This document shows positions 1-64,000 of a stretch of 64,000 nucleotides of DNA, piece after piece (positions within the stretch are counted from its first letter, which is position 1; the number at the start of each line of letters is the position of its first letter). The stretch lies in contig JBFRWN010000082.1 in NCBI GenBank assembly GCA_051439605.1, forward strand, positions 1 to 64,000. Reading direction: 5' to 3'. The translations under genes were made by a program, and so were the position numbers. This stretch comes from Synechococcus sp. GTDB lineage: Bacteria > Cyanobacteriota > Cyanobacteriia > Thermostichales > PCC-7336. Under the pieces are notes generated by a model, which was not told where the DNA came from, did not search any database, and was given only the letters and a program-made list of their open reading frames with translations.

Positions 1-199
1 CTGAAAGGCAACTGCGTTCATCGGTGCGGGTACTACTAAAGAGCAAGACATCTCAGCAAGCTATTGAGGGAGGACGGCTAGTAGCTCATAAGATTGATAA
101 CTACAGTTTCTATGAAAAACTAGGACTCCTCTATCAATATTGAGGGTGCAGCTCCACTCAGAACCTATATCGCGCAACCCAATCTGTCGATTGCCATCT

Positions 200-1888
200 A
201 TGCAAACCTGCTACTGCCTCAACCCAGACTGCCAGCAACCGCATAACGAGCACAATGCGTTATCATGTGCCGCTTGTGGCACAAAATTATTGTTGCGGGG
301 ACGCTATCGGGCTTACAAGCGTCTCGGCCAAGGTGGGTTTGGAACAACCTATTTGGCACGCGATCTGGACATGCCCTCCCAACCATGGAGAGCAATCAAG
401 CAGCTGCGGGTGGCTGAAGCCTCCGAGCAAGTTGCCCAACTCTCAAAAGAACTGTTTATGAGAGAGGCTCAAGTTCTGGAGAAGCTGGGAGAGCATTCCC
501 AGATTCCCACCCTTTACGCCTATTTCGGAGAAGATAACCGCTTCTATCTGGTACAGGAATTTGTCTTGGGAACCACCCTATCCAGCGAGATACATCGCAA
601 TGGGGTCATGAACGAAGAACAGGTGCATCGTATCCTCAAAGAGGTTCTGTTGATTCTGAGCTACGTCCACAGCAAAAACACCGTCCACCGAGACATTAAG
701 CCCGCCAACCTAATTCGTCGTAAAGATGACGATCGCCTCGTTTTAATCGACTTCGGCGCTGTGAAACAAATGGGAATTGCGGGGATGGAAGAAATGCCCT
801 CTTCTGTGACTGCGATTCGCTCTTTGGGTTTCTCGCCCCCCGAGCAAATGTCCGGCCACGCGGTTGGTCCAGCTAGCGACCTCTACGCCTTGGCGGCTAC
901 CTGTGTCAACCTCATGACCTGCAAATCCCCCAACCGCTTCTTCGATGCCAAACGGAATTGCTGGACCTGGCAAGATGCTGTGAGCCTCGACAATCGACTG
1001 GCCGAAATCATCGAACGGATGCTGCATCCCTCGATGTCTGAACGATACGAAAGTGCAACTGCCGTGTTAAGGGCATTGCAGGAATCCACGAGCAGCGGCG
1101 TTGGGGCAAGAGCCACCGTCCAATCCAGTAACACCACGTCCACCATTACTACCACGGCCGAGAGTAATCCCATTTCCCGTAACTGGTCTTACCGCAGCGG
1201 AGACACGGGGTTTCGACCCGTTTCTGCCTATCGTAAAGAACAGCCCACAGCCAGAACCGCATTGTCAACTAGCAGTACAGGATTTTCTAAAGTCAGCAGG
1301 CAAGACTTCGCCATTAAAACCGTTGCACGGGAAAATTCCTCATCTGGGTCTTCCTCGACATCTCTTTCCCTTTCTACAGCTGCCCCAGTGCCCTCTATGG
1401 AGGGGGCGGATTTGAGCAACCGAAATATGGCAAAAGAATGTTTAACAGGCTGTAATTTGCGCAAGTCTAATTTGGCTGGAACCAATTTATCGGGGGCCGA
1501 TCTACGGGGGGCCGATCTGCGGGGAGCGACTTTTACGGGACCAGCACCCAATTGGCAACTGATTCTAGTGCACTTGTTCTGGATGGGTCGAAACCTGTTG
1601 GGCATCATTATTGGGGTCCTATGCCTCGTTCTGGCTGCAGGAACGGCCGGTTGGGGAATTTATGCGCTCACCAGCAATCTGTTGCTGGGGGGAATAGGTG
1701 GATTGTTGGCAGCAATCTGTGCTGGCTGGTCCGTGTGGCAATTCACAGAGCGTCGTATCAGGTTGCCGATGACTCCCGGAGAGAGCCCACAGCGTTACAC
1801 ATTGCTGAGCGGTGCCGATCTTCGACAGGCACAAATGGATAGCCGCTTGCGACTGCATGCCAAACGGCAAGGGGCACGGCTGAGCTAG
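200..1888 (+). CDS. Ser/Thr protein kinase with N-terminal 4-Cys motif, pentapeptide repeats and C-terminal TM helices
   Basis: CxNPxC...CxxCG prefix; LGQGGFG, AIKQL, HRDIKPAN, DFG motifs; AxLxx pentapeptides; two hydrophobic helices. ATG at 200 preferred over TTG at 140. Confidence 0.9.
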   Translation: MQTCYCLNPDCQQPHNEHNALSCAACGTKLLLRGRYRAYKRLGQGGFGTTYLARDLDMPSQPWRAIKQLRVAEASEQVAQLSKELFMREAQVLEKLGEHSQIPTLYAYFGEDNRFYLVQEFVLGTTLSSEIHRNGVMNEEQVHRILKEVLLILSYVHSKNTVHRDIKPANLIRRKDDDRLVLIDFGAVKQMGIAGMEEMPSSVTAIRSLGFSPPEQMSGHAVGPASDLYALAATCVNLMTCKSPNRFFDAKRNCWTWQDAVSLDNRLAEIIERMLHPSMSERYESATAVLRALQESTSSGVGARATVQSSNTTSTITTTAESNPISRNWSYRSGDTGFRPVSAYRKEQPTARTALSTSSTGFSKVSRQDFAIKTVARENSSSGSSSTSLSLSTAAPVPSMEGADLSNRNMAKECLTGCNLRKSNLAGTNLSGADLRGADLRGATFTGPAPNWQLILVHLFWMGRNLLGIIIGVLCLVLAAGTAGWGIYALTSNLLLGGIGGLLAAICAGWSVWQFTERRIRLPMTPGESPQRYTLLSGADLRQAQMDSRLRLHAKRQGARLS

Positions 1889-1911
1889 TAGCTCTGCATA
1901 GTCACCCCCCA

Positions 1912-2730
1912 TTAACGACGTACAGGGATATGTTGCTGCATCAATGCTGTTTTGATGGTATCGATCGACAGTTGACCGAAATGAAGGAGGGAAGCAAGCA
2001 AAGCCGCCTCCGCCTTCCCTTCAGTCAGAGCCTCGCAAATGTGCTCGGTGTTGCCTGCACCACCAGAGGCAATTACAGGAATCTGAACGGCATCAGCCAC
2101 TCTGCGCGTTAGTTCTAGGTCATAACCCGCCTGTGTACCATCGGCGTCCATACTGGTCAGTAAAATTTCACCCGCTCCTCGCGATTCCATTTCTTTTGCC
2201 CAGGCGATTGCATCTAGCCCCGTAGCTTCACGCCCACCCCGGACGTAAACCTCCCAGCGATCGTCACGATGTCCGCCCCTCTCTCGCTCCGGACTACGGC
2301 GGGCATCAATTGCCACCACAATGCACTGCTGTCCAAACAAAGCGCTGGCATCGCTGACTAACTCTGGCGTATGCACCGCAGCAGAATTCATGCTAACTTT
2401 GTCCGCCCCGGCCCGCAGCAGATCGCGGATGTTATCAACCGTTCGTACGCCTCCCCCAACCGTTAGAGGAATAAACACCTGTTCTGCAGTCCGTTGCACG
2501 ACCTCGTAAATGATGCCTCGGTCTTCGTGGGTGGCCGTAATGTCTAAAAAAACGAGCTCGTCTGCCCCAGCTTCGTTGTAAGCCCGCGCTAGTTCCACCG
2601 GATCCCCGGCATCCACAAGATTGACGAAGTTAACGCCTTTAACAACACGCCCAGCATTAACGTCAAGGCAGGGAAGAATGCGTTTGGCAAGCACAGATTT
2701 CGGTTGAACACGGTTCTCCGAGTGTGCCAT
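1912..2730 (-). CDS. hisF: Imidazole glycerol phosphate synthase cyclase subunit
   Basis: [42 protein letters not shown] motifs. Confidence 0.97.
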
Positions 2731-2876
2731 ATTCTGCTAACGACTATTGCTGTTGCCATTTCAGTTAGGGCTGACATCTCTATGCTTTGTAAGGGATCGG
2801 GAGGGCTGAGATGTTCGATGACTCTCAAGAGCGTCTGACCCGCTGAGCATACAGAATTGATCGGTGAAATAACCTA

Positions 2877-2905
2877 TTGACGTTCCTGAATGGGGACACT
2901 AGCAT
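2877..2905 (+). promoter_or_regulatory. Putative sigma70-type promoter of the DAHP synthase leader
   Basis: TTGACG (2877-2882), 17 bp spacer, TAGCAT (2900-2905). Confidence 0.55.
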
Positions 2906-2974
2906 TAGGGTAAGTTAATATTAGGCAATCACTTTTCAGGGATTTGCCAAATCTACCAACCATTGACCCAGATT

Positions 2975-3025
2975 ATGTACAGAGTTCGATTTAACTTTTG
3001 GTTTACGGAGGCGCACCTGATGTAA
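2975..3025 (+). CDS. Putative attenuator leader peptide 1 (MYRVRFNFWFTEAHLM)
   Basis: 16-codon ORF read directly; 5 aromatic codons (Y,F,F,W,F); followed by antiterminator/terminator hairpins upstream of DAHP synthase. Confidence 0.7.
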   Translation: MYRVRFNFWFTEAHLM

Positions 3026-3052
3026 GTTGCTCTTATTTTGAGCGTTCAGGTG

Positions 3053-3086
3053 GCCCCCACAGTGCAATGTGAGGGGCTTTTGTTTT
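3053..3086 (+). terminator. Intrinsic terminator (attenuator 1)
   Basis: GCCCCCACA-gtgcaa-TGTG(A)GGGGC stem followed by TTTTGTTTT. Confidence 0.75.
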
Positions 3087-3134
3087 GCTTATCTAATGTT
3101 CTCGTTCGCTACTGTCTAGCTACCTTCAACTCCA

Positions 3135-3329
3135 ATGATTGTTAGTTCCTCCTTCGCCAATAACTGGGTTCAGTCGATCGCTAAGCGTTTCGACTGGGTT
3201 CAAACAGCAGTTGCGTACCAACCAATTAGCAACCTTAACGGTCTCACCACACCCGTCTGGAGGCACAGGCAAGTATTCGGACACCTCAGTAGCAATCCAT
3301 TTTTTAGCAGCTTTTTCTGGTTCGGATAG
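3135..3329 (+). CDS. Putative attenuator leader peptide 2 (64 aa, ends FFSSFFWFG)
   Basis: 13 of 64 codons aromatic, 6 of them in the last 9 codons; followed by a hairpin and T-run 57 nt before the DAHP synthase ATG. Confidence 0.55.
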   Translation: MIVSSSFANNWVQSIAKRFDWVQTAVAYQPISNLNGLTTPVWRHRQVFGHLSSNPFFSSFFWFG

Positions 3330-3368
3330 CCGTCCGGGTAGAGGAACGCGTATGTGCTCATCTTGCCC

Positions 3369-3395
3369 AGCCCCCAAGGTCCGGGCTTTTTTATT
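3369..3395 (+). terminator. Putative intrinsic terminator (attenuator 2)
   Basis: AGCCC-ccaaggtcc-GGGCT followed by TTTTTATT; short stem. Confidence 0.5.
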
Positions 3396-3449
3396 GCCTA
3401 TCTCGTCTATTGTTCTCCAATTCTTCAAGTCAACCATTTGGACAACCCC

Positions 3450-4346
3450 ATGAAAAATCTTAAACTTGCCAGTAAAGCCACTGTCAATCGACCTACCGTA
3501 GTACCCATCAGCAAAACAGTTGCCTTTGGTGGAAATGAGCTTGTGATAATCGGTGGCCCCTGTGCGGTTGAAAGCCAGCATCAGATGGAGGCTGTAGCCC
3601 AAGAGTTAGCCCCCTCTGCCATCAGCATGTTAAGAGGGGGAGCCTTCAAACCACGAACTTCCCCCTACAGCTTTCAAGGGCTAGGACAAGAGGGACTGGA
3701 GATTTTAGATGCAGTGGGTCATGAGTACGACCTACCGGTGGTGACAGAAGTCATGGCAGTCGAGCAATTACCAGCGGTTTGCCAACATGCGGACATGCTG
3801 CAAATTGGCAGCCGTAACATGCAAAACTTCGATTTACTGAAAGCGGTGGGTGGCACCCGTAAACCCACGATTCTTAAACGAGGTCTAGCAGCCACTCTAG
3901 AGGAGTTCGCGATGGCCGCCGAATACATCATGAGCAGCGGCAATCCTAACGTTGTGTTGTGCGAACGGGGCATTCGCAGTTTCGATTCTTACACCCGTAA
4001 CGTGCTCGATCTAGGGGCAGTTGTGGCCCTTAAACAACTCACTCACCTGCCAGTGATTGTCGATCCATCTCATGCCTCAGGAAAACGGGAGCTGGTTGCC
4101 GATCTTGCCCGAGCCGCGATCGCCTGTGGAGCCGATGGACTCATGATTGAGTGCCATCCTCAGCCGGAACAATCGGTTTCAGATGCTCGCCAAGCCCTGT
4201 CGTTGGAAGCCATGGTCAAATTGGGCGAAGACTTAAGACCGATTGCAGCAGCAGTGGGGCGCATCTTACCCAGTTCGCAGCTGCTATCGATGAATGCTTC
4301 TTGGAGGAAATCTTTATCTCCCGAGCAGACGGTGACGGTAGCATAG
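3450..4346 (+). CDS. aroF: 3-deoxy-7-phosphoheptulonate (DAHP) synthase, type I-beta, catalytic barrel only
   Basis: IIGGPCAVES, RGGAFKPRTSPYSFQG, LKRG, LCERGIR, VDPSHASG motifs; ATG at 3450. Confidence 0.93.
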   Translation: MKNLKLASKATVNRPTVVPISKTVAFGGNELVIIGGPCAVESQHQMEAVAQELAPSAISMLRGGAFKPRTSPYSFQGLGQEGLEILDAVGHEYDLPVVTEVMAVEQLPAVCQHADMLQIGSRNMQNFDLLKAVGGTRKPTILKRGLAATLEEFAMAAEYIMSSGNPNVVLCERGIRSFDSYTRNVLDLGAVVALKQLTHLPVIVDPSHASGKRELVADLARAAIACGADGLMIECHPQPEQSVSDARQALSLEAMVKLGEDLRPIAAAVGRILPSSQLLSMNASWRKSLSPEQTVTVA

Positions 4347-4564
4347 TTATGGGCTTAGATTTCCAATAAGCTCGCGGGCTTGCAGGAAGATATCGGCTTG
4401 ACAGCGAGGAAACGAGTCATAGACAACTGCATTACAACAATCTTCTGTGCCCGTTTTCTCTACTCTCCAATTCATGTAATGTGGTGCAAAGATCGCATTG
4501 CCAGCGATCGCGGCGTTTCGCCACAAACCAATCAGAGTGTTTTCGGCAGGAGGGTTAGGCAAAC

Positions 4565-5659
4565 GTGTCGCGATTTCTTTTTATTGGCTCCACAGCCGCC
4601 TATAGCGGTAAGTCCGCAGTCATCTTGGGGGTAGCCAGCTATCTTCAGCAGCACGGGTTAAACGTTGCTTACGGTAAGCCCCTGGGAGCCTGTATGGAGG
4701 GGGATTGTCTGGCAGACGGTACCGATCCGGATGTCGCCTTCATCGGAGATTGGTTGAAGCTTCCAGGGGACTGCCGCTTCCCGACAATTGCCCGCCTCGA
4801 TCCTGACACCGTCATGGCTGCAATTGATTCCTCAACCGAAATCGAATACTCTTGTAGACTCTCCGCGTACGAAAACGACTGTACGGCAGATATCAAATTA
4901 CTAGAAGGACCGGGAGATCTTCAGGAAGGGCAGTTGTTCCACCTTTCCCTCGCCGAAATGGCCAATCGCTTGGATGCTTCAATCCTTTTACTGGTGCGCT
5001 ACGGTTCCGCCGTAGTGGTCGACACAGTACTCGGAGCCCAACGGCTGCTGGGAGATCGCCTCATGGGGGTGATTCTGAACGATGTACCCACTGACGAGCT
5101 CGAAACCATTTCCGAACATGTAGTGCCCTATTTGGAGCATCACAAGATTCCTGTATTAGGAGTGTTGCCCACCAATCGGATCCTTCGCAGTATTAGCGTT
5201 AACGAGTTAGTGCATCAACTCGATGCCCAAGTGCTCTGTTGTGAAGATCGCCTCGATCTCCTCGTAGAGGAAATCACCATTGGTGCCATGAATGTCAATT
5301 CGGCGCTCAAATATTTCCGCAAGTCAGAGCATAAAGCAGTCATTACGGGCGGAGATCGAACAGATATTCAATTAGCAGCTCTCGAAACCTCCACCAACTG
5401 CCTGATCCTGACCGGACAACTGCCACCCACGGAATTAATACGCCTGAGGGCGGAGGAATTAGAAATTCCCATTTTGTCAGTCGCACTTGACACGTTAACC
5501 ACGGTGGAGCGGATCGAGCGGGTTTTAGGCCAAGTGCGATTGCACGAGGAAGTTAAGGTCCGTTGTATCGAAGATTTGATTGCTAACACTTTCGATTTCC
5601 CCCGTCTGTTTAGCCTCCTGCACTTGCCCCATCAGCCACCAAAAGTCAAGTCTGCATAA
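4565..5659 (+). CDS. Phosphotransacetylase N-terminal-like protein (BioD-like + DRTGG domains)
   Basis: SGKS P-loop, YGKPLG, GAM, ITGGDRTDIQLAALE. Confidence 0.88.
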   Translation: MSRFLFIGSTAAYSGKSAVILGVASYLQQHGLNVAYGKPLGACMEGDCLADGTDPDVAFIGDWLKLPGDCRFPTIARLDPDTVMAAIDSSTEIEYSCRLSAYENDCTADIKLLEGPGDLQEGQLFHLSLAEMANRLDASILLLVRYGSAVVVDTVLGAQRLLGDRLMGVILNDVPTDELETISEHVVPYLEHHKIPVLGVLPTNRILRSISVNELVHQLDAQVLCCEDRLDLLVEEITIGAMNVNSALKYFRKSEHKAVITGGDRTDIQLAALETSTNCLILTGQLPPTELIRLRAEELEIPILSVALDTLTTVERIERVLGQVRLHEEVKVRCIEDLIANTFDFPRLFSLLHLPHQPPKVKSA

Positions 5660-5852
5660 TTTTCCTGAAAACACTATATGTAGCGACTGTACTGATATTT
5701 TTCCGGCAAAATGCTCTACATTTATTGCTTGTTAGTCTAAATTTATTTGTTAGAAAATGATAATTGCGATCGCATTTCTAACCAGGGAAAAATACTTGTT
5801 CACTTATTTTTGAGACGATTGAGGTCCCCTTTTGGGATATCGAAGGATATAC

Positions 5853-5912
5853 TGAGGTTATTCATCACCTCAACACACCACTCCTCCCCCAGACCTGTCT
5901 GGGGGTTTTTTT
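5853..5912 (+). ncRNA. Candidate Yfr1-like small RNA (two hairpins with C/A-rich linker), includes intrinsic terminator
   Basis: TGAGGT/ACCTCA hairpin, ACACACCACTCCT linker, CCCCCAGA/TCTGGGGG stem and T7. Confidence 0.5.
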
Positions 5913-6139
5913 AGGGGTTTTGGTAGTAGCACAGTTGAATATTCGAAATTGATTTTAAAACACTGTATTTAGTGGGTGTGAGTTTCTTAAAGTTCCTTTT
6001 TGAATGCGCTGAATGTTTGTTCTGACAAGCATTTCTCGCACCTCTTAGAAGGTTGTAGACTCCGCAGAAATAGTAGGGGTCTATTGCAACCTCTACCCAG
6101 TGGATTTATGGTGTCTGGTGAGAAATAGGAGTTTTTGCG

Positions 6140-6586
6140 GTGGGAAACTGGAAAATCTATACAGATGGGGGCTGCTCCCCCAATCCTGGTCCTGGAGGTT
6201 GGGGCTACGTAGTGGTCGAAAATGGGGAGCCAGTCCATGAGTGCTTTGGCGGAGAACCCCACAGCACCAATAACCGCATGGAGCTAACTGCCATCATAGA
6301 AGCGTTGAACTATTGCCAGAAGAACGCTGAACAGTGGGGAAAAGTAACGATTTATTCTGATTCCAATTTGTGCGTTCAAACCTATAACACCTGGATGAGC
6401 GGCTGGGAAAAGCGGGGTTGGAAACGCTCTAAAGGCCCTGTGGTGAATCTAGACCTAGTCAAGCAATTGGCTGCCATGAAAAAGCGGTCCTCCAATATTC
6501 AATTGGTCTGGATCAAAGCCCATAACGGAGAGACCTGGAATGAATATGCCGATCGCCTCACCTATAAGGGACGACCTTCGGTGTGA
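6140..6586 (+). CDS. rnhA: Ribonuclease HI
   Basis: IYTDGGCSPNPGPGGWG, TNNRMEL, SDS, WIKAHNG..NEYAD. Confidence 0.95.
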   Translation: MGNWKIYTDGGCSPNPGPGGWGYVVVENGEPVHECFGGEPHSTNNRMELTAIIEALNYCQKNAEQWGKVTIYSDSNLCVQTYNTWMSGWEKRGWKRSKGPVVNLDLVKQLAAMKKRSSNIQLVWIKAHNGETWNEYADRLTYKGRPSV

Positions 6587-8163
6587 TGGTGTCTCAAGCT
6601 CGCAAGCCCCTACTACCTGGATGGCAACGCCGTCGGTGGAGAACTCGAGGGCTAGTTCTCTTGGCGATCGTGGCGACGGTCGTTGCAGCTCCTAATCGAA
6701 CTTTGCATTGGTATCCTGCCGCCTTCGTCTCACTTGCCCCCCTGTTTTACCTTTGCTGGAATCAGCCGTTTGGGAAACAACTGAAAATCTGTGCATCGAT
6801 CTGCTTCGGCTTCTGCCTGCTGGTTTTCTTGCCCGACCCTTGGGCAGTGGAAGCCCTTACTCAGGCTGAAATCATCGCGGGGCTCCTGGTTTCCCCCTTG
6901 GTTCCCCTCTATTTCACAATGGCAGCCCTGCTGAGCCTGTGGGTCAGTCGCCCATGCCCCACTTGGTTGCGCCCCTGCGCAATTGCCGCAGCATGGACTG
7001 GTTTTGACGGCTTGTTTGCCATTCTGCAAATTCCTCTGCCCCTCCATTTCGGGGCCTGCTTGTACGACGGGTTAACCGTCATTCAAATTGCAGATATTGC
7101 AGGTATTTGGGGGGTGACGTATTTCACCATTCTCACCAATGCTGCGGTTGCTGCAGGTTGGATCGCCTTTCCTCGCCGAGGTTGGTGGTTACCAGCTGTG
7201 GGGGTTGGCTTAGTTTGGCTCGCTATCCTCACCTATGGCTGGCAGCAGCTCTCGAGGTACGCGCCCACAAACTTAGAATTAGGCGGGGGAAACCCATTCA
7301 TTATTGGTACTGTCCAACAGGTGACTTGGCTGAAAACCGATCGCAGTTGGAACTATCGGACGGAGCGGTATCGCGAGCTAGAAACCTTTTCTAAAGCTGC
7401 ACTAGAAGAAGGGGCTCACCTATTAGTGTGGCCGGAAGGGGCAATGCGCGCCCAGTTAATCAACAGCGAGATCGAACGACTCTACCTGAAGCCACTTTTA
7501 CCATCATTACCTAATGGGGGAGGCTTGATTGTGGGCAGCAGCGAACTGGCAAATCCCAATGCCATAGGCGCCCCGTGGAACGAGCGCAAATTTATTAATG
7601 CCGCGCTGTTGTACACCCCAGATGGCACAGTGCGCGATCGTTACGGAAAACAATGGTTGTTTCAATATTTTGAGACCTCCCGTTTTGTTCCCTCCCAGGG
7701 GGGATATCGTCCATTGGATGCGGGCGATCGGCTGGGATTGTTGGGCACTCAAATTTGTTTGGAAAGCGTGATGCCGACTGCCTCCCGCCGCTTGGTGCAG
7801 AGGGGGGCCGAGTCGCTGATAGTCATCTCCGATGACAGTTGGTTCGGCAATAGTAATTGGCCACAACTACATAGCGTGCTATCGGTCTTTCGGGCTATCG
7901 AAAACCGCCGCAGCTTTGCCTTCGTCAACAATACGGGCGGAAATATTATTGCGCTGCCCTCTGGAGCGATCGTTGCCCAAGGTGCCATTTGGGAGCAGGG
8001 CCAAGTTTCCGGACCTATGTATCGAAATCGCACTCACACGTTCGCCAATCGGTATGGCGATTGGTTCGTATGGCTGTGTTTGGGAGGAACAACAGTCTCG
8101 TTTGGCTATTTTAAATTTGGCCATCCAACCCAAACAGCCAGACTTATCGCTGGAAACCTTTGA
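6583..8163 (+). CDS. lnt: Apolipoprotein N-acyltransferase
   Basis: N-terminal TM helices, IQIADIAGIWG, VWPEGA, ICLE, DDSWFG, RAIENRR nitrilase-fold motifs. Confidence 0.85.
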   Translation: MMVSQARKPLLPGWQRRRWRTRGLVLLAIVATVVAAPNRTLHWYPAAFVSLAPLFYLCWNQPFGKQLKICASICFGFCLLVFLPDPWAVEALTQAEIIAGLLVSPLVPLYFTMAALLSLWVSRPCPTWLRPCAIAAAWTGFDGLFAILQIPLPLHFGACLYDGLTVIQIADIAGIWGVTYFTILTNAAVAAGWIAFPRRGWWLPAVGVGLVWLAILTYGWQQLSRYAPTNLELGGGNPFIIGTVQQVTWLKTDRSWNYRTERYRELETFSKAALEEGAHLLVWPEGAMRAQLINSEIERLYLKPLLPSLPNGGGLIVGSSELANPNAIGAPWNERKFINAALLYTPDGTVRDRYGKQWLFQYFETSRFVPSQGGYRPLDAGDRLGLLGTQICLESVMPTASRRLVQRGAESLIVISDDSWFGNSNWPQLHSVLSVFRAIENRRSFAFVNNTGGNIIALPSGAIVAQGAIWEQGQVSGPMYRNRTHTFANRYGDWFVWLCLGGTTVSFGYFKFGHPTQTARLIAGNL

Positions 8164-8223
8164 CTCGTGCCCTCAAGACAGTTGAATTGGTACACAGATG
8201 GATTGGTACGCACCGTAACCCGA

Positions 8224-9135
8224 TTAGATGTCCACCCCGGAGGACTGACTGAGGGCAGAACCCACAATTTGAGTGCCGCTGCCTTCCTTCGTCAAAATCT
8301 CCAACAACATGGAGTGGGGATCTCCTCCATTCAGAATAGTTGCGGAGCCAACCCCCTGGGCCAACGCCCGAATACAGCACTGCACCTTGGGGATCATTCC
8401 TCCAGCTACTACCCCATCTTCAATCAGCTGGCGCGCCATTGGGATATCCATCTTCTCGATCAACGTTCCCGGATCGTCTTTATCCCGCAAAATGCCGGGG
8501 GTATCTGTCAACAAAATCAGTTTCTCAGCTCCTAAGGCTGCGGCCACTTCGCCAGCAACTGTGTCGGCATTGATGTTGTAAGCCTGACCGGTGTCGTCAG
8601 CCGCCACGCTGGAAATCACGGGAATATGGCGATCGCGAATCAGCGTCTTAAGCAGAGTAGGATCAGTGCCAATCACCTCACCCACAAAACCAATTTCCTC
8701 CCGACCCTGCGAGCGCGCCCGCACCAAATTGCCATCTCGGCCGCATAACCCAACTGCCGAGCCCCCAGCGAGATTAATCAATTGCACCAATTGCTTGTTT
8801 ACTCGACCGACCAATACCATCTCCACCACTTCCATGGTGTCGGCATCCGTTACCCGCAGGCCATCCACAAATTTGAAGGGAATCCCCAGCTTCTTGAGCC
8901 AGAGGTTAATTTCAGGTCCACCACCGTGAACGATCACCGGACAAATTCCGACACAGGATAGAAATACTGCATCCCTTAAAATTTCTGCACGCCTCTCCTC
9001 ATGAACCATGGCGGCCCCGCCATATTTGATCACAATCGTGCGCCCCTGGAATTTCTGAATGTAGGGGAGGGCCTCGCTGAGGATTTGCGCCCGACTGAGG
9101 GGGTCGCAGCGGAGGGTAGAAGAACGAACAATCAT
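8224..9135 (-). CDS. argB: Acetylglutamate kinase
   Basis: [45 protein letters not shown]; start uncertain. Confidence 0.96.
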
Positions 9136-9295
9136 GAGGGATTGGGGGCAGTAATCGAGACGACTATACCTCAAACTTGTTCCGTGTATAGGTTGGGATA
9201 TTCCGGCTGCCAGTCTGACTCATTCGATGAAACCTGTTGGGGTCTTTCCCAATTCAATCGAATCGGTATGGCAAACGTTCGCTGGTATTGAAAAC

Positions 9296-10312
9296 TTAAG
9301 AGCTGGGTCGATCCAACTCTGTGGAGCTAACCAAACTTTCAGGAATGCGCTCCTCTAAGTCCACTGGAATCACATCGTTGAAGTTTGTGTAGTTCACCAC
9401 CCGACGACCATCGGGCCGGGTAGAAAAAATATCTACAAAGCGGTGGTTCCAAAAAATTTCTTGGGGTAGATAGGAGTGGCGAGCATGAATGGTTTGTGAG
9501 AAAGTTTCGTCCAAACCGGTCATGGTGGCGATCGCCTCCCCCTGCATGTTCATAAACTCCTGGGCGGTCATGCCGTATAAGGGGCTGGAGCGATCGATGG
9601 GATGCATGACTGTCCAGGTGAGGGCAAAAATTGGCGTCTGGGATCTGAGTAACCGCAAATTGTGAAAGCGGTACATTTCTTGCCCCTCATAACTCACCTC
9701 TCTCCGCAGAAGAGACAGTATAATTTGTCCCTCTAAAATTTGATTGCGTCGCAAGTTGCGAATGCGGAACATCAGGGTGGGTATACCGTTGTAACTAGAA
9801 ATCGTTGCTACATCGCTAAACACCACCCGAGCGGTGGGTCGGGATACGCGCGCAAATACTACACCGGTTACGGTCGCCAGCCCCAGCAACCCCACCAAAG
9901 ACTCAAAAGTTACCACCATATCGATGTAGAAGGACGTGGGGTGCATCGCCCCATATCCAAGGGATGCCATTGTTTGCACGCTAAAGAAAAAGGCATCCCA
10001 AAACGACCCAGGGGTAGCATTTGCAATTCCCTCGGAATCGAAAAGATAGAGCAGGGCGAACACACCGTTAGCTACGAGGTAGAGCAGAAACGTCAGAGCG
10101 AAAAACCCCGACCAAGGGATCGTCATCAAGACGTGATACAGATCGCCCCAAGGGGAACGATCGTCCCCAATGCGTATAACGTTGGGTAGACCGTTGCGAG
10201 TAATCACTCGATTCTCGAAGCAAGGGCTCTTCGGATTCTTCCAACGGCTTAAGCGGAAGCGAAAGCGTTGCAAGATTCGGCTCGAAAGCTCTAATACAGG
10301 CTGAATGCTCAT
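9296..10312 (-). CDS. Inward-rectifier potassium channel (KirBac-like)
   Basis: DAFFFSVQTMASLGYG pore, FARVSRPTARVVFS, PTLMFRI, WTVMHPID. Confidence 0.92.
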   Translation of the reverse strand: MSIQPVLELSSRILQRFRFRLSRWKNPKSPCFENRVITRNGLPNVIRIGDDRSPWGDLYHVLMTIPWSGFFALTFLLYLVANGVFALLYLFDSEGIANATPGSFWDAFFFSVQTMASLGYGAMHPTSFYIDMVVTFESLVGLLGLATVTGVVFARVSRPTARVVFSDVATISSYNGIPTLMFRIRNLRRNQILEGQIILSLLRREVSYEGQEMYRFHNLRLLRSQTPIFALTWTVMHPIDRSSPLYGMTAQEFMNMQGEAIATMTGLDETFSQTIHARHSYLPQEIFWNHRFVDIFSTRPDGRRVVNYTNFNDVIPVDLEERIPESLVSSTELDRPSS

Positions 10313-10452
10313 GGCGTCAGCAATAAGGAGAGGGGAGTATCAAGTACGATGCTTTCACTTAGCATAACCACCATTGGTTCGATATAACTGCTTGGTGGCT
10401 AACCCCTCAGTTCAGCCTGAAAAGCAAAGCATCGGCAAAATGCTAATGCAGG

Positions 10453-11415
10453 CTAAAAATCAACCTGCACGTTCGCCAACCGACGGCCGCGAGCAACGGT
10501 GAAGACAGCCGATTCGGGACGGCTGTCTAAAAAATTAAGCAGGGTGTTGAGATTGCGGATGGGGGCACCATTAACTGCCAGAATACGATCGCCCGGTCGA
10601 ATTCGGATGCGATCGGCGATCGAGCCCGGCTCCACTCGCTGAACCCTCAGAGTTTGGATATCTACAGCAACCCCAAGTTTGGGGGGAGGAGCCATTTGAG
10701 AGCTCCCGAAAGGACCGCGAGCGGACGTACTAGGGGCAGCGGCGATCGCGGGACCGTCCCCTGCTCGGGCGAGAAAAGACTGAGCAGATGGGGCGCTGGT
10801 GGCAAAACCTATGCCAATGTTTCCTCGTCCACCTGGGCTGAGGATAGCCTTATTGACACCGATCAGCTCCCCAAGGGAGTTGAGCAAGGGGCCCCCTGAA
10901 TTACCGGGGTTGATGGCGGCATCCGTTTGCAAATCGCCATTAGCATCGATGCGGCTAAGAATTCCCGTGGTGAATGTTCCATCTAAACCAAAGGGATTGC
11001 CGATCGCGTAGACCTTTTGTCCTACCCGAATATTCTCGCGGGGGGCAAACGGAATTGTGGGGAAATCCTCGTTAGCGTTGACACGCACCAGTGCTAAGTC
11101 ATTGGTGCGATCGATCGCTACCACATTTCCCGCATAAGTCCGTCGTTCTGCAGTGATCACTTGGACCCGCCGAGCCCCACGAACCACATGCTCGTTGGTC
11201 AAGATCAGGCCAGATGAATCGATAAAAGTACCTGTGCCCGCTCCCCCGCGGGTGTTGATGGTGACAACGGCAGGACGGGCGCTGTTGTAAACGTCGATGG
11301 TTGTTTGCTCATCAGCCTGAAACTGAGCCAATGCAGGTTGAACGGGGAGCGCCAGTATGGGAGCAGTCAGCAGAACAATCGGCAAAAGCGGAAAAAGAAT
11401 GCGGCTGTGGTTCAC
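10453..11415 (-). CDS. HtrA/Deg-family serine protease with PDZ domain
   Basis: Signal peptide, LTNEHVV, DLAL, QTDAAINPGNSGGPLLN, C-terminal PDZ (PGDRILAVNG). Confidence 0.92.
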   Translation of the reverse strand: MNHSRILFPLLPIVLLTAPILALPVQPALAQFQADEQTTIDVYNSARPAVVTINTRGGAGTGTFIDSSGLILTNEHVVRGARRVQVITAERRTYAGNVVAIDRTNDLALVRVNANEDFPTIPFAPRENIRVGQKVYAIGNPFGLDGTFTTGILSRIDANGDLQTDAAINPGNSGGPLLNSLGELIGVNKAILSPGGRGNIGIGFATSAPSAQSFLARAGDGPAIAAAPSTSARGPFGSSQMAPPPKLGVAVDIQTLRVQRVEPGSIADRIRIRPGDRILAVNGAPIRNLNTLLNFLDSRPESAVFTVARGRRLANVQVDF

Positions 11416-11633
11416 GATCGCAACGTTCCCATAGACGGAGCCTTTAAATCTTAAACAATGAAAATCAGCTATCTAAGGGGTAGCTGCTACAAATGGCATG
11501 CTATTTCCCGCAATGATATCCACTTGTGTATGGTTCAAGTGGACAATAGCCAGTTCTCCCTCATGCCTCTATTCTGAGGTGCTTTCAACACTATTCGATC
11601 GCACCTGAAGCAACCGGCTTGGATTGCTATTGC

Positions 11634-12527
11634 CTACAAACAGAGCTTGCTCGCCCAAGCATCCACCAGCTTGTTGACTTGAGCGGGAACTTCGTCATGG
11701 GGGCAATGGCCAGCATTCAAAAAGTGTTCGGTGAGTTGAGGGTAATGTTGGCGAAATTGGGCCGAGCGCGAGCGTGTATTCATCCAAGGATCCCCTTCCC
11801 CCCATATCGTCAACAGGGGTTTTTCTAGCTGTTGAAGCAACTCATCGACTTTGGCCCCCTGCCGAGACTGGAACACTGACCGGAAAACAGTCACAGCCCC
11901 AGGGTCGCAGGAGGGTTTGTAGATCTCTTCGATCAGGCGATCGGTGACGGCGGTTGGGTCTACGTAAACTTTTTCCAAGGTTTTTCGGATGGTCGATTTA
12001 CGCCGCACGAACTGAAACAGCAGGTAACTAGCCCAGGGCTGCAGTAACAGCGAACGGGTGACCTTGCCGAGGGTATCTTTTATCGGGCTTTTAGGAGGGG
12101 CAGGGTCGGTGGTGGCAAAGGGGCCGGCGCTATTAAGTAGAACGATCCCTGCCGCAGATTCGGGACGCTGCGCCCCCACACACAAGGCGGCATATCCTCC
12201 CAAAGAATTGCCCAAAATAATCGTCGGTCTCCCGATTTTAGCCTGAATGAAGTCATGCAGCTGATCCCGCCAGAGATCCCCGCAGTATTTCGTATCGGCT
12301 TTGTCCGATCGTCCAAATCCTAAGAGGTCGATGGCCCATACTTGATAATTTTGGCTCAGCGGTCCAATATTCTTACGCCAGTGATCGGTAGATGCCCCAA
12401 ATCCATGAACGCACAGCAATGGAGGCTTGTGGAGGGGTGATTCCCCAGACCGTACGTAATGGATGGAGTGCGATCGCCATTGCCAATATTGGTTGGCACA
12501 ACCACCATGTTTTGTAACCGCTTGCAT
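11634..12527 (-). CDS. Alpha/beta fold hydrolase
   Basis: HGFGASTDHW, IDLLGFGRS, GNSLGG, AGHCPHDE. Confidence 0.9.
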   Translation of the reverse strand: MQAVTKHGGCANQYWQWRSHSIHYVRSGESPLHKPPLLCVHGFGASTDHWRKNIGPLSQNYQVWAIDLLGFGRSDKADTKYCGDLWRDQLHDFIQAKIGRPTIILGNSLGGYAALCVGAQRPESAAGIVLLNSAGPFATTDPAPPKSPIKDTLGKVTRSLLLQPWASYLLFQFVRRKSTIRKTLEKVYVDPTAVTDRLIEEIYKPSCDPGAVTVFRSVFQSRQGAKVDELLQQLEKPLLTIWGEGDPWMNTRSRSAQFRQHYPQLTEHFLNAGHCPHDEVPAQVNKLVDAWASKLCL

Positions 12528-12795
12528 TATTAAATAATCCTAAAATTTTATGTCTTTTCAGTTTTCATTGTAAGTTGAAAAACTGTCCGATTTGGCGGTG
12601 CCTGACGTTGCCTATTCTCTTGTGGCGCATAGGTTGTGTCTGCCATAAGAGGGGCGATCCCCAGACCTGGATAGTGAGGTTGAGATCGGATGAAGCCATA
12701 AAATTTGATAGGAAGGTGGTCGATACGTAAACTTATGTGCCACTCTCTTTGCGTAAAATATGAAGGATTACTAACCTTGCATAAGCGGAGTACTC

Positions 12796-13185
12796 GTGCA
12801 GAGCACCCCTTCAGACTTTCCAGCTAAATGGACTCCCAGTATTTGGAAGCCAATCGCTTTTGCTGTCGTTCTGGTGATGGTGATTTTTGGCTTTTTATTT
12901 ATTGGTTTGTCCCAATGGCATCAACCGGATTCCTATACTCAGGCAGTGTTGCAGGAGGTAGGTAACCCCGAAGAAGGCAAGGTGTTGTTTGCCCTCAACT
13001 GTTCTGGTTGCCACGGTTCTGGGGGAGATGGGCGCGTTGGCCCCAGCTTGCACGGTGTGAGCGAACGGCGGTCGGACATTTCGCTGATCGAACAGGTTAC
13101 TAGCGGAAAGACGCTTCCCATGCCTCAGTTTCAGCCCGAGCCATCCGAAATGGCCCACCTGCTCAGCTACCTAAAGAGCTTGTAG
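12796..13185 (+). CDS. cytM: Cytochrome cM
   Basis: N-terminal hydrophobic helix, NCSGCHG haem motif, GRVGPSL, MPQFQP. Confidence 0.88.
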   Translation: MQSTPSDFPAKWTPSIWKPIAFAVVLVMVIFGFLFIGLSQWHQPDSYTQAVLQEVGNPEEGKVLFALNCSGCHGSGGDGRVGPSLHGVSERRSDISLIEQVTSGKTLPMPQFQPEPSEMAHLLSYLKSL

Positions 13186-13244
13186 CCTCCACTCTTTCAC
13201 CGATCCAATCGCCTTCTGAAGCAGTCATACATTCAGATTCAAGT

Positions 13245-13290
13245 CGAAAAACGCGGTGAGTGTCCGATTGGACACTCACCGCGTTTTTCG
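13245..13290. terminator. Bidirectional intrinsic terminator between convergent cytM and por
   Basis: Perfect 21-bp inverted repeat CGAAAAACGCGGTGAGTGTCC-gatt-GGACACTCACCGCGTTTTTCG with A5/T5 tracts. Confidence 0.85.
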
Positions 13291-13335
13291 GTTCGCAAAG
13301 AGCTATTTTCCTCAGGAGGTTGAGATGCTAGCGCC

Positions 13336-14331
<996 letters not shown>

Positions 14332-14548
14332 CTATTCTCAGGATCTCACGACAAATCGTTGGCTACCAGGCATGCAATAAAGCTTAAGCACCTCCTCAGT
14401 TTGCATGGAGGCCACGACACCATTGCTTGTTTTCAAGACGACCCACCAAAAGGTTTAACCCACCGAGTCAAAACCGACAACCTGCTGCCTCTAGCTAGAG
14501 GTAAGACGATGTTCTAGCTGAAGAACTCAGGAGACTCCAGCAAGGGAT

Positions 14549-15727
14549 TTACTCGAGAGCAATGGCCCCCAGAATAGTGTTTTGGTAGTAGTAGTCGAGA
14601 ATTTGGCGGTAGTGCCATCCCTGCATGGCTAATCCGTGGGCTCCCCACTGGCTCATGCCGATGCCATGCCCAAATCCCTGTCCCGTCAATACAAAGACAG
14701 TAGGAGGGAGATGCCTTTGCGACGCAGCACTTGAGGGTACCGTCGGACCGATCGCATCTACCTCAAACAGAGTGCTGCGCAACTCTAGTCGCTGGCGAAA
14801 GGTAATAGCCGAGAACTCTTTGGAGGACTGTGTTCCCCTCAGGCGCATTTGGAGTGCCCGTCCGTTGGGGGTGGACTGGGATACCTCTAGGGCCAGTACG
14901 TCTCCCACCTCGCCAAAAATCCTTTCAAGGCGATCGGGATCGATCTGCTCTTGCCAGGGCATGGCTGGAGAGACGTGGCTGTCGTTGACTGCCCGCAGAT
15001 AAGGGCGGGCTTCGGACCAGACATCTTCAGAATTTTCTGTGTGTCCACCGGAGGAGGAGTGGAAGACTGAATCGATGGGCTGGCTGTTGTGGGCCAGAAT
15101 TTGACCTCGCGTCAGGTGGGCAGCCTCTTTCGATCGCAGCGTGACGCTTTCCATGCCTTTGTAAACCTGCCAGGTGACACTATCTCCGAGGTCAAAGATC
15201 TCTGACAGGCGGCGGTTGCGGTGGTACAGGGCATAAGTGCGAGCGGCAACTGCTTGAGCCTTAAGAGCTTCGTTGGAAAACCGATCGCCCATTTCAGCCC
15301 CCACGACGCTGGCGATGTAGTCCTCAAGCGGGACGTGGTTAATGGCGGTCAATCCGCCGCCATCGGGGCGTAGCTCGATGCTGCCCCTGTACCAGCGGTC
15401 ATTGATAAACACCATTCCATCGACGGTACTGGGGTGGATAAACAGGCGATCGCTCCTGGTTCCCGACAGATGAACGCGCCCTTCAGAGATGGAGGCGGAG
15501 CGAGGTTTCATGGGGTCGATCTCCCCCACCACTTGGCCGCTGCTGTCCGCGATCTTTCCTGCCACCGAGCTACCGAGGGTGACCTGAGGAGTTTTCTGGA
15601 CGATCGCAATGCGAATCAGTAGTTCTTCTGCTTGGACAGGAAATAGCATCATCATCCACCACAGCAATCCCCAGCTGATTACTCGACTGAACCAGTGGAT
15701 GCCCCACATCGTACGTAGACTCATCAA
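14549..15727 (-). CDS. SpoIID/LytB domain protein
   Basis: LEDYIASVVGAEM, EALKAQAVAARTYA, GFGHGIGMSQWGA. Confidence 0.92.
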   Translation of the reverse strand: MMSLRTMWGIHWFSRVISWGLLWWMMMLFPVQAEELLIRIAIVQKTPQVTLGSSVAGKIADSSGQVVGEIDPMKPRSASISEGRVHLSGTRSDRLFIHPSTVDGMVFINDRWYRGSIELRPDGGGLTAINHVPLEDYIASVVGAEMGDRFSNEALKAQAVAARTYALYHRNRRLSEIFDLGDSVTWQVYKGMESVTLRSKEAAHLTRGQILAHNSQPIDSVFHSSSGGHTENSEDVWSEARPYLRAVNDSHVSPAMPWQEQIDPDRLERIFGEVGDVLALEVSQSTPNGRALQMRLRGTQSSKEFSAITFRQRLELRSTLFEVDAIGPTVPSSAASQRHLPPTVFVLTGQGFGHGIGMSQWGAHGLAMQGWHYRQILDYYYQNTILGAIALE

Positions 15728-15987
15728 TGTTTACGGTGTTTGTGTTTGTCAAAGAATTGCGCACTGTTGGGCGGTTTGCACTGGATTTAGCGCCACTAAC
15801 TACCCAATCGATCTGTTCTACAAGTCACGAGTGACCCTATCAAAATTTGCCCCGTCCATCACCCTGACTGTGCAGAGCAGTTCCATGTTGAAGAAGCCCA
15901 TTGGGCGAAACTATCTGGAGAAAATGTCTGGCTTTGCTGGGTCTTGGGTCGATCTCGGGCGATCTGTAGATGGGAGCGCCATCAGAA

Positions 15988-17670
15988 TCAGACGGAATTG
16001 GACTGTTCGATGGTGTCCAACAGCTGTTGACGGTATGTTTGCCAGTCGGCGATCGCCGTGGGTAGAGACTCACCATTCCGTTGCAGCAATAGGTTTCCGT
16101 CCACAAACTGTTTGAGACTGTAGTCACCGCTCTCGAGCAGTCGATCGATGGTGGCGATGCTGCTGGAGAGAAGCTGGCGATCGCGCTTAAAAGCCACTTG
16201 GTAGCGCTCCAGCCGCCATAGGTCAGCGGCTACGTAGTCCACTGGCACTGTCCCTCGGTCGTCGGTGTTGAGTTCGAGTGTACTGGGGAATCTGACCAAC
16301 TCTCGGCGGCCGGAGAGATGCGGAATGATGTACGTAGAGGCGGACACGCTTGCATCTACAGGTATATCCGCCAGTAATCCATAAAGATTGTGGCTGTGTC
16401 TGACTTGTTCGGGCCAAGAAACGTAGACGCGGGGAACGTAGGAATCGGGCAGCAGAAAATAGAGGGTTCGGTTGGGACTAAAAGCCAGACAGACTAGGGC
16501 CGATACAGCGATACAAAAGGTCCACCAGCGGCGGAATTTGGGCTTCAGGGGTCTGCTCACAAGTTGTTCTAGTGGCCGCCAAAAGTTCTGCAATCCACGC
16601 CCCGACCACCACAGAATTGTTCCGTAAAACAATCCAGGTACCACGGTCATGGCGTAACGAATGTTCAGAGACAGCACCGCTCCTTTGGCCGCCAAAATCT
16701 GCAGCAGTGGCGGTCCCGCCATCAACCAGCTTGCCGGTGCAACGATCGGGATCAAGGCCAATGGCAGCGATTGTCCCAAAATGTAGAGAAGGGTGGTTTC
16801 CACAGGCATGAATATTTCGGCGACAAACCGCCAGGGCTGGCGCAGGATACCGATAACTAGGTCGAAGATGGTGGCCTCGTCGATGCGATCGCCCAGGTAA
16901 ACCAGGTACTGCCCGAAGCGCTCTTGCAAAAATCGTTTGGAGACATCTTCTGAGAACAACGGCATCAGCTGGCTGGTGACCACCACCACGTAAAGTAAGC
17001 TTCCCAAGCACACGGCAGCCCCAATACGGGGAAAGCGACGGCTGGCAAACATATAGAGCCCGACACCAAACAGCACCACACCGCTGTCTTCCCTGACAGC
17101 CAAAGTGCACAGACACAGGGGCACAAACCACCACCACCAACGCTTTTCCATTGCCAGGAGCAGACCGAACAGGAACAGGGGTATTTGGCAGATGTCGTGG
17201 AAGTTTGCCAGTGTTGGCCCCAAGACGGCGTTGGCGCAGTAGAAGCTAATGGCGATCGCCACCGAGGTGGGTGGTTCTAGATAATGGCGGGCCAGTGTAA
17301 ACAGGACTAGACCTGCAGCGGTGACAAGGGTGACCTGAAGCACCGTTAGGGTGGCGGGGTAAGGAAAGAGCGCGTAGAGGGGCCACCACAGCAGCAGGGC
17401 GGGGGTGAAATGTTGCCCGAGGCGGCGGTAAAAGACGGAGGGGGATTCGCCGCTGTGGACAACGTTGGTTGAGAGTTGGGAGGAAAGTGAGCTTTGGAAG
17501 AATCTGCCATGCAGGTTGTTCCAGAACACCTGATTAAAGATGCCTTGGTCGTAGTCGGAATAGAAGGTGAAGTGGCGGTTGAGGGTGAGGGCCAGGGTGA
17601 GGGTGAAGAAGATGGCAGCAGCTGCGATCGCCCATTTCCAGCCATTTTGTTGTGCGAGTTTCCCTTGCAT
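15988..17670 (-). CDS. DUF2079-like polytopic membrane protein (glycosyltransferase-like)
   Basis: YDQGIFNQVFWN, LGQHFTP, NFHD, multiple TM helices. Confidence 0.8.
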   Translation of the reverse strand: MQGKLAQQNGWKWAIAAAAIFFTLTLALTLNRHFTFYSDYDQGIFNQVFWNNLHGRFFQSSLSSQLSTNVVHSGESPSVFYRRLGQHFTPALLLWWPLYALFPYPATLTVLQVTLVTAAGLVLFTLARHYLEPPTSVAIAISFYCANAVLGPTLANFHDICQIPLFLFGLLLAMEKRWWWWFVPLCLCTLAVREDSGVVLFGVGLYMFASRRFPRIGAAVCLGSLLYVVVVTSQLMPLFSEDVSKRFLQERFGQYLVYLGDRIDEATIFDLVIGILRQPWRFVAEIFMPVETTLLYILGQSLPLALIPIVAPASWLMAGPPLLQILAAKGAVLSLNIRYAMTVVPGLFYGTILWWSGRGLQNFWRPLEQLVSRPLKPKFRRWWTFCIAVSALVCLAFSPNRTLYFLLPDSYVPRVYVSWPEQVRHSHNLYGLLADIPVDASVSASTYIIPHLSGRRELVRFPSTLELNTDDRGTVPVDYVAADLWRLERYQVAFKRDRQLLSSSIATIDRLLESGDYSLKQFVDGNLLLQRNGESLPTAIADWQTYRQQLLDTIEQSNSV

Positions 17671-18789
17671 CCAAGTTATGGGGTGAGGTGGCAGACCAAT
17701 TATCGGGCATATGCTGCTAGGCGAGAATTTCCTGGGCGATGTGTTACTAGTAAATATCTTTGTTGGGGCGCGAGCTTTACATCCAAGTGTTGGTGTTGCT
17801 CTCTAGGTCTAGAGAGTCTTCCGGAATGTCTCTACGCGTTGCACCGTGTTTAACATGACCAGTTGATGGACAGTAGCAGATTCCCATCCTCTACACCACC
17901 CAATAGCTGATTGCGACTTATTCCCAATAATAAAAATTAATGTGACAATGCCCAGATCGAGGTGTTTTTTGGCGAATAAAACATGACAGGGCAATCGCAT
18001 TTCAATCGAATTTTCAAACCACTGTAATCTGCTCCAATATTTGACTGCACAATCAAGATTCTGTCTCAACCAAAGCTCCAGAATTGAGTGTGCTGGTGCC
18101 AGCCTGACATCCATCTTCTAGGACTTGACCTGCCTCAGTTAGTCCGTGAACTGCTTAAACTTAAGTCTCTCATCGATCTGCACCCCTCTTCAGCCAGCAA
18201 CATTAGCCGCCAAGATTTTCATCAGGACGTGATTGTTCGTACTGGCCAGGGCTGTTTCATGGTAAAAATCACCATTTCATGACTTGACGAGAACGCGTCA
18301 CTTTAGACTTTCATTGATGCTCCCTGTTAATGGCTGGAAGGCAGCAAGCTCTATGTTTGCATCTGGAATGAAATGCTCCTGCATTGAAAGCTCTGAGTCA
18401 ATTGAATATTTGTGGCTTGCCGTAATATCAGATTGGCTACTCTCGGATGGGATCCTAGGGGGTGACAGTTTACAGTCGAGATACGTGGGGAATTGGTCTG
18501 ACAGACGTCATCTATTTAAGGTAGGGCTGAGCAACCCAGCAGCAACTGCCCATTAGCCCAAAGACTAAACAATTAATCAAGATACAGAAGCCTACAGTAT
18601 TGGAATTAACAAATGGGAACAGGCTGAGTAAATATTATACAATTTAGAAAAATATAAAGTATCAAAACAATCTATTCCGCCCTTGCATAGGCAAAAATAT
18701 ACTCATTTTATGGAGGTGATAGTTTATGTTAAGGTGCTCTCTATAATGCTGGGTGGTTGCAAAATAAGGTCAAAGGAGATGTTCTTGCC

Positions 18790-19776
18790 ATGGTACTAGA
18801 AGTGAGCCGTGTGAACTCATTAACAAGATTCACGGTGGTTGATTTAGGTGTCCGGAGAACGTATAGCCTCAATGACGATACCTACTTTATCGGCCGAAAC
18901 TTCGACAACACGATTCGTTTAAAAGATGAATGTGTTTCAAAGTATCATGCGAGGATTTCTCGCGTTAAGGACAAAAACGCGCCTCTAGGTTACATTTACC
19001 TTCTTGAAGACGGCGGAAATGATTCGGTAGGCAGTACGAATGGCACAGAAGTTAACGGAAGACGAATTAGCTCTCATATTCTGAAACCAGGAGATTGCAT
19101 CAAGTTTGGCCCTAACTGCTCTGCTTTCTACTCAGAGATTAATCTTGAGGGTGGCCAAGACGAAGATTCTACAGTATTTGTTGAGCCATCTACAGTATTT
19201 GTTGAGCCAAATAGACCCATATCGACCCCAACTCCTTCTTTATTGGCGCCAATTGCAAAAGATGCCAAACACAGTCTGAAATCCTTGAAAGTGGGATTAG
19301 TTATCACCGGTGTACTTGCCGGCTCGCTGCTCGCATACTTTTCACTGCGCAGTCTGATGTCAGTCCTTCGCCCCGAGTTAATCGGTTACGAGACCACCGA
19401 GGCTGTAGCCTCTTTCGAGCTACTAGAAAAGAGCATCCCCACCAATGCTGCACGATGCTTCCGAGACTCCAGCGAATTCAAGGACGGTACGCTGGGAACT
19501 GCTTCCTGTAATTTGATTCAAGAAGAGACTCTTGCTCTGAGCAAAGCTACCACGGCCATCGAGGAGGCTTGCATGGATGGGGCGATAAGCCGCCGTATAT
19601 GCAAGCTACTAGAGACCCGTATTAGCCAGGTCAATGCAATAACGACGGCAGTTTCTGAAGGGAGCTTACTACAAGCTGACTACCAAGAAGGCAAGTATCT
19701 TTCGCCCATGCAATCGGCCCAGCTCAGAGCAAGCATTCGCAGGCTTAGTAACCTAGCTCCACTTGAGAGGCAATGA
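18790..19776 (+). CDS. FHA domain protein with one TM helix
   Basis: IGRNFDN, VSKYHA, STNGTEVNG, LKPGDCIKFG; AAGGAG RBS before ATG 18790; TM segment VGLVITGVLAGSLLAYF. Confidence 0.85.
   Translation: MVLEVSRVNSLTRFTVVDLGVRRTYSLNDDTYFIGRNFDNTIRLKDECVSKYHARISRVKDKNAPLGYIYLLEDGGNDSVGSTNGTEVNGRRISSHILKPGDCIKFGPNCSAFYSEINLEGGQDEDSTVFVEPSTVFVEPNRPISTPTPSLLAPIAKDAKHSLKSLKVGLVITGVLAGSLLAYFSLRSLMSVLRPELIGYETTEAVASFELLEKSIPTNAARCFRDSSEFKDGTLGTASCNLIQEETLALSKATTAIEEACMDGAISRRICKLLETRISQVNAITTAVSEGSLLQADYQEGKYLSPMQSAQLRASIRRLSNLAPLERQ
19168..19209 (+). repeat. 21-bp perfect tandem duplication (STVFVEP x2)
   Basis: TCTACAGTATTTGTTGAGCCA repeated twice in frame. Confidence 0.9.
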
Positions 19777-19915
19777 GCTGCCTTTGCGATTTCTAGCTCT
19801 CGACCGACCCCAGATCTCACAGAGTCTTGTAAATCTGTAGCGGAGTTTTCCTGTTGAGAGCCCCCATTCATGGCTCTAGCTTTAACTAATTGAACGCTTC
19901 AAAAATCGAATCTGA

Positions 19916-20361
19916 AGGGATGCTTCAAGTAAGCCCCTCAGAAATGATGTTTATACATTGCGGCTTGGCTGGATAAGCCGGTCGTGAACCACGGAAGAAA
20001 AACGGACTACAAGCTTTGGTATACGGATAATTGGGGTGGGTACGAGCGTGTTCTGCCCCGAGATGATTCACATCATTAGGAAGCAAAATACTCAGCGATT
20101 AGAACGCACCAATGGCATCATTCGTCAGCAGACTGCTCGCTGGCAAAGCCTGCGGCAGGCTAAAGCCAGCGACGGCAAAACAAATTTGGCAAACTGTGGG
20201 AGCAGACCAAAGTCACGACTCGGTTAGTCGTCAGTTATTTCAACCGGATTTGGTGTCATAGTCGAACAAAGGATACAGCAGCTCAACGAGCTGGAATCGC
20301 CTCTTGTTCTTGGCTCTGGCAGGATATTATCGCCAATACCAAGCTTATCTGAAGCATGACC
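19916..20361 (+). mobile_element. Degenerate IS1-family element (transposase C-terminal fragment, frameshifted)
   Basis: Fragments WYTDNWGGYERVL, HIIRKQNTQRLERTNGIIRQQTARW and RRQNKFGKLWEQTKVTTRLVVSYFN...TAAQRAG in different frames; ATGCTTCA/TGAAGCAT possible terminal inverted repeats. Confidence 0.78.
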
Positions 20362-20565
20362 CTTTCGTTTATTGATGTAGTGAGGATAAATTGCTATTCC
20401 TGCAGGGAGAGAAACATGCTGCCCCCCAACAGCCTTGGTAGTGTTGAGAGGAGTGGCGATTGTTTTGTTCTGGCGATGAAGTCCCCGCGCAAAACAAATC
20501 TTCTGTCCCCACAACAACTCGATAGAATGTGATGTACAGAAAGACTTCACATTCGCATCTATCCA

Positions 20566-23500
20566 ATGACTCAATCCTTTCTCGAACGACTGCAAAATCA
20601 TGTGCTGGTCTTCGACGGGGCTACAGGTACCTCCCTGCAGGCCCAAGAGCTTACTGCAGAAGATTTTGGCGGCCCCGAGTTAGAGGGATGCAACGAATAT
20701 TTGGTCTTCTCCAAACCTGAAGCAGTCGAGAAAGTTCACGTAGGTTTCCTAGAAGCTGGCGCTGATGTCATCGAAACCGATACCTTTGGTGGCACTTCAA
20801 TCGTATTGGCAGAATACGACATTGCCGACAAAGCCTACGAACTGAACAAGACTGCAGCTGAAATTGCGAAGCGCGCCGCTACCTGCTATTCAACCCCAGA
20901 CAAGCCCCGCTTCGTCGCAGGCTCAATGGGGCCGGGGACAAAATTGCCCACCCTGGGTCACATCGACTTCGACACCATGGTGGAAGCCTATATCGAGCAG
21001 GCAGAGGGGCTGTACGACGGTGGAGTAGATCTGTTTATCGTAGAAACCTGCCAGGACGTACTGCAAATTAAGGCAGCCCTGAATGGCATCGAGCAGATAT
21101 TTAAGCGGAAGGGCAAACGCTTGCCGCTGATGGTCTCCATCACGATGGAACAGCAGGGGACAATGCTCGTTGGTTCCGAAATTGGTGCGGCTCTGACCAT
21201 TTTAGAACCGTTTTCCATTGACGTGTTGGGGCTCAATTGCGCCACCGGACCAGACCTTATGGTGGAGCACATCCGCTATCTCTCTCAGCATTCGCCATTC
21301 CACATTTCCTGCATTCCCAATGCGGGATTGCCAGAAAATGTTGGCGGCCAAGCTTTTTACAAGCTGACACCGGAGGATTTGCAGAAATACCTGCGCCGGT
21401 TTGTGGAGGAATTTGGTGTCAGCGTCATTGGAGGCTGCTGCGGTACCCGCCCCGATCACATCAAATCGTTGGTGGACACGGTTGCCGAGCTGAAACCCAA
21501 AACTCGCACCCCTGAGAGGATTCCGGCCTCTGCATCCATCTACAGCTCCCAACCTTACGACCAAGACAATTCGTTTTTGATTGTTGGCGAGCGCCTCAAT
21601 GCCAGCGGATCGAGGAAATGCCGTACTTTGTTGAACGATGAAGACTGGAACGGTCTGATTTCCCTAGCGAAATCCCAAGTGAAAGAAGGGGCGCACGTTC
21701 TAGATGTGAACGTTGACTACGTGGGTCGCGATGGTGTCAAGGATATGCACGAACTGGCCTCCCGGCTGGTGACCAGCGTGACGTTGCCATTAATGCTGGA
21801 CTCGACCGAATGGGAAAAGATGGAGGCGGGCCTCAAAGTGGCTGGCGGTAAGTGCTTGCTGAACTCCACCAATTACGAAGATGGCGAAGATCGCTTTTAT
21901 AAGGTCCTCGAGCTGGCAAAGACCTACGGTGCTGGAGTCGTCGTCGGAACCATTGACGAAGAGGGCATGGCCCGGACTGCAGAGAAAAAATTCGAGATTG
22001 CCAAGCGGGCTTACGATGCAGCAATCGCCTACGGTTTACCCCCCTACGAAATCTTTTTCGACCCCTTAGCTCTACCTATTTCCACCGGTATCGAAGAGGA
22101 TCGCCTGAATGGAAAGGCCACGGTGAATGCCATTCGTCAAATTCGCGAAGAGCTGCCCGGTTGCCATATCCTGCTCGGCATCTCAAACGTTTCCTTTGGC
22201 CTTAACCCCGCAGCCCGCATTGCCCTCAACTCGATGTTCCTGCACGAAACACGCGAGGTGGGTTTGGATGCAGCGATTGTCAGCGCCAGCAAAATTCTGC
22301 CTCTGTCGCGCATCAAGGAAGAGCACCAGCAGGTGTGTAAAGATCTGATTTACGACCGGCGCAAGTTTGAGGGGGATGTGTGCGTTTACGATCCCCTCAC
22401 CGAACTCACGACCCTGTTCGAAGGGGTGTCAGCCAAGCGCGATCGCACGGTAGACGCCAACCTTTCTCTAGAAGAAAAACTCAAGCAGCACATCATCGAT
22501 GGGGAACGCATCGGACTCGACGAAGTACTGGCGGAGGCTCTGGAAAAATATCCACCGTTGGCGATCGTGAACGAGTATCTCCTTGATGGCATGAAGGTGG
22601 TGGGAGATTTGTTTGGCTCAGGTCAGATGCAGCTACCGTTTGTGCTGCAGTCAGCGGAAACCATGAAAGCTGCTGTGGCCTATCTGGAGCCCTACATGGA
22701 AAAAGTGGAGGGATCTACAAAAGGGAAGCTGGCGATCGCCACTGTAAAAGGGGACGTCCACGACATCGGCAAAAACTTAGTAGACATTATCCTGACCAAT
22801 AACGGCTACACCGTCTACAACCTGGGTATTAAGCAGCCAGTGGATAACATTATTGCCGCCTACGAAGAGCATCAGGTGGACTGTATTGCCATGAGCGGCT
22901 TGCTGGTGAAATCTACCGCATTCATGAAGGAAAATCTGGCCACCTTCAACGAGAGAGGCATCACGGTGCCGGTAATCTTAGGGGGGGCTGCACTCACCCG
23001 TAAGTTTGTGGAAAAAGATTGCCAAAGCACCTACAACGGTCGAGTAGTGTACGGTCGAGATGCCTTTTCCGACCTGCATTTCATGGACAAGTTGATGGCA
23101 GCGAAAGGAGAGGAAAATTGGGACGATCTGCAGGGATTTTTAGACGAAGAAATCGAGGTGCCGGTCGGTAACGGGCTTGTAGAAGCAGTCGAGCAGGCTG
23201 AGGCTGAATCTGTCGGAGCGACTGCCGAGCCAGAAGTCATCGATACCAGACGGTCCGAAGAGATTGACCCCGACATCGATCGCCCGCTCCCTCCTTTCTG
23301 GGGCTCCAAAGTTCTGTCGGGCAAGAATGTCCCCTGGGAGGAGGTTTTTGGTTACATCGATCGCCAAGCCCTAATTGCCGGTCAATGGCAAATCCGCAAA
23401 CCTCGCGAGCAGTCGAAGGAGGAGTTTGAGCAGTTCCTCAAGACGGAGATCGAACCTATTTTGGAGGACTGGAAACAGCGAATTGTTTCGGAAGACTTGC

Positions 23501-24153
23501 TACATCCAAAGATTGCCTACGGGTATTTCCCCTGTCAGGCGGATGGCAATACTGTCCTAGTTTACGACCCGGCTGAATTGGCGGGATTAACGCCAGAATC
23601 CTTGGATTCGTCAGCTTTTGCGGGCGATCGACCCAATCTATCAAGTGCTGAAACGGTATTAGCAGCAATCGAGTTCCCTCGGCAAAAGACCGACCGCCGT
23701 CGTTGCATTGCGGATTTTTATGCCCCAAAAGAACAAGGGTTTGCGGATGTTTTCCCGATTCAGGCGGTCACGGTTGGAGAAGAGGCATCTATTCTCAGTC
23801 AGCAGCTATTTGCGGAGAATAAATATACTGACTACCTTTACTTCTACGGCCTCACGAACGCGCTAGCTGAGGCATTGGCGGAATGGGCACATGCCCGCAT
23901 TCGTCGGGAGTTGGGGTTTGGGGAAGAAGATAGCCCTGACATCCGCCGGATTCTGCACCAGGGCTATCGGGGTTCCCGCTACAGTTTTGGCTACCCCGCT
24001 TGTCCCAATATGGCCGACCAGCATCACCTTCTCAAGTTATTAGATTGCGATCGTATCGGTCTGATTATGGATGAAAGCGAGCAGCTCCATCCCGAGCAAT
24101 CCACCACTGCTCTCGTTGCTTATCATCCGAAGGCTAAGTACTTTAATACTTAA
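20566..24153 (+). CDS. metH: Cobalamin-dependent methionine synthase
   Basis: [36 protein letters not shown]12-binding motif, [10 protein letters not shown]. Confidence 0.98.
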
Positions 24154-24172
24154 GGGATGACTGCTGAGAAGT

Positions 24173-24691
24173 CTAAATTCTGCGATAGGTTTCGTAACGA
24201 TATCCCTCATGCTGCTCGCTGCGGAGCAGCTGAAATTCTTTACCGATGAGATGTTCATAGGCAGGGAAAAATGTATCTCCTGTGTGGCTTGATTCCACAA
24301 TCGTGAGTTCTAAGATGTCGGTGATGGGCAGTGCCTGTTGGTACAGGGTACCGCCACCAATGATAAAAATCCGATCGCAGTTGTCCGCAGCCGACAACGC
24401 TGCTGTCAGCGACTTAGCAAAGGTGAGTTGGTATCTTTCTGTTTTGCAAGTCTCGGACCTGCGATCGCCATCCGGCGTTTTGGAAACCACAATGGTATGG
24501 CGTCCCGGTAGCGGACAGTTTTCCAGATCGAACTCCCAAGTTTTACGACCGACAATGACTGTGTGTCCCCAAGTGATCTGCTTAAATCGCTGCAAATCTG
24601 CTGGGATGTGCCAGGGGACTTTACCGTTTTTGCCAATGACCCGATCTCCCTCAGTTAACGCCGCGATCGCAATGATTTCCGGACTGTTCAT
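24173..24691 (-). CDS. folA: Dihydrofolate reductase
   Basis: RVIGKNGKVPWHIPADLQRFK, VGRKTWE, LPGRHTIVVS, FIIGGGTLY, GDTFFP. Confidence 0.93.
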   Translation of the reverse strand: MNSPEIIAIAALTEGDRVIGKNGKVPWHIPADLQRFKQITWGHTVIVGRKTWEFDLENCPLPGRHTIVVSKTPDGDRRSETCKTERYQLTFAKSLTAALSAADNCDRIFIIGGGTLYQQALPITDILELTIVESSHTGDTFFPAYEHLIGKEFQLLRSEQHEGYRYETYRRI

Positions 24692-24795
24692 GCAAATTCG
24701 AGAAAAGATGCCTGCTTATAGTGCCACAATCGGACTCGGGTACAAGACGAGCCATCGCGCTCGTGTCCCCGCGATTTCATGAATCATTGAAATTG

Positions 24796-25443
24796 ATGAC
24801 CCATCGATCCTATTTATATCTGCACGGTTTTGCGTCAGGCCCCAGCTCTTCGAAAGGGGTTTTTCTCAAGCAAAAACTTCAAGAGAAGGGGATCGATCTG
24901 CAAATTCCCGATTTTAATGCAGGGGGCTTTTCGGACTTGACGGTGAGTCGACAAATTCGGCAAGTGTGCGATCGCCTGCCCGCAACTCCTGCGATCCTGA
25001 TCGGTTCCAGCTTGGGGGGGCTGACGGCAGCTTGGGTGGCGGAAACCATGCTGCAGGTTGAAAAGATTATATTACTGGCCCCTGCATTTGAGTTTGCTCG
25101 ACGCTGGCAGCAAGTGTTTGGGGAAGTCGGACTATCCGAGTGGCAAGCACAAGGACAGCGGTGGTTTTACCACTACGGCCAGAAACAAGAGCTTGCTCTG
25201 AACTATGGGTTTGTGGAGGATGCGATTGGCTATCGGGAAATCGACTTGAAGCGGAAGGTACCGACTGTCATCGTGCATGGGCAACAGGATGAGGTCGTAC
25301 CGGTGGAAGTGAGTCGAGCTTATGCAGGTGAACGGGATTGGGTAACGCTGCACGAACTAGACAGCGATCATTCCCTCGGAGATTTGACCAGTAAGGAACG
25401 GATTTGGGAACTCGTACAAGAGTTTTGCGCGATCCAAAGCTAA
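24796..25443 (+). CDS. YqiA/YcfP-family esterase
   Basis: YLHGFASGPSSSK, IGSSLGG, LLAPAF, HGQQDEVV, SDHSL. Confidence 0.88.
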   Translation: MTHRSYLYLHGFASGPSSSKGVFLKQKLQEKGIDLQIPDFNAGGFSDLTVSRQIRQVCDRLPATPAILIGSSLGGLTAAWVAETMLQVEKIILLAPAFEFARRWQQVFGEVGLSEWQAQGQRWFYHYGQKQELALNYGFVEDAIGYREIDLKRKVPTVIVHGQQDEVVPVEVSRAYAGERDWVTLHELDSDHSLGDLTSKERIWELVQEFCAIQS

Positions 25444-25482
25444 AGCAGTTTGAAAATCGAGATCGGCTAGAGTTTTGAACGA

Positions 25483-26898
25483 CTATAGGCTAGAGCGCTT
25501 GGGTACATCTCGATTGCCGAGGGCAACTGAAGTATCTTGCAGCGCTTCCAGCTCCCGCTCTACTTCCTCCCGCTTCAGTGTGGCCAGATTGGGTATTGGT
25601 GTCTCAGAAGTCTCTCTGTCGAAGTTTCCGGTGGCGCTATCGTTTGGCAGCCAGCGAATCAGGGGTAATGGTAATAGTGTCGTCAGATTGGTAATGACTA
25701 CTAGCGTTGCCAATGTTGAAAAATCCGTCTCGGTGACCCCCAATCCCTGCATCAACAGGGCACCCAGCTCTCTCGAAAGCAGTCCGGACAGATTTAGCAG
25801 CGACATCAACAGGGCAAATAGCGTGGCTTCAATTCCTGGGGGACAAAGACGAGCTGCCAGCACCAAAATGGGCATAAAGGCAATTTCTCCTGCCACCGTC
25901 AAAATGACGCTGTCCCCCAAACTGAACCACTCATCCGCAATTCCCCAAATGCGATTGGTGTGGGTAACTAGAATCAGACTCGTCAACCCCAGCCCAAAAG
26001 AAATTAAGGTCATCCATACAAAAATCTTGCGCAGGGGCACATCTCGCAACCACCTCTGAAAAATCCCGATCCCCAATAAAGCAGCCACGCTAGTAGCCAA
26101 GCGAACTCGCCCCAAGAACTCCGGGCCGAATCCCAAATCGTTGGTCACGAAATAAAAAAACGCCGATTCTGCGCTGGGGGTGGCTTGCCACAGACAAATA
26201 AATGCTGTTGGCAGAAAAATGCCTGGCAACCGAATAGCTTGCCAAACTTGCTTCACTTGCCCCAAACCGCTGGTTGAGGGTCGTGATGCTCCGGTGGGAT
26301 CTTCAGAAATGGCGATCGCCGCCATTGCCACCAAGAGGGGAAGTATAGCAGTCATCCCAAAGACAGTTTTTGGGCCGACCACATCCAAAAGAGCGCCCCC
26401 CCAATAAGCGGTCAGAATTGACCCTAATGCAGTCGATCCCCAAGCCATAGACTGCAAAGTCCCTGCCCCCGACCGATCCTCAGCTCGAGTACGCTCTACT
26501 ACCAAAGCATCCACAATCACATCGGCGATCGCGATCGATAGCGAGCTAGTGACCATCGCCGCCGTGGCCGTCCACACAGAATTGGCTACCGTTGCCAACC
26601 CAATCCAAGACAAGCATCCGACAGCCCCCGACAACATCAAGTAGGGGCGGCGGCGGTATTGGGCAATAGGGTAGGTATCGGAAATCCAGCCATAAAGGGG
26701 CTTGATTGTCCAAGGAACGGATGCAATCCCCAAAAATGCAGCGAGTTCGGCAGGTCCAACCCCCAACACATCTTTGAAGTAAAAGCTCGTTGCCAACTGG
26801 GATAGCCCCAGCGCCCCTTGTACGAAATACACTAGCAAAATTGCCAGCAGTTCAGGTGACCAACAGGTACGCTTCAATCCCGGAAAGGAAAAGGCCAT
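25483..26898 (-). CDS. Folate/biopterin transporter (BT1/FBT family MFS)
   Basis: VYFVQG, PWTIKPLYGWISD, YRRRPY, RLCPPGIEATLFALLMS. Confidence 0.92.
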   Translation of the reverse strand: MAFSFPGLKRTCWSPELLAILLVYFVQGALGLSQLATSFYFKDVLGVGPAELAAFLGIASVPWTIKPLYGWISDTYPIAQYRRRPYLMLSGAVGCLSWIGLATVANSVWTATAAMVTSSLSIAIADVIVDALVVERTRAEDRSGAGTLQSMAWGSTALGSILTAYWGGALLDVVGPKTVFGMTAILPLLVAMAAIAISEDPTGASRPSTSGLGQVKQVWQAIRLPGIFLPTAFICLWQATPSAESAFFYFVTNDLGFGPEFLGRVRLATSVAALLGIGIFQRWLRDVPLRKIFVWMTLISFGLGLTSLILVTHTNRIWGIADEWFSLGDSVILTVAGEIAFMPILVLAARLCPPGIEATLFALLMSLLNLSGLLSRELGALLMQGLGVTETDFSTLATLVVITNLTTLLPLPLIRWLPNDSATGNFDRETSETPIPNLATLKREEVERELEALQDTSVALGNRDVPKRSSL

Positions 26899-27186
26899 GC
26901 AGGAATGTAAAGAAAAATAAATATCTCCCTCATTCTATTAGCTAAATAGCCTCTTGACTGTTGATGAAGCTGTTGCCATCTCAGGTAGGACAGCAAGATC
27001 TTGTCCCAGTCAGGATTTTAGATTGCTCAGATTTCTCAACCGACTTGAATGCAGGTATAAATTACCAGCTAGCGCTGAGAACTTTGACCATAAACTTGCG
27101 CACAACGGCAGTTGGCAAGGTTGCGACACTCATTTGGGCAATCATTGTTGCACGTAGCTCCTGATGGCCTGTCACCAAAATCGATC

Positions 27187-28338
27187 CTAAGCAACAGGCT
27201 CTGGTTCCACAGGTTGGATACCTTCAGCTTCTTCCAAACCGGGTAGTGCCAACGCACCGCACTGCGCCTGCTGCCGAAGGAAGTGATCGCATAAAACTAG
27301 CGCCACCATCGACTCCACCATCGGTACCGCCCGAGGCAAAACACAGGGATCGTGGCGGCCGCGAGCTGCCAGTATCGCCTCTTGGCCATCTTTCGTGACA
27401 GTATTTTGCTCTTTGCGAATGGTGGCGGTGGGTTTAAACCCCACTCGAATTACAATAGTTTCTCCGTTGGAAATCCCTCCCTGAATACCGCCGGAACGGT
27501 TGGTGACGGTGCGGATGCGATCGCCATCCATATAAAACTCGTCGTTATGTTCTTTCCCAGTTAGGTAAGTCCCTGCAAATCCCGAACCAATCTCAAATCC
27601 CTTACTTGCAGGCAGCGACATCGCCCCTTTGGCTAAATCCGCCTCCAACTTGTCAAACACCGGTGCCCCCAAACCCACGGGCACGTTACGGGCAACGCAT
27701 TCCACCAGCCCCCCAATGGAATCTCCCTGCTTGCCAGTCTCTTGGATTAGCTCGATCATCTCTTCCGCTAACGCACCGTCAGGGCAGCGGACGATATTCG
27801 ATTCGACGTCCTCCAGCGTCACGGTATCGGGATCGATGTCGGCTTCTAAGTCTTTAATGCGCTTGACGTAGCCAATCACTTCTACACCAGCTGCCAACTT
27901 CAAAATCTTCTTGGCGATTGCCCCAGCCGCCACGCGACCGATGGTTTCGCGGGCGGAGGCACGCCCCCCCCCTTTCCAGTTGCGGATGCCGTATTTTGCT
28001 TGGTAAGTGGCATCGGCATGGGAGGGTCGAAAGGTGGTTTTCATCTCCGAGTAATCCTGCGAGCGCGCATCTTTGTTGCGCACGATGATGTGGATTGGAG
28101 TGCCAATGGTCAGCCCTTCAAACACCCCCGATGTAATTTCGCAGGTGTCGGATTCTTTGCGAGGGGTAACGATCTTGCTTTGACCGGGTCGACGGCGATC
28201 GAGATCCACTTGGATTTCATCAGCGGTAATCGGCACCCGTGGTGGGCATCCGTCGATAATCACCCCGACCGCACCGCCATGGGATTCGCCGTAGGTGGTG
28301 ATGCTAAAGAGCTGTCCAAAAGAATTACCGTTTGCCAT
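27187..28338 (-). CDS. aroC: Chorismate synthase
   Basis: [39 protein letters not shown]. Confidence 0.98.
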
Positions 28339-28514
28339 GCGATCTGTTGGTATGCGTGGGAATAGTGTCGACCGAAGAGCCTATTGTTAAGGCTGTGAGA
28401 ATCTTAGCTTAGCGGGGGATTAGGTTCGCTCTCAAGCAATTCAAGTTGCTGCGAGATTCATGCTTCTCTGAACGCTGATTGGCTACTTTCCAAAGGGGGG
28501 AAATTCTTGGCACA

Positions 28515-29000
28515 TTACTGGCGATCGCCCATCGCTCGGTTCCACAAAAAATGAGCAGGGCCCTTTTTTTGAATGGATGCTGCTAATTTCTCCAGCGCCA
28601 ATCTTTCTCTCGCCGAAAGTCCAAACAACTCGTACTTGCAATGCCACAGAAGGGTGGTCAGAGTCACAGCCGCGCAGGTACAGAGACCAAATCCGGCCAC
28701 AGGATCGAAGATCAGAGAATATTTCAGCCCTGCCCACGTAAAAAACTCTAGCAGCCGACGAAGCTCGGTGCGTAACAACCATAGGGACGGTAGCCCTAAA
28801 CAAATCCACAAGAGAGCGACAACACCCCAGCGGCACTGAAATTGCAACTTCAACAATCTCTCAGCTACGGGGGAGAGAACCGTTGTCTGGTGCCACTGAT
28901 AAGAGTTCCGAGGGTCGATCGCACGAATTCCTTGATTGCAAGATGTGAGTTGCGATATGTACTGCCGTTCAACATAGATCGAGAGTTGCCGATCCCACAC
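28515..29000 (-). CDS. Hypothetical membrane protein
   Basis: Two hydrophobic segments; co-oriented between secF and aroC; start uncertain. Confidence 0.65.
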   Translation of the reverse strand: MWDRQLSIYVERQYISQLTSCNQGIRAIDPRNSYQWHQTTVLSPVAERLLKLQFQCRWGVVALLWICLGLPSLWLLRTELRRLLEFFTWAGLKYSLIFDPVAGFGLCTCAAVTLTTLLWHCKYELFGLSARERLALEKLAASIQKKGPAHFLWNRAMGDRQ

Positions 29001-29063
29001 AGATCAACCAGCCAATCCCAAAATGCCCATTTCCTATGAAATGCGCATCACTCCTAAAAACCA

Positions 29064-30008
29064 TCAAATAACTCCATCTTCCGGTAGACCTTGCTGCAGC
29101 TTAGGGCTGGCATTGCTGGTGGGGTACTTTTCCCGCCACCAAGTCAATAGAGTACTGGCAATGAAAATGCTGGAGTAAGTGCCCCAAGCAAAACCAATCA
29201 AGAGGGCGAGAGAAAAGTAACGCAGCGTGGGGCCACCGAATAGGAAGATCGCCAACAGCGCCAGCATCGAGGTCAAAGAGGTATTGATGGAGCGGGCGAA
29301 GGTCTGGTTCACCGAGATGTTCACCACCTCCGGGAAACGGGTTTTGCGACTGAGCAGGCGACGGCTGTTTTCGCGGATGCGATCGTAAATCACCACGGTG
29401 TCATTCACCGAGAAACCAATAATGGTCAACATCGCCACCACAAATAGCTGGTTCACTTCCACCCCCAAAGCGATTCCCAAAATGGCAAAGATCCCAGCAG
29501 TAATCAGGATGTCGTGCATTAGGGCCACAATCGCGAAGATGGCGTAATCCACTTGAAAGCGGAAACTGACGTAAACCACGATCGCCGCAAACGCCACCAC
29601 AATGGCCAGCAAGCCAGTTTTCAAGAGGGTTTCCCCAATTGCGGGGCCAATGGTTTCCACCAAATCACGCCTGAAAGGGCCAACCTCTTGCATCAGCGTC
29701 TCTTCCAGTTCGAGGCGCTCACCCTCACTCAGGGGAGGAGTCCGAAGAATCGCCGTTTTCGAGGTGGTGCGATCCACCTGAATCACGCTACTGCCCAGCT
29801 CTTGGGAAGCCAAAACCTCCCGCAACTGAAAATCGGTTACTGGCTGCTCGAACTCTGCCTGCAGAAGGGTTCCCCCCGTAAAATCTAACCCTAACCGCAG
29901 CGGTGCTCCCGTTTGGGCAAAGCACATTGCCATCGCCACCAAGCCCGCCAAAATGCAAGCTGCAGAAATAGTAAACCAAGTCTTACTGCGACCAACGACA
30001 TCAATCAT
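29064..30008 (-). CDS. secF: Protein translocase subunit SecF
   Basis: LGLDFTGGT, HDILIT, GFSVNDTVVIYDRIREN, RSINTS. Confidence 0.97.
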   Translation of the reverse strand: MIDVVGRSKTWFTISAACILAGLVAMAMCFAQTGAPLRLGLDFTGGTLLQAEFEQPVTDFQLREVLASQELGSSVIQVDRTTSKTAILRTPPLSEGERLELEETLMQEVGPFRRDLVETIGPAIGETLLKTGLLAIVVAFAAIVVYVSFRFQVDYAIFAIVALMHDILITAGIFAILGIALGVEVNQLFVVAMLTIIGFSVNDTVVIYDRIRENSRRLLSRKTRFPEVVNISVNQTFARSINTSLTSMLALLAIFLFGGPTLRYFSLALLIGFAWGTYSSIFIASTLLTWWREKYPTSNASPKLQQGLPEDGVI

Positions 30009-30029
30009 TTCTCAATTCCTATCTCGCCA

Positions 30030-31340
30030 TCAAGCCACAGATTTCACACCAAAAATTTCCGGCTTACGCAGGCCGCTACTGGACAGCAGCATTAACAACA
30101 GCGTACGGGTACAGGTCAAAGCCGTGAAGAAGCTCACTAAAATGCCGATCGCCAGCGTCAGTGCAAATCCTTTTACCAGACCCGTTCCCAGCCAAAACAG
30201 GACGAGGCAAGCCAATAGCGTTGTGACATTACTATCTAAGATGCTAGCTAAAGCCCGACTAAAGCCCTCTTCAACGGACTTATACACGGACTTTCCACTA
30301 CGCAATTCTTCGCGGGTGCGCTCGAAAATCAATACGTTTGCATCCACAGCGATTCCAATACTGAGGATGAAACCCGCAATGCCCGGTAGGGTCAGTGTCA
30401 CGCCCAACAGCTGGAAAATGGCAAAGGTCACCAATGCATAAATCAGGAGTGCGACACTGGCCATCAACCCTGGTACGCGGTAGTAAACCAACATGTATCC
30501 AAAGGTTAGAACCAACCCCCCCAATCCTGCAATCAGACTGCGCTTGACGCTAGCCGCCCCCAGAGTCGCCCCAACGGTGCGATTCTCAATGACTTCCACC
30601 GGAACGGGTAAAGCACCAGCCTCTAGTTTGGTGGCTAGGTCAGTGGCTTCATCCACCGAGAAGTTTCCGTTGATCACGGCCGCTCCACCGGTAATTCCCG
30701 TGCGAGCGAATTCGGCAGCGACCACTGGGGCACTGATCAAATTGCCGTCCAAGAATATCCCCAGAGCGCGACCCGTTCCCGCTATCTCCTGAGTGATTTC
30801 AGCAAACAAGGTAGCCCCCTCTGTATCAAAGGTAATAGCCACTTGCCAATCACCGCCTGCCCTTTGGGGGGCACTGGCCACCGCACTGCGCAGTTGGGCC
30901 CCTGTTAGCTCTGTCCGTTCAAACACCCTATCGACATCTTCCGGAGGCAGCAGGGGATTGCCGGTTTCCGGATCGCGGGGAACCACTTCCCCCAAAATCT
31001 GAGCGCGAAATTCTAGTTGAGCTGTATCTTGCAACACGTCTACCGCCCGGTCTGGGTCTTCTACGCCAGGTAATTGAATAAACAGGCGATCGTCACCGCT
31101 ACGCTGCAGGACTGTTTCGGATACCCCAAACCCGTTAATGCGCTGTTCGAGGACAGACTCAAGTCCCTGCATCACCTGTGGGGTAATTTCCGGTACCTGT
31201 TCGGTGGGTTGTGCTTGCAAGGTCAGTTGGGTCCCCCCTTGAAGGTCTAACCCCAGCTGCACTGGTTTAGTGGCAACTATATAGATGGCAGCCGCCACCG
31301 CCAACACGATGCCAAAGATGCGGCCCGCTAGTTTTCCCAT
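30030..31340 (-). CDS. secD: Protein translocase subunit SecD
   Basis: LGLDLQGG, GALPVP, LTLPGIAG, AVDANVLIFER, DSNVTT. Confidence 0.97.
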   Translation of the reverse strand: MGKLAGRIFGIVLAVAAAIYIVATKPVQLGLDLQGGTQLTLQAQPTEQVPEITPQVMQGLESVLEQRINGFGVSETVLQRSGDDRLFIQLPGVEDPDRAVDVLQDTAQLEFRAQILGEVVPRDPETGNPLLPPEDVDRVFERTELTGAQLRSAVASAPQRAGGDWQVAITFDTEGATLFAEITQEIAGTGRALGIFLDGNLISAPVVAAEFARTGITGGAAVINGNFSVDEATDLATKLEAGALPVPVEVIENRTVGATLGAASVKRSLIAGLGGLVLTFGYMLVYYRVPGLMASVALLIYALVTFAIFQLLGVTLTLPGIAGFILSIGIAVDANVLIFERTREELRSGKSVYKSVEEGFSRALASILDSNVTTLLACLVLFWLGTGLVKGFALTLAIGILVSFFTALTCTRTLLLMLLSSSGLRKPEIFGVKSVA

Positions 31341-31551
31341 ACTTTAGAACTGCTCGCAATCTCTCGATCGAGACGTCAAGCACGCTACTTTACGACATCA
31401 GTCATCATAGGCGATCGCCCGAAACCCTCAGGATTCTTTTTCCCAAGCTTCACACTCCTCATGCCCCACAGCAGAATCTCTCAGCAGGGTTACAGAAGAT
31501 GGAAATCAACTTGCTCCCATTAGCAGGTGGAACTGAGAAGCCCGTGCGGTT

Positions 31552-32262
31552 CTAAAGCATGAGCTGCGCTCGACCAAGACAGGTAACGGATGCAGGCGTA
31601 ACATCAAATCGGTAGGGCAGGATCTCTACTCCCGCATTAGCTGCCAACCGCAACAACTCCCCGTAGGTAGAATCTTTTTCATCTCCGGGCGCAAATTCCG
31701 TACAATCGCCGCGATTGATAAAATACAGCATCACCGACCTCACTCCATCCCCTACAGTTTCCGTCAACTCTTGCAGGTGTTTCTGACCGCGCGCAGTCAC
31801 TGTATCTGGAAAAAGCGCCCTAGGACCATCACACCAAGTAGTGTTCTTGACTTCTACGTAGGCCACTGTCTCGTCAGGGTAGGTGAGCAAAAAATCAATT
31901 TTGCTATTCTGTCTTCCGTAGGGGGACTCCCGTCGCATCTTGCTGAATCCTTGCAGCTCTGGGAACCAGCCATGTTCTAGACCGTGACCCACTATCCGAT
32001 TCGGAGCCGCTGTATTCACCCCCACCCAGACCTTGTCCACCCAGATGGCCTCCCAGGTATATTTCAACTTCCGCTTGGGGTTATCGTGGTAGCTCACTAA
32101 AACAGGTGATCCCAATTCGCACACCCCCGTCATGGGCCCTGTGTTCGGGCAGTGGGCAGTCACGATCTCTCCAGATTCCAGCTCAATGTCCGAGAGGAAT
32201 CGTTTGTATCGCTTGCGCAAAACACCAATTTGGGTGGAAGGCAACGGGTAAGGATGGTTCAC
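31552..32262 (-). CDS. sfsA: DNA/RNA nuclease SfsA
   Basis: RYKRFL, AHCPNTGPM, YVEVKNTT, FPDTVTARGQKHL. Confidence 0.95.
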   Translation of the reverse strand: MNHPYPLPSTQIGVLRKRYKRFLSDIELESGEIVTAHCPNTGPMTGVCELGSPVLVSYHDNPKRKLKYTWEAIWVDKVWVGVNTAAPNRIVGHGLEHGWFPELQGFSKMRRESPYGRQNSKIDFLLTYPDETVAYVEVKNTTWCDGPRALFPDTVTARGQKHLQELTETVGDGVRSVMLYFINRGDCTEFAPGDEKDSTYGELLRLAANAGVEILPYRFDVTPASVTCLGRAQLML

Positions 32263-32411
32263 GCTAAATCCAATAGCAAGGACAAGTCAACGGACAAAAA
32301 ACTCAGCGAATATAAGGATGCGATAGGCAAAAGAGACACAAAAAACACATCTATATGGACAAGATTCGATAATGTAAGTGAGTCTAAGAGCTATTTCTGC
32401 TTGACTTTGCC

Positions 32412-34052
32412 ATGAAATTTGCGCTGCTTCAACTGAATCCGATCGTGGGGGATCTGGCCGGCAATGCGGCGTTGATTCAAGCGGCAGTCGAACAGGCTGC
32501 GATAGCAGGATCGGATTTTGCCGTGACATCAGAGCTAGCTCTCTTGGGCTATCCCCCCAGAGATTTGCTGCTGCGCCAAAGTTTTATCGATCGCGCCTCC
32601 AAAACGCTTGAGGAACTTGCCCAATCTCTGCCCCAAAATATTGTGGCAATTGTCGGCACTGTTGCCCCAAATGTCAGTCAGGTGGGACACCCTCTGCACA
32701 ATAGCGCCGCTTGGCTGGAAAACGGTCGCATTAAGCGGGTATTCCACAAGCGCCTGTTACCCACCTACGATGTATTTGACGAAGATCGCTACTTCGAACC
32801 CACCAGCAAACTCAATCTGGTTAGCTTTCGTGGCTGCAAAATCGGCATTAGCATCTGTGAAGACATGTGGAACGATCGCGATTTCTGGCACCATCGCCGC
32901 TACGCAATCGATCCAGTAGAGGAAATGGCTCGAGCCGGTGCAGATCTACTGATTAATATGTCCGCGTCCCCATTCAGCATCGGGAAACAAAAACTGCGGG
33001 TGAACATGATGGCTGCCATGGCCCGCAAGCACCAATTACCGCTGCTTTATGTCAATCAGGTGGGGGGAAATGACGATCTAGTCTTTGACGGTGCCAGTTG
33101 CGCCTTCGATCGCCAGGGAATCGCGCTCGCTAGCGCTGCGGCTTTCGAACCAGACATCCTACTCACCGAGCCACTGGCCCCTCAATCGTCCACCCATATC
33201 CAAACCCCTTGGCCCCAAAATCCAGAAGAAGAACTCTATCGGGCTTTAGTGTTGGGAACGAGAGACTACGTTCGCAAATGTGGGTTCACCCAGGTGGTAT
33301 TGGGTTTGTCTGGCGGTATCGATTCGGCGGTTACTGCGGCGATCGCGGCAGATTCGCTGGGTCCCGAAAACGTTCTGGGAGTTTTGATGCCCTCCCCCTA
33401 CAGCAGCCAGGGGAGCATCGATGATGCCCTGGAACTGGCCGAGAATTTAGGCATAGAAACTCACACCATCCCCATTTCTCCCATGATGAATGCGTTCGAG
33501 TCTGCCCTAAGCAAGCCATTTGCGGGGCTAGAGGCGGATGTTACAGAAGAAAACCTGCAGTCGCGCATTCGCGGCAATTTACTTATGGCCTTCTCCAATA
33601 AATTGGGGCGTTTGTTACTGACAACCGGAAATAAGTCGGAGTTAGCTGTGGGTTATTGCACGATTTATGGAGACATGTCCGGTGGCTTAGCTGTCATCTC
33701 GGATGTCCCCAAAACCCAGGTTTACGCTCTGGCCCGCTGGATGAATCGGGATAGGACGATCGTGCCAGTCTCAACCATCGAAAAACCCCCCTCCGCCGAA
33801 CTCAAGCCCGATCAGCGGGATTCAGACAGCCTTCCCCCCTACGAAATTCTGGATGAAGTGCTGCGCCTCCATATAGAAGACCATCTGGATGTCAGCGAGA
33901 TTGCCGCCCGAGGCTTTAATGGGGCCATGGTCGATCGCGTCATAGCTTTGGTGAAAAGAGCTGAATTTAAACGTCATCAAGCTGCGCCGGGGCTGCGGGT
34001 AACCGATCGCGCCTTCGGGACAGGCTGGAGAATGGCGATCGCTCGTCGATAG
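32412..34052 (+). CDS. nadE: Glutamine-dependent NAD+ synthetase
   Basis: Nitrilase domain (GYPPRD, ICEDMW) plus LGLSGGIDS, ENLQSRIR, TTGNKSE, PPSAEL. Confidence 0.96.
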   Translation: MKFALLQLNPIVGDLAGNAALIQAAVEQAAIAGSDFAVTSELALLGYPPRDLLLRQSFIDRASKTLEELAQSLPQNIVAIVGTVAPNVSQVGHPLHNSAAWLENGRIKRVFHKRLLPTYDVFDEDRYFEPTSKLNLVSFRGCKIGISICEDMWNDRDFWHHRRYAIDPVEEMARAGADLLINMSASPFSIGKQKLRVNMMAAMARKHQLPLLYVNQVGGNDDLVFDGASCAFDRQGIALASAAAFEPDILLTEPLAPQSSTHIQTPWPQNPEEELYRALVLGTRDYVRKCGFTQVVLGLSGGIDSAVTAAIAADSLGPENVLGVLMPSPYSSQGSIDDALELAENLGIETHTIPISPMMNAFESALSKPFAGLEADVTEENLQSRIRGNLLMAFSNKLGRLLLTTGNKSELAVGYCTIYGDMSGGLAVISDVPKTQVYALARWMNRDRTIVPVSTIEKPPSAELKPDQRDSDSLPPYEILDEVLRLHIEDHLDVSEIAARGFNGAMVDRVIALVKRAEFKRHQAAPGLRVTDRAFGTGWRMAIARR

Positions 34053-34083
34053 GGGGCGATCGAGGTAATATAGAAAAGCCTTA

Positions 34084-34157
34084 CGGGATGTAGCGCAGCT
34101 TGGTAGCGCATCTGCTTTGGGAGCAGAGGGTCGCAGGTTCGAATCCTGTCATCCCGA
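34084..34157 (+). tRNA. tRNA-Pro (anticodon TGG)
   Basis: CGGGATG/CATCCCG acceptor stem, TCTGC-TTTGGGA-GCAGA anticodon arm, GGTTCGAATC T-arm. Confidence 0.97.
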
Positions 34158-34701
34158 TACCGAACGGACGTATCGACACCCATTGCAGCCTTTGTTGGAG
34201 GATGCACCTCTGCTGTTGACCGTATGCCATTGGAATTAACCGTTACGGGGTCAGCGCGGAGGGACCCAACGAACCAACCATTCAGCTCGTTGTTACAAGA
34301 ACCTTGCAGAAGCATTCGCGATGGTACGTGACTGCTGATTTCTGCTATGGCGACCGTCAAGTCGCTGAGGAATTTCAGCCATCCCAATCCCTTGCCTGGT
34401 AGTGACATCTTTGTCCTCACGGAAATGTGATGAGATATATCTCCTGCAATAACACTGCGGAACAACTCAATGAATTTCTCTCGCAGGACAGCTAGCAAGA
34501 CTGGAAAGGGGTCTACAAGCGAAACTTTATTATTCGTTCGACTGATTTCCTCAATAGAAACACTTTTGAAATACCGCAAATAATTTCTCAAGTAACCATT
34601 AATAGTGATGAGAAGTGCATAGAGAACATCCTGGTAGCTCGGAAAACTATGAAAGCGCGCAGATTGTTGTTTCAAGCTGTGAAATTTTTTTATCACCCTC
34701 T

Positions 34702-34707
34702 GGGTAA
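34702..34707 (+). promoter_or_regulatory. Putative SigF-type promoter element of the pilin gene
   Basis: GGGTAA about 50 nt upstream of the pilin ATG; matches the motif known for cyanobacterial pilA1 SigF promoters. Confidence 0.5.
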
Positions 34708-34755
34708 TCTGACGTTGTCAGCAAAACAGCTGAGTAACGGACTGTAAAAGTAGGA

Positions 34756-35232
34756 ATGGTTATGAACTCTATTCTCCGCGCAAAATTGATGGGTCGCTCT
34801 TTGAAAGATGCTAAGGGCTTTACCCTGATCGAACTTTTGGTTGTAATCGTAATTGTCGGCGTTCTGTCTGGTGTTGCGGTTCCCACCTTCTTGAGCCAAA
34901 TTCGTCGCTCCCGCGCTGCTGAAGCTCAAAGCGGATTGGCTAGTGTCGGTACTGCTAGCGAAATCTACCGTTTTGATAACGGCGTTTATCCCGGTGCAGT
35001 TGGCGATATTGAAGCCTCCGGTGACTTGGAAATTACCTGGGCTAACTTGGCTCCCAACTATGGAATCGCCGCACAAACTGGTGGTGGATCTCAATCTGGC
35101 ATCCTTTGGAGAGCTACCGGTAACGTAGCGCCTTACACCACTTCAGCTGGCGATGGAACCGCAGTAGTCTGCGACAAAGGGTTGGGCGATCAGTCAGGCA
35201 ACTCTACTGTTAATGAGAACTGCAACATCTAA
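34756..35232 (+). CDS. pilA: Type IV pilin
   Basis: Basic leader, G|FTLIELLVVIVIVGVL class III cleavage site, C-terminal Cys pair. Confidence 0.92.
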   Translation: MVMNSILRAKLMGRSLKDAKGFTLIELLVVIVIVGVLSGVAVPTFLSQIRRSRAAEAQSGLASVGTASEIYRFDNGVYPGAVGDIEASGDLEITWANLAPNYGIAAQTGGGSQSGILWRATGNVAPYTTSAGDGTAVVCDKGLGDQSGNSTVNENCNI

Positions 35233-35287
35233 ATTGAGATGTAGTTCAAACTGCAGCTACTCATCAGTTTGAAATTCAATAGTTGTC

Positions 35288-35330
35288 AATGTAGAAGAAG
35301 CGGATCGATCCTTCTTCTACATTTCTCTTC
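35288..35330 (+). terminator. Hairpin/terminator downstream of pilin
   Basis: AATGTAGAAGAAG...CTTCTTCTACATT 13-bp stem followed by a pyrimidine run. Confidence 0.6.
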
Positions 35331-35443
35331 TTGAGAGACACATTTTGTCGATAATTCCAATTAATAAATCAAAAAACATACAATAAGAACCTCCCTAGAA
35401 ATCAACTCTAATAATTAGTCAGAAAATTTTGGGAGTAAATGTC

Positions 35444-36211
35444 ATGGTTCGTCAGAATTTCTCGTTTTTTTCAACATTATGTCGTTACCTATTTTCGCCG
35501 ATTTCGGCAGGTTTTTTGTCGGGGTTAACAGCCATCTCTTTACAGTGGTTTGCCCTGCAATCCCCTCAGGCATCAGACAACCATATTGCAGAACAAGAGG
35601 ATCCGCATTTAACCGCTCGGGTGGGAAGTAGCCTTGGCTATCGAGGATTAACAGCGTCCAACCTGTGGCTTTCGTTCATTCAATATTACGGTCACGAGGC
35701 CCGACAGGAAGTTGGCTACGCATATGTTTCCGATTTTTTTGAAAGCATTGTAGAAAGCGAACCGCGATTTGTAGATGCCTACTTCTTGGCTTCTTCTGCA
35801 GTAGCTATTCGGTCAGGCGAGCCAGATAATGCTGTCAACATACTTGAAAAAGGTCTGGCGACAGTCACGCCAGACTGGTATGGCGATGCTTACCGGATTC
35901 CCCATCAACTGGCCAGTCTCAATTTTCTATACTTAGGGGACGTGCAAAAGAGCCGAGAATATTACTATCAAGCCGCAGATTGGTACGAGGCAACCTACGC
36001 AGATTCCAGGCAAGGATGGAGGGCTTTAGGCAATAATATTGCGAACAATCCCCGCAGCAAGCTCGCGCAATTTAATGCCTGGATGCAGTCTTTTCAGGTG
36101 AACCCCGATCCCGAGATCCAAGATTACATCTTAGAAAAGTTAGGCGAACTTGGAGAAGTCAATAGACTTCCTGACGGAAGTATCCAAATTATTCCTCCTA
36201 CAGAAAGCTAA
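35444..36211 (+). CDS. Pilin-locus-associated TPR-like protein
   Basis: N-terminal hydrophobic segment, LGYRGLTASNLWLSFIQYYG, EPRFVDAY; helical repeats; typical position downstream of cyanobacterial pilA. Confidence 0.7.
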   Translation: MVRQNFSFFSTLCRYLFSPISAGFLSGLTAISLQWFALQSPQASDNHIAEQEDPHLTARVGSSLGYRGLTASNLWLSFIQYYGHEARQEVGYAYVSDFFESIVESEPRFVDAYFLASSAVAIRSGEPDNAVNILEKGLATVTPDWYGDAYRIPHQLASLNFLYLGDVQKSREYYYQAADWYEATYADSRQGWRALGNNIANNPRSKLAQFNAWMQSFQVNPDPEIQDYILEKLGELGEVNRLPDGSIQIIPPTES

Positions 36212-36252
36212 TCGGGAGAAACAGAGTACAAGCATCTGAAACAACGGCACGA

Positions 36253-36693
36253 TTAGTTCACGCTAAGAGGTAGCGATACTTTAGGCGCATGTCCCCAGAA
36301 TGCTTCTAGGTCATAAAACTCTCGCTCGGCTTCAAGCTGAACGTGAACGATCACATCTCCATAATCCATCAAAACCCATGTCGCCTCGTTAAGTCCCTCA
36401 AGTCGGAAAGGTTCCAAATTCAGCTGCTCTAGCAACGCCTCTTCAATCGCCCCTACAATCGCTTTCACCTGAGTTGTTGAATATCCCGTCACAACAACAA
36501 AGTAATCAGCAATTACCGAGACGGCACCCACATCCAAACAAACAATATCCCCCCCCTTTCGCTCGTCTGCAGCTTTTGCCGCAGTAAGGGCGATCGCAAA
36601 ACTCTCCTTGTCCCGGATGGATGTCGAGTCGTAACCAAAGTCACGAATACTGTCGGCATCAACGCTGGGGGAAGCATCTAATGTATTCGTCAT
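36253..36693 (-). CDS. rsfS: Ribosome silencing factor
   Basis: AADERKGGDI, ADYFVVVTG, WVLMDYGDVIVH, REFYDLEAFW. Confidence 0.95.
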   Translation of the reverse strand: MTNTLDASPSVDADSIRDFGYDSTSIRDKESFAIALTAAKAADERKGGDIVCLDVGAVSVIADYFVVVTGYSTTQVKAIVGAIEEALLEQLNLEPFRLEGLNEATWVLMDYGDVIVHVQLEAEREFYDLEAFWGHAPKVSLPLSVN

Positions 36694-36713
36694 GGGGGAA
36701 TTGGGGTGTTTGT

Positions 36714-37334
36714 TTAGCAAGCGATGGTCTCCAGAGACGTGGGTAAGGGGGATTGGTCTGCGTGTTGTAAAAACCAATTGCGGGTCTGAATGGTTCTTGG
36801 GTGAATGGGACAGCCTTTCGCTATTAGATACTGTAGAGAATCATCACTCGTTGCCACAACCGCACTATAGAGATGTTGCTCGACCAAATTACGTAGATTC
36901 TTCAGTCTATCGGATTGACCGCGGCTGGGCTCCAGAGCATCGGCTAAAAAGACAACGCAGCTTAAGGTAGACATGCCAGCACCACCCAAGGTATGGCAGC
37001 GAATTGCATCCAAAATATCTGGGTCGGTGACCTTGAACCGATCGCGGGCCACGATTGCCCCCACATCCGCATGAATCAGATGGGGTTGAGCTTGCAAAAT
37101 AGGATCGAGGACTAGTCCCTCTGCGGTCGCTATACTGAGCAAGCGATCGCCTGAGTAGTACTTCGCGAGGTCGTGCAGCAATCCCGCGCAAGCAGCTTTT
37201 TCTGCATCAACGCCATATAATTGCGCCCAGCGACTAGCTGTCTGCTCGACCCCCAAGATGTGGCGCACTCTAGGGGGCGGAACGTTATTGGAAAGCCAGT
37301 TCAACACATGGGTGCGGAATGAAGACAAATACAT
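36714..37334 (-). CDS. yqeK: HD-domain bis(5'-nucleosyl)-tetraphosphatase
   Basis: RVRHILGV, AGLLHDLAK, AIRCHTLG, LADALEPSR; adjacent to rsfS. Confidence 0.9.
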   Translation of the reverse strand: MYLSSFRTHVLNWLSNNVPPPRVRHILGVEQTASRWAQLYGVDAEKAACAGLLHDLAKYYSGDRLLSIATAEGLVLDPILQAQPHLIHADVGAIVARDRFKVTDPDILDAIRCHTLGGAGMSTLSCVVFLADALEPSRGQSDRLKNLRNLVEQHLYSAVVATSDDSLQYLIAKGCPIHPRTIQTRNWFLQHADQSPLPTSLETIAC

Positions 37335-38004
37335 ATTTATTGGAAGTTAAAAGACCCAATCACTTAGTCCTTTTCTCCAGACTAGCCTTTGTTGTGTGAG
37401 ATGAAAACTCGTTGAGCCACAACGAACAAGACCTATCTACCACCGACAAAGCCGCACGCCTACTGCAATACCAACATCTCTCGTAGGAGCCGAGCAGCGG
37501 CATAATCATAAGAAGCTACGAGAATACTGTCGCAAATCTGTAATGTACTTACCTTGCCTACAAGCTCGATCTCAGCAGCCCAAAATAAAGGGACAGTAGA
37601 CCCATTGCGGAACAATTGAGTTAGAGCTGATTCTCCATACTTGAGCCAGTCTGTCTGAGTTCAGTCTCAAACGTAAGCGTCTTTACAAAAAATCTTATCT
37701 AGTACTGTTTTTTCAGAGCTGCTGTACACAGCATCAACAATGACAACGCGACATCTCTGCCTCTATCGATTGCCCTAGGAAGCTTGACCGCACATCACAG
37801 TCAGGGAAAAAGGACATGACCATTTCGATTGCTAAATTATATAGATAACAATGGTTTCGACATGTGTCGGAGCTCGTAAACTTTGACTGAGAAGTCGATT
37901 AAGAAATGTCACGAAGCGGGGTCTGGTACTCGCCTAATGCCTGACAATTGGCATCGGTATCCCTGTTATACTCTTCCTAAAATTGCCTTGAGGGTAGTCA
38001 TTAA

Positions 38005-38490
38005 ATGAGTGTTGTCACTAAATCTATTGTGAATGCGGACGCTGAAGCGCGTTATTTAAGCCCCGGCGAATTAGAGCGAATCAAGTCCTTCGTTGCTAGT
38101 GGTGAGCGTCGCCTGCGTGTTGCTCAAACATTGACCGAGAATCGCGAGCGCATTGTGAAGCAAGCGGGTGATAGGCTATTCCAGATGCGTCCCGACGTTG
38201 TTTCCCCCGGAGGTAATGCTTACGGTGAGGAAATGACCGCCACCTGTCTGCGCGATATGGACTACTATTTGCGCTTAGTCACCTACGGTGTAGTGTCTGG
38301 AGATGTTACCCCTATCGAAGAGATTGGTTTGATTGGCGTTAAAGAGATGTACAACGCTCTGGGAACCCCAATCCCTGCAATTGCAGAATCTGTAAACCAA
38401 ATGAAGCAGGTGGCTACTAGTTTGCTATCCGGTGATGATGCAGTCGAAGCAGCTTATTATTTTGATTATGTCGTTGGTTCTATGACTTAG
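38005..38490 (+). CDS. apcA: Allophycocyanin alpha subunit
   Basis: [30 protein letters not shown] chromophore Cys. Confidence 0.98.
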
Positions 38491-38568
38491 TTATGGTTCG
38501 CTTCTGCTTCTAGATTCAATTAAGACTCTTTACAACAACTTGTTATTTGATTAGGAAACAACATCACC

Positions 38569-39057
38569 ATGCAAGATGCAATCACTTCAGTCATCAATAG
38601 CTATGACATGCAGGGCAAGTATTTGGACAGCGCAGCCATCAGTAAGCTGCAGTCCTTTTACACCACCGGTGAGCTGCGCGTGCGTGCCGCTGCAACCATC
38701 TCTGCCAATGCTTCTGCAATCGTTCGCGATGCTACTGCTAAGGCGCTGCTATACTCCGACCTAACCCGTCCTGGCGGAAATATGTACACCACCCGTCGCT
38801 ACGCTGCTTGCATTCGCGACCAAGACTACTACCTGCGTTACGCTACTTACGCAATGCTGGCTGGCGACACATCCATTCTGGACGAGCGCGTTTTGAACGG
38901 CCTGAAAGAGACCTACAACTCTCTGGGTGTGCCCATCGGTGCAACCGTCCAGGCAATTCAAGCCATGAAGGAAGTAACCGCTGCTTTGGTAGGTCCCGAC
39001 GCTGGCAAAGAAATGGGCGTATACTTCGACTACATTTGCTCTGGTCTGGGCTCCTAA
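38569..39057 (+). CDS. apcB: Allophycocyanin beta subunit
   Basis: [28 protein letters not shown]. Confidence 0.98.
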
Positions 39058-39228
39058 GTCTTACCCAGCTCAATCGCCCAACCTGTGGGCAGTTGTAGCA
39101 GACTGTATATTTAATTACTTGTCTAAAAAATCTATCGGGTCATGCGCTGTAGAACCTGAGGTTCATCTGCAGGTTTTTAAGTGGCTGACCCGTTTACCGA
39201 TTAATACCGATTGTTGGGGCTACTTGCC

Positions 39229-39432
39229 ATGCGGACGTTCAAAATTACAGCCTGTTTTCCAACGACAACCAACATTCGAACTCAGCGTCAGTTACAGAAC
39301 ACCTATGTGACGAAGATGGTGAGTTACAACAACTGGTTTAAGGAACAACAGCGAATTCAGAAAGCTGGTGGCAAAATTATCAAAGTTGAGCTTGCAACCG
39401 GCATCAAGGGCCTGAACGTAGGGTTGTCCTAA
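39229..39432 (+). CDS. apcC: Phycobilisome core small linker
   Basis: MRTFKITAC...RTQRQLQNTY...WFKEQQRIQKAGGKIIKVELATG. Confidence 0.96.
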   Translation: MRTFKITACFPTTTNIRTQRQLQNTYVTKMVSYNNWFKEQQRIQKAGGKIIKVELATGIKGLNVGLS

Positions 39433-39648
39433 GAGCTAACCATCCTCTAAGCGTGGATTGCTCTTGATTTTTCCATTGGGTGGCTAATGCTTTGCAACTA
39501 GCCACTCGTATTGTGTTGGTGGAGTTCTGAATATTAAATCGCGTGATAAGAATGACATTTTTATAATCCGCCTTCAGGATGGCTGCGTTCATTCCCCAAT
39601 CCGGTTTATGGTGTTATGGCTGAATGTACGTGAACTGGATCGACGAAC

Positions 39649-40944
39649 GTGGCTTACAATCTGGGGTTACTCGGCCTGGGAACTGTGGGTACGGGAGTGG
39701 CCCAAATTCTTCAATCCCCCAGCCAACGGAATCCTTTGCTTAAGGAGCTTCGCATTGCAAAGGTTGGCGTCCGCTCTCCGAATAAGGTGCGCGATATTCA
39801 GCTACCTCAAGACATCTTGACTGACAATTTGGAAGAGATTGTCACAAATGAAAATATCGATCTAGTCGTAGAGCTATTGGGTGGGATTGAGCCAGCGCGA
39901 AGCCTGATTCTAAAGGCGATCGCCCACGGGAAACACGTGGTAACTGCAAATAAAGCTGCGATCGCCAGTCATGGTGAAGAGATCTTTGCTGCAGCCGAAT
40001 CTCAAGGGGTTTGTGTCTTTTTTGAAGCGGCAGTTGCGGGAGGCATTCCAATTTTGCAACCTCTGCAGCAATGTTTAGGGGCAAACGTTCTAGAGTCCAT
40101 TAGCGGCATTGTTAACGGTACAACAAACTTTATACTCGATCGCATGACCCAAAACGGGGCTGCATTTGAAGATGCGTTGGCAACGGCTCAGGAGTTGGGG
40201 TATGCCGAAGCCGATCCGACGGCTGATGTCGATGGGTTAGATGCAGCAGACAAGATTGCGATTTTAGCTAGCTTAGCCTTCAACCAGCGCGTCAACAGAA
40301 AGGAAGTGTTTTGCGAGGGAATTCGCCACATCACAGCTAGCGATATTTCCCATGCTCGCGATTGGGGCTTTGAAGTGAAACTGCTGGCAATCGCCAATCG
40401 GCTTGATGGAAGCAACGGTCAGTTGGATATTCGCGTGCACCCCACTCTGTTGCCGCACGCACACCCTCTGGCCAACGTGCACGATGCCAACAATGCTGTG
40501 TTAGTGCGTGGTAGCCCTTTGGGTGAGGTCATGTTTTATGGCCCGGGAGCTGGACGCGGACCAACAGCCAGTGCGGTGGTGTCGGATGTGATCAATGTGA
40601 TTGCTCGCTTGGAACTGGGGGGGAAGCATCCCAACCAGCTTTTCCTCTCTAGACCTCTGAGCACTGCGGAGGTGCGCAGTATCGAAGAGACGACTCTGCG
40701 GTTCTACACGCGTCTGCTAGCTCGGGATCGGGCTGGTGTTATTGGCGAGTTGGGTCAATGCTTCGGAAAATACGACGTTAGCTTAGAGCAAGTGGTACAG
40801 AAGGATGTCACTAACGACATAGCTGAGGTGGTCGTCTTGACGCATAACGTTGCGGAAAAGAATTTCCGACAGGCGATCGCCGCCATCGAACAGCTCGATT
40901 CCATCCAGTCAGTACCCTCCACAATCAGAGTCCTACCAGGGTAG
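39649..40944 (+). CDS. hom: Homoserine dehydrogenase
   Basis: GLGTVGTG, HVVTANK, EAAVAGGIP, GYAEADPTADVDG, C-terminal ACT domain. Confidence 0.96.
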   Translation: MAYNLGLLGLGTVGTGVAQILQSPSQRNPLLKELRIAKVGVRSPNKVRDIQLPQDILTDNLEEIVTNENIDLVVELLGGIEPARSLILKAIAHGKHVVTANKAAIASHGEEIFAAAESQGVCVFFEAAVAGGIPILQPLQQCLGANVLESISGIVNGTTNFILDRMTQNGAAFEDALATAQELGYAEADPTADVDGLDAADKIAILASLAFNQRVNRKEVFCEGIRHITASDISHARDWGFEVKLLAIANRLDGSNGQLDIRVHPTLLPHAHPLANVHDANNAVLVRGSPLGEVMFYGPGAGRGPTASAVVSDVINVIARLELGGKHPNQLFLSRPLSTAEVRSIEETTLRFYTRLLARDRAGVIGELGQCFGKYDVSLEQVVQKDVTNDIAEVVVLTHNVAEKNFRQAIAAIEQLDSIQSVPSTIRVLPG

Positions 40945-40974
40945 AGGTTGAACGAAGCGGAAGGAATTAATCCT

Positions 40975-42279
40975 TCAAGATAGACGATTCCAGCACCGTC
41001 CATTGCTCCAGCAAGCAATAACCTGGCCCTTGATTTCTTGATTCCAGTAGGGGGTAGCTGTGGATAAGCTGTACGCAGACTGTCGATTTAGAGTCCAGGA
41101 GCGATCTGGGACGAAAATTGTACAATTGGCCGACTCGCCAATTGCGAGGGTAGGTGAAGGCAACCTTAGTATTGCAGCCGGCTTTTGAGACAGGACAGAC
41201 CATAACTCTACTGAAGAGATGCCCCCCTCCATCACCAGCCGTTGCCACAGCAGTGGCAAAGCCAGTTCCAAACCGATCGCTCCTGCTGGAGCTTCCGCAA
41301 AGGCGACGGTTTTCTCTTCAAAGGTGTAAGGGGTGTGATCGGTGGCAATTGCGGAGAGCGTACCATCTTGCACGGCATCAACAAGAGCTTGGCGATCGCT
41401 GTCGCTTCCCAACGGAACGTGGAGGTGAAGGGCGGGGTGATAGTGGTAGGTTTCGATGTCGCGATCGGCGAACAGTAGGTGCATCCAGGTGGTACTGGCG
41501 GTGATGGGTAAAGCGGTGCTCTGGGCCTGGCGCACAAGTGCGACACTGCGGGCTTGGCTGAGACGCATGAGGTGAACGGGGGTTTCCGTTAAGGCCACCA
41601 GTTCAATGATTTGGGCCACTGCAAGGGGTTCGGCCGCTGTACAGCTTCCCTTTACTCCAGCCCGAATCGACCATTGCCCCTCCAGCATGCCCCCGCCTGC
41701 CAGAGAGTTTGCCTGAGGCCATAGCAGAATGGGAATTTGCAGGGGATGGGCATATTCCAGCATTCGCCTCAGTAACGGTAGCGAGTCGATCGGGCGGTTA
41801 TCGCAGAAGGCGATCGCCCCTGAATCCACCAACTCAGCTAATTCTGTCAGGGACTCTCCACGGGTGCCGTGGGTTATGGCAGCAAATGGGAGCCAGTGGG
41901 GGGGGGCATTCGATGCCCGATGGTCCAGAATCGCTTGAATTGCGTCGGGGGTATCCACCACCGGGTCAGTGGTGGGCAGCAGTCCAACTTGCGTAAATCC
42001 TCCAGCTAGCGCCGCATTCGTGAGCGAATGCAGCGTTTCCCGCTGTTCAAAACCGGGTTCCCCCGATTGGGCGTATAGATCGATTAGACCTGGGCCCATT
42101 ACCCAACCTTGGGCATCCACTGGCTCCGCCCCATCGGGTATGGACTCTATTCGATCCTCAATCGCCTGCAACTTTCCCCGTTCGATCCAGACATCGCCCA
42201 CCCGGTTAGTCTTGCTAGCGGGATCGAGGATGCGAATCTGTTGAAATATATAAGAGCGATCGATGTCGAACATACTCAT
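40975..42279 (-). CDS. pyrC: Dihydroorotase-like protein (probably non-catalytic PyrC'-type)
   Basis: PGLIDLYAQSGEPG (HxH replaced), AALAGGFT, IATDHTP, GAIGLE. Confidence 0.85.
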   Translation of the reverse strand: MSMFDIDRSYIFQQIRILDPASKTNRVGDVWIERGKLQAIEDRIESIPDGAEPVDAQGWVMGPGLIDLYAQSGEPGFEQRETLHSLTNAALAGGFTQVGLLPTTDPVVDTPDAIQAILDHRASNAPPHWLPFAAITHGTRGESLTELAELVDSGAIAFCDNRPIDSLPLLRRMLEYAHPLQIPILLWPQANSLAGGGMLEGQWSIRAGVKGSCTAAEPLAVAQIIELVALTETPVHLMRLSQARSVALVRQAQSTALPITASTTWMHLLFADRDIETYHYHPALHLHVPLGSDSDRQALVDAVQDGTLSAIATDHTPYTFEEKTVAFAEAPAGAIGLELALPLLWQRLVMEGGISSVELWSVLSQKPAAILRLPSPTLAIGESANCTIFVPDRSWTLNRQSAYSLSTATPYWNQEIKGQVIACWSNGRCWNRLS

Positions 42280-42473
42280 CTAAATGACACACCCCTGAGC
42301 ATCCCCACTGCTGGAGAGATAGGCTCAGTCAAGTCAAACGTAGCGACAAATTAATTGAGAGGGAACGATTTTGCAAAACCCGATCGACAACAGTCCCTAA
42401 AGACAATCAACCAACAACAGCTGCCTTGAACCAACTCCCTCTGAGGGGTGGGATGGGGATAAACATCTAAGCT

Positions 42474-43037
42474 TTAGCGCTGTCGGGCTAATAGCCGCTT
42501 GAACCCAGGAATAATCGCTAAAACTGTCAGCAGAAGCATATCGAGAGACAGCTCAAATAGGGCAAATTCCCGCCCAAAGTATTCTGGGTCCCAATAGCTG
42601 ATAGGGCTATAAAATCGCAGATTCCAGTTGAGGGGAAACAACAGTAGCGGTCCATCGTTCACATGGGTGGATATATCTATCGCTGTATGGAGCAGACATG
42701 CCATAAAAAAGTAGAAGCCCCAGCGGGAAAGACTTCCCACTCGATCGCGAGACGTCCACAAACAGCTGAGGGCAACGAGCAACACCAATGGGGAATGCAA
42801 AAAATTATGGAGCACAATCCAGAGGGGATCGTGGAAAAAAAGCCGATCGAACATCAACCGAAAAGACTCAGTCGCACTCATGCCTTGGTTGGTGTAGTGA
42901 ATGTAACCACCAATTGAGAGAAGATAAAGAGGAATATCGGGGGCAATCGATCCCACTAAAAAGGCACCGGTCACTATAGGATGGCGGGCAAACTTCGCCA
43001 CGGCTGCACCGATCAAAAAGTGAGAAGGGGTATTCAT
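42474..43037 (-). CDS. Membrane-bound metal-dependent hydrolase-like protein
   Basis: TPSH, GSIAPD, HNFLHS, LHTAIDISTH, LLFPL. Confidence 0.75.
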   Translation of the reverse strand: MNTPSHFLIGAAVAKFARHPIVTGAFLVGSIAPDIPLYLLSIGGYIHYTNQGMSATESFRLMFDRLFFHDPLWIVLHNFLHSPLVLLVALSCLWTSRDRVGSLSRWGFYFFMACLLHTAIDISTHVNDGPLLLFPLNWNLRFYSPISYWDPEYFGREFALFELSLDMLLLTVLAIIPGFKRLLARQR

Positions 43038-43280
43038 TCCTAACTTTGGATGCAATGTCCTTATCCTATCGATCCGCAGTGTTTTGGTATGACTCTCTTT
43101 GACAAGTGAACCGAGAGTTCTGACCCGAAGACTACTGCAGAGTGAGCTGTTTTCATCTCTGTTAGAACAGAAAGCTTAAGGGGCCTGGAGCGCTGAGATG
43201 TCTCACGCGATTCAACGGTTGCGATGATTGTCCTGTAGGTTTGCCAGAATATTACAGAGAAGCACTTCAAGGGCATCGCC

Positions 43281-44156
43281 ATGGCAACTTTAGCCCAACG
43301 CCGCTCGGAAAATGTCGCAGGTGAGTTCTATGTGGATAGCACTTGCATCGATTGCGATACCTGCCGCTGGATGGCTCCACAGGTGTTCGGTCGAGTGGGA
43401 GCGATGTCGGCGGTGGAGCATCAGCCCACAACTGAGTTGGAGAGAACCCAAGCCCTGCAAGCCTTGCTATCGTGTCCCACAGCCTCTATCGGAACCGTCA
43501 CTCCTCCAGCAGACATTCGCTCGGTCCAAGCCAGCTTCCCACTCAACATTGCCGCAAATGTTTATCACTGCGGCTATCACTCGGACCAGTCCTACGGCGC
43601 AAGCAGCTATCTGATTCAGCGTCCCGAAGGCAATATCTTAGTGGATTCCCCTCGCTTTACACCTCCGCTGGTGAAACAATTGGAGGCGATGGGTGGGATT
43701 CGTTACCTCTACCTCACCCATCGCGATGATGTCGCTGACCATCGGAAGTTTCACGATCGCTTTGGGTGCGATCGCATCTTGCATCGGGATGATGTGACGC
43801 CATCCACCCAAGGGGTGGAAATTCAGCTTGAAGGCAGCGATCCCCATACCTTGGCGGATGATTTGCTAGTGATTCCTGCCCCCGGTCACACGCAGGGTCA
43901 CACTGTATTGCTGTACGGTCGGACTTTTCTATTCACTGGAGATCATCTTGCGTACTCCGCTCGGCTGGGCCACCTCACCGGTTTCCGTAACTATTGTTGG
44001 TACTCGTGGCCCGAACAGGTGAGATCGATGGAACTTCTCTCGCACTATTCTTTTGAATGGATTCTGCCGGGACACGGACGGCGGTATCATGCGCAACCAA
44101 CCAAGATGAAGCAACACCTGCAGGATTGCATTATCTGGATGAAATCGGTGGCTTAG
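43281..44156 (+). CDS. Ferredoxin-domain MBL-fold metallo-hydrolase
   Basis: CIDCDTC...CP ferredoxin motif; LTHRDD, PGHTQG, FTGDH, LPGHG. Confidence 0.9.
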   Translation: MATLAQRRSENVAGEFYVDSTCIDCDTCRWMAPQVFGRVGAMSAVEHQPTTELERTQALQALLSCPTASIGTVTPPADIRSVQASFPLNIAANVYHCGYHSDQSYGASSYLIQRPEGNILVDSPRFTPPLVKQLEAMGGIRYLYLTHRDDVADHRKFHDRFGCDRILHRDDVTPSTQGVEIQLEGSDPHTLADDLLVIPAPGHTQGHTVLLYGRTFLFTGDHLAYSARLGHLTGFRNYCWYSWPEQVRSMELLSHYSFEWILPGHGRRYHAQPTKMKQHLQDCIIWMKSVA

Positions 44157-44214
44157 TCAGAGGTTCGAAAGACTCCATCCCCCAGTTTTCCGTTGACGGT
44201 GCTAGCGGCTTGCT

Positions 44215-44958
44215 TCACTCAGGCGCTGCATCGGATGGTACTGGCTCAATTTGCATTGACTGGGTGTCTAAGTCCAATTTCAGTTGACCAAAGTATTCCC
44301 GCCGATCTTGGTCAATTATCTCTGATTCAGATGACTCTGAGTCTCCTGACCCTGACTCTCTGGACTCTGACTCTCCGGACTCAACTCGTTCTGACTCACC
44401 TGGTACAGAAGCGGGGTTCGCTTCGCTGACTCGTAAAGGCGTGAGAGTAGCAGGCTGCCGCCACCCGTCATACAACACAATCGCCCCTGCATCGATCGCT
44501 GCGCGATCTCCGGTAATTTGCCATTTTGGCGACAGGATTTGCACTGGGCCAACCAAACTGGCCTTACCATCGCGCAACACCATGGCCTTTGCCAATACCT
44601 GTAGGTCGGTGGCTAACTGTACCTGCACCTCCCCTTCTAGCAAAAAGATTTCATTGCGGTGGTTGCCCTCCAATCTTTGGGCTTGAAACTGACGATTACC
44701 CACTATCAGCGCAGCATTGCCAACTAAGATACTTTGGCCACTAATGTTGTTATAGCTGCCGCGATCTCCCTGCAATTCCACCCCCCCCTGGCGAACTACA
44801 AAATTTCCTCGAGCTACGACTAAGGCTGAATTGTCGTCGTAATCGATCGTATCTGCCGCAATCGATACATCCCGCTGGGCGATCGTCGGACTCCCCAGCA
44901 GCCAGCAGCTAACAGCTAGCAGTCCCCCCCATCGTTTCCATCTCTGGGTTAACGTCAC
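44215..44958 (-). CDS. LptA/OstA-family exported protein
   Basis: Signal peptide, IAADTIDYD..VVARGNFVV beta-jellyroll-like repeats. Confidence 0.65.
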   Translation of the reverse strand: MTLTQRWKRWGGLLAVSCWLLGSPTIAQRDVSIAADTIDYDDNSALVVARGNFVVRQGGVELQGDRGSYNNISGQSILVGNAALIVGNRQFQAQRLEGNHRNEIFLLEGEVQVQLATDLQVLAKAMVLRDGKASLVGPVQILSPKWQITGDRAAIDAGAIVLYDGWRQPATLTPLRVSEANPASVPGESERVESGESESRESGSGDSESSESEIIDQDRREYFGQLKLDLDTQSMQIEPVPSDAAPE

Positions 44959-45021
44959 AGACCTTTCGCAAATAGCATTAGTTTGAGCTTAGCGCGACCA
45001 TTCAATTGCACAATAGATGTT

Positions 45022-45621
45022 ATGACTACACAGTTTGATTGGATCGACCTGCAAAAAGCTCTTCGCGGCACCAGTGTATATCTGGTGGGCATGATGGGGG
45101 CGGGCAAAACAACCATTGGCCGAGAACTGTCTTACCAGTTGGGCTATCGTTTCACCGACACAGACGCATTAATTGAGGCGGTAGCCCAGAAGTCCATTCC
45201 TGATATCTTTGCCCAACAGGGGGAGACAGAATTCCGCAATCTGGAATCTCAGGTTTTGCAGGAGCTAAGTCAGTATCCCCGGATGACAATCGCCACTGGA
45301 GGAGGAATTGTCTTACGCAAGACCAACTGGCGAGATCTGCGCAACGGTATTGTAGTGTGGCTAGATGTACCTCCGGAGATCTTGGTGGAACGGCTACAGG
45401 CAGACGATACCACGCGCCCGTTGCTGGCCACAGCCGATCCTGTGGCCACCCTGAATAAGCTGTTGGATCGGCGGCGTTCGCTCTATGCCCTGGCAGATAT
45501 CTGCGTTCGTTGCGAGCGACAAACCCCCGCAGAACTTTTACCCCAATTGGGCTATCAAATTCTTAAACAACTGCAGGTTAATCCCCCCGATTCGGCTAAG
45601 GTGCGTCCAGCAGAGTCCTAA
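45022..45621 (+). CDS. aroK: Shikimate kinase
   Basis: LVGMMGAGKTTIG, DTD, GETEFR, ATGGG, RPLL. Confidence 0.96.
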   Translation: MTTQFDWIDLQKALRGTSVYLVGMMGAGKTTIGRELSYQLGYRFTDTDALIEAVAQKSIPDIFAQQGETEFRNLESQVLQELSQYPRMTIATGGGIVLRKTNWRDLRNGIVVWLDVPPEILVERLQADDTTRPLLATADPVATLNKLLDRRRSLYALADICVRCERQTPAELLPQLGYQILKQLQVNPPDSAKVRPAES

Positions 45622-46360
45622 CCTCCGCGAGGCGATCTTGGTATTCCAACTGACTCGGGTTCAAAGTCACCGCTACCTCAAAACTTTGGGCAGCCCCCTG
45701 CAGGTCTCCACTGGCCAACAGCCGCAGCCCGTTGTTGTATTTCAGCACCGCCCGCTCCTGAAATACCTCGACAAATTCAGCGTAGATATTGGGATAATCT
45801 CGGCGAATGCGCTCGGCCTCCCGCTTAGAGGTGAAATTATCGGCAGAGGCGCGAAACTGTCGCAGCGCAATCCATCCTTCTATATCTTCAAAAAATTGCA
45901 GATTGCTGTCCCGTTGCAACTGGATCGCCTCTTGGGAATCTAGCGTGGCAGATAGATAATTCACCAGCCACTTGACCGTTTGACCCAGGCTACGGGCGCG
46001 AGCATATTCCCGGTTTTCAATGAACTGCCGTGCAAGATCCACCGGAACGGCACTTTGGAGATCTAAGGCGAGTTCCTTGCCCTCTTCCTTCAAACGAACG
46101 TCCAACGCCTGTTCTGCAGCTGACGATCTGAGCTGATTTCTTAAGGACTCAGCCTCCTGAAGTGCATCCCCCACTGGCGTGAGGTCTTCGGCAGTCAGAG
46201 CATCATCCAGCTGCTGCACGATCGTATTCACCCGTCTCAATTCAGCAAAATCACCCGCCACTCTGGCGGCAGCTAAAAGCGTCACCGTTAAGGCACCCAC
46301 CGTTATCACCACCATGCCCGCCTGTTGAGGGGTTGGTTTCCAACGGTTCAGCAATTCCAT
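45596..46360 (-). CDS. Hypothetical membrane-anchored helical protein with C-terminal TPR
   Basis: N-terminal TM; YNNGLRLLASGDLQGAAQSFEVAVTLNP TPR-like motif. Confidence 0.7.
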   Translation of the reverse strand: MELLNRWKPTPQQAGMVVITVGALTVTLLAAARVAGDFAELRRVNTIVQQLDDALTAEDLTPVGDALQEAESLRNQLRSSAAEQALDVRLKEEGKELALDLQSAVPVDLARQFIENREYARARSLGQTVKWLVNYLSATLDSQEAIQLQRDSNLQFFEDIEGWIALRQFRASADNFTSKREAERIRRDYPNIYAEFVEVFQERAVLKYNNGLRLLASGDLQGAAQSFEVAVTLNPSQLEYQDRLAEVRTLLDAP

Positions 46361-46493
46361 CGTTCTGTGGGAAGGGCAATAGGCTAAGCTTAGCCCTGTG
46401 TGATGGCGATCGCGAATGTGGCTAGTGGGCCATCATCACCTGTCTCTACCCCCTCCTGTTTTGACTGTTCTGCATTTTTTTGGGGCCAAGCTT

Positions 46494-46952
46494 ATGACTT
46501 CGGAAGTTGTGACCGATGCTGCCTACGGCCTTATTCCTATTTGCCGCGATGCTACGGGTCTTCGCTTTCTGCTGATCTTGCACAGTAAAGGTCATTGGGG
46601 ATTTCCAAAAGGGCATAAAGATCCTGGAGAAAGCGACCTCGAAGCAGCCTGCAGAGAATTCGTGGAAGAGACAGGGCTGAGCTCTTACGAGATAGTCGAC
46701 CCCGCAGTTGAATTTTCCGAATCGTATTCCTTCATCAAGAAATCGGGGAAGCGAGTCGAAAAAACGGTGAAGTATTTTTTAGCGATCGTGCCCTCAACCA
46801 CTGGAAAATGTCCTGCAGTTACGGTGCAGCCAGAAGAAGTTGCAGATTATCGTTGGTGTTTGGCATCAGAAGCCGAAGGCACTTTCACATTTAACGCCGT
46901 CCGTGGCGTACTCAAAGACTGCCTAGCCTACTTAGAGCACCATCCCCTGTGA
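46494..46952 (+). CDS. Nudix hydrolase (Ap4A hydrolase-like)
   Basis: HWGFPKGHKDPGESDLEAACREFVEETGL Nudix box; KTVKYFLA. Confidence 0.9.
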   Translation: MTSEVVTDAAYGLIPICRDATGLRFLLILHSKGHWGFPKGHKDPGESDLEAACREFVEETGLSSYEIVDPAVEFSESYSFIKKSGKRVEKTVKYFLAIVPSTTGKCPAVTVQPEEVADYRWCLASEAEGTFTFNAVRGVLKDCLAYLEHHPL

Positions 46953-47267
46953 TCCTGGGTGGATCCACAGGCTGCCAGCAGCACCCATTATTTTGTGTTT
47001 TGACCCACCCAATAATCACTCCGATCGCGAATCCCTCACAATCTCGGTTGCCTTCTCCAAATAAAAGCGATAGCATTGTCGCAGAATTCACTAAATACAG
47101 TGAATTGAGCAACTGAATAGGTTTAAGAATGGGCTTGAGAGGGGTTGGTAATGCATCAGCACTCGCGTCTTCACCGTTAAGTCTTTCGAAGAGTCGTCAT
47201 CCCCCGATCCACGACCCACTGCTACAAGCCCCCAACACAATCCCTAATCGTAACCAGGAGTCCCGCT

Positions 47268-48374
47268 ATGCCCCGCAGCACCGGACAATCCACAAAAAAC
47301 ACCTCCACCAGTAGTAACGAAGATGCTGCCAAGAAAAAAGCATTGGACGGAGTCCTGAGCCAAATAGAGCGCAACTTTGGTAAAGGTGCCATCATGCGTT
47401 TGGGGGAAGCCTCCCGCATGGAGGTAGCGAAGGTTTCCTCAGGGGCACTAACCTTAGATCTGGCCTTGGGGGGCGGTCTACCCAAAGGGCGCGTGATTGA
47501 AATTTATGGCCCCGAGTCTTCCGGTAAAACAACGCTAGCGCTGCATGCTGTTGCAGAAGTGCAGCGTCAGGGCGGAACCGCAGCAGTCGTCGATGCTGAA
47601 CATGCCCTCGACCCCATTTACGCTGCGGCGTTGGGGGTCAATGTCGATGAGTTGTTGGTGGCGCAACCAGATACAGGTGAGGCGGGTTTAGAAATTGTCG
47701 ACCAGCTGGTGCGATCGGCGGCTGTTGACATTGTAGTAATTGACTCGGTGGCTGCCCTCGTCCCACGCGCCGAAATTGAGGGGGAAATGGGGGATGCCCA
47801 CGTGGGGCTGCAAGCCCGCCTCATGAGTCAAGCCCTGCGCAAAATCACTGGCAGCATTGCCAAAACTGGCTGCACGGTCGTTTTTCTCAATCAACTGCGC
47901 TCCAAGATCGGCGGTATGGGGTACGGACCGCAGGAAACCACAACGGGGGGTAATGCTCTCAAGTTCTATGCCTCTGTTCGCCTCGATATTCGTCGCATTC
48001 AAACCCTGAAAAAAGGGACTGAGGAATACGGTATCCGGGCTAGGGTGAAGGTGGCCAAAAACAAGGTTGCCCCTCCTTTTCGGCGAGCAGAATTTGATAT
48101 CTTGTTTGGCCAGGGTATCTCCAACCTGGGTTGTTTAATTGACCTCGCAGAAGAAGCCAAGCTAATTCAGCGGAAAGGCTCTTGGTACAGCTACCGCGAG
48201 GAAAATATTGCCCAGGGCCGAGATAACGCGATCGCCTATCTGGCCGACCACGAAGACGTCAAAGAAGCTTTGGAGCAACAGCTGAAATTAGAACTGGCCG
48301 CCGGGACAGAAGTTTCCGCAAACTCGGTCGCTCCCTCAACAAGTGATGCTAAGCCAACTGATGAAAAGGAATGA
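47268..48374 (+). CDS. recA: Recombinase RecA
   Basis: [51 protein letters not shown]. Confidence 0.99.
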
Positions 48375-48411
48375 GTTGATGTTGATTGCCGGTTATAGTC
48401 TTTGACATTTT

Positions 48412-49007
48412 ACGGCTTATGTGGATTGTAGTAGTGCCAGGAAAGTATTGAGGGGGAACCTCACAATAAAGGTAACCACCCAATCTGGAGGCCCCATGAA
48501 CATGGTAGATGTTCCCACCCTCCTGACCATCATCTTTGTTCTGGTGGACGATTGGTATCAAGAGTTTGGCTATCTGTTTGTTCCACCGATGCCTGGCCCC
48601 AAAATCAGCTTCAGTGATAGCGAGATGTTGACCTTGCTGCTGGCAATGGATTACTTCCCTTATCCAGGGGAGAGTCAATTTCTCGGATTCATCCGGGCCA
48701 ACTACTTGCACTTGTTTCCCAAGCTGCTGGACCAAAGTCAGTTTAATTGCCGTGCCCGCCGTCTAGAAGGGCTTCTGGAGGACTTACGACGCTTCTGGGT
48801 CCAACAGATGGGGTATCACTTTGAGCGGACGCTGGTGATGGATACCAAGCCTATTCCTTAGGAAAAAGGTTTCAGGACTCTGTACTCACGTGGCTGCAAA
48901 CATGGACAGCCACACGCTGAGAATTCTAATGCGTCAGCGTTTTAGAATTGATGTACTCACCTTTGAGCAAACCCTCAACCAAACGGTTTAGAACTCACAT
49001 AAGACGC
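48412..49007 (+). mobile_element. Internally deleted IS982-family-like element
   Basis: Transposase N-terminus (IFVLVDDWY, FSDSEMLTL, FPKLLDQSQFN, MDTKPIP stop) joined to a C-terminal remnant; imperfect terminal IRs ACGGCTTATGTG / CACATAAGACGC. Confidence 0.78.
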
Positions 49008-49024
49008 TTTATATTTTAGATTTG

Positions 49025-50575
49025 TCAATGCAGGAAATGGCGAATTCCGGTACAAACCATGGGAATACCTGCCGCATTTGCTGCATCCACTGACTCGCTA
49101 TCCCGAATACTGCCACCCGGCTGTATCACCGCCGCAATTCCCGCCGCCGCCGCATTGGTAACGCTATCCCCAAAAGGAAAGAACCCATCGCTAGCCAACA
49201 CAGCCCCCTGTACGGCATCCCCCGCCTGCTCCAAAGCAATCTTGGCAGCACCAACTCGGTTCATTTGGCCAGCCCCAATGCCCAACGTTCGTCCATCCTT
49301 TGCCACCACGATCGCATTCGACTTGACGAACTTGCAGACCTTCCAAGCAAACGTGAGGTCGCGCAGTTGTTCGTCACTCGGCTGCGTTTTCGTCACCACT
49401 GTCCAGCTGTCTGGGTCAGCTGGTTGCGAGTCCGCATCTTGGACTAGATAGCCGCCCGCGATCGCCCTCACTGTCTTCGCAGGACCACTAACCAAATCGG
49501 GCAGCACCAATACCCGCAAATTCTTTTTGCCTTGCAGGATCTTCGCAGCATCTTCATCGCAGCCAGGAGCCACCACGCATTCCAAGAAAATCTCCGTCAG
49601 CGCCTTTGCGGTCGGAGCATCAATGGGGCGATTCATGGCGACAATGCCGCCAAAAGCTGACACCGGATCGCCTGCCAGCGCTGCTCTGTAGGCTTCCTCT
49701 AGGCTGTCATCCAGTGCCATGCCGCAAGGATTGGTGTGTTTCAAAATTGCCACGCAAGCCTGCGGCTCGTTCGCGAACTCAGCGGCGATCGCTCTGGCTG
49801 CTTCTAGGTCCACCAAGTTGTTGTAGCTCAGATCCTTACCCTGCAATTTTTCAGCCCCCTGCCACCCGACAGGATTGCGGGTATCGCGGTACCATACCGC
49901 CTGTTGCTGGGGGTTCTCGCCATAGCGCAGTGTTTGTTGGGGGACCCCCTGAATCAGGAGGGGGGCATCCCGAAGTTCGGAGTCGCCCACTGTTTGACCA
50001 GCTAGATAGGTGGAAATAGCGAAATCGTAGCTGAGGACGCGATCGAAGGCAGCACGGGAGCATTGGAAGCGGAAAGACTCGCTGGCGCTACCGTTGGCGG
50101 CAATCTCTTCCAGATAGCTGCCGTACTGTTCGGGACTGGTCAGGATGGTGACGTGAGCGAAATTTTTTGCAGCTGCGCGCACCAAGGTGGGGCCGCCAAT
50201 ATCGATCTGTTCGATCGCCTGCGCCAGGGTTGCCCCCTCCCTCGCCACCGTGGCTTCAAACGGATAGAGGTTGCAGGCCACGACTTCAATGGGGGGAATA
50301 TTTTCTGCTTCTAGATCGGCGCGATCGGTCTCTAAAGAGGGGCGACCCAAGATGCCGCCGTGGACGCGGGGGTGCAGGGTTTTGACGCGACCCCCTAAAA
50401 TTTCGGGGGCACCGGTGTGGGCAGAAACTTTGGTTACGGGGATACCGGCATCCAGTAAAGTCTTGGCGGTGCCACCACTACTAATGATGTCGAATCCGTG
50501 GGTTTCAACCAGCGCTTTTGCCAATTCGACAATACCAGTTTTATCGGAAACGCTAAGGAGTGCTAGCCGTGCCAT
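49025..50575 (-). CDS. purH: Bifunctional AICAR transformylase/IMP cyclohydrolase
   Basis: ALLSVSDK, GRVKTLHP, IDIGGP, LRYGENP, KHTNPCG, ASDGFFPF. Confidence 0.98.
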   Translation of the reverse strand: MARLALLSVSDKTGIVELAKALVETHGFDIISSGGTAKTLLDAGIPVTKVSAHTGAPEILGGRVKTLHPRVHGGILGRPSLETDRADLEAENIPPIEVVACNLYPFEATVAREGATLAQAIEQIDIGGPTLVRAAAKNFAHVTILTSPEQYGSYLEEIAANGSASESFRFQCSRAAFDRVLSYDFAISTYLAGQTVGDSELRDAPLLIQGVPQQTLRYGENPQQQAVWYRDTRNPVGWQGAEKLQGKDLSYNNLVDLEAARAIAAEFANEPQACVAILKHTNPCGMALDDSLEEAYRAALAGDPVSAFGGIVAMNRPIDAPTAKALTEIFLECVVAPGCDEDAAKILQGKKNLRVLVLPDLVSGPAKTVRAIAGGYLVQDADSQPADPDSWTVVTKTQPSDEQLRDLTFAWKVCKFVKSNAIVVAKDGRTLGIGAGQMNRVGAAKIALEQAGDAVQGAVLASDGFFPFGDSVTNAAAAGIAAVIQPGGSIRDSESVDAANAAGIPMVCTGIRHFLH

Positions 50576-50888
50576 GACGCCAGTAACCAGTGAGGGTGTA
50601 AAAGTGCCCTGCTATTGTGCGCCACGATTGGTCCGACCACAAGCATGGCCTCCTCACAAGCCAAAGTCTTTGTTTAGAGCCCTCAGCAATATTTTCCTGG
50701 CAAGTAGCCTGGGAATTCCCTATGGCTTTTTAAGTTAAAACTCATGTCCGATCTGGAAGAGACTTCTAGGATGTTGAACAAAGCCGTTCCCTAGTTTGTA
50801 CAGCAATAAGCTGCAAAACTGTTGTGATATCGCTGCTGGGGAAATCTTGGGACAGCCTGCATCAGCGGGCGATAAGTTTAAATGGCAA

Positions 50889-50945
50889 TTCAACAAGGTC
50901 TACTTCAACACCAGCTGATTTCAACACCAGCTGATTTCAACAAGG
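50889..50945 (+). repeat. 16-bp tandem repeat in the 5' UTR of the oxidoreductase gene
   Basis: TTCAACACCAGCTGAT x2 (50904-50935) flanked by TTCAACAAGG copies at 50889 and 50936. Confidence 0.85.
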
Positions 50946-50955
50946 ATGGTGAATT

Positions 50956-52413
50956 GTGGCAATTGACTACGACATTGTGATTATCGGTGGGGGGTCCGGT
51001 GGCTTAGTGGTTGCCAGCGCTGCTGCTCAACTCAAGGCCAAAGTTGCTCTAGTAGAAAAAGAGCGCGATCGTCTGGGGGGAGACTGTCTCTACTACGGCT
51101 GCGTCCCCAGTAAGTCCCTGATTCACGCGGGCGAAGTGGCCCATGCTGTCAAGACAGGGGATTTAGTCGGCGTCAACAGCAGCGAGCCCCACATCGAATT
51201 TGCCCGTGCCACTGGTCACGTCCAAAGCGTGATTAAAACCATCGCCGTGCACGACTCCACTGAACGGTTTGAGAGCTTGGGGGTGGAGGTGATTTACGGC
51301 AGCGGAAAGTTTAAAGATCGAGACACCTTTGTCGTCAACGGCCACGAACTTAAATCCCGCACCTTTGTTATCTCTACTGGTTCTCACCCTGTAGCGCCTC
51401 CTGTTCCTGGTTTAGAGGAAGCTGGCTACCTAACTAACATCGAAGTGTTCTCGTTGGTCAACCGCCCTAAGTCTCTAGTGGTGGTTGGAGCTGGTCCCAT
51501 CGGGTGTGAGCTGGGGCAATCCTTTGCCAGATTGGGTTCCGAGGTGACTATCCTCTCCAGCCGCGACGTCATTATGCCAAAGGAAGACGTTGAGCTTGCC
51601 CAAGTGGTGCAAGATCGGATGGCGAAGGAAGGTATCAAAATCCTGAATCGCGCTCGCTTAGAAAAAGTAGAAGTCCACAACGGCAAAAAGATTGTTTATG
51701 CCGGTGGTCACCGCATTGAAACAGACGAAATTTTAGTTTCAGCCGGCCGCAAGCCTAATGTAAACGGGTTGAATCTGAACGCGGCTGGTGTTCAGGTCGG
51801 TAAACAAGGGGTCGTAGTTAACGACCAACTACAAACCACCAACCCGAAGATCTATGCCTGCGGCGACGTGATTGGAGGCTATCTGTTCACCCACATGGCT
51901 GCCTACGAAGCCAGCGTCGTGATAACGAATATTCTGGCCCGCCCCTTCAGCCTCTTTTTGTCCCTCAAAGCTTTTAAAGCGACCTACTCTGTCGTGCCTT
52001 GGGCAACCTTCACCGATCCCGAACTGGCTCGGGTAGGGATGACTGAAGCGGAGGCCCGCCAGAAATATGGAGATGAGATCGTCGTAGTCACCCACCAATA
52101 TGCGGATGTCGATCGCGCTTTAGCAGAGGGGGCTGGCTACGGCTTTGCCAAAGTGATTTGCACCCCTAAAGGCAAGATTTTAGGTGCCCATATTGTGGGT
52201 AAATCTGCTGGAGAATTGATTCACGAATACGTCATGGCAGTTACCTACGGTTTAGACATTAACAAGGTGAGCGGGATGATTCACGTCTATCCCACTCTGT
52301 CGGAAATCAACGCCAAAGTTGCCCTGCAAGTGAAGAAGATGAGCTACGCCAAAAATACCGGCCTGCAGAACTTCTTAAAGAAATACTTTGCCTTTCGCCG
52401 CTCCATCGCCTAA
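50956..52413 (+). CDS. Pyridine nucleotide-disulfide oxidoreductase (MerA/LpdA-like)
   Basis: IIGGGSGG, GGDCLYYGCVPSK, VGAGPIG, ACGDV, HVYPT; no C-terminal CC pair. Confidence 0.9.
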   Translation: MAIDYDIVIIGGGSGGLVVASAAAQLKAKVALVEKERDRLGGDCLYYGCVPSKSLIHAGEVAHAVKTGDLVGVNSSEPHIEFARATGHVQSVIKTIAVHDSTERFESLGVEVIYGSGKFKDRDTFVVNGHELKSRTFVISTGSHPVAPPVPGLEEAGYLTNIEVFSLVNRPKSLVVVGAGPIGCELGQSFARLGSEVTILSSRDVIMPKEDVELAQVVQDRMAKEGIKILNRARLEKVEVHNGKKIVYAGGHRIETDEILVSAGRKPNVNGLNLNAAGVQVGKQGVVVNDQLQTTNPKIYACGDVIGGYLFTHMAAYEASVVITNILARPFSLFLSLKAFKATYSVVPWATFTDPELARVGMTEAEARQKYGDEIVVVTHQYADVDRALAEGAGYGFAKVICTPKGKILGAHIVGKSAGELIHEYVMAVTYGLDINKVSGMIHVYPTLSEINAKVALQVKKMSYAKNTGLQNFLKKYFAFRRSIA

Positions 52414-52457
52414 ATCGAGCAATCTAGATCGGACAATCATTTTGCAAGTATCGGGTA

Positions 52458-53378
52458 TTGGAAGTTTTGATTCACTCGGAATTGGGGGATCGTATTACGC
52501 AATCGGTGGCGATCGGCATCATGGGGGGCAGCGGTCTTTACCAAATGGCGGAGTTGAAAGACGCGGAAGAGGTCTCCATCTCTACTCCCTTCGGAGACCC
52601 GTCAGACAGCTTTCGTATCGGCAGCCTCAATGGTGTAAGGGTGGCGTTTCTCGCTCGACACGGCCGTACCCACAGCCTCTTACCCACCGAAATCCCCTTT
52701 CGGGCCAATATCTACGCCCTCAAAACCTTGGGCGTGAAGTACTTGGTGTCTGCCTCCGCTGTAGGCTCTCTCCAGGCAGAAGTCGCACCGCTGGATATGG
52801 CGATCCCCGACCAGTTCATCGATCGCACCCGCCATCGAGACGATACCTTTTTCGGGGACGGAATTGTGGGTCACATCAGCTTTGCAAATCCAGTGTGCAG
52901 CCAGCTCGCCGATGTCCTCGCTGCATCTGCCAAAGCCGCTGCTCCCGAAACCATCCGGGTGCATCGCGGAGGCACCTACGTTTGTATCGAAGGTCCAGCA
53001 TTTTCCACCTTGGCTGAATCGTTGCTGTATAAGAGCTGGAATGCAGATGTCATTGGTATGACGAATTTAACCGAGGCAAAGCTGGCCCGCGAGGCAGAAA
53101 TCGCCTACGCCACCCTGGCACTGGTAACCGACTACGACTGCTGGCAAACCGATCGGGAAGCCGTTTCTGTCGAGATGGTGATTGACAATTTGCACAAGAA
53201 CGCGGCTCACGCTCAAACAGTGCTGCGGGAGGTGGTGCAGCGGTTGGGAGATAACCCCTTTGTGTCCGAGGCTCACGATGCACTTAAATTTTCGATTTTG
53301 ACAGATTTATCAACGGTCAATGCGGAGCATCTGGCCAGGTTAGATGCCATTTTGGGGAAGTATTCGCCTGCAGCATAG
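52458..53378 (+). CDS. mtnP: S-methyl-5'-thioadenosine phosphorylase
   Basis: [39 protein letters not shown]; start uncertain. Confidence 0.95.
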
Positions 53379-53497
53379 ATTCGATCTGGAGATCGATGGA
53401 CTTGTCATGCCTCCCAAAAATTCAAACAAAAAAACTGCAGCTAAGTTGGCTCTACTGCAGTTCGTTCCTTCAATTGAGGTGGAGCAAATGGAATTGC

Positions 53498-54616
53498 TTA
53501 GCGCACAAGATTTTCCTTGCCAGACATTAATTTGGCGCTAATCACCTTGTCCTGCAGAGTAATGCTGCGCAAATCTTCAACTCCTTCGGTTACGTAACCG
53601 AACGTTGCAAAGTTACCATCCAGCAGATTCAAGCCTGCCGGAGTCAGCTCCGGCTCGGCCAAAAAGATGAAGAACTGAGAAGAGGCACTGTTTACGTCAC
53701 CCTCGTAGGTGGCCAATGCCAGAGTGCCTTCTGCGTAGAACGGAATCATAGGTTCGGCCCCCACAACCCCCATATCGTCAAAGGTCATCTCGTAGAACGG
53801 CTCTTCTTCTCCACGGGCACGAATCTCTAGAGGGATAATGCGCTTCTCGCCGGTAGCGGGATCGACATAGCCATCGGATTCACCGGGGGGATTCCCCAAC
53901 TGCACCAGGAAAAAGTCCTCAACGCGATCGAAGCTCAACCCGTCGTAAAAGCCTTTATCCACCAAGTCCGCAATATTACCAGCGGAAAGGGGAGCGTTAT
54001 ACCCATCTAATGTCATCAGAAAGCGGCCAGCGGTGGTATTGAATTCTACGTCTGCCCGACCCAACAGTCTGGGCAAACCGTCGTATTCGCTGGGAATTTC
54101 GAACGGGAATCCGCTGACAAAGTCTTCTTCAAACGAAGTCAGACGGGCGATCGCCGCTGCCGCTTTCTCTTTCGACAGGTCACGATTGTCAGCATCGAGG
54201 GCTTCTTCCAAGGACTCAATTGACTGATGTAAGGCTTCTAAATCCGCTTTTGCTTCCGCCAACTGCCCCTCTGGTACAGCCTCAAGAATACGCGCTTCCT
54301 GACGATCGAGGCGGCGGTTAGCCTTACTGGAATGACCCTTCGCACTCTTAAGGCTGCGGACTTTATTAATATCTTCTTGCGCCTCCGAAAGTTCGTCATC
54401 TGCGTAGCGCACATCAAGTTGCTCGAAGGGCAACCCCATGCGCAGCAAACGCGAACCGTCGGAGATCGCGTTGCCCTGCGGCAAAGCCTGGGCTGGAAGC
54501 GACTGTCCCCCCAGGATAGAAACCCCAACGATCATAACCGCGACCAAGCCGGTCACGATATAATTTTTGATCTCAGAGATCCAGCGGGATCGGATAAGAT
54601 TGCGAGCGCCCATCAT
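53498..54616 (-). CDS. Cyclophilin-type peptidyl-prolyl isomerase (TLP40/CYP38-like)
   Basis: Signal peptide, ALPQGNAISDG, LPRLLGRA, DGYNAPLSAGN, SASSQFFIF, LLDGNFATFGYV. Confidence 0.9.
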   Translation of the reverse strand: MMGARNLIRSRWISEIKNYIVTGLVAVMIVGVSILGGQSLPAQALPQGNAISDGSRLLRMGLPFEQLDVRYADDELSEAQEDINKVRSLKSAKGHSSKANRRLDRQEARILEAVPEGQLAEAKADLEALHQSIESLEEALDADNRDLSKEKAAAAIARLTSFEEDFVSGFPFEIPSEYDGLPRLLGRADVEFNTTAGRFLMTLDGYNAPLSAGNIADLVDKGFYDGLSFDRVEDFFLVQLGNPPGESDGYVDPATGEKRIIPLEIRARGEEEPFYEMTFDDMGVVGAEPMIPFYAEGTLALATYEGDVNSASSQFFIFLAEPELTPAGLNLLDGNFATFGYVTEGVEDLRSITLQDKVISAKLMSGKENLVR

Positions 54617-54869
54617 AACTGATTTAAAAATTGCCAGCCGTTGCGGCTGTCTACATTCTTTAGAGTAACCCGACCCGCGAACTGGCAATTTACTCTTTTG
54701 CCAAAGACAGTTATAGCTGTCGCCATTTCAGTCAAATCCGACAACGTTACGCCTAGTCAGGACTTTGGATAGCTGAAATGTCCTAAGCGACTTGACGGTT
54801 GCCATACAGATCGGAAGAAAGGCGGAAGACTAGTGTAAATTGTGGGTGGTTTGACCTCTGCTGGCCCCT

Positions 54870-56054
54870 ATGAAACCTATTATCCTGCTCGGCTCCACCG
54901 GTTCAATTGGCACTCAAACGTTGGACTTGGTGGCCCAAAATCCCGAACGTTTTCGGGTGGTTGGCCTGAGTGCCCATAACAATATCGATTTGTTAGCAGA
55001 GCAGGTACGGCAGTTTAAACCGGAGATTGTCGCCACCTCCAATTCCAACAAATTCAACGAACTCAAAGCGGTCCTGTCTGGCTGCGAGCCTGCCCCCAAA
55101 GTTGTTGCAGGGAACGAAGGTGTCTGCGAAGTAGCGGCCTACGGAGACGCAGAGCTGGTGGTCACCGGTATCGTGGGCTGTGCCGGGTTGCTGCCCACCC
55201 TGGCAGCGATTGGTGCAGGAAAAGATATTGCCTTAGCGAATAAAGAGACATTGGTGGCCGGCGGTCCCGTCGTACTGCCCGAGGTTAAAAAGCACGGTAC
55301 CAAGCTGATCCCAGTTGACTCAGAACATTCTGCCATCTTTCAATGCCTGCAGGGGGTGCCGGAAGGGGGACTACGTCGCATTATTCTGACGGCCTCTGGG
55401 GGGGCTTTCCGAGATTTACCGATCGAGCAGTTGGCCTCTGTGAAACTGGCGGATGCCCTCAAACATCCCAATTGGGTCATGGGCCGAAAAATCACAATTG
55501 ACTCAGCCACTTTAATGAACAAAGGGCTAGAAGTCATTGAAGCCCATTGGCTATTTGGCCAGCTGGACTACAACAACATCGACATCGTTGTCCATCCCCA
55601 AAGCATCATCCACTCGGCGATCGAGCTGCAGGACACCTCTATCATTGCCCAATTGGGTTGGCCCGATATGCACCTACCTATTCTGTATGGCATTAGCTGG
55701 CCCGATCGCATTTATACCAACTGGAAGCCCCTCGATCTGGTAGAAGTTGCCACCCTGACTTTCAAGGCCCCCGACCACCGTAAGTATCCCTGCATGCAGT
55801 TGGCCTACGCCGCCGGACGTACCGCTGGAACCATGCCGGCAGTCCTCAATGCAGCCAACGAAGCAGCGGTGGCTCTCTTCCTGGAAGAAAAAATTGGGTA
55901 TCTCGATATCGCTCGTCTGCTTGAAGCCACCTGTGCAAAACACGATGCGATCGCCGAGCCAACTCTAGACGACATCCTGCAGGTGGATGATTGGGCCAGG
56001 GTAACGGTGGAGGAGCAGGCAGCCCAGCTGGGCACAAAGGTTGTTGCCTGCTAA
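54870..56054 (+). CDS. dxr: 1-deoxy-D-xylulose 5-phosphate reductoisomerase
   Basis: [47 protein letters not shown]. Confidence 0.98.
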
Positions 56055-56200
56055 GACCTCTGAGGCTTGTCAATCCCATTTTTTTATTGGCTCAACAGGC
56101 TGTGCGATCGAGCAATTCAATAGGAATTTTTACGCAAAGGTGCCACTTCTAAATCGATCCCCTACAATGGTCGCAAAGGGGTATTAAGTATATATACGTT

Positions 56201-56488
56201 GTGGCTTCGAGCATGGAAACTTCCTATCGTTCTACTGATAACCTGTCGGATCGCGAGCTACAGGTAGTTGAGCTGATCGCCACAGGACTGACCAATCAAG
56301 ACATTGCAAAACAGCTCGAAATCAGCAAGCGTACGGTTGACAACCACATCAGCAATATTTTGGAGAAGACCCGTACTGCCAATCGCGTAGCGCTTGTTCG
56401 ATGGGCTTTGCAATGGGGCAAAGTTTGTTTGGATGATGTCAACTGCTGCTCGTTAGATCCGGGTGAAATGCAGTCCCAGTCTGCATAA
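56201..56488 (+). CDS. pedR: Small LuxR-type regulator PedR
   Basis: LSDRELQV, ISKRTVDNHISNIL, NRVALVRWALQWGKVC..NCC. Confidence 0.88.
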   Translation: MASSMETSYRSTDNLSDRELQVVELIATGLTNQDIAKQLEISKRTVDNHISNILEKTRTANRVALVRWALQWGKVCLDDVNCCSLDPGEMQSQSA

Positions 56489-56734
56489 TCTGGATAACGC
56501 TTAAAGCTGACGGTAGTGCTGCCACTATCCAACACCCTTTGGTTCAATGTTAGAACACGTCCTCCCCAGACCAGTCACACCGCGATTGAGCAAAATTGGT
56601 TCCACAGCATACTGGTATCAAGAGTCAGCGTCATCGCCTCGCCCTCAAATGCTTGGATTTCAAGACTTGTCTACACCACTAAACCCCTTAGCTGACACTC
56701 TCGTTACTCAAGCTCAGCCGACGTTCATGGCAGC

Positions 56735-57574
56735 CTAAGCATGTGCTCGTTTGGTTTTCCACTCAAACCAGGCATCCGGGCTGATCTGGTTCATCAGCTG
56801 ATCGATCGTAGAAAGCACGAATATGTTGTAATAGCCGCGCAGCTTCAAGACGACGGATTGAGGTGCCCACCTCAGCGATACGGCATAGCCAGGTTCGTTG
56901 TAAACCATATGGTGCCAGTATCCACTGGGCATAAATAGCGTTTCTCCTGGCTCGATCTCGACGCGATATCCTACAGCGTCTTTCAGCTTAGGATAGCGTT
57001 CGAAGTCAGGCTGGTGGACATCAATATAACTTCGGCAGGTGAACGGATATCGGTAGATGTTTCGGCCCTGGTCGAAGGGATATAACGTAATCGTCTTTCT
57101 ACCGTAGAGAGCCGTATGGAAGACATGAGCCATATCAATATCAAAGTGCATTTGGGTGGCAGCGCCCTGGCACCCAAAAAACATAAAAACAAAATTCTTT
57201 GACACCCCATCAACTAATGGGGGTAGGGTAATGTCTTTAACAAGTTCTGGAATTTCTGTGCGAATGTTGTAAAGAAACATTCGCAAGTCTCGAGAGTTGT
57301 TTAGCACCTCATTAAGATAATCTTTGAAGGGAATTTTTTCCACATTCGACATATACCCTTTGCCAGCCTTCACAAAGCTAGAATCGTAAACCTTAACTAG
57401 CTTGTCGCCATAATTTGACTTGAAGAACTCAGGAGTCCACTTCCGTAAAGCCACCCATTCAGCAGCAATATCTTTGATAATGACTGGAAGTTTCGGGTTG
57501 AGATAATTGGCTTCAAACTCTGAACGAGTAATGGAATCAACCCGGGGGACTGGACAAAGATGAAGCTCAGACAT
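56735..57574 (-). CDS. JmjC/cupin-8 2OG-Fe(II) oxygenase
   Basis: PVIIKD..W..W, TQMHFD...WHH facial triad, EPGETLFMPSGYWH; alternative start at 57586. Confidence 0.88.
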   Translation of the reverse strand: MSELHLCPVPRVDSITRSEFEANYLNPKLPVIIKDIAAEWVALRKWTPEFFKSNYGDKLVKVYDSSFVKAGKGYMSNVEKIPFKDYLNEVLNNSRDLRMFLYNIRTEIPELVKDITLPPLVDGVSKNFVFMFFGCQGAATQMHFDIDMAHVFHTALYGRKTITLYPFDQGRNIYRYPFTCRSYIDVHQPDFERYPKLKDAVGYRVEIEPGETLFMPSGYWHHMVYNEPGYAVSLRWAPQSVVLKLRGYYNIFVLSTIDQLMNQISPDAWFEWKTKRAHA

Positions 57575-57596
57575 AGTGCGCCGCATATACAGTGGA

Positions 57597-58409
57597 CTAG
57601 ACGCGAGAAAGAAATTCGCTGTAAGTATGGAGGATTTCCTCCCGTTCCCAATGAAGGAAATGACCAGCATTTCTGATCATCTTGTATTCACAGTTGGGGA
57701 TATGACTGGACGCTTCTTTTATATCGTCCTTGTCTAGAATGGGATCGTATTCTCCACTCACAATCAGCGTCGAAGCCTTAATTTTTCGCAGATCGATATA
57801 GTTATCAATATCTTTTGTCTGGCTAACAAACTCGCAGTGCTCATAAAATGATTTATACTGTTCCCAACTCATTTTTTGAAACTGATTGATGATTTGGCTT
57901 TTATGAGATTCTGAAATATTCTGGCCAAAACGCTCAATCATCAAAAGTGCAATTTTTGACGTCTGATTATCTTTGAATAGCTGTTGCCCCTCGCGGATGA
58001 CGTCCAAGATGGCCTGTGTTGGCTTGGCCCCAAAGCTGCCGAGGATCATCTTATCTACACGGTCGGGATAGCGTGCGGCATAAGCGGCTCCAATAATGGT
58101 TCCCCATGAAGCCGCTGCGATGATGACCGCCTTATTTGGGCTGACCTTTGAAATTACGGCGTGCAAAACTTGAACTTGCTCGTCGAATGTTACTCCTTGA
58201 GAGCCTTCTAGAATGAGAGAACGCCCCTGCCCCGGCATATCAAATACAACAATGGAGTAATCCGCAACAAAATGGCTGATGAAAGAGCGCCACGAGGCCA
58301 TTGTCTGCTTTGCCCCGCTAATGCATATGATAATCTGCTCGGCATTTCCGTACATTCTGCAAGGTACAAGAAATCTGCCGAGCTCAATTTCAAACTTCGC
58401 CTTTTTCAT
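57597..58409 (-). CDS. RhlA/PhaG-like alpha/beta hydrolase-fold acyltransferase
   Basis: SGAKQTMASW, VVFDMPGQGRS, AASWG nucleophile elbow, GEYD, GHFLHWE; block-wise resemblance to recalled RhlA. Confidence 0.7.
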   Translation of the reverse strand: MKKAKFEIELGRFLVPCRMYGNAEQIIICISGAKQTMASWRSFISHFVADYSIVVFDMPGQGRSLILEGSQGVTFDEQVQVLHAVISKVSPNKAVIIAAASWGTIIGAAYAARYPDRVDKMILGSFGAKPTQAILDVIREGQQLFKDNQTSKIALLMIERFGQNISESHKSQIINQFQKMSWEQYKSFYEHCEFVSQTKDIDNYIDLRKIKASTLIVSGEYDPILDKDDIKEASSHIPNCEYKMIRNAGHFLHWEREEILHTYSEFLSRV

Positions 58410-58859
58410 GCTGCAGTCACCTTGAACAAACCTCTCATAAACTCCGTCTATTAATCCAGCAATATAAGCTGTAAACAACAACCCAAACTCTACATGGATT
58501 TCCGGCTGTAAAATGCACGCTAGATTGGTGATGATTTGGTAAGAGTACTCAAAATGGCTTCCAAGCTCTTATTCAGCTTGGCATGATGAGTGCAACAGGA
58601 AGATGCAAACTCTACCAAATCCCCCGAGCTATGTTCAGTGTACGAAGACAACTTACCCTCTCATTAAGTTATTGATGCTACTAGGGCACAGATTTAAAAG
58701 AACTCCCGTATTACAGGAAGTCTTTTTGAGGCGGTTTGAGGAGTAATAGGCTAGCACGGAGCAAGAGCTCATTTGGATGGGTGATGGTACATCGTATACG
58801 TAGCTGAACCGGAATCCGAGCTCGCTAACACCTTACAATAGAAGGCTAGCTAGAGAACT

Positions 58860-59633
58860 TCAGGCAGCGGAAGGACAAGGGGTGGGATAAGCAGACGGCT
58901 GGGCGTCGATAATATAGCCGTCTTCCATATTGATAACGCGATCGGCAAACTGAGAAATACGGGAGTCGTGGGTAACCACCAACACGGTACAACCAGCCTC
59001 TTTGGCCAGTCGCTGCAGAAGTTCGACCGCGTTATGTCCGCTCACAGAGTCTAGCGAGGCGGTGGGTTCATCCGCCATAATCAACTCTGGATTCCCTACT
59101 AAAGCACGGGCGATCGCCACCCGCTGCTTTTGTCCCCCTGACAAATCAGCCGGCCGGTAGCGAGCCTTATCTGCCAAACCCACCAAATCGAGTTGTTCTA
59201 GGGCCATTTTCTGTGCGCGAGCCCCTTTAACATTGGCCAAGTTTAGTGCCACTTCTACGTTCTCAGCAATGGTGAGGGTAGGAAATAGGTTGAACCCTTG
59301 AAAAACGAAGCCAATGTGGGAGCGTCGAAAGCGACCGAGCTGTTTTCGGGACATGTGGGTAATGTTTTGCCCCAAAAGATGCACATCCCCTTCAGTGGGG
59401 GTCAATATACCTGCCAGGATCGAGAGCAGGGTTGTTTTCCCCGACCCCGAAGGCCCCATCAGGAAATGCACCTCTCCTAAAGCAATCGATATATTAATAT
59501 TCCTCAACACGGGTACTGCTCGGGTACCAGAGCCGTAGGTCATACTCACGCCCCGTGCGGAAATGGCGGCCTGGGGCCTGCGCCGTGCATGGGATGTAGG
59601 GGCAAGAATAGGAAGAGTTTGCAATGTCGTCAT
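58860..59633 (-). CDS. ABC transporter ATP-binding protein (DevA/LolD/MacB type)
   Basis: GPSGSGKTT, IGFVFQGFNL, LSGGQKQRVAIARAL, ADEPT, VTHD. Confidence 0.92.
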   Translation of the reverse strand: MTTLQTLPILAPTSHARRRPQAAISARGVSMTYGSGTRAVPVLRNINISIALGEVHFLMGPSGSGKTTLLSILAGILTPTEGDVHLLGQNITHMSRKQLGRFRRSHIGFVFQGFNLFPTLTIAENVEVALNLANVKGARAQKMALEQLDLVGLADKARYRPADLSGGQKQRVAIARALVGNPELIMADEPTASLDSVSGHNAVELLQRLAKEAGCTVLVVTHDSRISQFADRVINMEDGYIIDAQPSAYPTPCPSAA

Positions 59634-60311
59634 CCGATTACAACAGGACAATCATCCAAACGGGATGTCACTTATTGATACACAACTTTACATGATTATC
59701 GTTGATAAAGCTGTTCTTGGTGGTGAATGATTCGCCCAAAGGGGGAAGCAACACGGAGTTTTCAAACCAACCGAGAAAAAATAAACGCTGATGGTGTGAG
59801 GAGAGAGCAGCGTCAAATAAGGAATTTATTAAATCCAAGAGTAAAGCGCTAATCCACAAAGAATGTGAAAAAAATCTGAGATTTTCGAGTGTTTACTATG
59901 AGGAAGCATGTGGCAGAGTAGCGATCCAATCATTCATAAGCGTTTTACACGTCTTCAATTGTTAAAAGTTCTGCCTCTGACTTTCACTGTGGGAAACCTC
60001 CTTGTTTGCGTCAGTCACTATGCAGTTAGGGAGATCGCTGCATAAAGCCTTAATTGTTGGAGATACCTGTAAGTGAAGCCTGAAAGCAATATGAGCAAAC
60101 TCTCATCAATTTTGCGGGTCACCCTGACCCCTACTGCTCTGATTTCTCAGATTCATGAGCCTGAATAGCAATAGCTGAATGATGTTTTAGCCGTCATGCT
60201 AGCACTCGCCCAGCTCAGTGACGGGCTATCCGTCGATTGCAGTTCAACCCCATGCTTTACAACCTTGTAAGCCATACAGCATCGAGGAGAAATGCCTAGG
60301 AGGGTACCGGA

Positions 60312-60512
60312 GTGGCAAATTTTAAACATTTGGCAATCGATTTAACGATCGCGGCGATCGTGACTGCTGTCATAGGATGGTCTGCCACCTCTTCCCGTCC
60401 ACAGCCCCTCAATCAGCCTGCAAGCAATCCTTCCAGAATGGCCCAACCCAACGCCGTGCAGATTGTAAGCGCCGCGGTAGATGCCTCAATATCTGCAAGA
60501 CAACGGCAGTAA
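60312..60512 (+). CDS. Small hypothetical exported/membrane protein
   Basis: AGGAGG upstream of GTG; hydrophobic N-terminus then P/Q/S-rich tail. Confidence 0.45.
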   Translation: MANFKHLAIDLTIAAIVTAVIGWSATSSRPQPLNQPASNPSRMAQPNAVQIVSAAVDASISARQRQ

Positions 60513-60571
60513 TGCTGAAGACCCGCCCATCCTGCGTTATCACCAACCATCCACACCACTTAACATTCCAG

Positions 60572-61624
60572 CTAGAGGCTGGAGCCGCGATATTGCGCTT
60601 TACGTTGGATTTCGTAATAGCCCTTCAGTTGAGGGATCGCGTCGATCCGTCCAATGACAATGATGGTGTCACTCCCAAACAGGGTCAGGGATGAGTCGGG
60701 GCGAGTAATAATCGTCCCATCCGCTCGCCGCACTGCCACTGCAATAAACCGCCCCTTTGCCTGGAGCTCGATATCGCCCAGAGTACGACCAACCAAAGGA
60801 GAATTGGCGGGAATCGGCAGTTCATCAATCCGGGCATCCAACTGGGCCAGCTCTTCATTGAGAAAGCTTGTCCCCTCAGCTCCAGAAAGCACATCTTCCG
60901 AGGCTGGATGGGTAATGGTGTGGGCCATCCGCAGTGCTCCGATGGCGGCTGGCATCACAACCCGGTTAGCTCCTGCCAATTTTAATTTCTGTTCGGTGGT
61001 GGGGGCGGTGCCGCGAGCTACGATCGTTAGGTTGGGGTTCAGACCTCTAGCCGTCAAGGTGATGAAGACATTGTTCGCGTCATCCGGCAGCACGGTAGCC
61101 AGAACCTTAGCCTTTTCCACCCCGGCAGATTTGAGAATATCCTCGTCGGAGGCACTGCCGCAGCGGGCCCAGTAGGCTAGTTCTCGGGCCTGGGCGACGC
61201 GATCGGGGTCAATGTCGATCGCCACAAATGGATGGCGATCCTCGGCCAATTTGGCGGCTAAAATCTCCCCTACATGGCCAAAACCACAAATGATTGTGTG
61301 GTTCTCCAAATTATCTATTTCTCGGTCCATCCGCCTAACCTGTAGAGCCCGATTAATTTCCCCCTCCGCCAACAGTTGCACCGAGCCTGTAACAATGTAG
61401 GCCGCTGACCAAAATCCCGCCAGAATCACCCCAATGGTGAACAATCGCATTTTGGGGCTGAGGGGTTGAACCTCTCCGTATCCCACCCCAAAAATGGTGA
61501 TCACTGTCATGTAGGTGGCATCCAACGGCTTCCAACCGGCCGCAACGTAGCCAGAAATTGCCACTACGTTGGTAACGGCGAAAAAGATAGCTCCAGTCAG
61601 AATGCGTTTAAAAGACCGTTGCAC
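60572..61624 (-). CDS. Potassium channel with RCK (TrkA-N/TrkA-C) domains
   Basis: TIFGVGYGEV filter, ICGFGHVG Rossmann motif, AGANRVV, C-terminal TrkA-C. Confidence 0.92.
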   Translation of the reverse strand: MQRSFKRILTGAIFFAVTNVVAISGYVAAGWKPLDATYMTVITIFGVGYGEVQPLSPKMRLFTIGVILAGFWSAAYIVTGSVQLLAEGEINRALQVRRMDREIDNLENHTIICGFGHVGEILAAKLAEDRHPFVAIDIDPDRVAQARELAYWARCGSASDEDILKSAGVEKAKVLATVLPDDANNVFITLTARGLNPNLTIVARGTAPTTEQKLKLAGANRVVMPAAIGALRMAHTITHPASEDVLSGAEGTSFLNEELAQLDARIDELPIPANSPLVGRTLGDIELQAKGRFIAVAVRRADGTIITRPDSSLTLFGSDTIIVIGRIDAIPQLKGYYEIQRKAQYRGSSL

Positions 61625-62418
61625 GTTTCTCAGGAAAGATGAGGTTGGATAAACGCTAAACTGTCCTGGATCCCCACGATGCTCGGCAGTTTCAATTGGC
61701 TACCTAGCAAGAATCGGACAAAATTTAGCCTGGAACAGTGTGCACCTGCAAGCCTGACAGATTGGTTTCATCGCCACCAAAACCAACGCGTCAGTAATGT
61801 TCGTTGTTCCTGGTAGCGTGCGAAATATATCGTGGGCAGGCCGATATAAACCCACCTTAGATTCATAGAGGACACAGATTTGTAGCTTACACTGCCGATC
61901 TCTGGTGGGTTCAAGACGGGAGAGCGATCGTCGGGATCGACAGATTATTGCAATCTCTAGGATAACGAACCAATATCTACCCTATGCCCTGGGAGATTGC
62001 TTAAGTTCAGTTCAGGACGCGATTCCAAGCCCACCAAGGATCAGAATCAACCGACGCCTGATGGCATTGAGGAACAATTTCGCATCCTATAGCCCTGTTT
62101 TGGCTTCCACCCAATAGCGACTTTCTCTTTCCAGGAATACAATTGTGTCACCCTCCGACGCTTCGTGGAGGAAAGATCTCATCCAATCGGGTGTAAAGCT
62201 CATCTCCTTTATAATTCTTGCAGTTACTCGCTCAGCGGACAGTGCTCGTTAGTCCAACCCTATGATGATTCGTACTAAATTTTGACTGAAAGGAATAAAT
62301 CCAGGCCGCTTGTCAAATCAATCGTTTTAATAGAAGAATATCTAATAGAATTGATATAAAATAATTATCTATTGACTTAGATTATTTGTGGCTTATGAAT
62401 AAATTACGATTCCAGTTC

Positions 62419-63795
62419 CTACTTAATTGTAAACTCTTGTGAAGAAGAAACTTTATCGAACGGTTTAGCAGGAAGAGGCTGATTGTTAAAGCTAGGATGC
62501 CGAGCATCAATTTGATGAGCTTTTTTGACGATTGAGTTAAAGCGAAGGTTGGTAAGTTCTAATTCTCTAAAAATTTTCTGTGGGTCAAAAAGATGGGTTT
62601 TTGGCAGCTTTTTGCCCATTTCTTTGAGGACTAAACCGACAGGTACATTAATCTCGTCCTGGAGTCTGAGGTAGTGGGCAAAGACTGGAGCGAAAGCACT
62701 AATAATCGAGCCTATTCCGCTTCGAGGTTGATACCAACCGATATAATATAATCCCTTATAGTCATCAAGGAAAGAGTCTCCATAGCATTGGACTACCGAG
62801 CCTTGAACTCGTTGAAGTTCTGGGGGTAAAAATGGATAAGCAACATAGTAACCAGTGGCACAAACGATCAGATCGAATTCTTCATGGCTTCCATCAAGAA
62901 ATTCCACTGACCATCCATCTAAACTACGTATGCCTGGTTTGGGAATAATGCGACCGTGTTTGATGTAGTAAGGAACTTCATTATTGATAGTGGGGTGTTT
63001 TTCAAAAATTCGATGCTTAGGTTGGGGAAGTCCGTAACTTTCGTGCTTTCCAAAAGTGAAGCGGATTAGTAGGTAAGTCATTAGACGTTGATACCAGTCT
63101 GGACTCCTCCCCTTTTTGCTTAAATCGGCCACAGGAATACCCGCAAAGGTTTTAGGAATAAACCAAACCGACTCTCGCATACTTAAGACACATTTAGCTC
63201 CCACGCGAGCAGCTTCCGCAGCTATGTCACAGGCTGAATTTCCTCCACCGATTACTAGAACTCTTTTACCAAGAAGTTGTTCGGGTCGTTTATAATCTTT
63301 AGAATGGATGATTTTCCCATTGAATTCACCCTGAAAATCAGGAAAACGCTTACACCAGTGATGACCATTACACATCACTACACCTTTATAAATACGTTGT
63401 TCTTGGTTGGCGAAGGTTACTTCCCAGAGATTCTTTTCCACTGGTCGCACATAGGTGACTTTGCGGTTGAGTTCAATAGGTTCCCACAAATCAAAGCGAT
63501 CGGCAAAAGCATTAATATAATCCCACATATTCTTCCGACTAGGGAAGTCGGGATAATCTTCTGGCATGGAAAAATTTGTAAACTGAGTAACCTTACGGGA
63601 GGAGATAATATGAGCAGTTTCGTAAACTCCATGATACCAATTTCCACCTATTTCATCGCTGGCATCAACTTGATCATAGAGAATACCGGCTTCTTTAAGA
63701 GCCTGAGCTATACCTAGTCCGACAAAACCAGCCCCGATAATGAGTTGCTTGTGGGCTGTTACCCGTATCTTTTGATTGTTAACAGAGTTACTCAT
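62419..63795 (-). CDS. Flavin-containing monooxygenase
   Basis: IIGAGFVG, IGGNW, FNGKIIHSKDYK (FxGxxxHxxxY), VIGGGNSACD, CATGY. Confidence 0.92.
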   Translation of the reverse strand: MSNSVNNQKIRVTAHKQLIIGAGFVGLGIAQALKEAGILYDQVDASDEIGGNWYHGVYETAHIISSRKVTQFTNFSMPEDYPDFPSRKNMWDYINAFADRFDLWEPIELNRKVTYVRPVEKNLWEVTFANQEQRIYKGVVMCNGHHWCKRFPDFQGEFNGKIIHSKDYKRPEQLLGKRVLVIGGGNSACDIAAEAARVGAKCVLSMRESVWFIPKTFAGIPVADLSKKGRSPDWYQRLMTYLLIRFTFGKHESYGLPQPKHRIFEKHPTINNEVPYYIKHGRIIPKPGIRSLDGWSVEFLDGSHEEFDLIVCATGYYVAYPFLPPELQRVQGSVVQCYGDSFLDDYKGLYYIGWYQPRSGIGSIISAFAPVFAHYLRLQDEINVPVGLVLKEMGKKLPKTHLFDPQKIFRELELTNLRFNSIVKKAHQIDARHPSFNNQPLPAKPFDKVSSSQEFTIK

Positions 63796-63807
63796 TTAGA
63801 TTGACTT

Positions 63808-64000
63808 TTAATTTACTAAAAATCGGTTACTCACCCAGTTAAACAATCTGGGGAAATATTGCTTGAGAATGTGAATCCTATTGGCCATCTTGTCGGGAAA
63901 TACGTGAAGTTGATTACGCATAATTCCTTTAATGGTTTTTTCCATGACTTTCGCTGGGTCAGTTGCCAAATGTTCAGGGAAATCTTCCATTCCTTGAGCT
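63808..64000 (-). CDS. C-terminal fragment of a probable short-chain dehydrogenase (runs off window)
   Basis: DPAKVMEKTIKGI..VFPD..KQYFP SDR-like tail, 12 nt upstream of the FMO. Confidence 0.55.
   Translation of the reverse strand, partial: AQGMEDFPEHLATDPAKVMEKTIKGIMRNQLHVFPDKMANRIHILKQYFPRLFNWVSNRFLVN

Follow-up and report, generated by a model that had tools for sequence, protein, structure and literature searches.

Two conserved aromatic-codon leader modules in series precede a short cyanobacterial DAHP synthase gene and are likely serial transcription attenuators

Leader peptides rich in aromatic codons have been described before genes of aromatic amino acid synthesis in several bacteria, and we summarise these systems from the portions of the cited papers that were available. 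In Corynebacterium glutamicum, aroF is subject to cognate-codon attenuation at aroR-aroF (Neshat et al., 2014, via PMC11802643 and PMC4046766), where aromatic leader codons (Phe-Tyr-Phe) control a DAHP synthase gene via ribosome stalling. In Acholeplasma, an aroF/DAHP synthase gene is preceded by a predicted upstream ORF that has Phe codons, together with an intrinsic terminator (uORFC-13-1; PMC8632094), and in Escherichia coli trpL and pheL cognate codons in a short leader ORF are combined with a mutually exclusive antiterminator and U-tailed terminator (PMC11802643, PMC3641672). Leaders in series are also on record: Salmonella mgtCBR carries two leader ORFs, mgtM and mgtP, in one leader, each of which works via alternative stem-loops (PMC3641672). 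Precedents exist, then, for tandem leaders as well as for single aroF leaders (Corynebacterium, Acholeplasma), and the Salmonella case amends an earlier sequence-only reading of the locus described here, which knew of no two such leaders in series. For cyanobacteria, a 2016 survey states, in its available text, that reliable data for attenuation are lacking (PMC4833913). The same reading knew of no established cyanobacterial example, and this stands: no published case of such leaders was found in the literature searched, most subscription papers and bioRxiv supplements being outside its reach, and this element is not mentioned in the available portions of PMC2965389, PMC7693272 and PMC13613805 (the last including three supplements).

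Here we analysed a 64,000-nucleotide stretch of Synechococcus sp. DNA (the window) in which the gene for a short DAHP synthase is preceded by two leader modules. The promoter, two upstream ORFs, two hairpins with T-runs and DAHP synthase start at 3450 that the sequence-only reading had proposed were all found in place (Table 1), as were the aromatic runs of both ORFs, F-N-F-W-F in the first and FFSSFFWFG in the second. The arrangement has the features of an attenuator: end-product codons in a leader ORF, a terminator before the gene, and an overlapping antiterminator with an arm that could be covered by a ribosome at the stop codon. On comparative sequence evidence and RNA folding models, we consider it very likely that the two modules are ribosome-dependent transcription attenuators in series, sensing the supply of aromatic aminoacyl-tRNA and allowing transcription of the gene only when it is scarce.

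Table 1. Features of the DAHP synthase leader region (positions in the window)
Feature	Position	Strand	Details
hisF, divergent upstream neighbour	1912-2730	-	starts 147 nt from the -35 box
Promoter, sigma70-type	2877-2905	+	sequence pattern; -35 TTGACG, N17, -10 TAGCAT
Leader ORF 1 (uORF1), 16 aa	2975-3025	+	sensing codons F6, F8, W9 (2999-3001) and F10 (F-N-F-W-F)
Antiterminator 1	3010-3055	+	arm 3010-3020 (within leader ORF 1) pairs with 3046-3055 and encloses hairpin 3028-3044
Intrinsic terminator 1	3052-3086	+	stem 3052-3078, T-run to 3086; 3052-3055 common to antiterminator 1
Leader ORF 2 (uORF2), 64 aa	3135-3329	+	C-terminal FFSSFFWFG; sensing codons 3300-3323 (F F S S F F W F); stop TAG 3327-3329
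Antiterminator 2	3333-3370	+	arm 3333-3342 pairs with ~3361-3370
Intrinsic terminator 2	3365-3392	+	stem 3365-3386, T-run 3387-3392
Short type Iβ DAHP synthase, 298 aa	3450-4346	+	TIGR01361, PF00793

Taken alone, the promoter pattern TTGACG-N17-TAGCAT occurs about as often as chance would allow (2 sites against an expected 0.9), and the transcription start at ~2912 is a prediction. The same pattern lies at most 160 nt 5′ of the first leader at 83/88 module-bearing short-form loci vs. 0/64 same-size control windows at long-form loci, and an internal promoter pattern was found at 2/79 loci. Because both hairpins carry bulges, a simple terminator scan missed them; inspection of the sequence revealed no obvious Shine-Dalgarno sequence at either leader in the window. 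In a single RNA run (X15), one 214-nt contig covers 3280-3492, and since strand, ends and RNA nature are not readable from a contig we did not count it as transcription. The hisF neighbour also stands at locus L003, with no wider conservation seen by eye. Sequencing runs that contain window DNA are mostly labelled marine sediment, and the genome encodes peptides that we take to be PsbK and PetN, consistent with an oxygenic cyanobacterium.

The sequence-only reading described the two upstream ORFs as unrelated apart from F-W-F, and the two modules show no detectable sequence relation, the profiles cross-matching at only 1/95 loci (12 bits); an origin of one module as a duplicate of the other is thus unsupported. 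Known families did not account for either module. No Rfam leader family was found for positions 1-10000 of the window at E≤5 or for six related loci at E≤2, NCBIfam gave 0 matches for the 64-aa leader and one unrelated sub-threshold match for 14 related leaders (the scan covering leaders of at least 20 aa), and an exact look-up of 7 leader peptides among ~15 billion proteins returned no match.

Loci were drawn from 41 relatives, from 401 genomes of the phylum and 121 of the class, and from two contig scans; a profile of the N-terminal domain separated short from long DAHP synthase forms. A short gene at ≥63% identity was present in 64/401 genomes of the phylum sample, the window's own genome included (G000). 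Excluded before counting were seven loci with identical upstream DNA, seven with <300 nt upstream (one short, six long), three short partial genes without a 5′ end and seven distant or partial homologues. The module detector required an ORF 8-70 codons long in which a stretch of 8 codons holds 4 or more aromatics, followed by a hairpin of ≤-7 kcal/mol with a T-run; two DNA profiles were run alongside it on all loci. The comparison of orthologous upstream regions that the sequence-only reading had proposed bore it out, with conserved aromatic-rich upstream ORFs and covarying stems (see below): both modules were present at 80/95 short-form loci (the detector found 78, and the profiles supplied the missing module at L083 and L093), a figure that includes many close kin and is partly by construction, since detector thresholds and profiles were fixed after the first loci had been seen, which does not apply to the controls. 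Of the remaining short-form loci, 5/95 carried module 1 only, 3/95 module 2 only and 7/95 none. By our own group assignment, both modules occurred at 72/77 oxygenic-cyanobacterial and 8/18 Melainabacteria-type loci; of the 18 coded families in the set, 15 contain both. Long-form DAHP synthase loci gave 0/66 with two modules, 3/66 with one unrelated detector match and no profile match.

The same detector was run on 3245 upstream windows of the genome, 3190 of which had no match, 54 one and a single one two, this being the window's DAHP synthase gene. Most of the 54 single matches are probably chance, and none stands before an obvious aromatic-pathway gene; they include matches 5′ of ORFs at G000:C68 (minus, offset 40644) and G000:C108 (minus, offset 6446). 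Such single matches could speak for chance features of a U-rich spacer, or for control at the initiation of DAHP synthase translation, but double modules at 1/3245 genes vs. 80/95 orthologues, together with the distance from the start of the last T-run to the start codon (22-221 nt, with a median of 46), make either explanation barely credible. Here the last T-run starts 63 nt before the start codon, and therefore the hairpin leaves the start codon uncovered.

In a quick tree (with long-branch warnings and an unreliable root), the seven short genes without modules group as one clade (support 98) that lies among Melainabacteria genes with modules, consistent with a single loss of the modules in that clade; two of the seven loci, L042 and L101, encode an identical protein. 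The same tree, its root again unreliable, places Melainabacteria short genes among those of oxygenic cyanobacteria, and this placement might reflect transfer with the leaders attached. At two Melainabacteria loci (L030:2453-2854 and L039:1581-2033), the close 3′ gene of DAHP synthase encodes a chorismate mutase (PF01817) or type II dehydroquinase (PF01220), and the leaders there may control small aro operons; no conserved gene was found downstream of DAHP synthase at cyanobacterial loci. Individual leaders also deviate from the common form. L034, L035 and L038 have a 48-aa leader 2 and a divergent module-2 RNA found by the detector and missed by the profile, while the frame of leader 2 at L144 is shifted over the arm with the RNA motif kept.

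For each module, we took 39 diverse sequences and counted the 10 codons that precede the antiterminator arm (390 codons). In module 1, the aromatic fraction was 0.60 for the ORF's own frame, against 0.20 and 0.16 for the two others, and in module 2 it was 49% in frame, with 16-21% out of frame across both modules. Among T-starting codons, 233/249 in module 1 and 192/204 in module 2 were Phe, Tyr or Trp, with TTA and TTG used 1 and 0 times, and therefore selection acts on the amino-acid class and not on U-richness. The position of the codons is also fixed: in module 1 the last Trp codon ends 8 nt before the arm in 32/37 sequences, and in module 2 the distance is 12 nt in 28/32. Codon make-up is similar in both modules (F114/Y79/W40 vs. 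F100/Y59/W33, of 390 codons), and therefore the two gates appear to serve a single signal.

Phe, Tyr and Trp codons are all U-starting, the runs are very U-rich, and U-starting codons have a tRNA modification in common. Leaders that sense general ribosome speed on such codons (e.g. through tRNA A37 modification or UTP-coupled pausing), and not aromatic aminoacyl-tRNA, would suit these facts, as well as the link between MiaA and Trp attenuation in Pseudomonas given in the available text of PMC13434334. We nevertheless regard this as improbable, because U-starting codons for non-aromatic residues (Leu TTA/TTG, Cys, Ser TCN) are underrepresented (16/249 and 11/204, plus one stop), the aromatic enrichment is frame-specific, and the regulated gene makes aromatic precursors.

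The aromatic codons of the leaders differ among lineages. All three of Phe, Tyr and Trp are used at 72/88 loci, Phe/Trp-only leaders occur in 4/4 members of the window's genus (with at most one Tyr) and in a few others, and the leaders of L036, L050 and L069 (Melainabacteria, Obscuribacterales) have 8-11 Tyr and no Trp. The last three contain up to seven consecutive Tyr codons, and their genome (G515) has four PF00793 genes. The Phe/Trp set put forward by the sequence-only reading therefore holds for this genus and a few others, and the family as a whole is pan-aromatic. The reading's further proposal of two serial gates is supported with amendments: conservation, the excess of aromatic codons in frame, their constant distance from the helix and the covarying pairs of the two switches speak for ribosome-dependent attenuation in series, though not with one gate for Phe and another for Trp.

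Outside the aromatic run, the peptides are not conserved. Leader 1 orthologues are 13-20 aa long (65 anchored loci) and those of leader 2 mostly 20-21 aa, the 64 aa of the window being the longest of 80. A conserved 64-aa small protein is ruled out for leader 2, as its N-terminal part differs among the four genus members and 7/7 strain differences within it are non-synonymous. A main function in trans, with leader RNAs or hydrophobic peptides acting elsewhere like rnTrpL and peTrpL, attenuator products with trans roles in Sinorhizobium (PMC6614838, PMC7298713, available text), would find a source in two strong terminators, which would yield abundant short RNAs. It is very improbable here given peptides of 17-64 aa in which only the aromatic class is kept, which have no family or database match, and whose genes carry covarying antiterminators that are needed only in cis.

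Helices were examined both in the window and across the family. In the window, antiterminator 1 (-20.1 kcal/mol, z -3.4) and terminator 1 (-17.1 kcal/mol, z -2.8) were followed by a second pair that folds no better than shuffles, with values of -12.1 kcal/mol and z -0.3 for antiterminator 2 and -9.3 kcal/mol and z -1.1 for terminator 2, which by the detector's own figure (-8.1 vs. a median of -16.7) is the second weakest of 80. Family-wide pair counts were made on MAFFT alignments of 39 sequences, with 20 module-1 and one module-2 sequences that lack the anchor motif left out. Antiterminator 1 was paired in 92% of cells, with two-sided changes in 7/11 pairs, and terminator 1 in 96% (7/8 pairs); antiterminator 2 was paired in 92%, with two-sided changes in 2/8 pairs (10 cells vs. 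2.8 in shuffles), and terminator 2 in 92% (6/9 pairs). All four helices beat 500/500 shuffles and all slid controls in covariation score, the shuffles ignoring relatedness among loci that include close kin. The number of covarying pairs in antiterminator 2 was no greater than in shuffles (307/500), and a candidate 1:2 pause/protector helix in module 2 was weak, with 69% of cells paired and a score reached by 6/500 shuffles.

In our folding model, the 5′ arm of the terminator is predicted to be sequestered with a ribosome stalled at the last Trp codon and free with a ribosome at the stop codon in 30/39 sequences of module 1 and 32/39 of module 2. At equilibrium, with full-length RNA, the family's terminator 2 still prevails in the stalled state (median 0.88), and terminator 1 of the window keeps 0.81 in that state when followed to 3090; the switch would therefore need co-transcriptional (kinetic) trapping.

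Under serial attenuation, RNA polymerase would start at ~2912 and a ribosome would translate leader 1. If charged tRNA-Phe and tRNA-Trp are plentiful, the ribosome would reach the stop codon and cover arm 3010-3020, and terminator 1 would form, leaving an RNA of ~170 nt; if it stalls at F-N-F-W-F for want of these tRNAs, arm 3010-3020 would be free to pair with 3046-3055, and terminator 1 would be blocked. A transcript that survives would meet the same test at leader 2, with its sensing codons at 3300-3323, arm 3333-3342 and terminator 3365-3392. Read-through would then be the product of two probabilities, and such multiplicative gating would reduce basal expression and sharpen the response to a single signal.

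The second gate of this strain departs from the usual form. Its genus relatives read F-W-F-G-x-x-S-G-stop, and the window stops after F-W-F-G, so that the stop at 3327-3329 comes four codons early (the stop of the relatives corresponds to 3339-3341). We compared eight sequencing runs at 3327 and 3369, of which X3 and X7 cover neither site. At 3327, T was read only in X1 (the likely source run, depth 36, and not independent), and the 3/3 other covering runs (X4, X6 and X15, two studies) read C, which gives a sense codon. At 3369, G was read in X4, X6, X15 and X5 (near a contig end, at low depth), which restores the stem, and A in X1 and X2; the mismatch weakens terminator 2 of the window to -9.3 vs. 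-15.3 kcal/mol for the X4/X6 allele. That the early stop is an assembly error is not established as certain, given its depth in X1 and the recurrence of the stem mismatch in X2. Near strains thus keep the usual gate-2 alleles and the window's version, with its 64-codon leader, early stop and weakened stem, is atypical; a ribosome must also enter leader 2 55 codons before the sensing run.

For this strain, it is conceivable, though we think it rather unlikely, that only gate 1 works, with gate 2 decayed to a leaky remnant and the locus in effect a single attenuator, which would be compatible with our reading of the family. The early stop and the stem mismatch both favour read-through, the second leader has the exceptional length and the terminator the reduced stability noted above, and with a ribosome at the stop codon termination is predicted at 0.0-0.14 if the first free base lies 7-8 nt after the stop. 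However, if the first free base lies at least 10 nt after the stop, the predicted values are 0.95-0.98 vs. 0.0-0.1 in the stalled state, i.e. those of a working switch; moreover, the aromatic run of leader 2 is intact in every run that covers it, and leader 1 of L074 and L133 likewise stops early, just past its aromatic run, while keeping the RNA motif. Gate 2 in this strain is therefore either leaky or a lower-threshold switch, and read-through at it is predicted to be more frequent than at gate 2 of near strains.

The 298-aa enzyme scores 358 bits against TIGR01361, over the cut-off, and contains PF00793. PF18152, the N-terminal ferredoxin-like regulatory domain, is absent from it and present in the long paralogue of genome G002; the enzyme is a catalytic barrel with neither an N-terminal ferredoxin-like nor a chorismate-mutase domain, and its best PDB sequence match is 1vs1 (276 aa, E 2e-83). 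Because the regulatory domain is absent and unadorned type Iβ enzymes, e.g. that of P. furiosus, are unregulated (PMC6435475, available text), the short enzyme is likely free of feedback inhibition by Phe, Tyr and Trp. It is not the genome's sole DAHP synthase, a possibility ruled out by a type Iα gene on contig C76 (C76:37831-38718; L186:475-1548, minus) that scores over the cut-off of TIGR00034; the detector found no leader module at this gene, and no type II DAHP synthase gene was found. In 5/5 other genomes checked in which only the short gene had come up at first (G001, G003, G031, G036 and G078), a second PF00793 gene of similar score likewise stands beside the short Iβ gene. An isozyme without an allosteric domain would be controlled by its amount and not by feedback, and could act as a booster beside a housekeeping isozyme, here the type Iα enzyme.

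If confirmed, the locus would allow transcription-translation coupling to be tested in a native cyanobacterial setting, and it would be a natural example of allostery replaced by genetic control, the short enzyme having leaders and the long enzyme none. The leader region could also serve as a compact sensor of aromatic amino acids, and the enzyme, likely free of feedback, could be used to engineer aromatics in cyanobacteria. The locus itself contributes two natural gate-2 alleles within one species, which bear on the contribution of the second gate, and a divergent variant, from a Phe/Trp-only genus, that occurs together with a type Iα isozyme.

Compared with the systems described at the outset, again as far as the available text of the papers goes, the locus differs as follows. 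The aroR-aroF system of C. glutamicum has one leader with three sensing codons and belongs to the Actinobacteria; here two unrelated modules stand in series in Cyanobacteriota, each with 3-7 aromatic codons including Trp. Acholeplasma uORFC-13-1 is a single module with 24 representatives in one genus and environmental sequences (PMC8632094). E. coli trpL and pheL are single gates for one amino acid at terminal-branch operons, and their 1:2 pause/protector hairpin is weakly supported here. Salmonella mgtCBR, the precedent for tandem leaders, reads two different signals (ATP and proline) additively, without intrinsic terminators and at non-biosynthetic genes (PMC3641672), whereas both modules here use the same codon class, both have intrinsic terminators, and the target is the enzyme of the cognate pathway. 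We lean towards the view, with some reservation, that this is the first ribosome-dependent amino-acid attenuation in Cyanobacteriota, in the form of two serial intrinsic-terminator gates that would read the same aromatic signal and replace the missing allosteric domain of the enzyme, with lineages retuning it by codon swaps (to Phe/Trp in the present genus, to Tyr in part of the Obscuribacterales and to all three in most) and with the stringency of gate 2 varying among strains of one species.

Follow-up and report, generated by a model that had tools for sequence, protein, structure and literature searches.

The window analysed here, a 64,000-nt stretch of Synechococcus sp. DNA, carries at 3450–4346 (plus strand) a gene for a DAHP synthase of type I-beta in which the N-terminal regulatory domain is missing, the match to PRK08673 starting at model position 67. 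Two leader modules, each with a short frame containing aromatic codons, an antiterminator and an intrinsic terminator, precede the gene in series, and hisF is located upstream of module 1 in opposite orientation. Across the enzyme clade, an open frame of at least 60 amino acids was present upstream of the enzyme start in 8 of 160 loci, versus 19 of 19 paralogues. The best solved relatives of the window enzyme include 262–276 amino-acid chains (PDB 1vs1, 1zco), short type I-beta DAHP synthases in which the N-terminal domain is likewise absent and which we take to be unregulated enzymes from hyperthermophilic archaea. From the missing domain we infer that the window enzyme would be free of feedback inhibition. 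That it is the only DAHP synthase of the genome was ruled out by a type I-alpha isoenzyme gene on another contig (G000:C76:37831-38718, minus strand), with no match of the module-1 covariance model nearby; a search of the genome for a type II DAHP synthase gene gave none. Further downstream in the window, a strong terminator-like hairpin followed by a long U-tract (5886–5915) was observed in the AT-rich gap after a phosphate-acetyltransferase-like gene, and a 55-codon frame (5747–5914) precedes this hairpin.

The module 1 leader frame extends on the plus strand from ATG at 2975 to TAA at 3025 and encodes the 16-residue peptide MYRVRFNFWFTEAHLM, exactly as the sequence-only reading had proposed, with the control codons F6, F8, W9 and F10 within the series F6-N7-F8-W9-F10 at 2990–3004 (Phe always TTT) and without a Shine-Dalgarno sequence. 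Folding also bore out the earlier coordinates, with an antiterminator (5′ strand 3007–3020, inner helix 3028–3044, which is variable among relatives, and 3′ strand 3046–3057) and an intrinsic terminator (3053–3086), which consists of a hairpin at 3053–3077 (-17.1 kcal/mol; 3 of 200 shuffles equally stable) and the U-tract TTTTGTTTT at 3078–3086. In a transcript ending at 3058, with a fold energy of -23.0 kcal/mol, the pairs 3007–3008:3056–3057, 3010–3012:3053–3055, 3014–3020:3046–3052 and 3028–3032:3040–3044 are formed, and region 3003–3060 obtained a z-score of -3.7, with none of 200 shuffles equally stable. A sigma70-type promoter (TTGACG, 17 nt, TAGCAT) was identified by promoter scan at 2877–2905, plus strand, which would place the transcription start near 2911–2912; the terminators of both modules were passed over by the same promoter and terminator scan because of its strict stem rules. 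Neither blastn nor the module-1 covariance model identified a second copy of the leader in its own genome.

The antiterminator and terminator had been described as mutually exclusive through a 7-bp core, CACCTGA/TCAGGTG, with an extension. This is correct for the extension (3007–3012:3053–3057), i.e. five outer antiterminator pairs spanning 3053–3057, the stretch common to the antiterminator 3′ strand and the terminator 5′ arm, but not for the core, which has no overlap with the terminator and lies side by side with it in the full-length fold. The core (5′ strand 3014–3020) is therefore scaffold and the extension is the switch, so that the compensatory mutations suggested earlier for CACCTGA/TCAGGTG aim off the exclusive pairs. 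In equilibrium folding, the terminator state was favoured by about 3.7 kcal/mol. The antiterminator had been expected to compete energetically; instead, the terminator won the equilibrium in every state, and the same was found for the E. coli trp and phe controls. Since these proven attenuators show the same equilibrium, the outcome does not refute a switch, but the model then needs a co-transcriptional order of folding.

Folding with a ribosome footprint was run with terminator advantage defined as the energy of the terminator relative to the best state without it, the ribosome covering the transcript to P-site +11 or +13. In the window, the advantage was -3.8 to -4.5 kcal/mol with the ribosome at F6 or F8, -3.9 or -6.5 at W9 and -6.7 or -12.0 at F10, whereas a ribosome on the stop codon gave -11.1. 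In E. coli trpL, the corresponding values were -5.5 to -7.8 kcal/mol for a ribosome on the Trp codons versus -12.7 to -14.0 for one on the stop codon, and in pheL -2.3 to -5.6 (with one value of -10.8) versus -11.6 to -15.1. As the sequence-only reading had anticipated, a stalled ribosome thus leaves the antiterminator free under the assumed footprint and one which has finished the frame covers it; the swing is like that of the E. coli leaders. Its suggestion of stalling on the Phe and Trp codons applies to F6 and F8; F10 is excluded because a ribosome there already covers the antiterminator, and W9 is dependent on the footprint, assumed at P-site +11 to +15, which decides whether this codon counts. 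The same direction of switching, by more than 2 kcal/mol, was obtained in all 126 scorable module-1 sequences and in 129 of 131 scorable module-2 sequences.

The proposed geometry of a classical attenuator was retained with respect to leader, terminator, exclusive antiterminator and ribosome-dependent swing, but a strong 1:2 protector hairpin was not predicted in module 1. Without a ribosome, the terminator advantage was -5.3 kcal/mol in the window versus -13.8 and -14.8 in the E. coli controls, and freeing of the terminator arm cost 7.4–8.2 kcal/mol, versus 0.2 (trp) and 0.8 (phe). Among the relatives, the median cost in module 1 was 7.5 kcal/mol (below 3 in 2 of 131), and module 2 was mixed, with a median of 4.1 (below 3 in 46 of 131). 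As module 1 lacks a strong 1:2 protector, its predicted default in the absence of a ribosome is read-through.

Module 2 comprises a leader frame at 3135–3329 of 64 amino acids from the only in-frame ATG, ending in FFSSFFWFG, an antiterminator at 3336–3368 recognised by folding and family covariation, and a terminator at 3365–3392, all on the plus strand. Module-2 frames are long in the genus of the window (53–64 amino acids), and within the 64-codon frame a long hairpin was observed at about 3165–3206. Compared with three genomes of its genus, whose stop corresponds to 3339–3341, the frame is cut short by four codons, and the terminator is weak (-8.1 kcal/mol versus a family median of -16.6), with A at 3369 where relatives have G. 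Four sequencing runs were compared as contigs, some of them single contigs with a depth below 5, and parts left uncovered carry no meaning: a metatranscriptome contig of a sister strain had the bases of the relatives at both 3327 (C) and 3369 (G); a sister-strain DNA contig from another study likewise had G at 3369; a run from the study possibly behind the window agreed with the window at this base; and another run had T at 3012, with the antiterminator pair kept as G-U. One metatranscriptome contig of 214 nt, which may be DNA, runs from module 2 into the enzyme gene. Judged from these sequences, module 2 looks recently decayed in this strain, which would make module 1 the likely main switch. 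In another genome, the module 2 stop is shifted to an earlier position than in the close relatives L129, L131 and L138 (L119, near 934–1036, minus strand), possibly a second case of decay.

A single sequence of this kind proves little, since 12 of 29,908 short ATG frames in the same genome combine aromatic codons with a terminator-like hairpin; the case against chance rests on conservation, position and covariation. Among 401 genomes of the class, at least 143 carry the enzyme clade (at least 60% identity); seven loci in which the upstream DNA was too short or the match incomplete were removed, so that 136 remained, among them the window. With a motif-blind detector, 108 of these loci had two modules, 25 had one and 3 had none, whereas among 21 control loci below 53% identity none had two modules, one had a single module and 20 had none, the first 200–270 nt examined there being coding sequence of the regulatory domain; in 60 shuffled clade leaders, the corresponding numbers were 0, 2 and 58. 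The strict detector is blind to real modules with interrupted U-tracts, and in its relaxed form returned at least two modules in 122 of the 136 loci and one in 14; six spurious frames from the relaxed search were removed before the energy statistics. With four loci rescued by the covariance model and two by eye, 128 of the 136 loci had two modules, the remainder having module 1 alone in six loci of one family (L195, L197, L199–L201, L214) and module 2 alone in two (L139, L192). The compared genomes are related, and hence not independent.

In searches of 41 whole genomes, the module-1 covariance model matched seven, once each and always just upstream of the enzyme gene; it matched none of 33 genomes without the enzyme clade and missed one of eight carriers (G003, 17.8 bits), in which module 1 is visible by eye. 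Against module 2 the model gave weak scores of 15–28 bits, a likeness for which common origin and a shared U-rich and terminator make-up cannot be told apart from the sequences. Of 132 modules, 116 have the word TTGAC in the 160 nt ahead of the module-1 start, compared with 26 of 115 equally long coding-sequence windows; ahead of module 2 it is present in only nine loci (70-nt window). With a promoter before module 1 but rarely before module 2, the enzyme gene seems to be dependent on read-through. Shine-Dalgarno-like words preceded the enzyme gene in 94 of 115 loci, but only 8 of 132 module-1 starts and 12 of 114 module-2 starts; leader translation is for this reason a prediction only. In two loci (L206, L208) where the DAHP synthase retains its N-terminal domain, the upstream region holds an aromatic leader of another kind (MKISQYWYSFTF...), together with a strong terminator.

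For covariation, 68 diverse module-1 and 74 module-2 sequences were aligned. In module 1, 94.7% of the antiterminator cells and 98.2% of the terminator cells were paired, and changes on both sides of a pair were seen in 7 of 10 and 7 of 8 pairs, respectively; neither covariation score was reached by any of 500 shuffles, and slid registers remained below two thirds of the score. Changes in the shared strand were tracked by both partners (T:A:T 101, T:G:C 15, C:G:C 1), so that upon a change from A to G the antiterminator partner is still pairable and the terminator partner changes along. Two-sided changes of the antiterminator were mostly in the scaffold, as the exclusive overlap is short (4–5 pairs) and its innermost G-C pairs are nearly invariant and hence without covariation signal. 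In module 2, 91.3% (antiterminator) and 92.9% (terminator) of the cells were paired, and the antiterminator pair count was weaker (3 of 9 pairs, matched by 229 of 500 shuffles).

Exclusive conserved structures also occur in leaders that bind a protein, a tRNA or a metabolite. A TRAP-like, T-box-like or riboswitch-type leader in which the reading frame is incidental is nevertheless regarded as very unlikely: no Rfam family was matched in 2700–3500 (the sole match, with E 3.2, was a chance snoRNA), just about 30–45 nt of structure is located ahead of the terminator, start codon and frame length are conserved, and in-frame stops occurred in 0 of 115 loci versus 47 in the shifted frame, frame 0 being open by selection of the set. 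Module-1 peptides, mostly of 16–20 amino acids, follow the family pattern [FY]n-F-W-F-x-x-V-H-x-x-stop, and all 127 typed peptides contained both Phe and Trp, with Tyr, for which both codons are in use, in 123, five mistyped module-2 peptides being left in these counts. The two modules use the same amino acids, with averages per peptide in 115 paired loci (module 1/module 2) of 3.1/3.9 for F, 1.2/1.5 for W and 1.8/1.7 for Y. In the genus of the window, Asn or Ser is found at the Tyr/Phe positions of the family, and the window copy should thus sense mainly Phe, perhaps Trp.

The strong conservation of V-H in the peptide, together with the coexistence of core stem and terminator at equilibrium, could also be read as a constitutive terminator which releases a small RNA or a functional small hydrophobic peptide, the long stem merely stabilising the hairpin. 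However, the V-H codons themselves make up the antiterminator strand, the RNA motif of module 2 is kept in loci in which its reading frame has shifted (L171, L185, L178), and the promoter lies ahead of module 1 and only exceptionally ahead of module 2; we consider this explanation highly improbable in comparison to attenuation by leader translation.

In three Melainabacteria assemblies, two copies of the enzyme gene were found (loci L060, L074, L093 and L058, L059, L062), one after Phe/Trp leaders and the other after tandem Tyr-only leaders. Both Tyr-only copies with downstream DNA (L060, L093) are followed by a gene for chorismate mutase-prephenate dehydrogenase, as is the Tyr-rich copy of another clade, L055, and in L054 only the mutase domain was found; frames behind two of the Phe/Trp copies matched no Pfam family. 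Leader codon content thus appears to follow the downstream branch, in these two clades only. The occurrence of Tyr-only leaders on aroF-tyrA and of Phe/Trp leaders on the other copy resembles a transcriptional echo of amino-acid-specific isoenzymes. In six other Melainabacteria loci, all of one clade (L064–L068, L087), leader and terminator are absent upstream. Melainabacteria were nested among cyanobacterial rows with a support of 93 in a quick-search tree, from which no direction of transfer is claimed.

The codons are relevant for a further explanation, namely that the leader is a general sensor of transcription-translation coupling, which reacts whenever the ribosome is slow or missing, be it through light, energy or nitrogen, and in which U-rich aromatic codons are kept for pausing or slow decoding and not for amino-acid specificity. 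The predicted read-through without a ribosome is in line with such a sensor, as is the Phe codon bias of module 1 (368 TTT : 30 TTC, versus 23,362 : 15,453 across the long frames of the genome), but TGG in every typed peptide, the use of both Tyr codons and the Tyr-only leaders, largely TAC/TAT, which accompany tyrA operons speak against it. We give this sensor a small chance as the whole explanation, although it can coexist with an attenuator for aromatic tRNAs.

Conservation within one clade, covariation of both exclusive helices, codons matching the pathway and a swing like that of E. coli all support the ribosome-dependent attenuation suggested by the sequence-only reading. Module 1 is, with high probability, a ribosome-mediated transcription attenuator for charged aromatic tRNAs, the first of two before a DAHP synthase without an allosteric domain. 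According to this attenuator model, RNA polymerase would start near 2912, and the stem 3007–3020:3046–3057 can, as computed, form before the 3′ arm of the terminator is transcribed. When Phe-tRNA runs short (Phe being the main signal in this strain, perhaps alongside Trp), the ribosome would wait at F6 or F8, possibly W9, leaving 3007–3012 free to hold 3053–3057, and the polymerase would read on; a ribosome past F10 would cover 3007–3012, allowing the terminator to form and transcription to stop near 3082. Module 2 would operate by the same logic, so that full expression in the family would need two read-throughs; for the present strain, a leaky module 2 is predicted, with module 1 acting as the main switch. 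An untranslated leader would be read through, and termination would need a ribosome that keeps pace and passes the aromatic codons in time, a leak which two modules in series would offset.

A wider version of this model, held only tentatively and somewhat short of an even chance, is a phylum-wide default-on double attenuator in which the leaks of two modules are multiplied into a tight control replacing the lost allosteric domain. Termination at each module would then require a ribosome that initiates without a Shine-Dalgarno sequence and catches the polymerase in time.

The closest known systems are trpL-trpE and pheL-pheA of E. coli, which likewise have a short leader of cognate codons, an antiterminator in competition with an intrinsic terminator and, by computation, a difference of about 7 kcal/mol between a stalled ribosome and one that has finished; the present leader differs in controlling the entry enzyme of the pathway, in using codons of all three aromatic amino acids (in the family), in having two modules in series, and in lacking a strong 1:2 protector in module 1 and a match in Rfam. 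In Corynebacterium glutamicum, an aromatic-codon leader peptide is likewise located upstream of a DAHP synthase gene: aroR-aroF (Neshat et al. 2014, as summarised in PMC11802643) is described as one module whose peptide contains Phe-Tyr-Phe and which responds to Phe but not to Tyr, and the leader peptide is noted also in PMC4046766. Both systems share the aromatic leader, with a reported response to Phe limitation in C. glutamicum, but that organism belongs to another phylum and has one module, the comparison being by description. In Acholeplasma, the predicted uORFC-13-1 combines a Phe-codon uORF and a terminator upstream of aroF and is represented by 24 sequences from Acholeplasma and environmental DNA only (PMC8632094). 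Compared again by description, it shares with the window a Phe-codon uORF and a terminator before a DAHP synthase, but has one module and a ribosome-binding site, whereas the modules here are in tandem and without Shine-Dalgarno sequences. Two uORF-coupled attenuators in one leader are known from Salmonella mgtCBR, where mgtM and mgtP sense ATP and proline (PMC3641672); the signals there are different and, by implication from the same source, an intrinsic terminator is not present for each, while both modules here carry F, W and mostly Y, each with a terminator, although their thresholds may still differ.

Within cyanobacteria, no description of leader-peptide attenuation or of this element was found in the literature, in which subscription papers were thinly covered; reliable data on attenuation in this phylum are lacking according to a 2016 paper (PMC4833913), and no relevant passage was found in the main text of two 2010 studies, by Weinberg (PMC2864571) and by Naville (PMC2965389). 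The putative attenuator is outside every curated family and, by the folding predictions, lacks one defining classical feature, the protector hairpin. What would be new is in-series attenuators on the entry enzyme of the pathway, predicted to be default-on, in a phylum for which no report of the mechanism was found.

A leader-peptide switch needs coupling of transcription and translation, the universality of which was treated as open in a 2021 review (PMC7858274), and the coupling question in cyanobacteria thereby becomes testable with a reporter of 500 nt. If the default-on version is true, expression would rise upon a change of the start codon, opposite to the super-attenuation known from E. 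coli trp. The leader would then also serve as a natural gauge with which coupling can be followed in vivo in cyanobacteria. Natural variants for dissection are provided by single-module loci, Tyr-only leaders and the strain with a decaying second module, and the system is of relevance for engineering of aromatic compounds in cyanobacteria. For the organisms themselves, the arrangement suggests that entry into the shikimate pathway is controlled by transcription in place of allostery.
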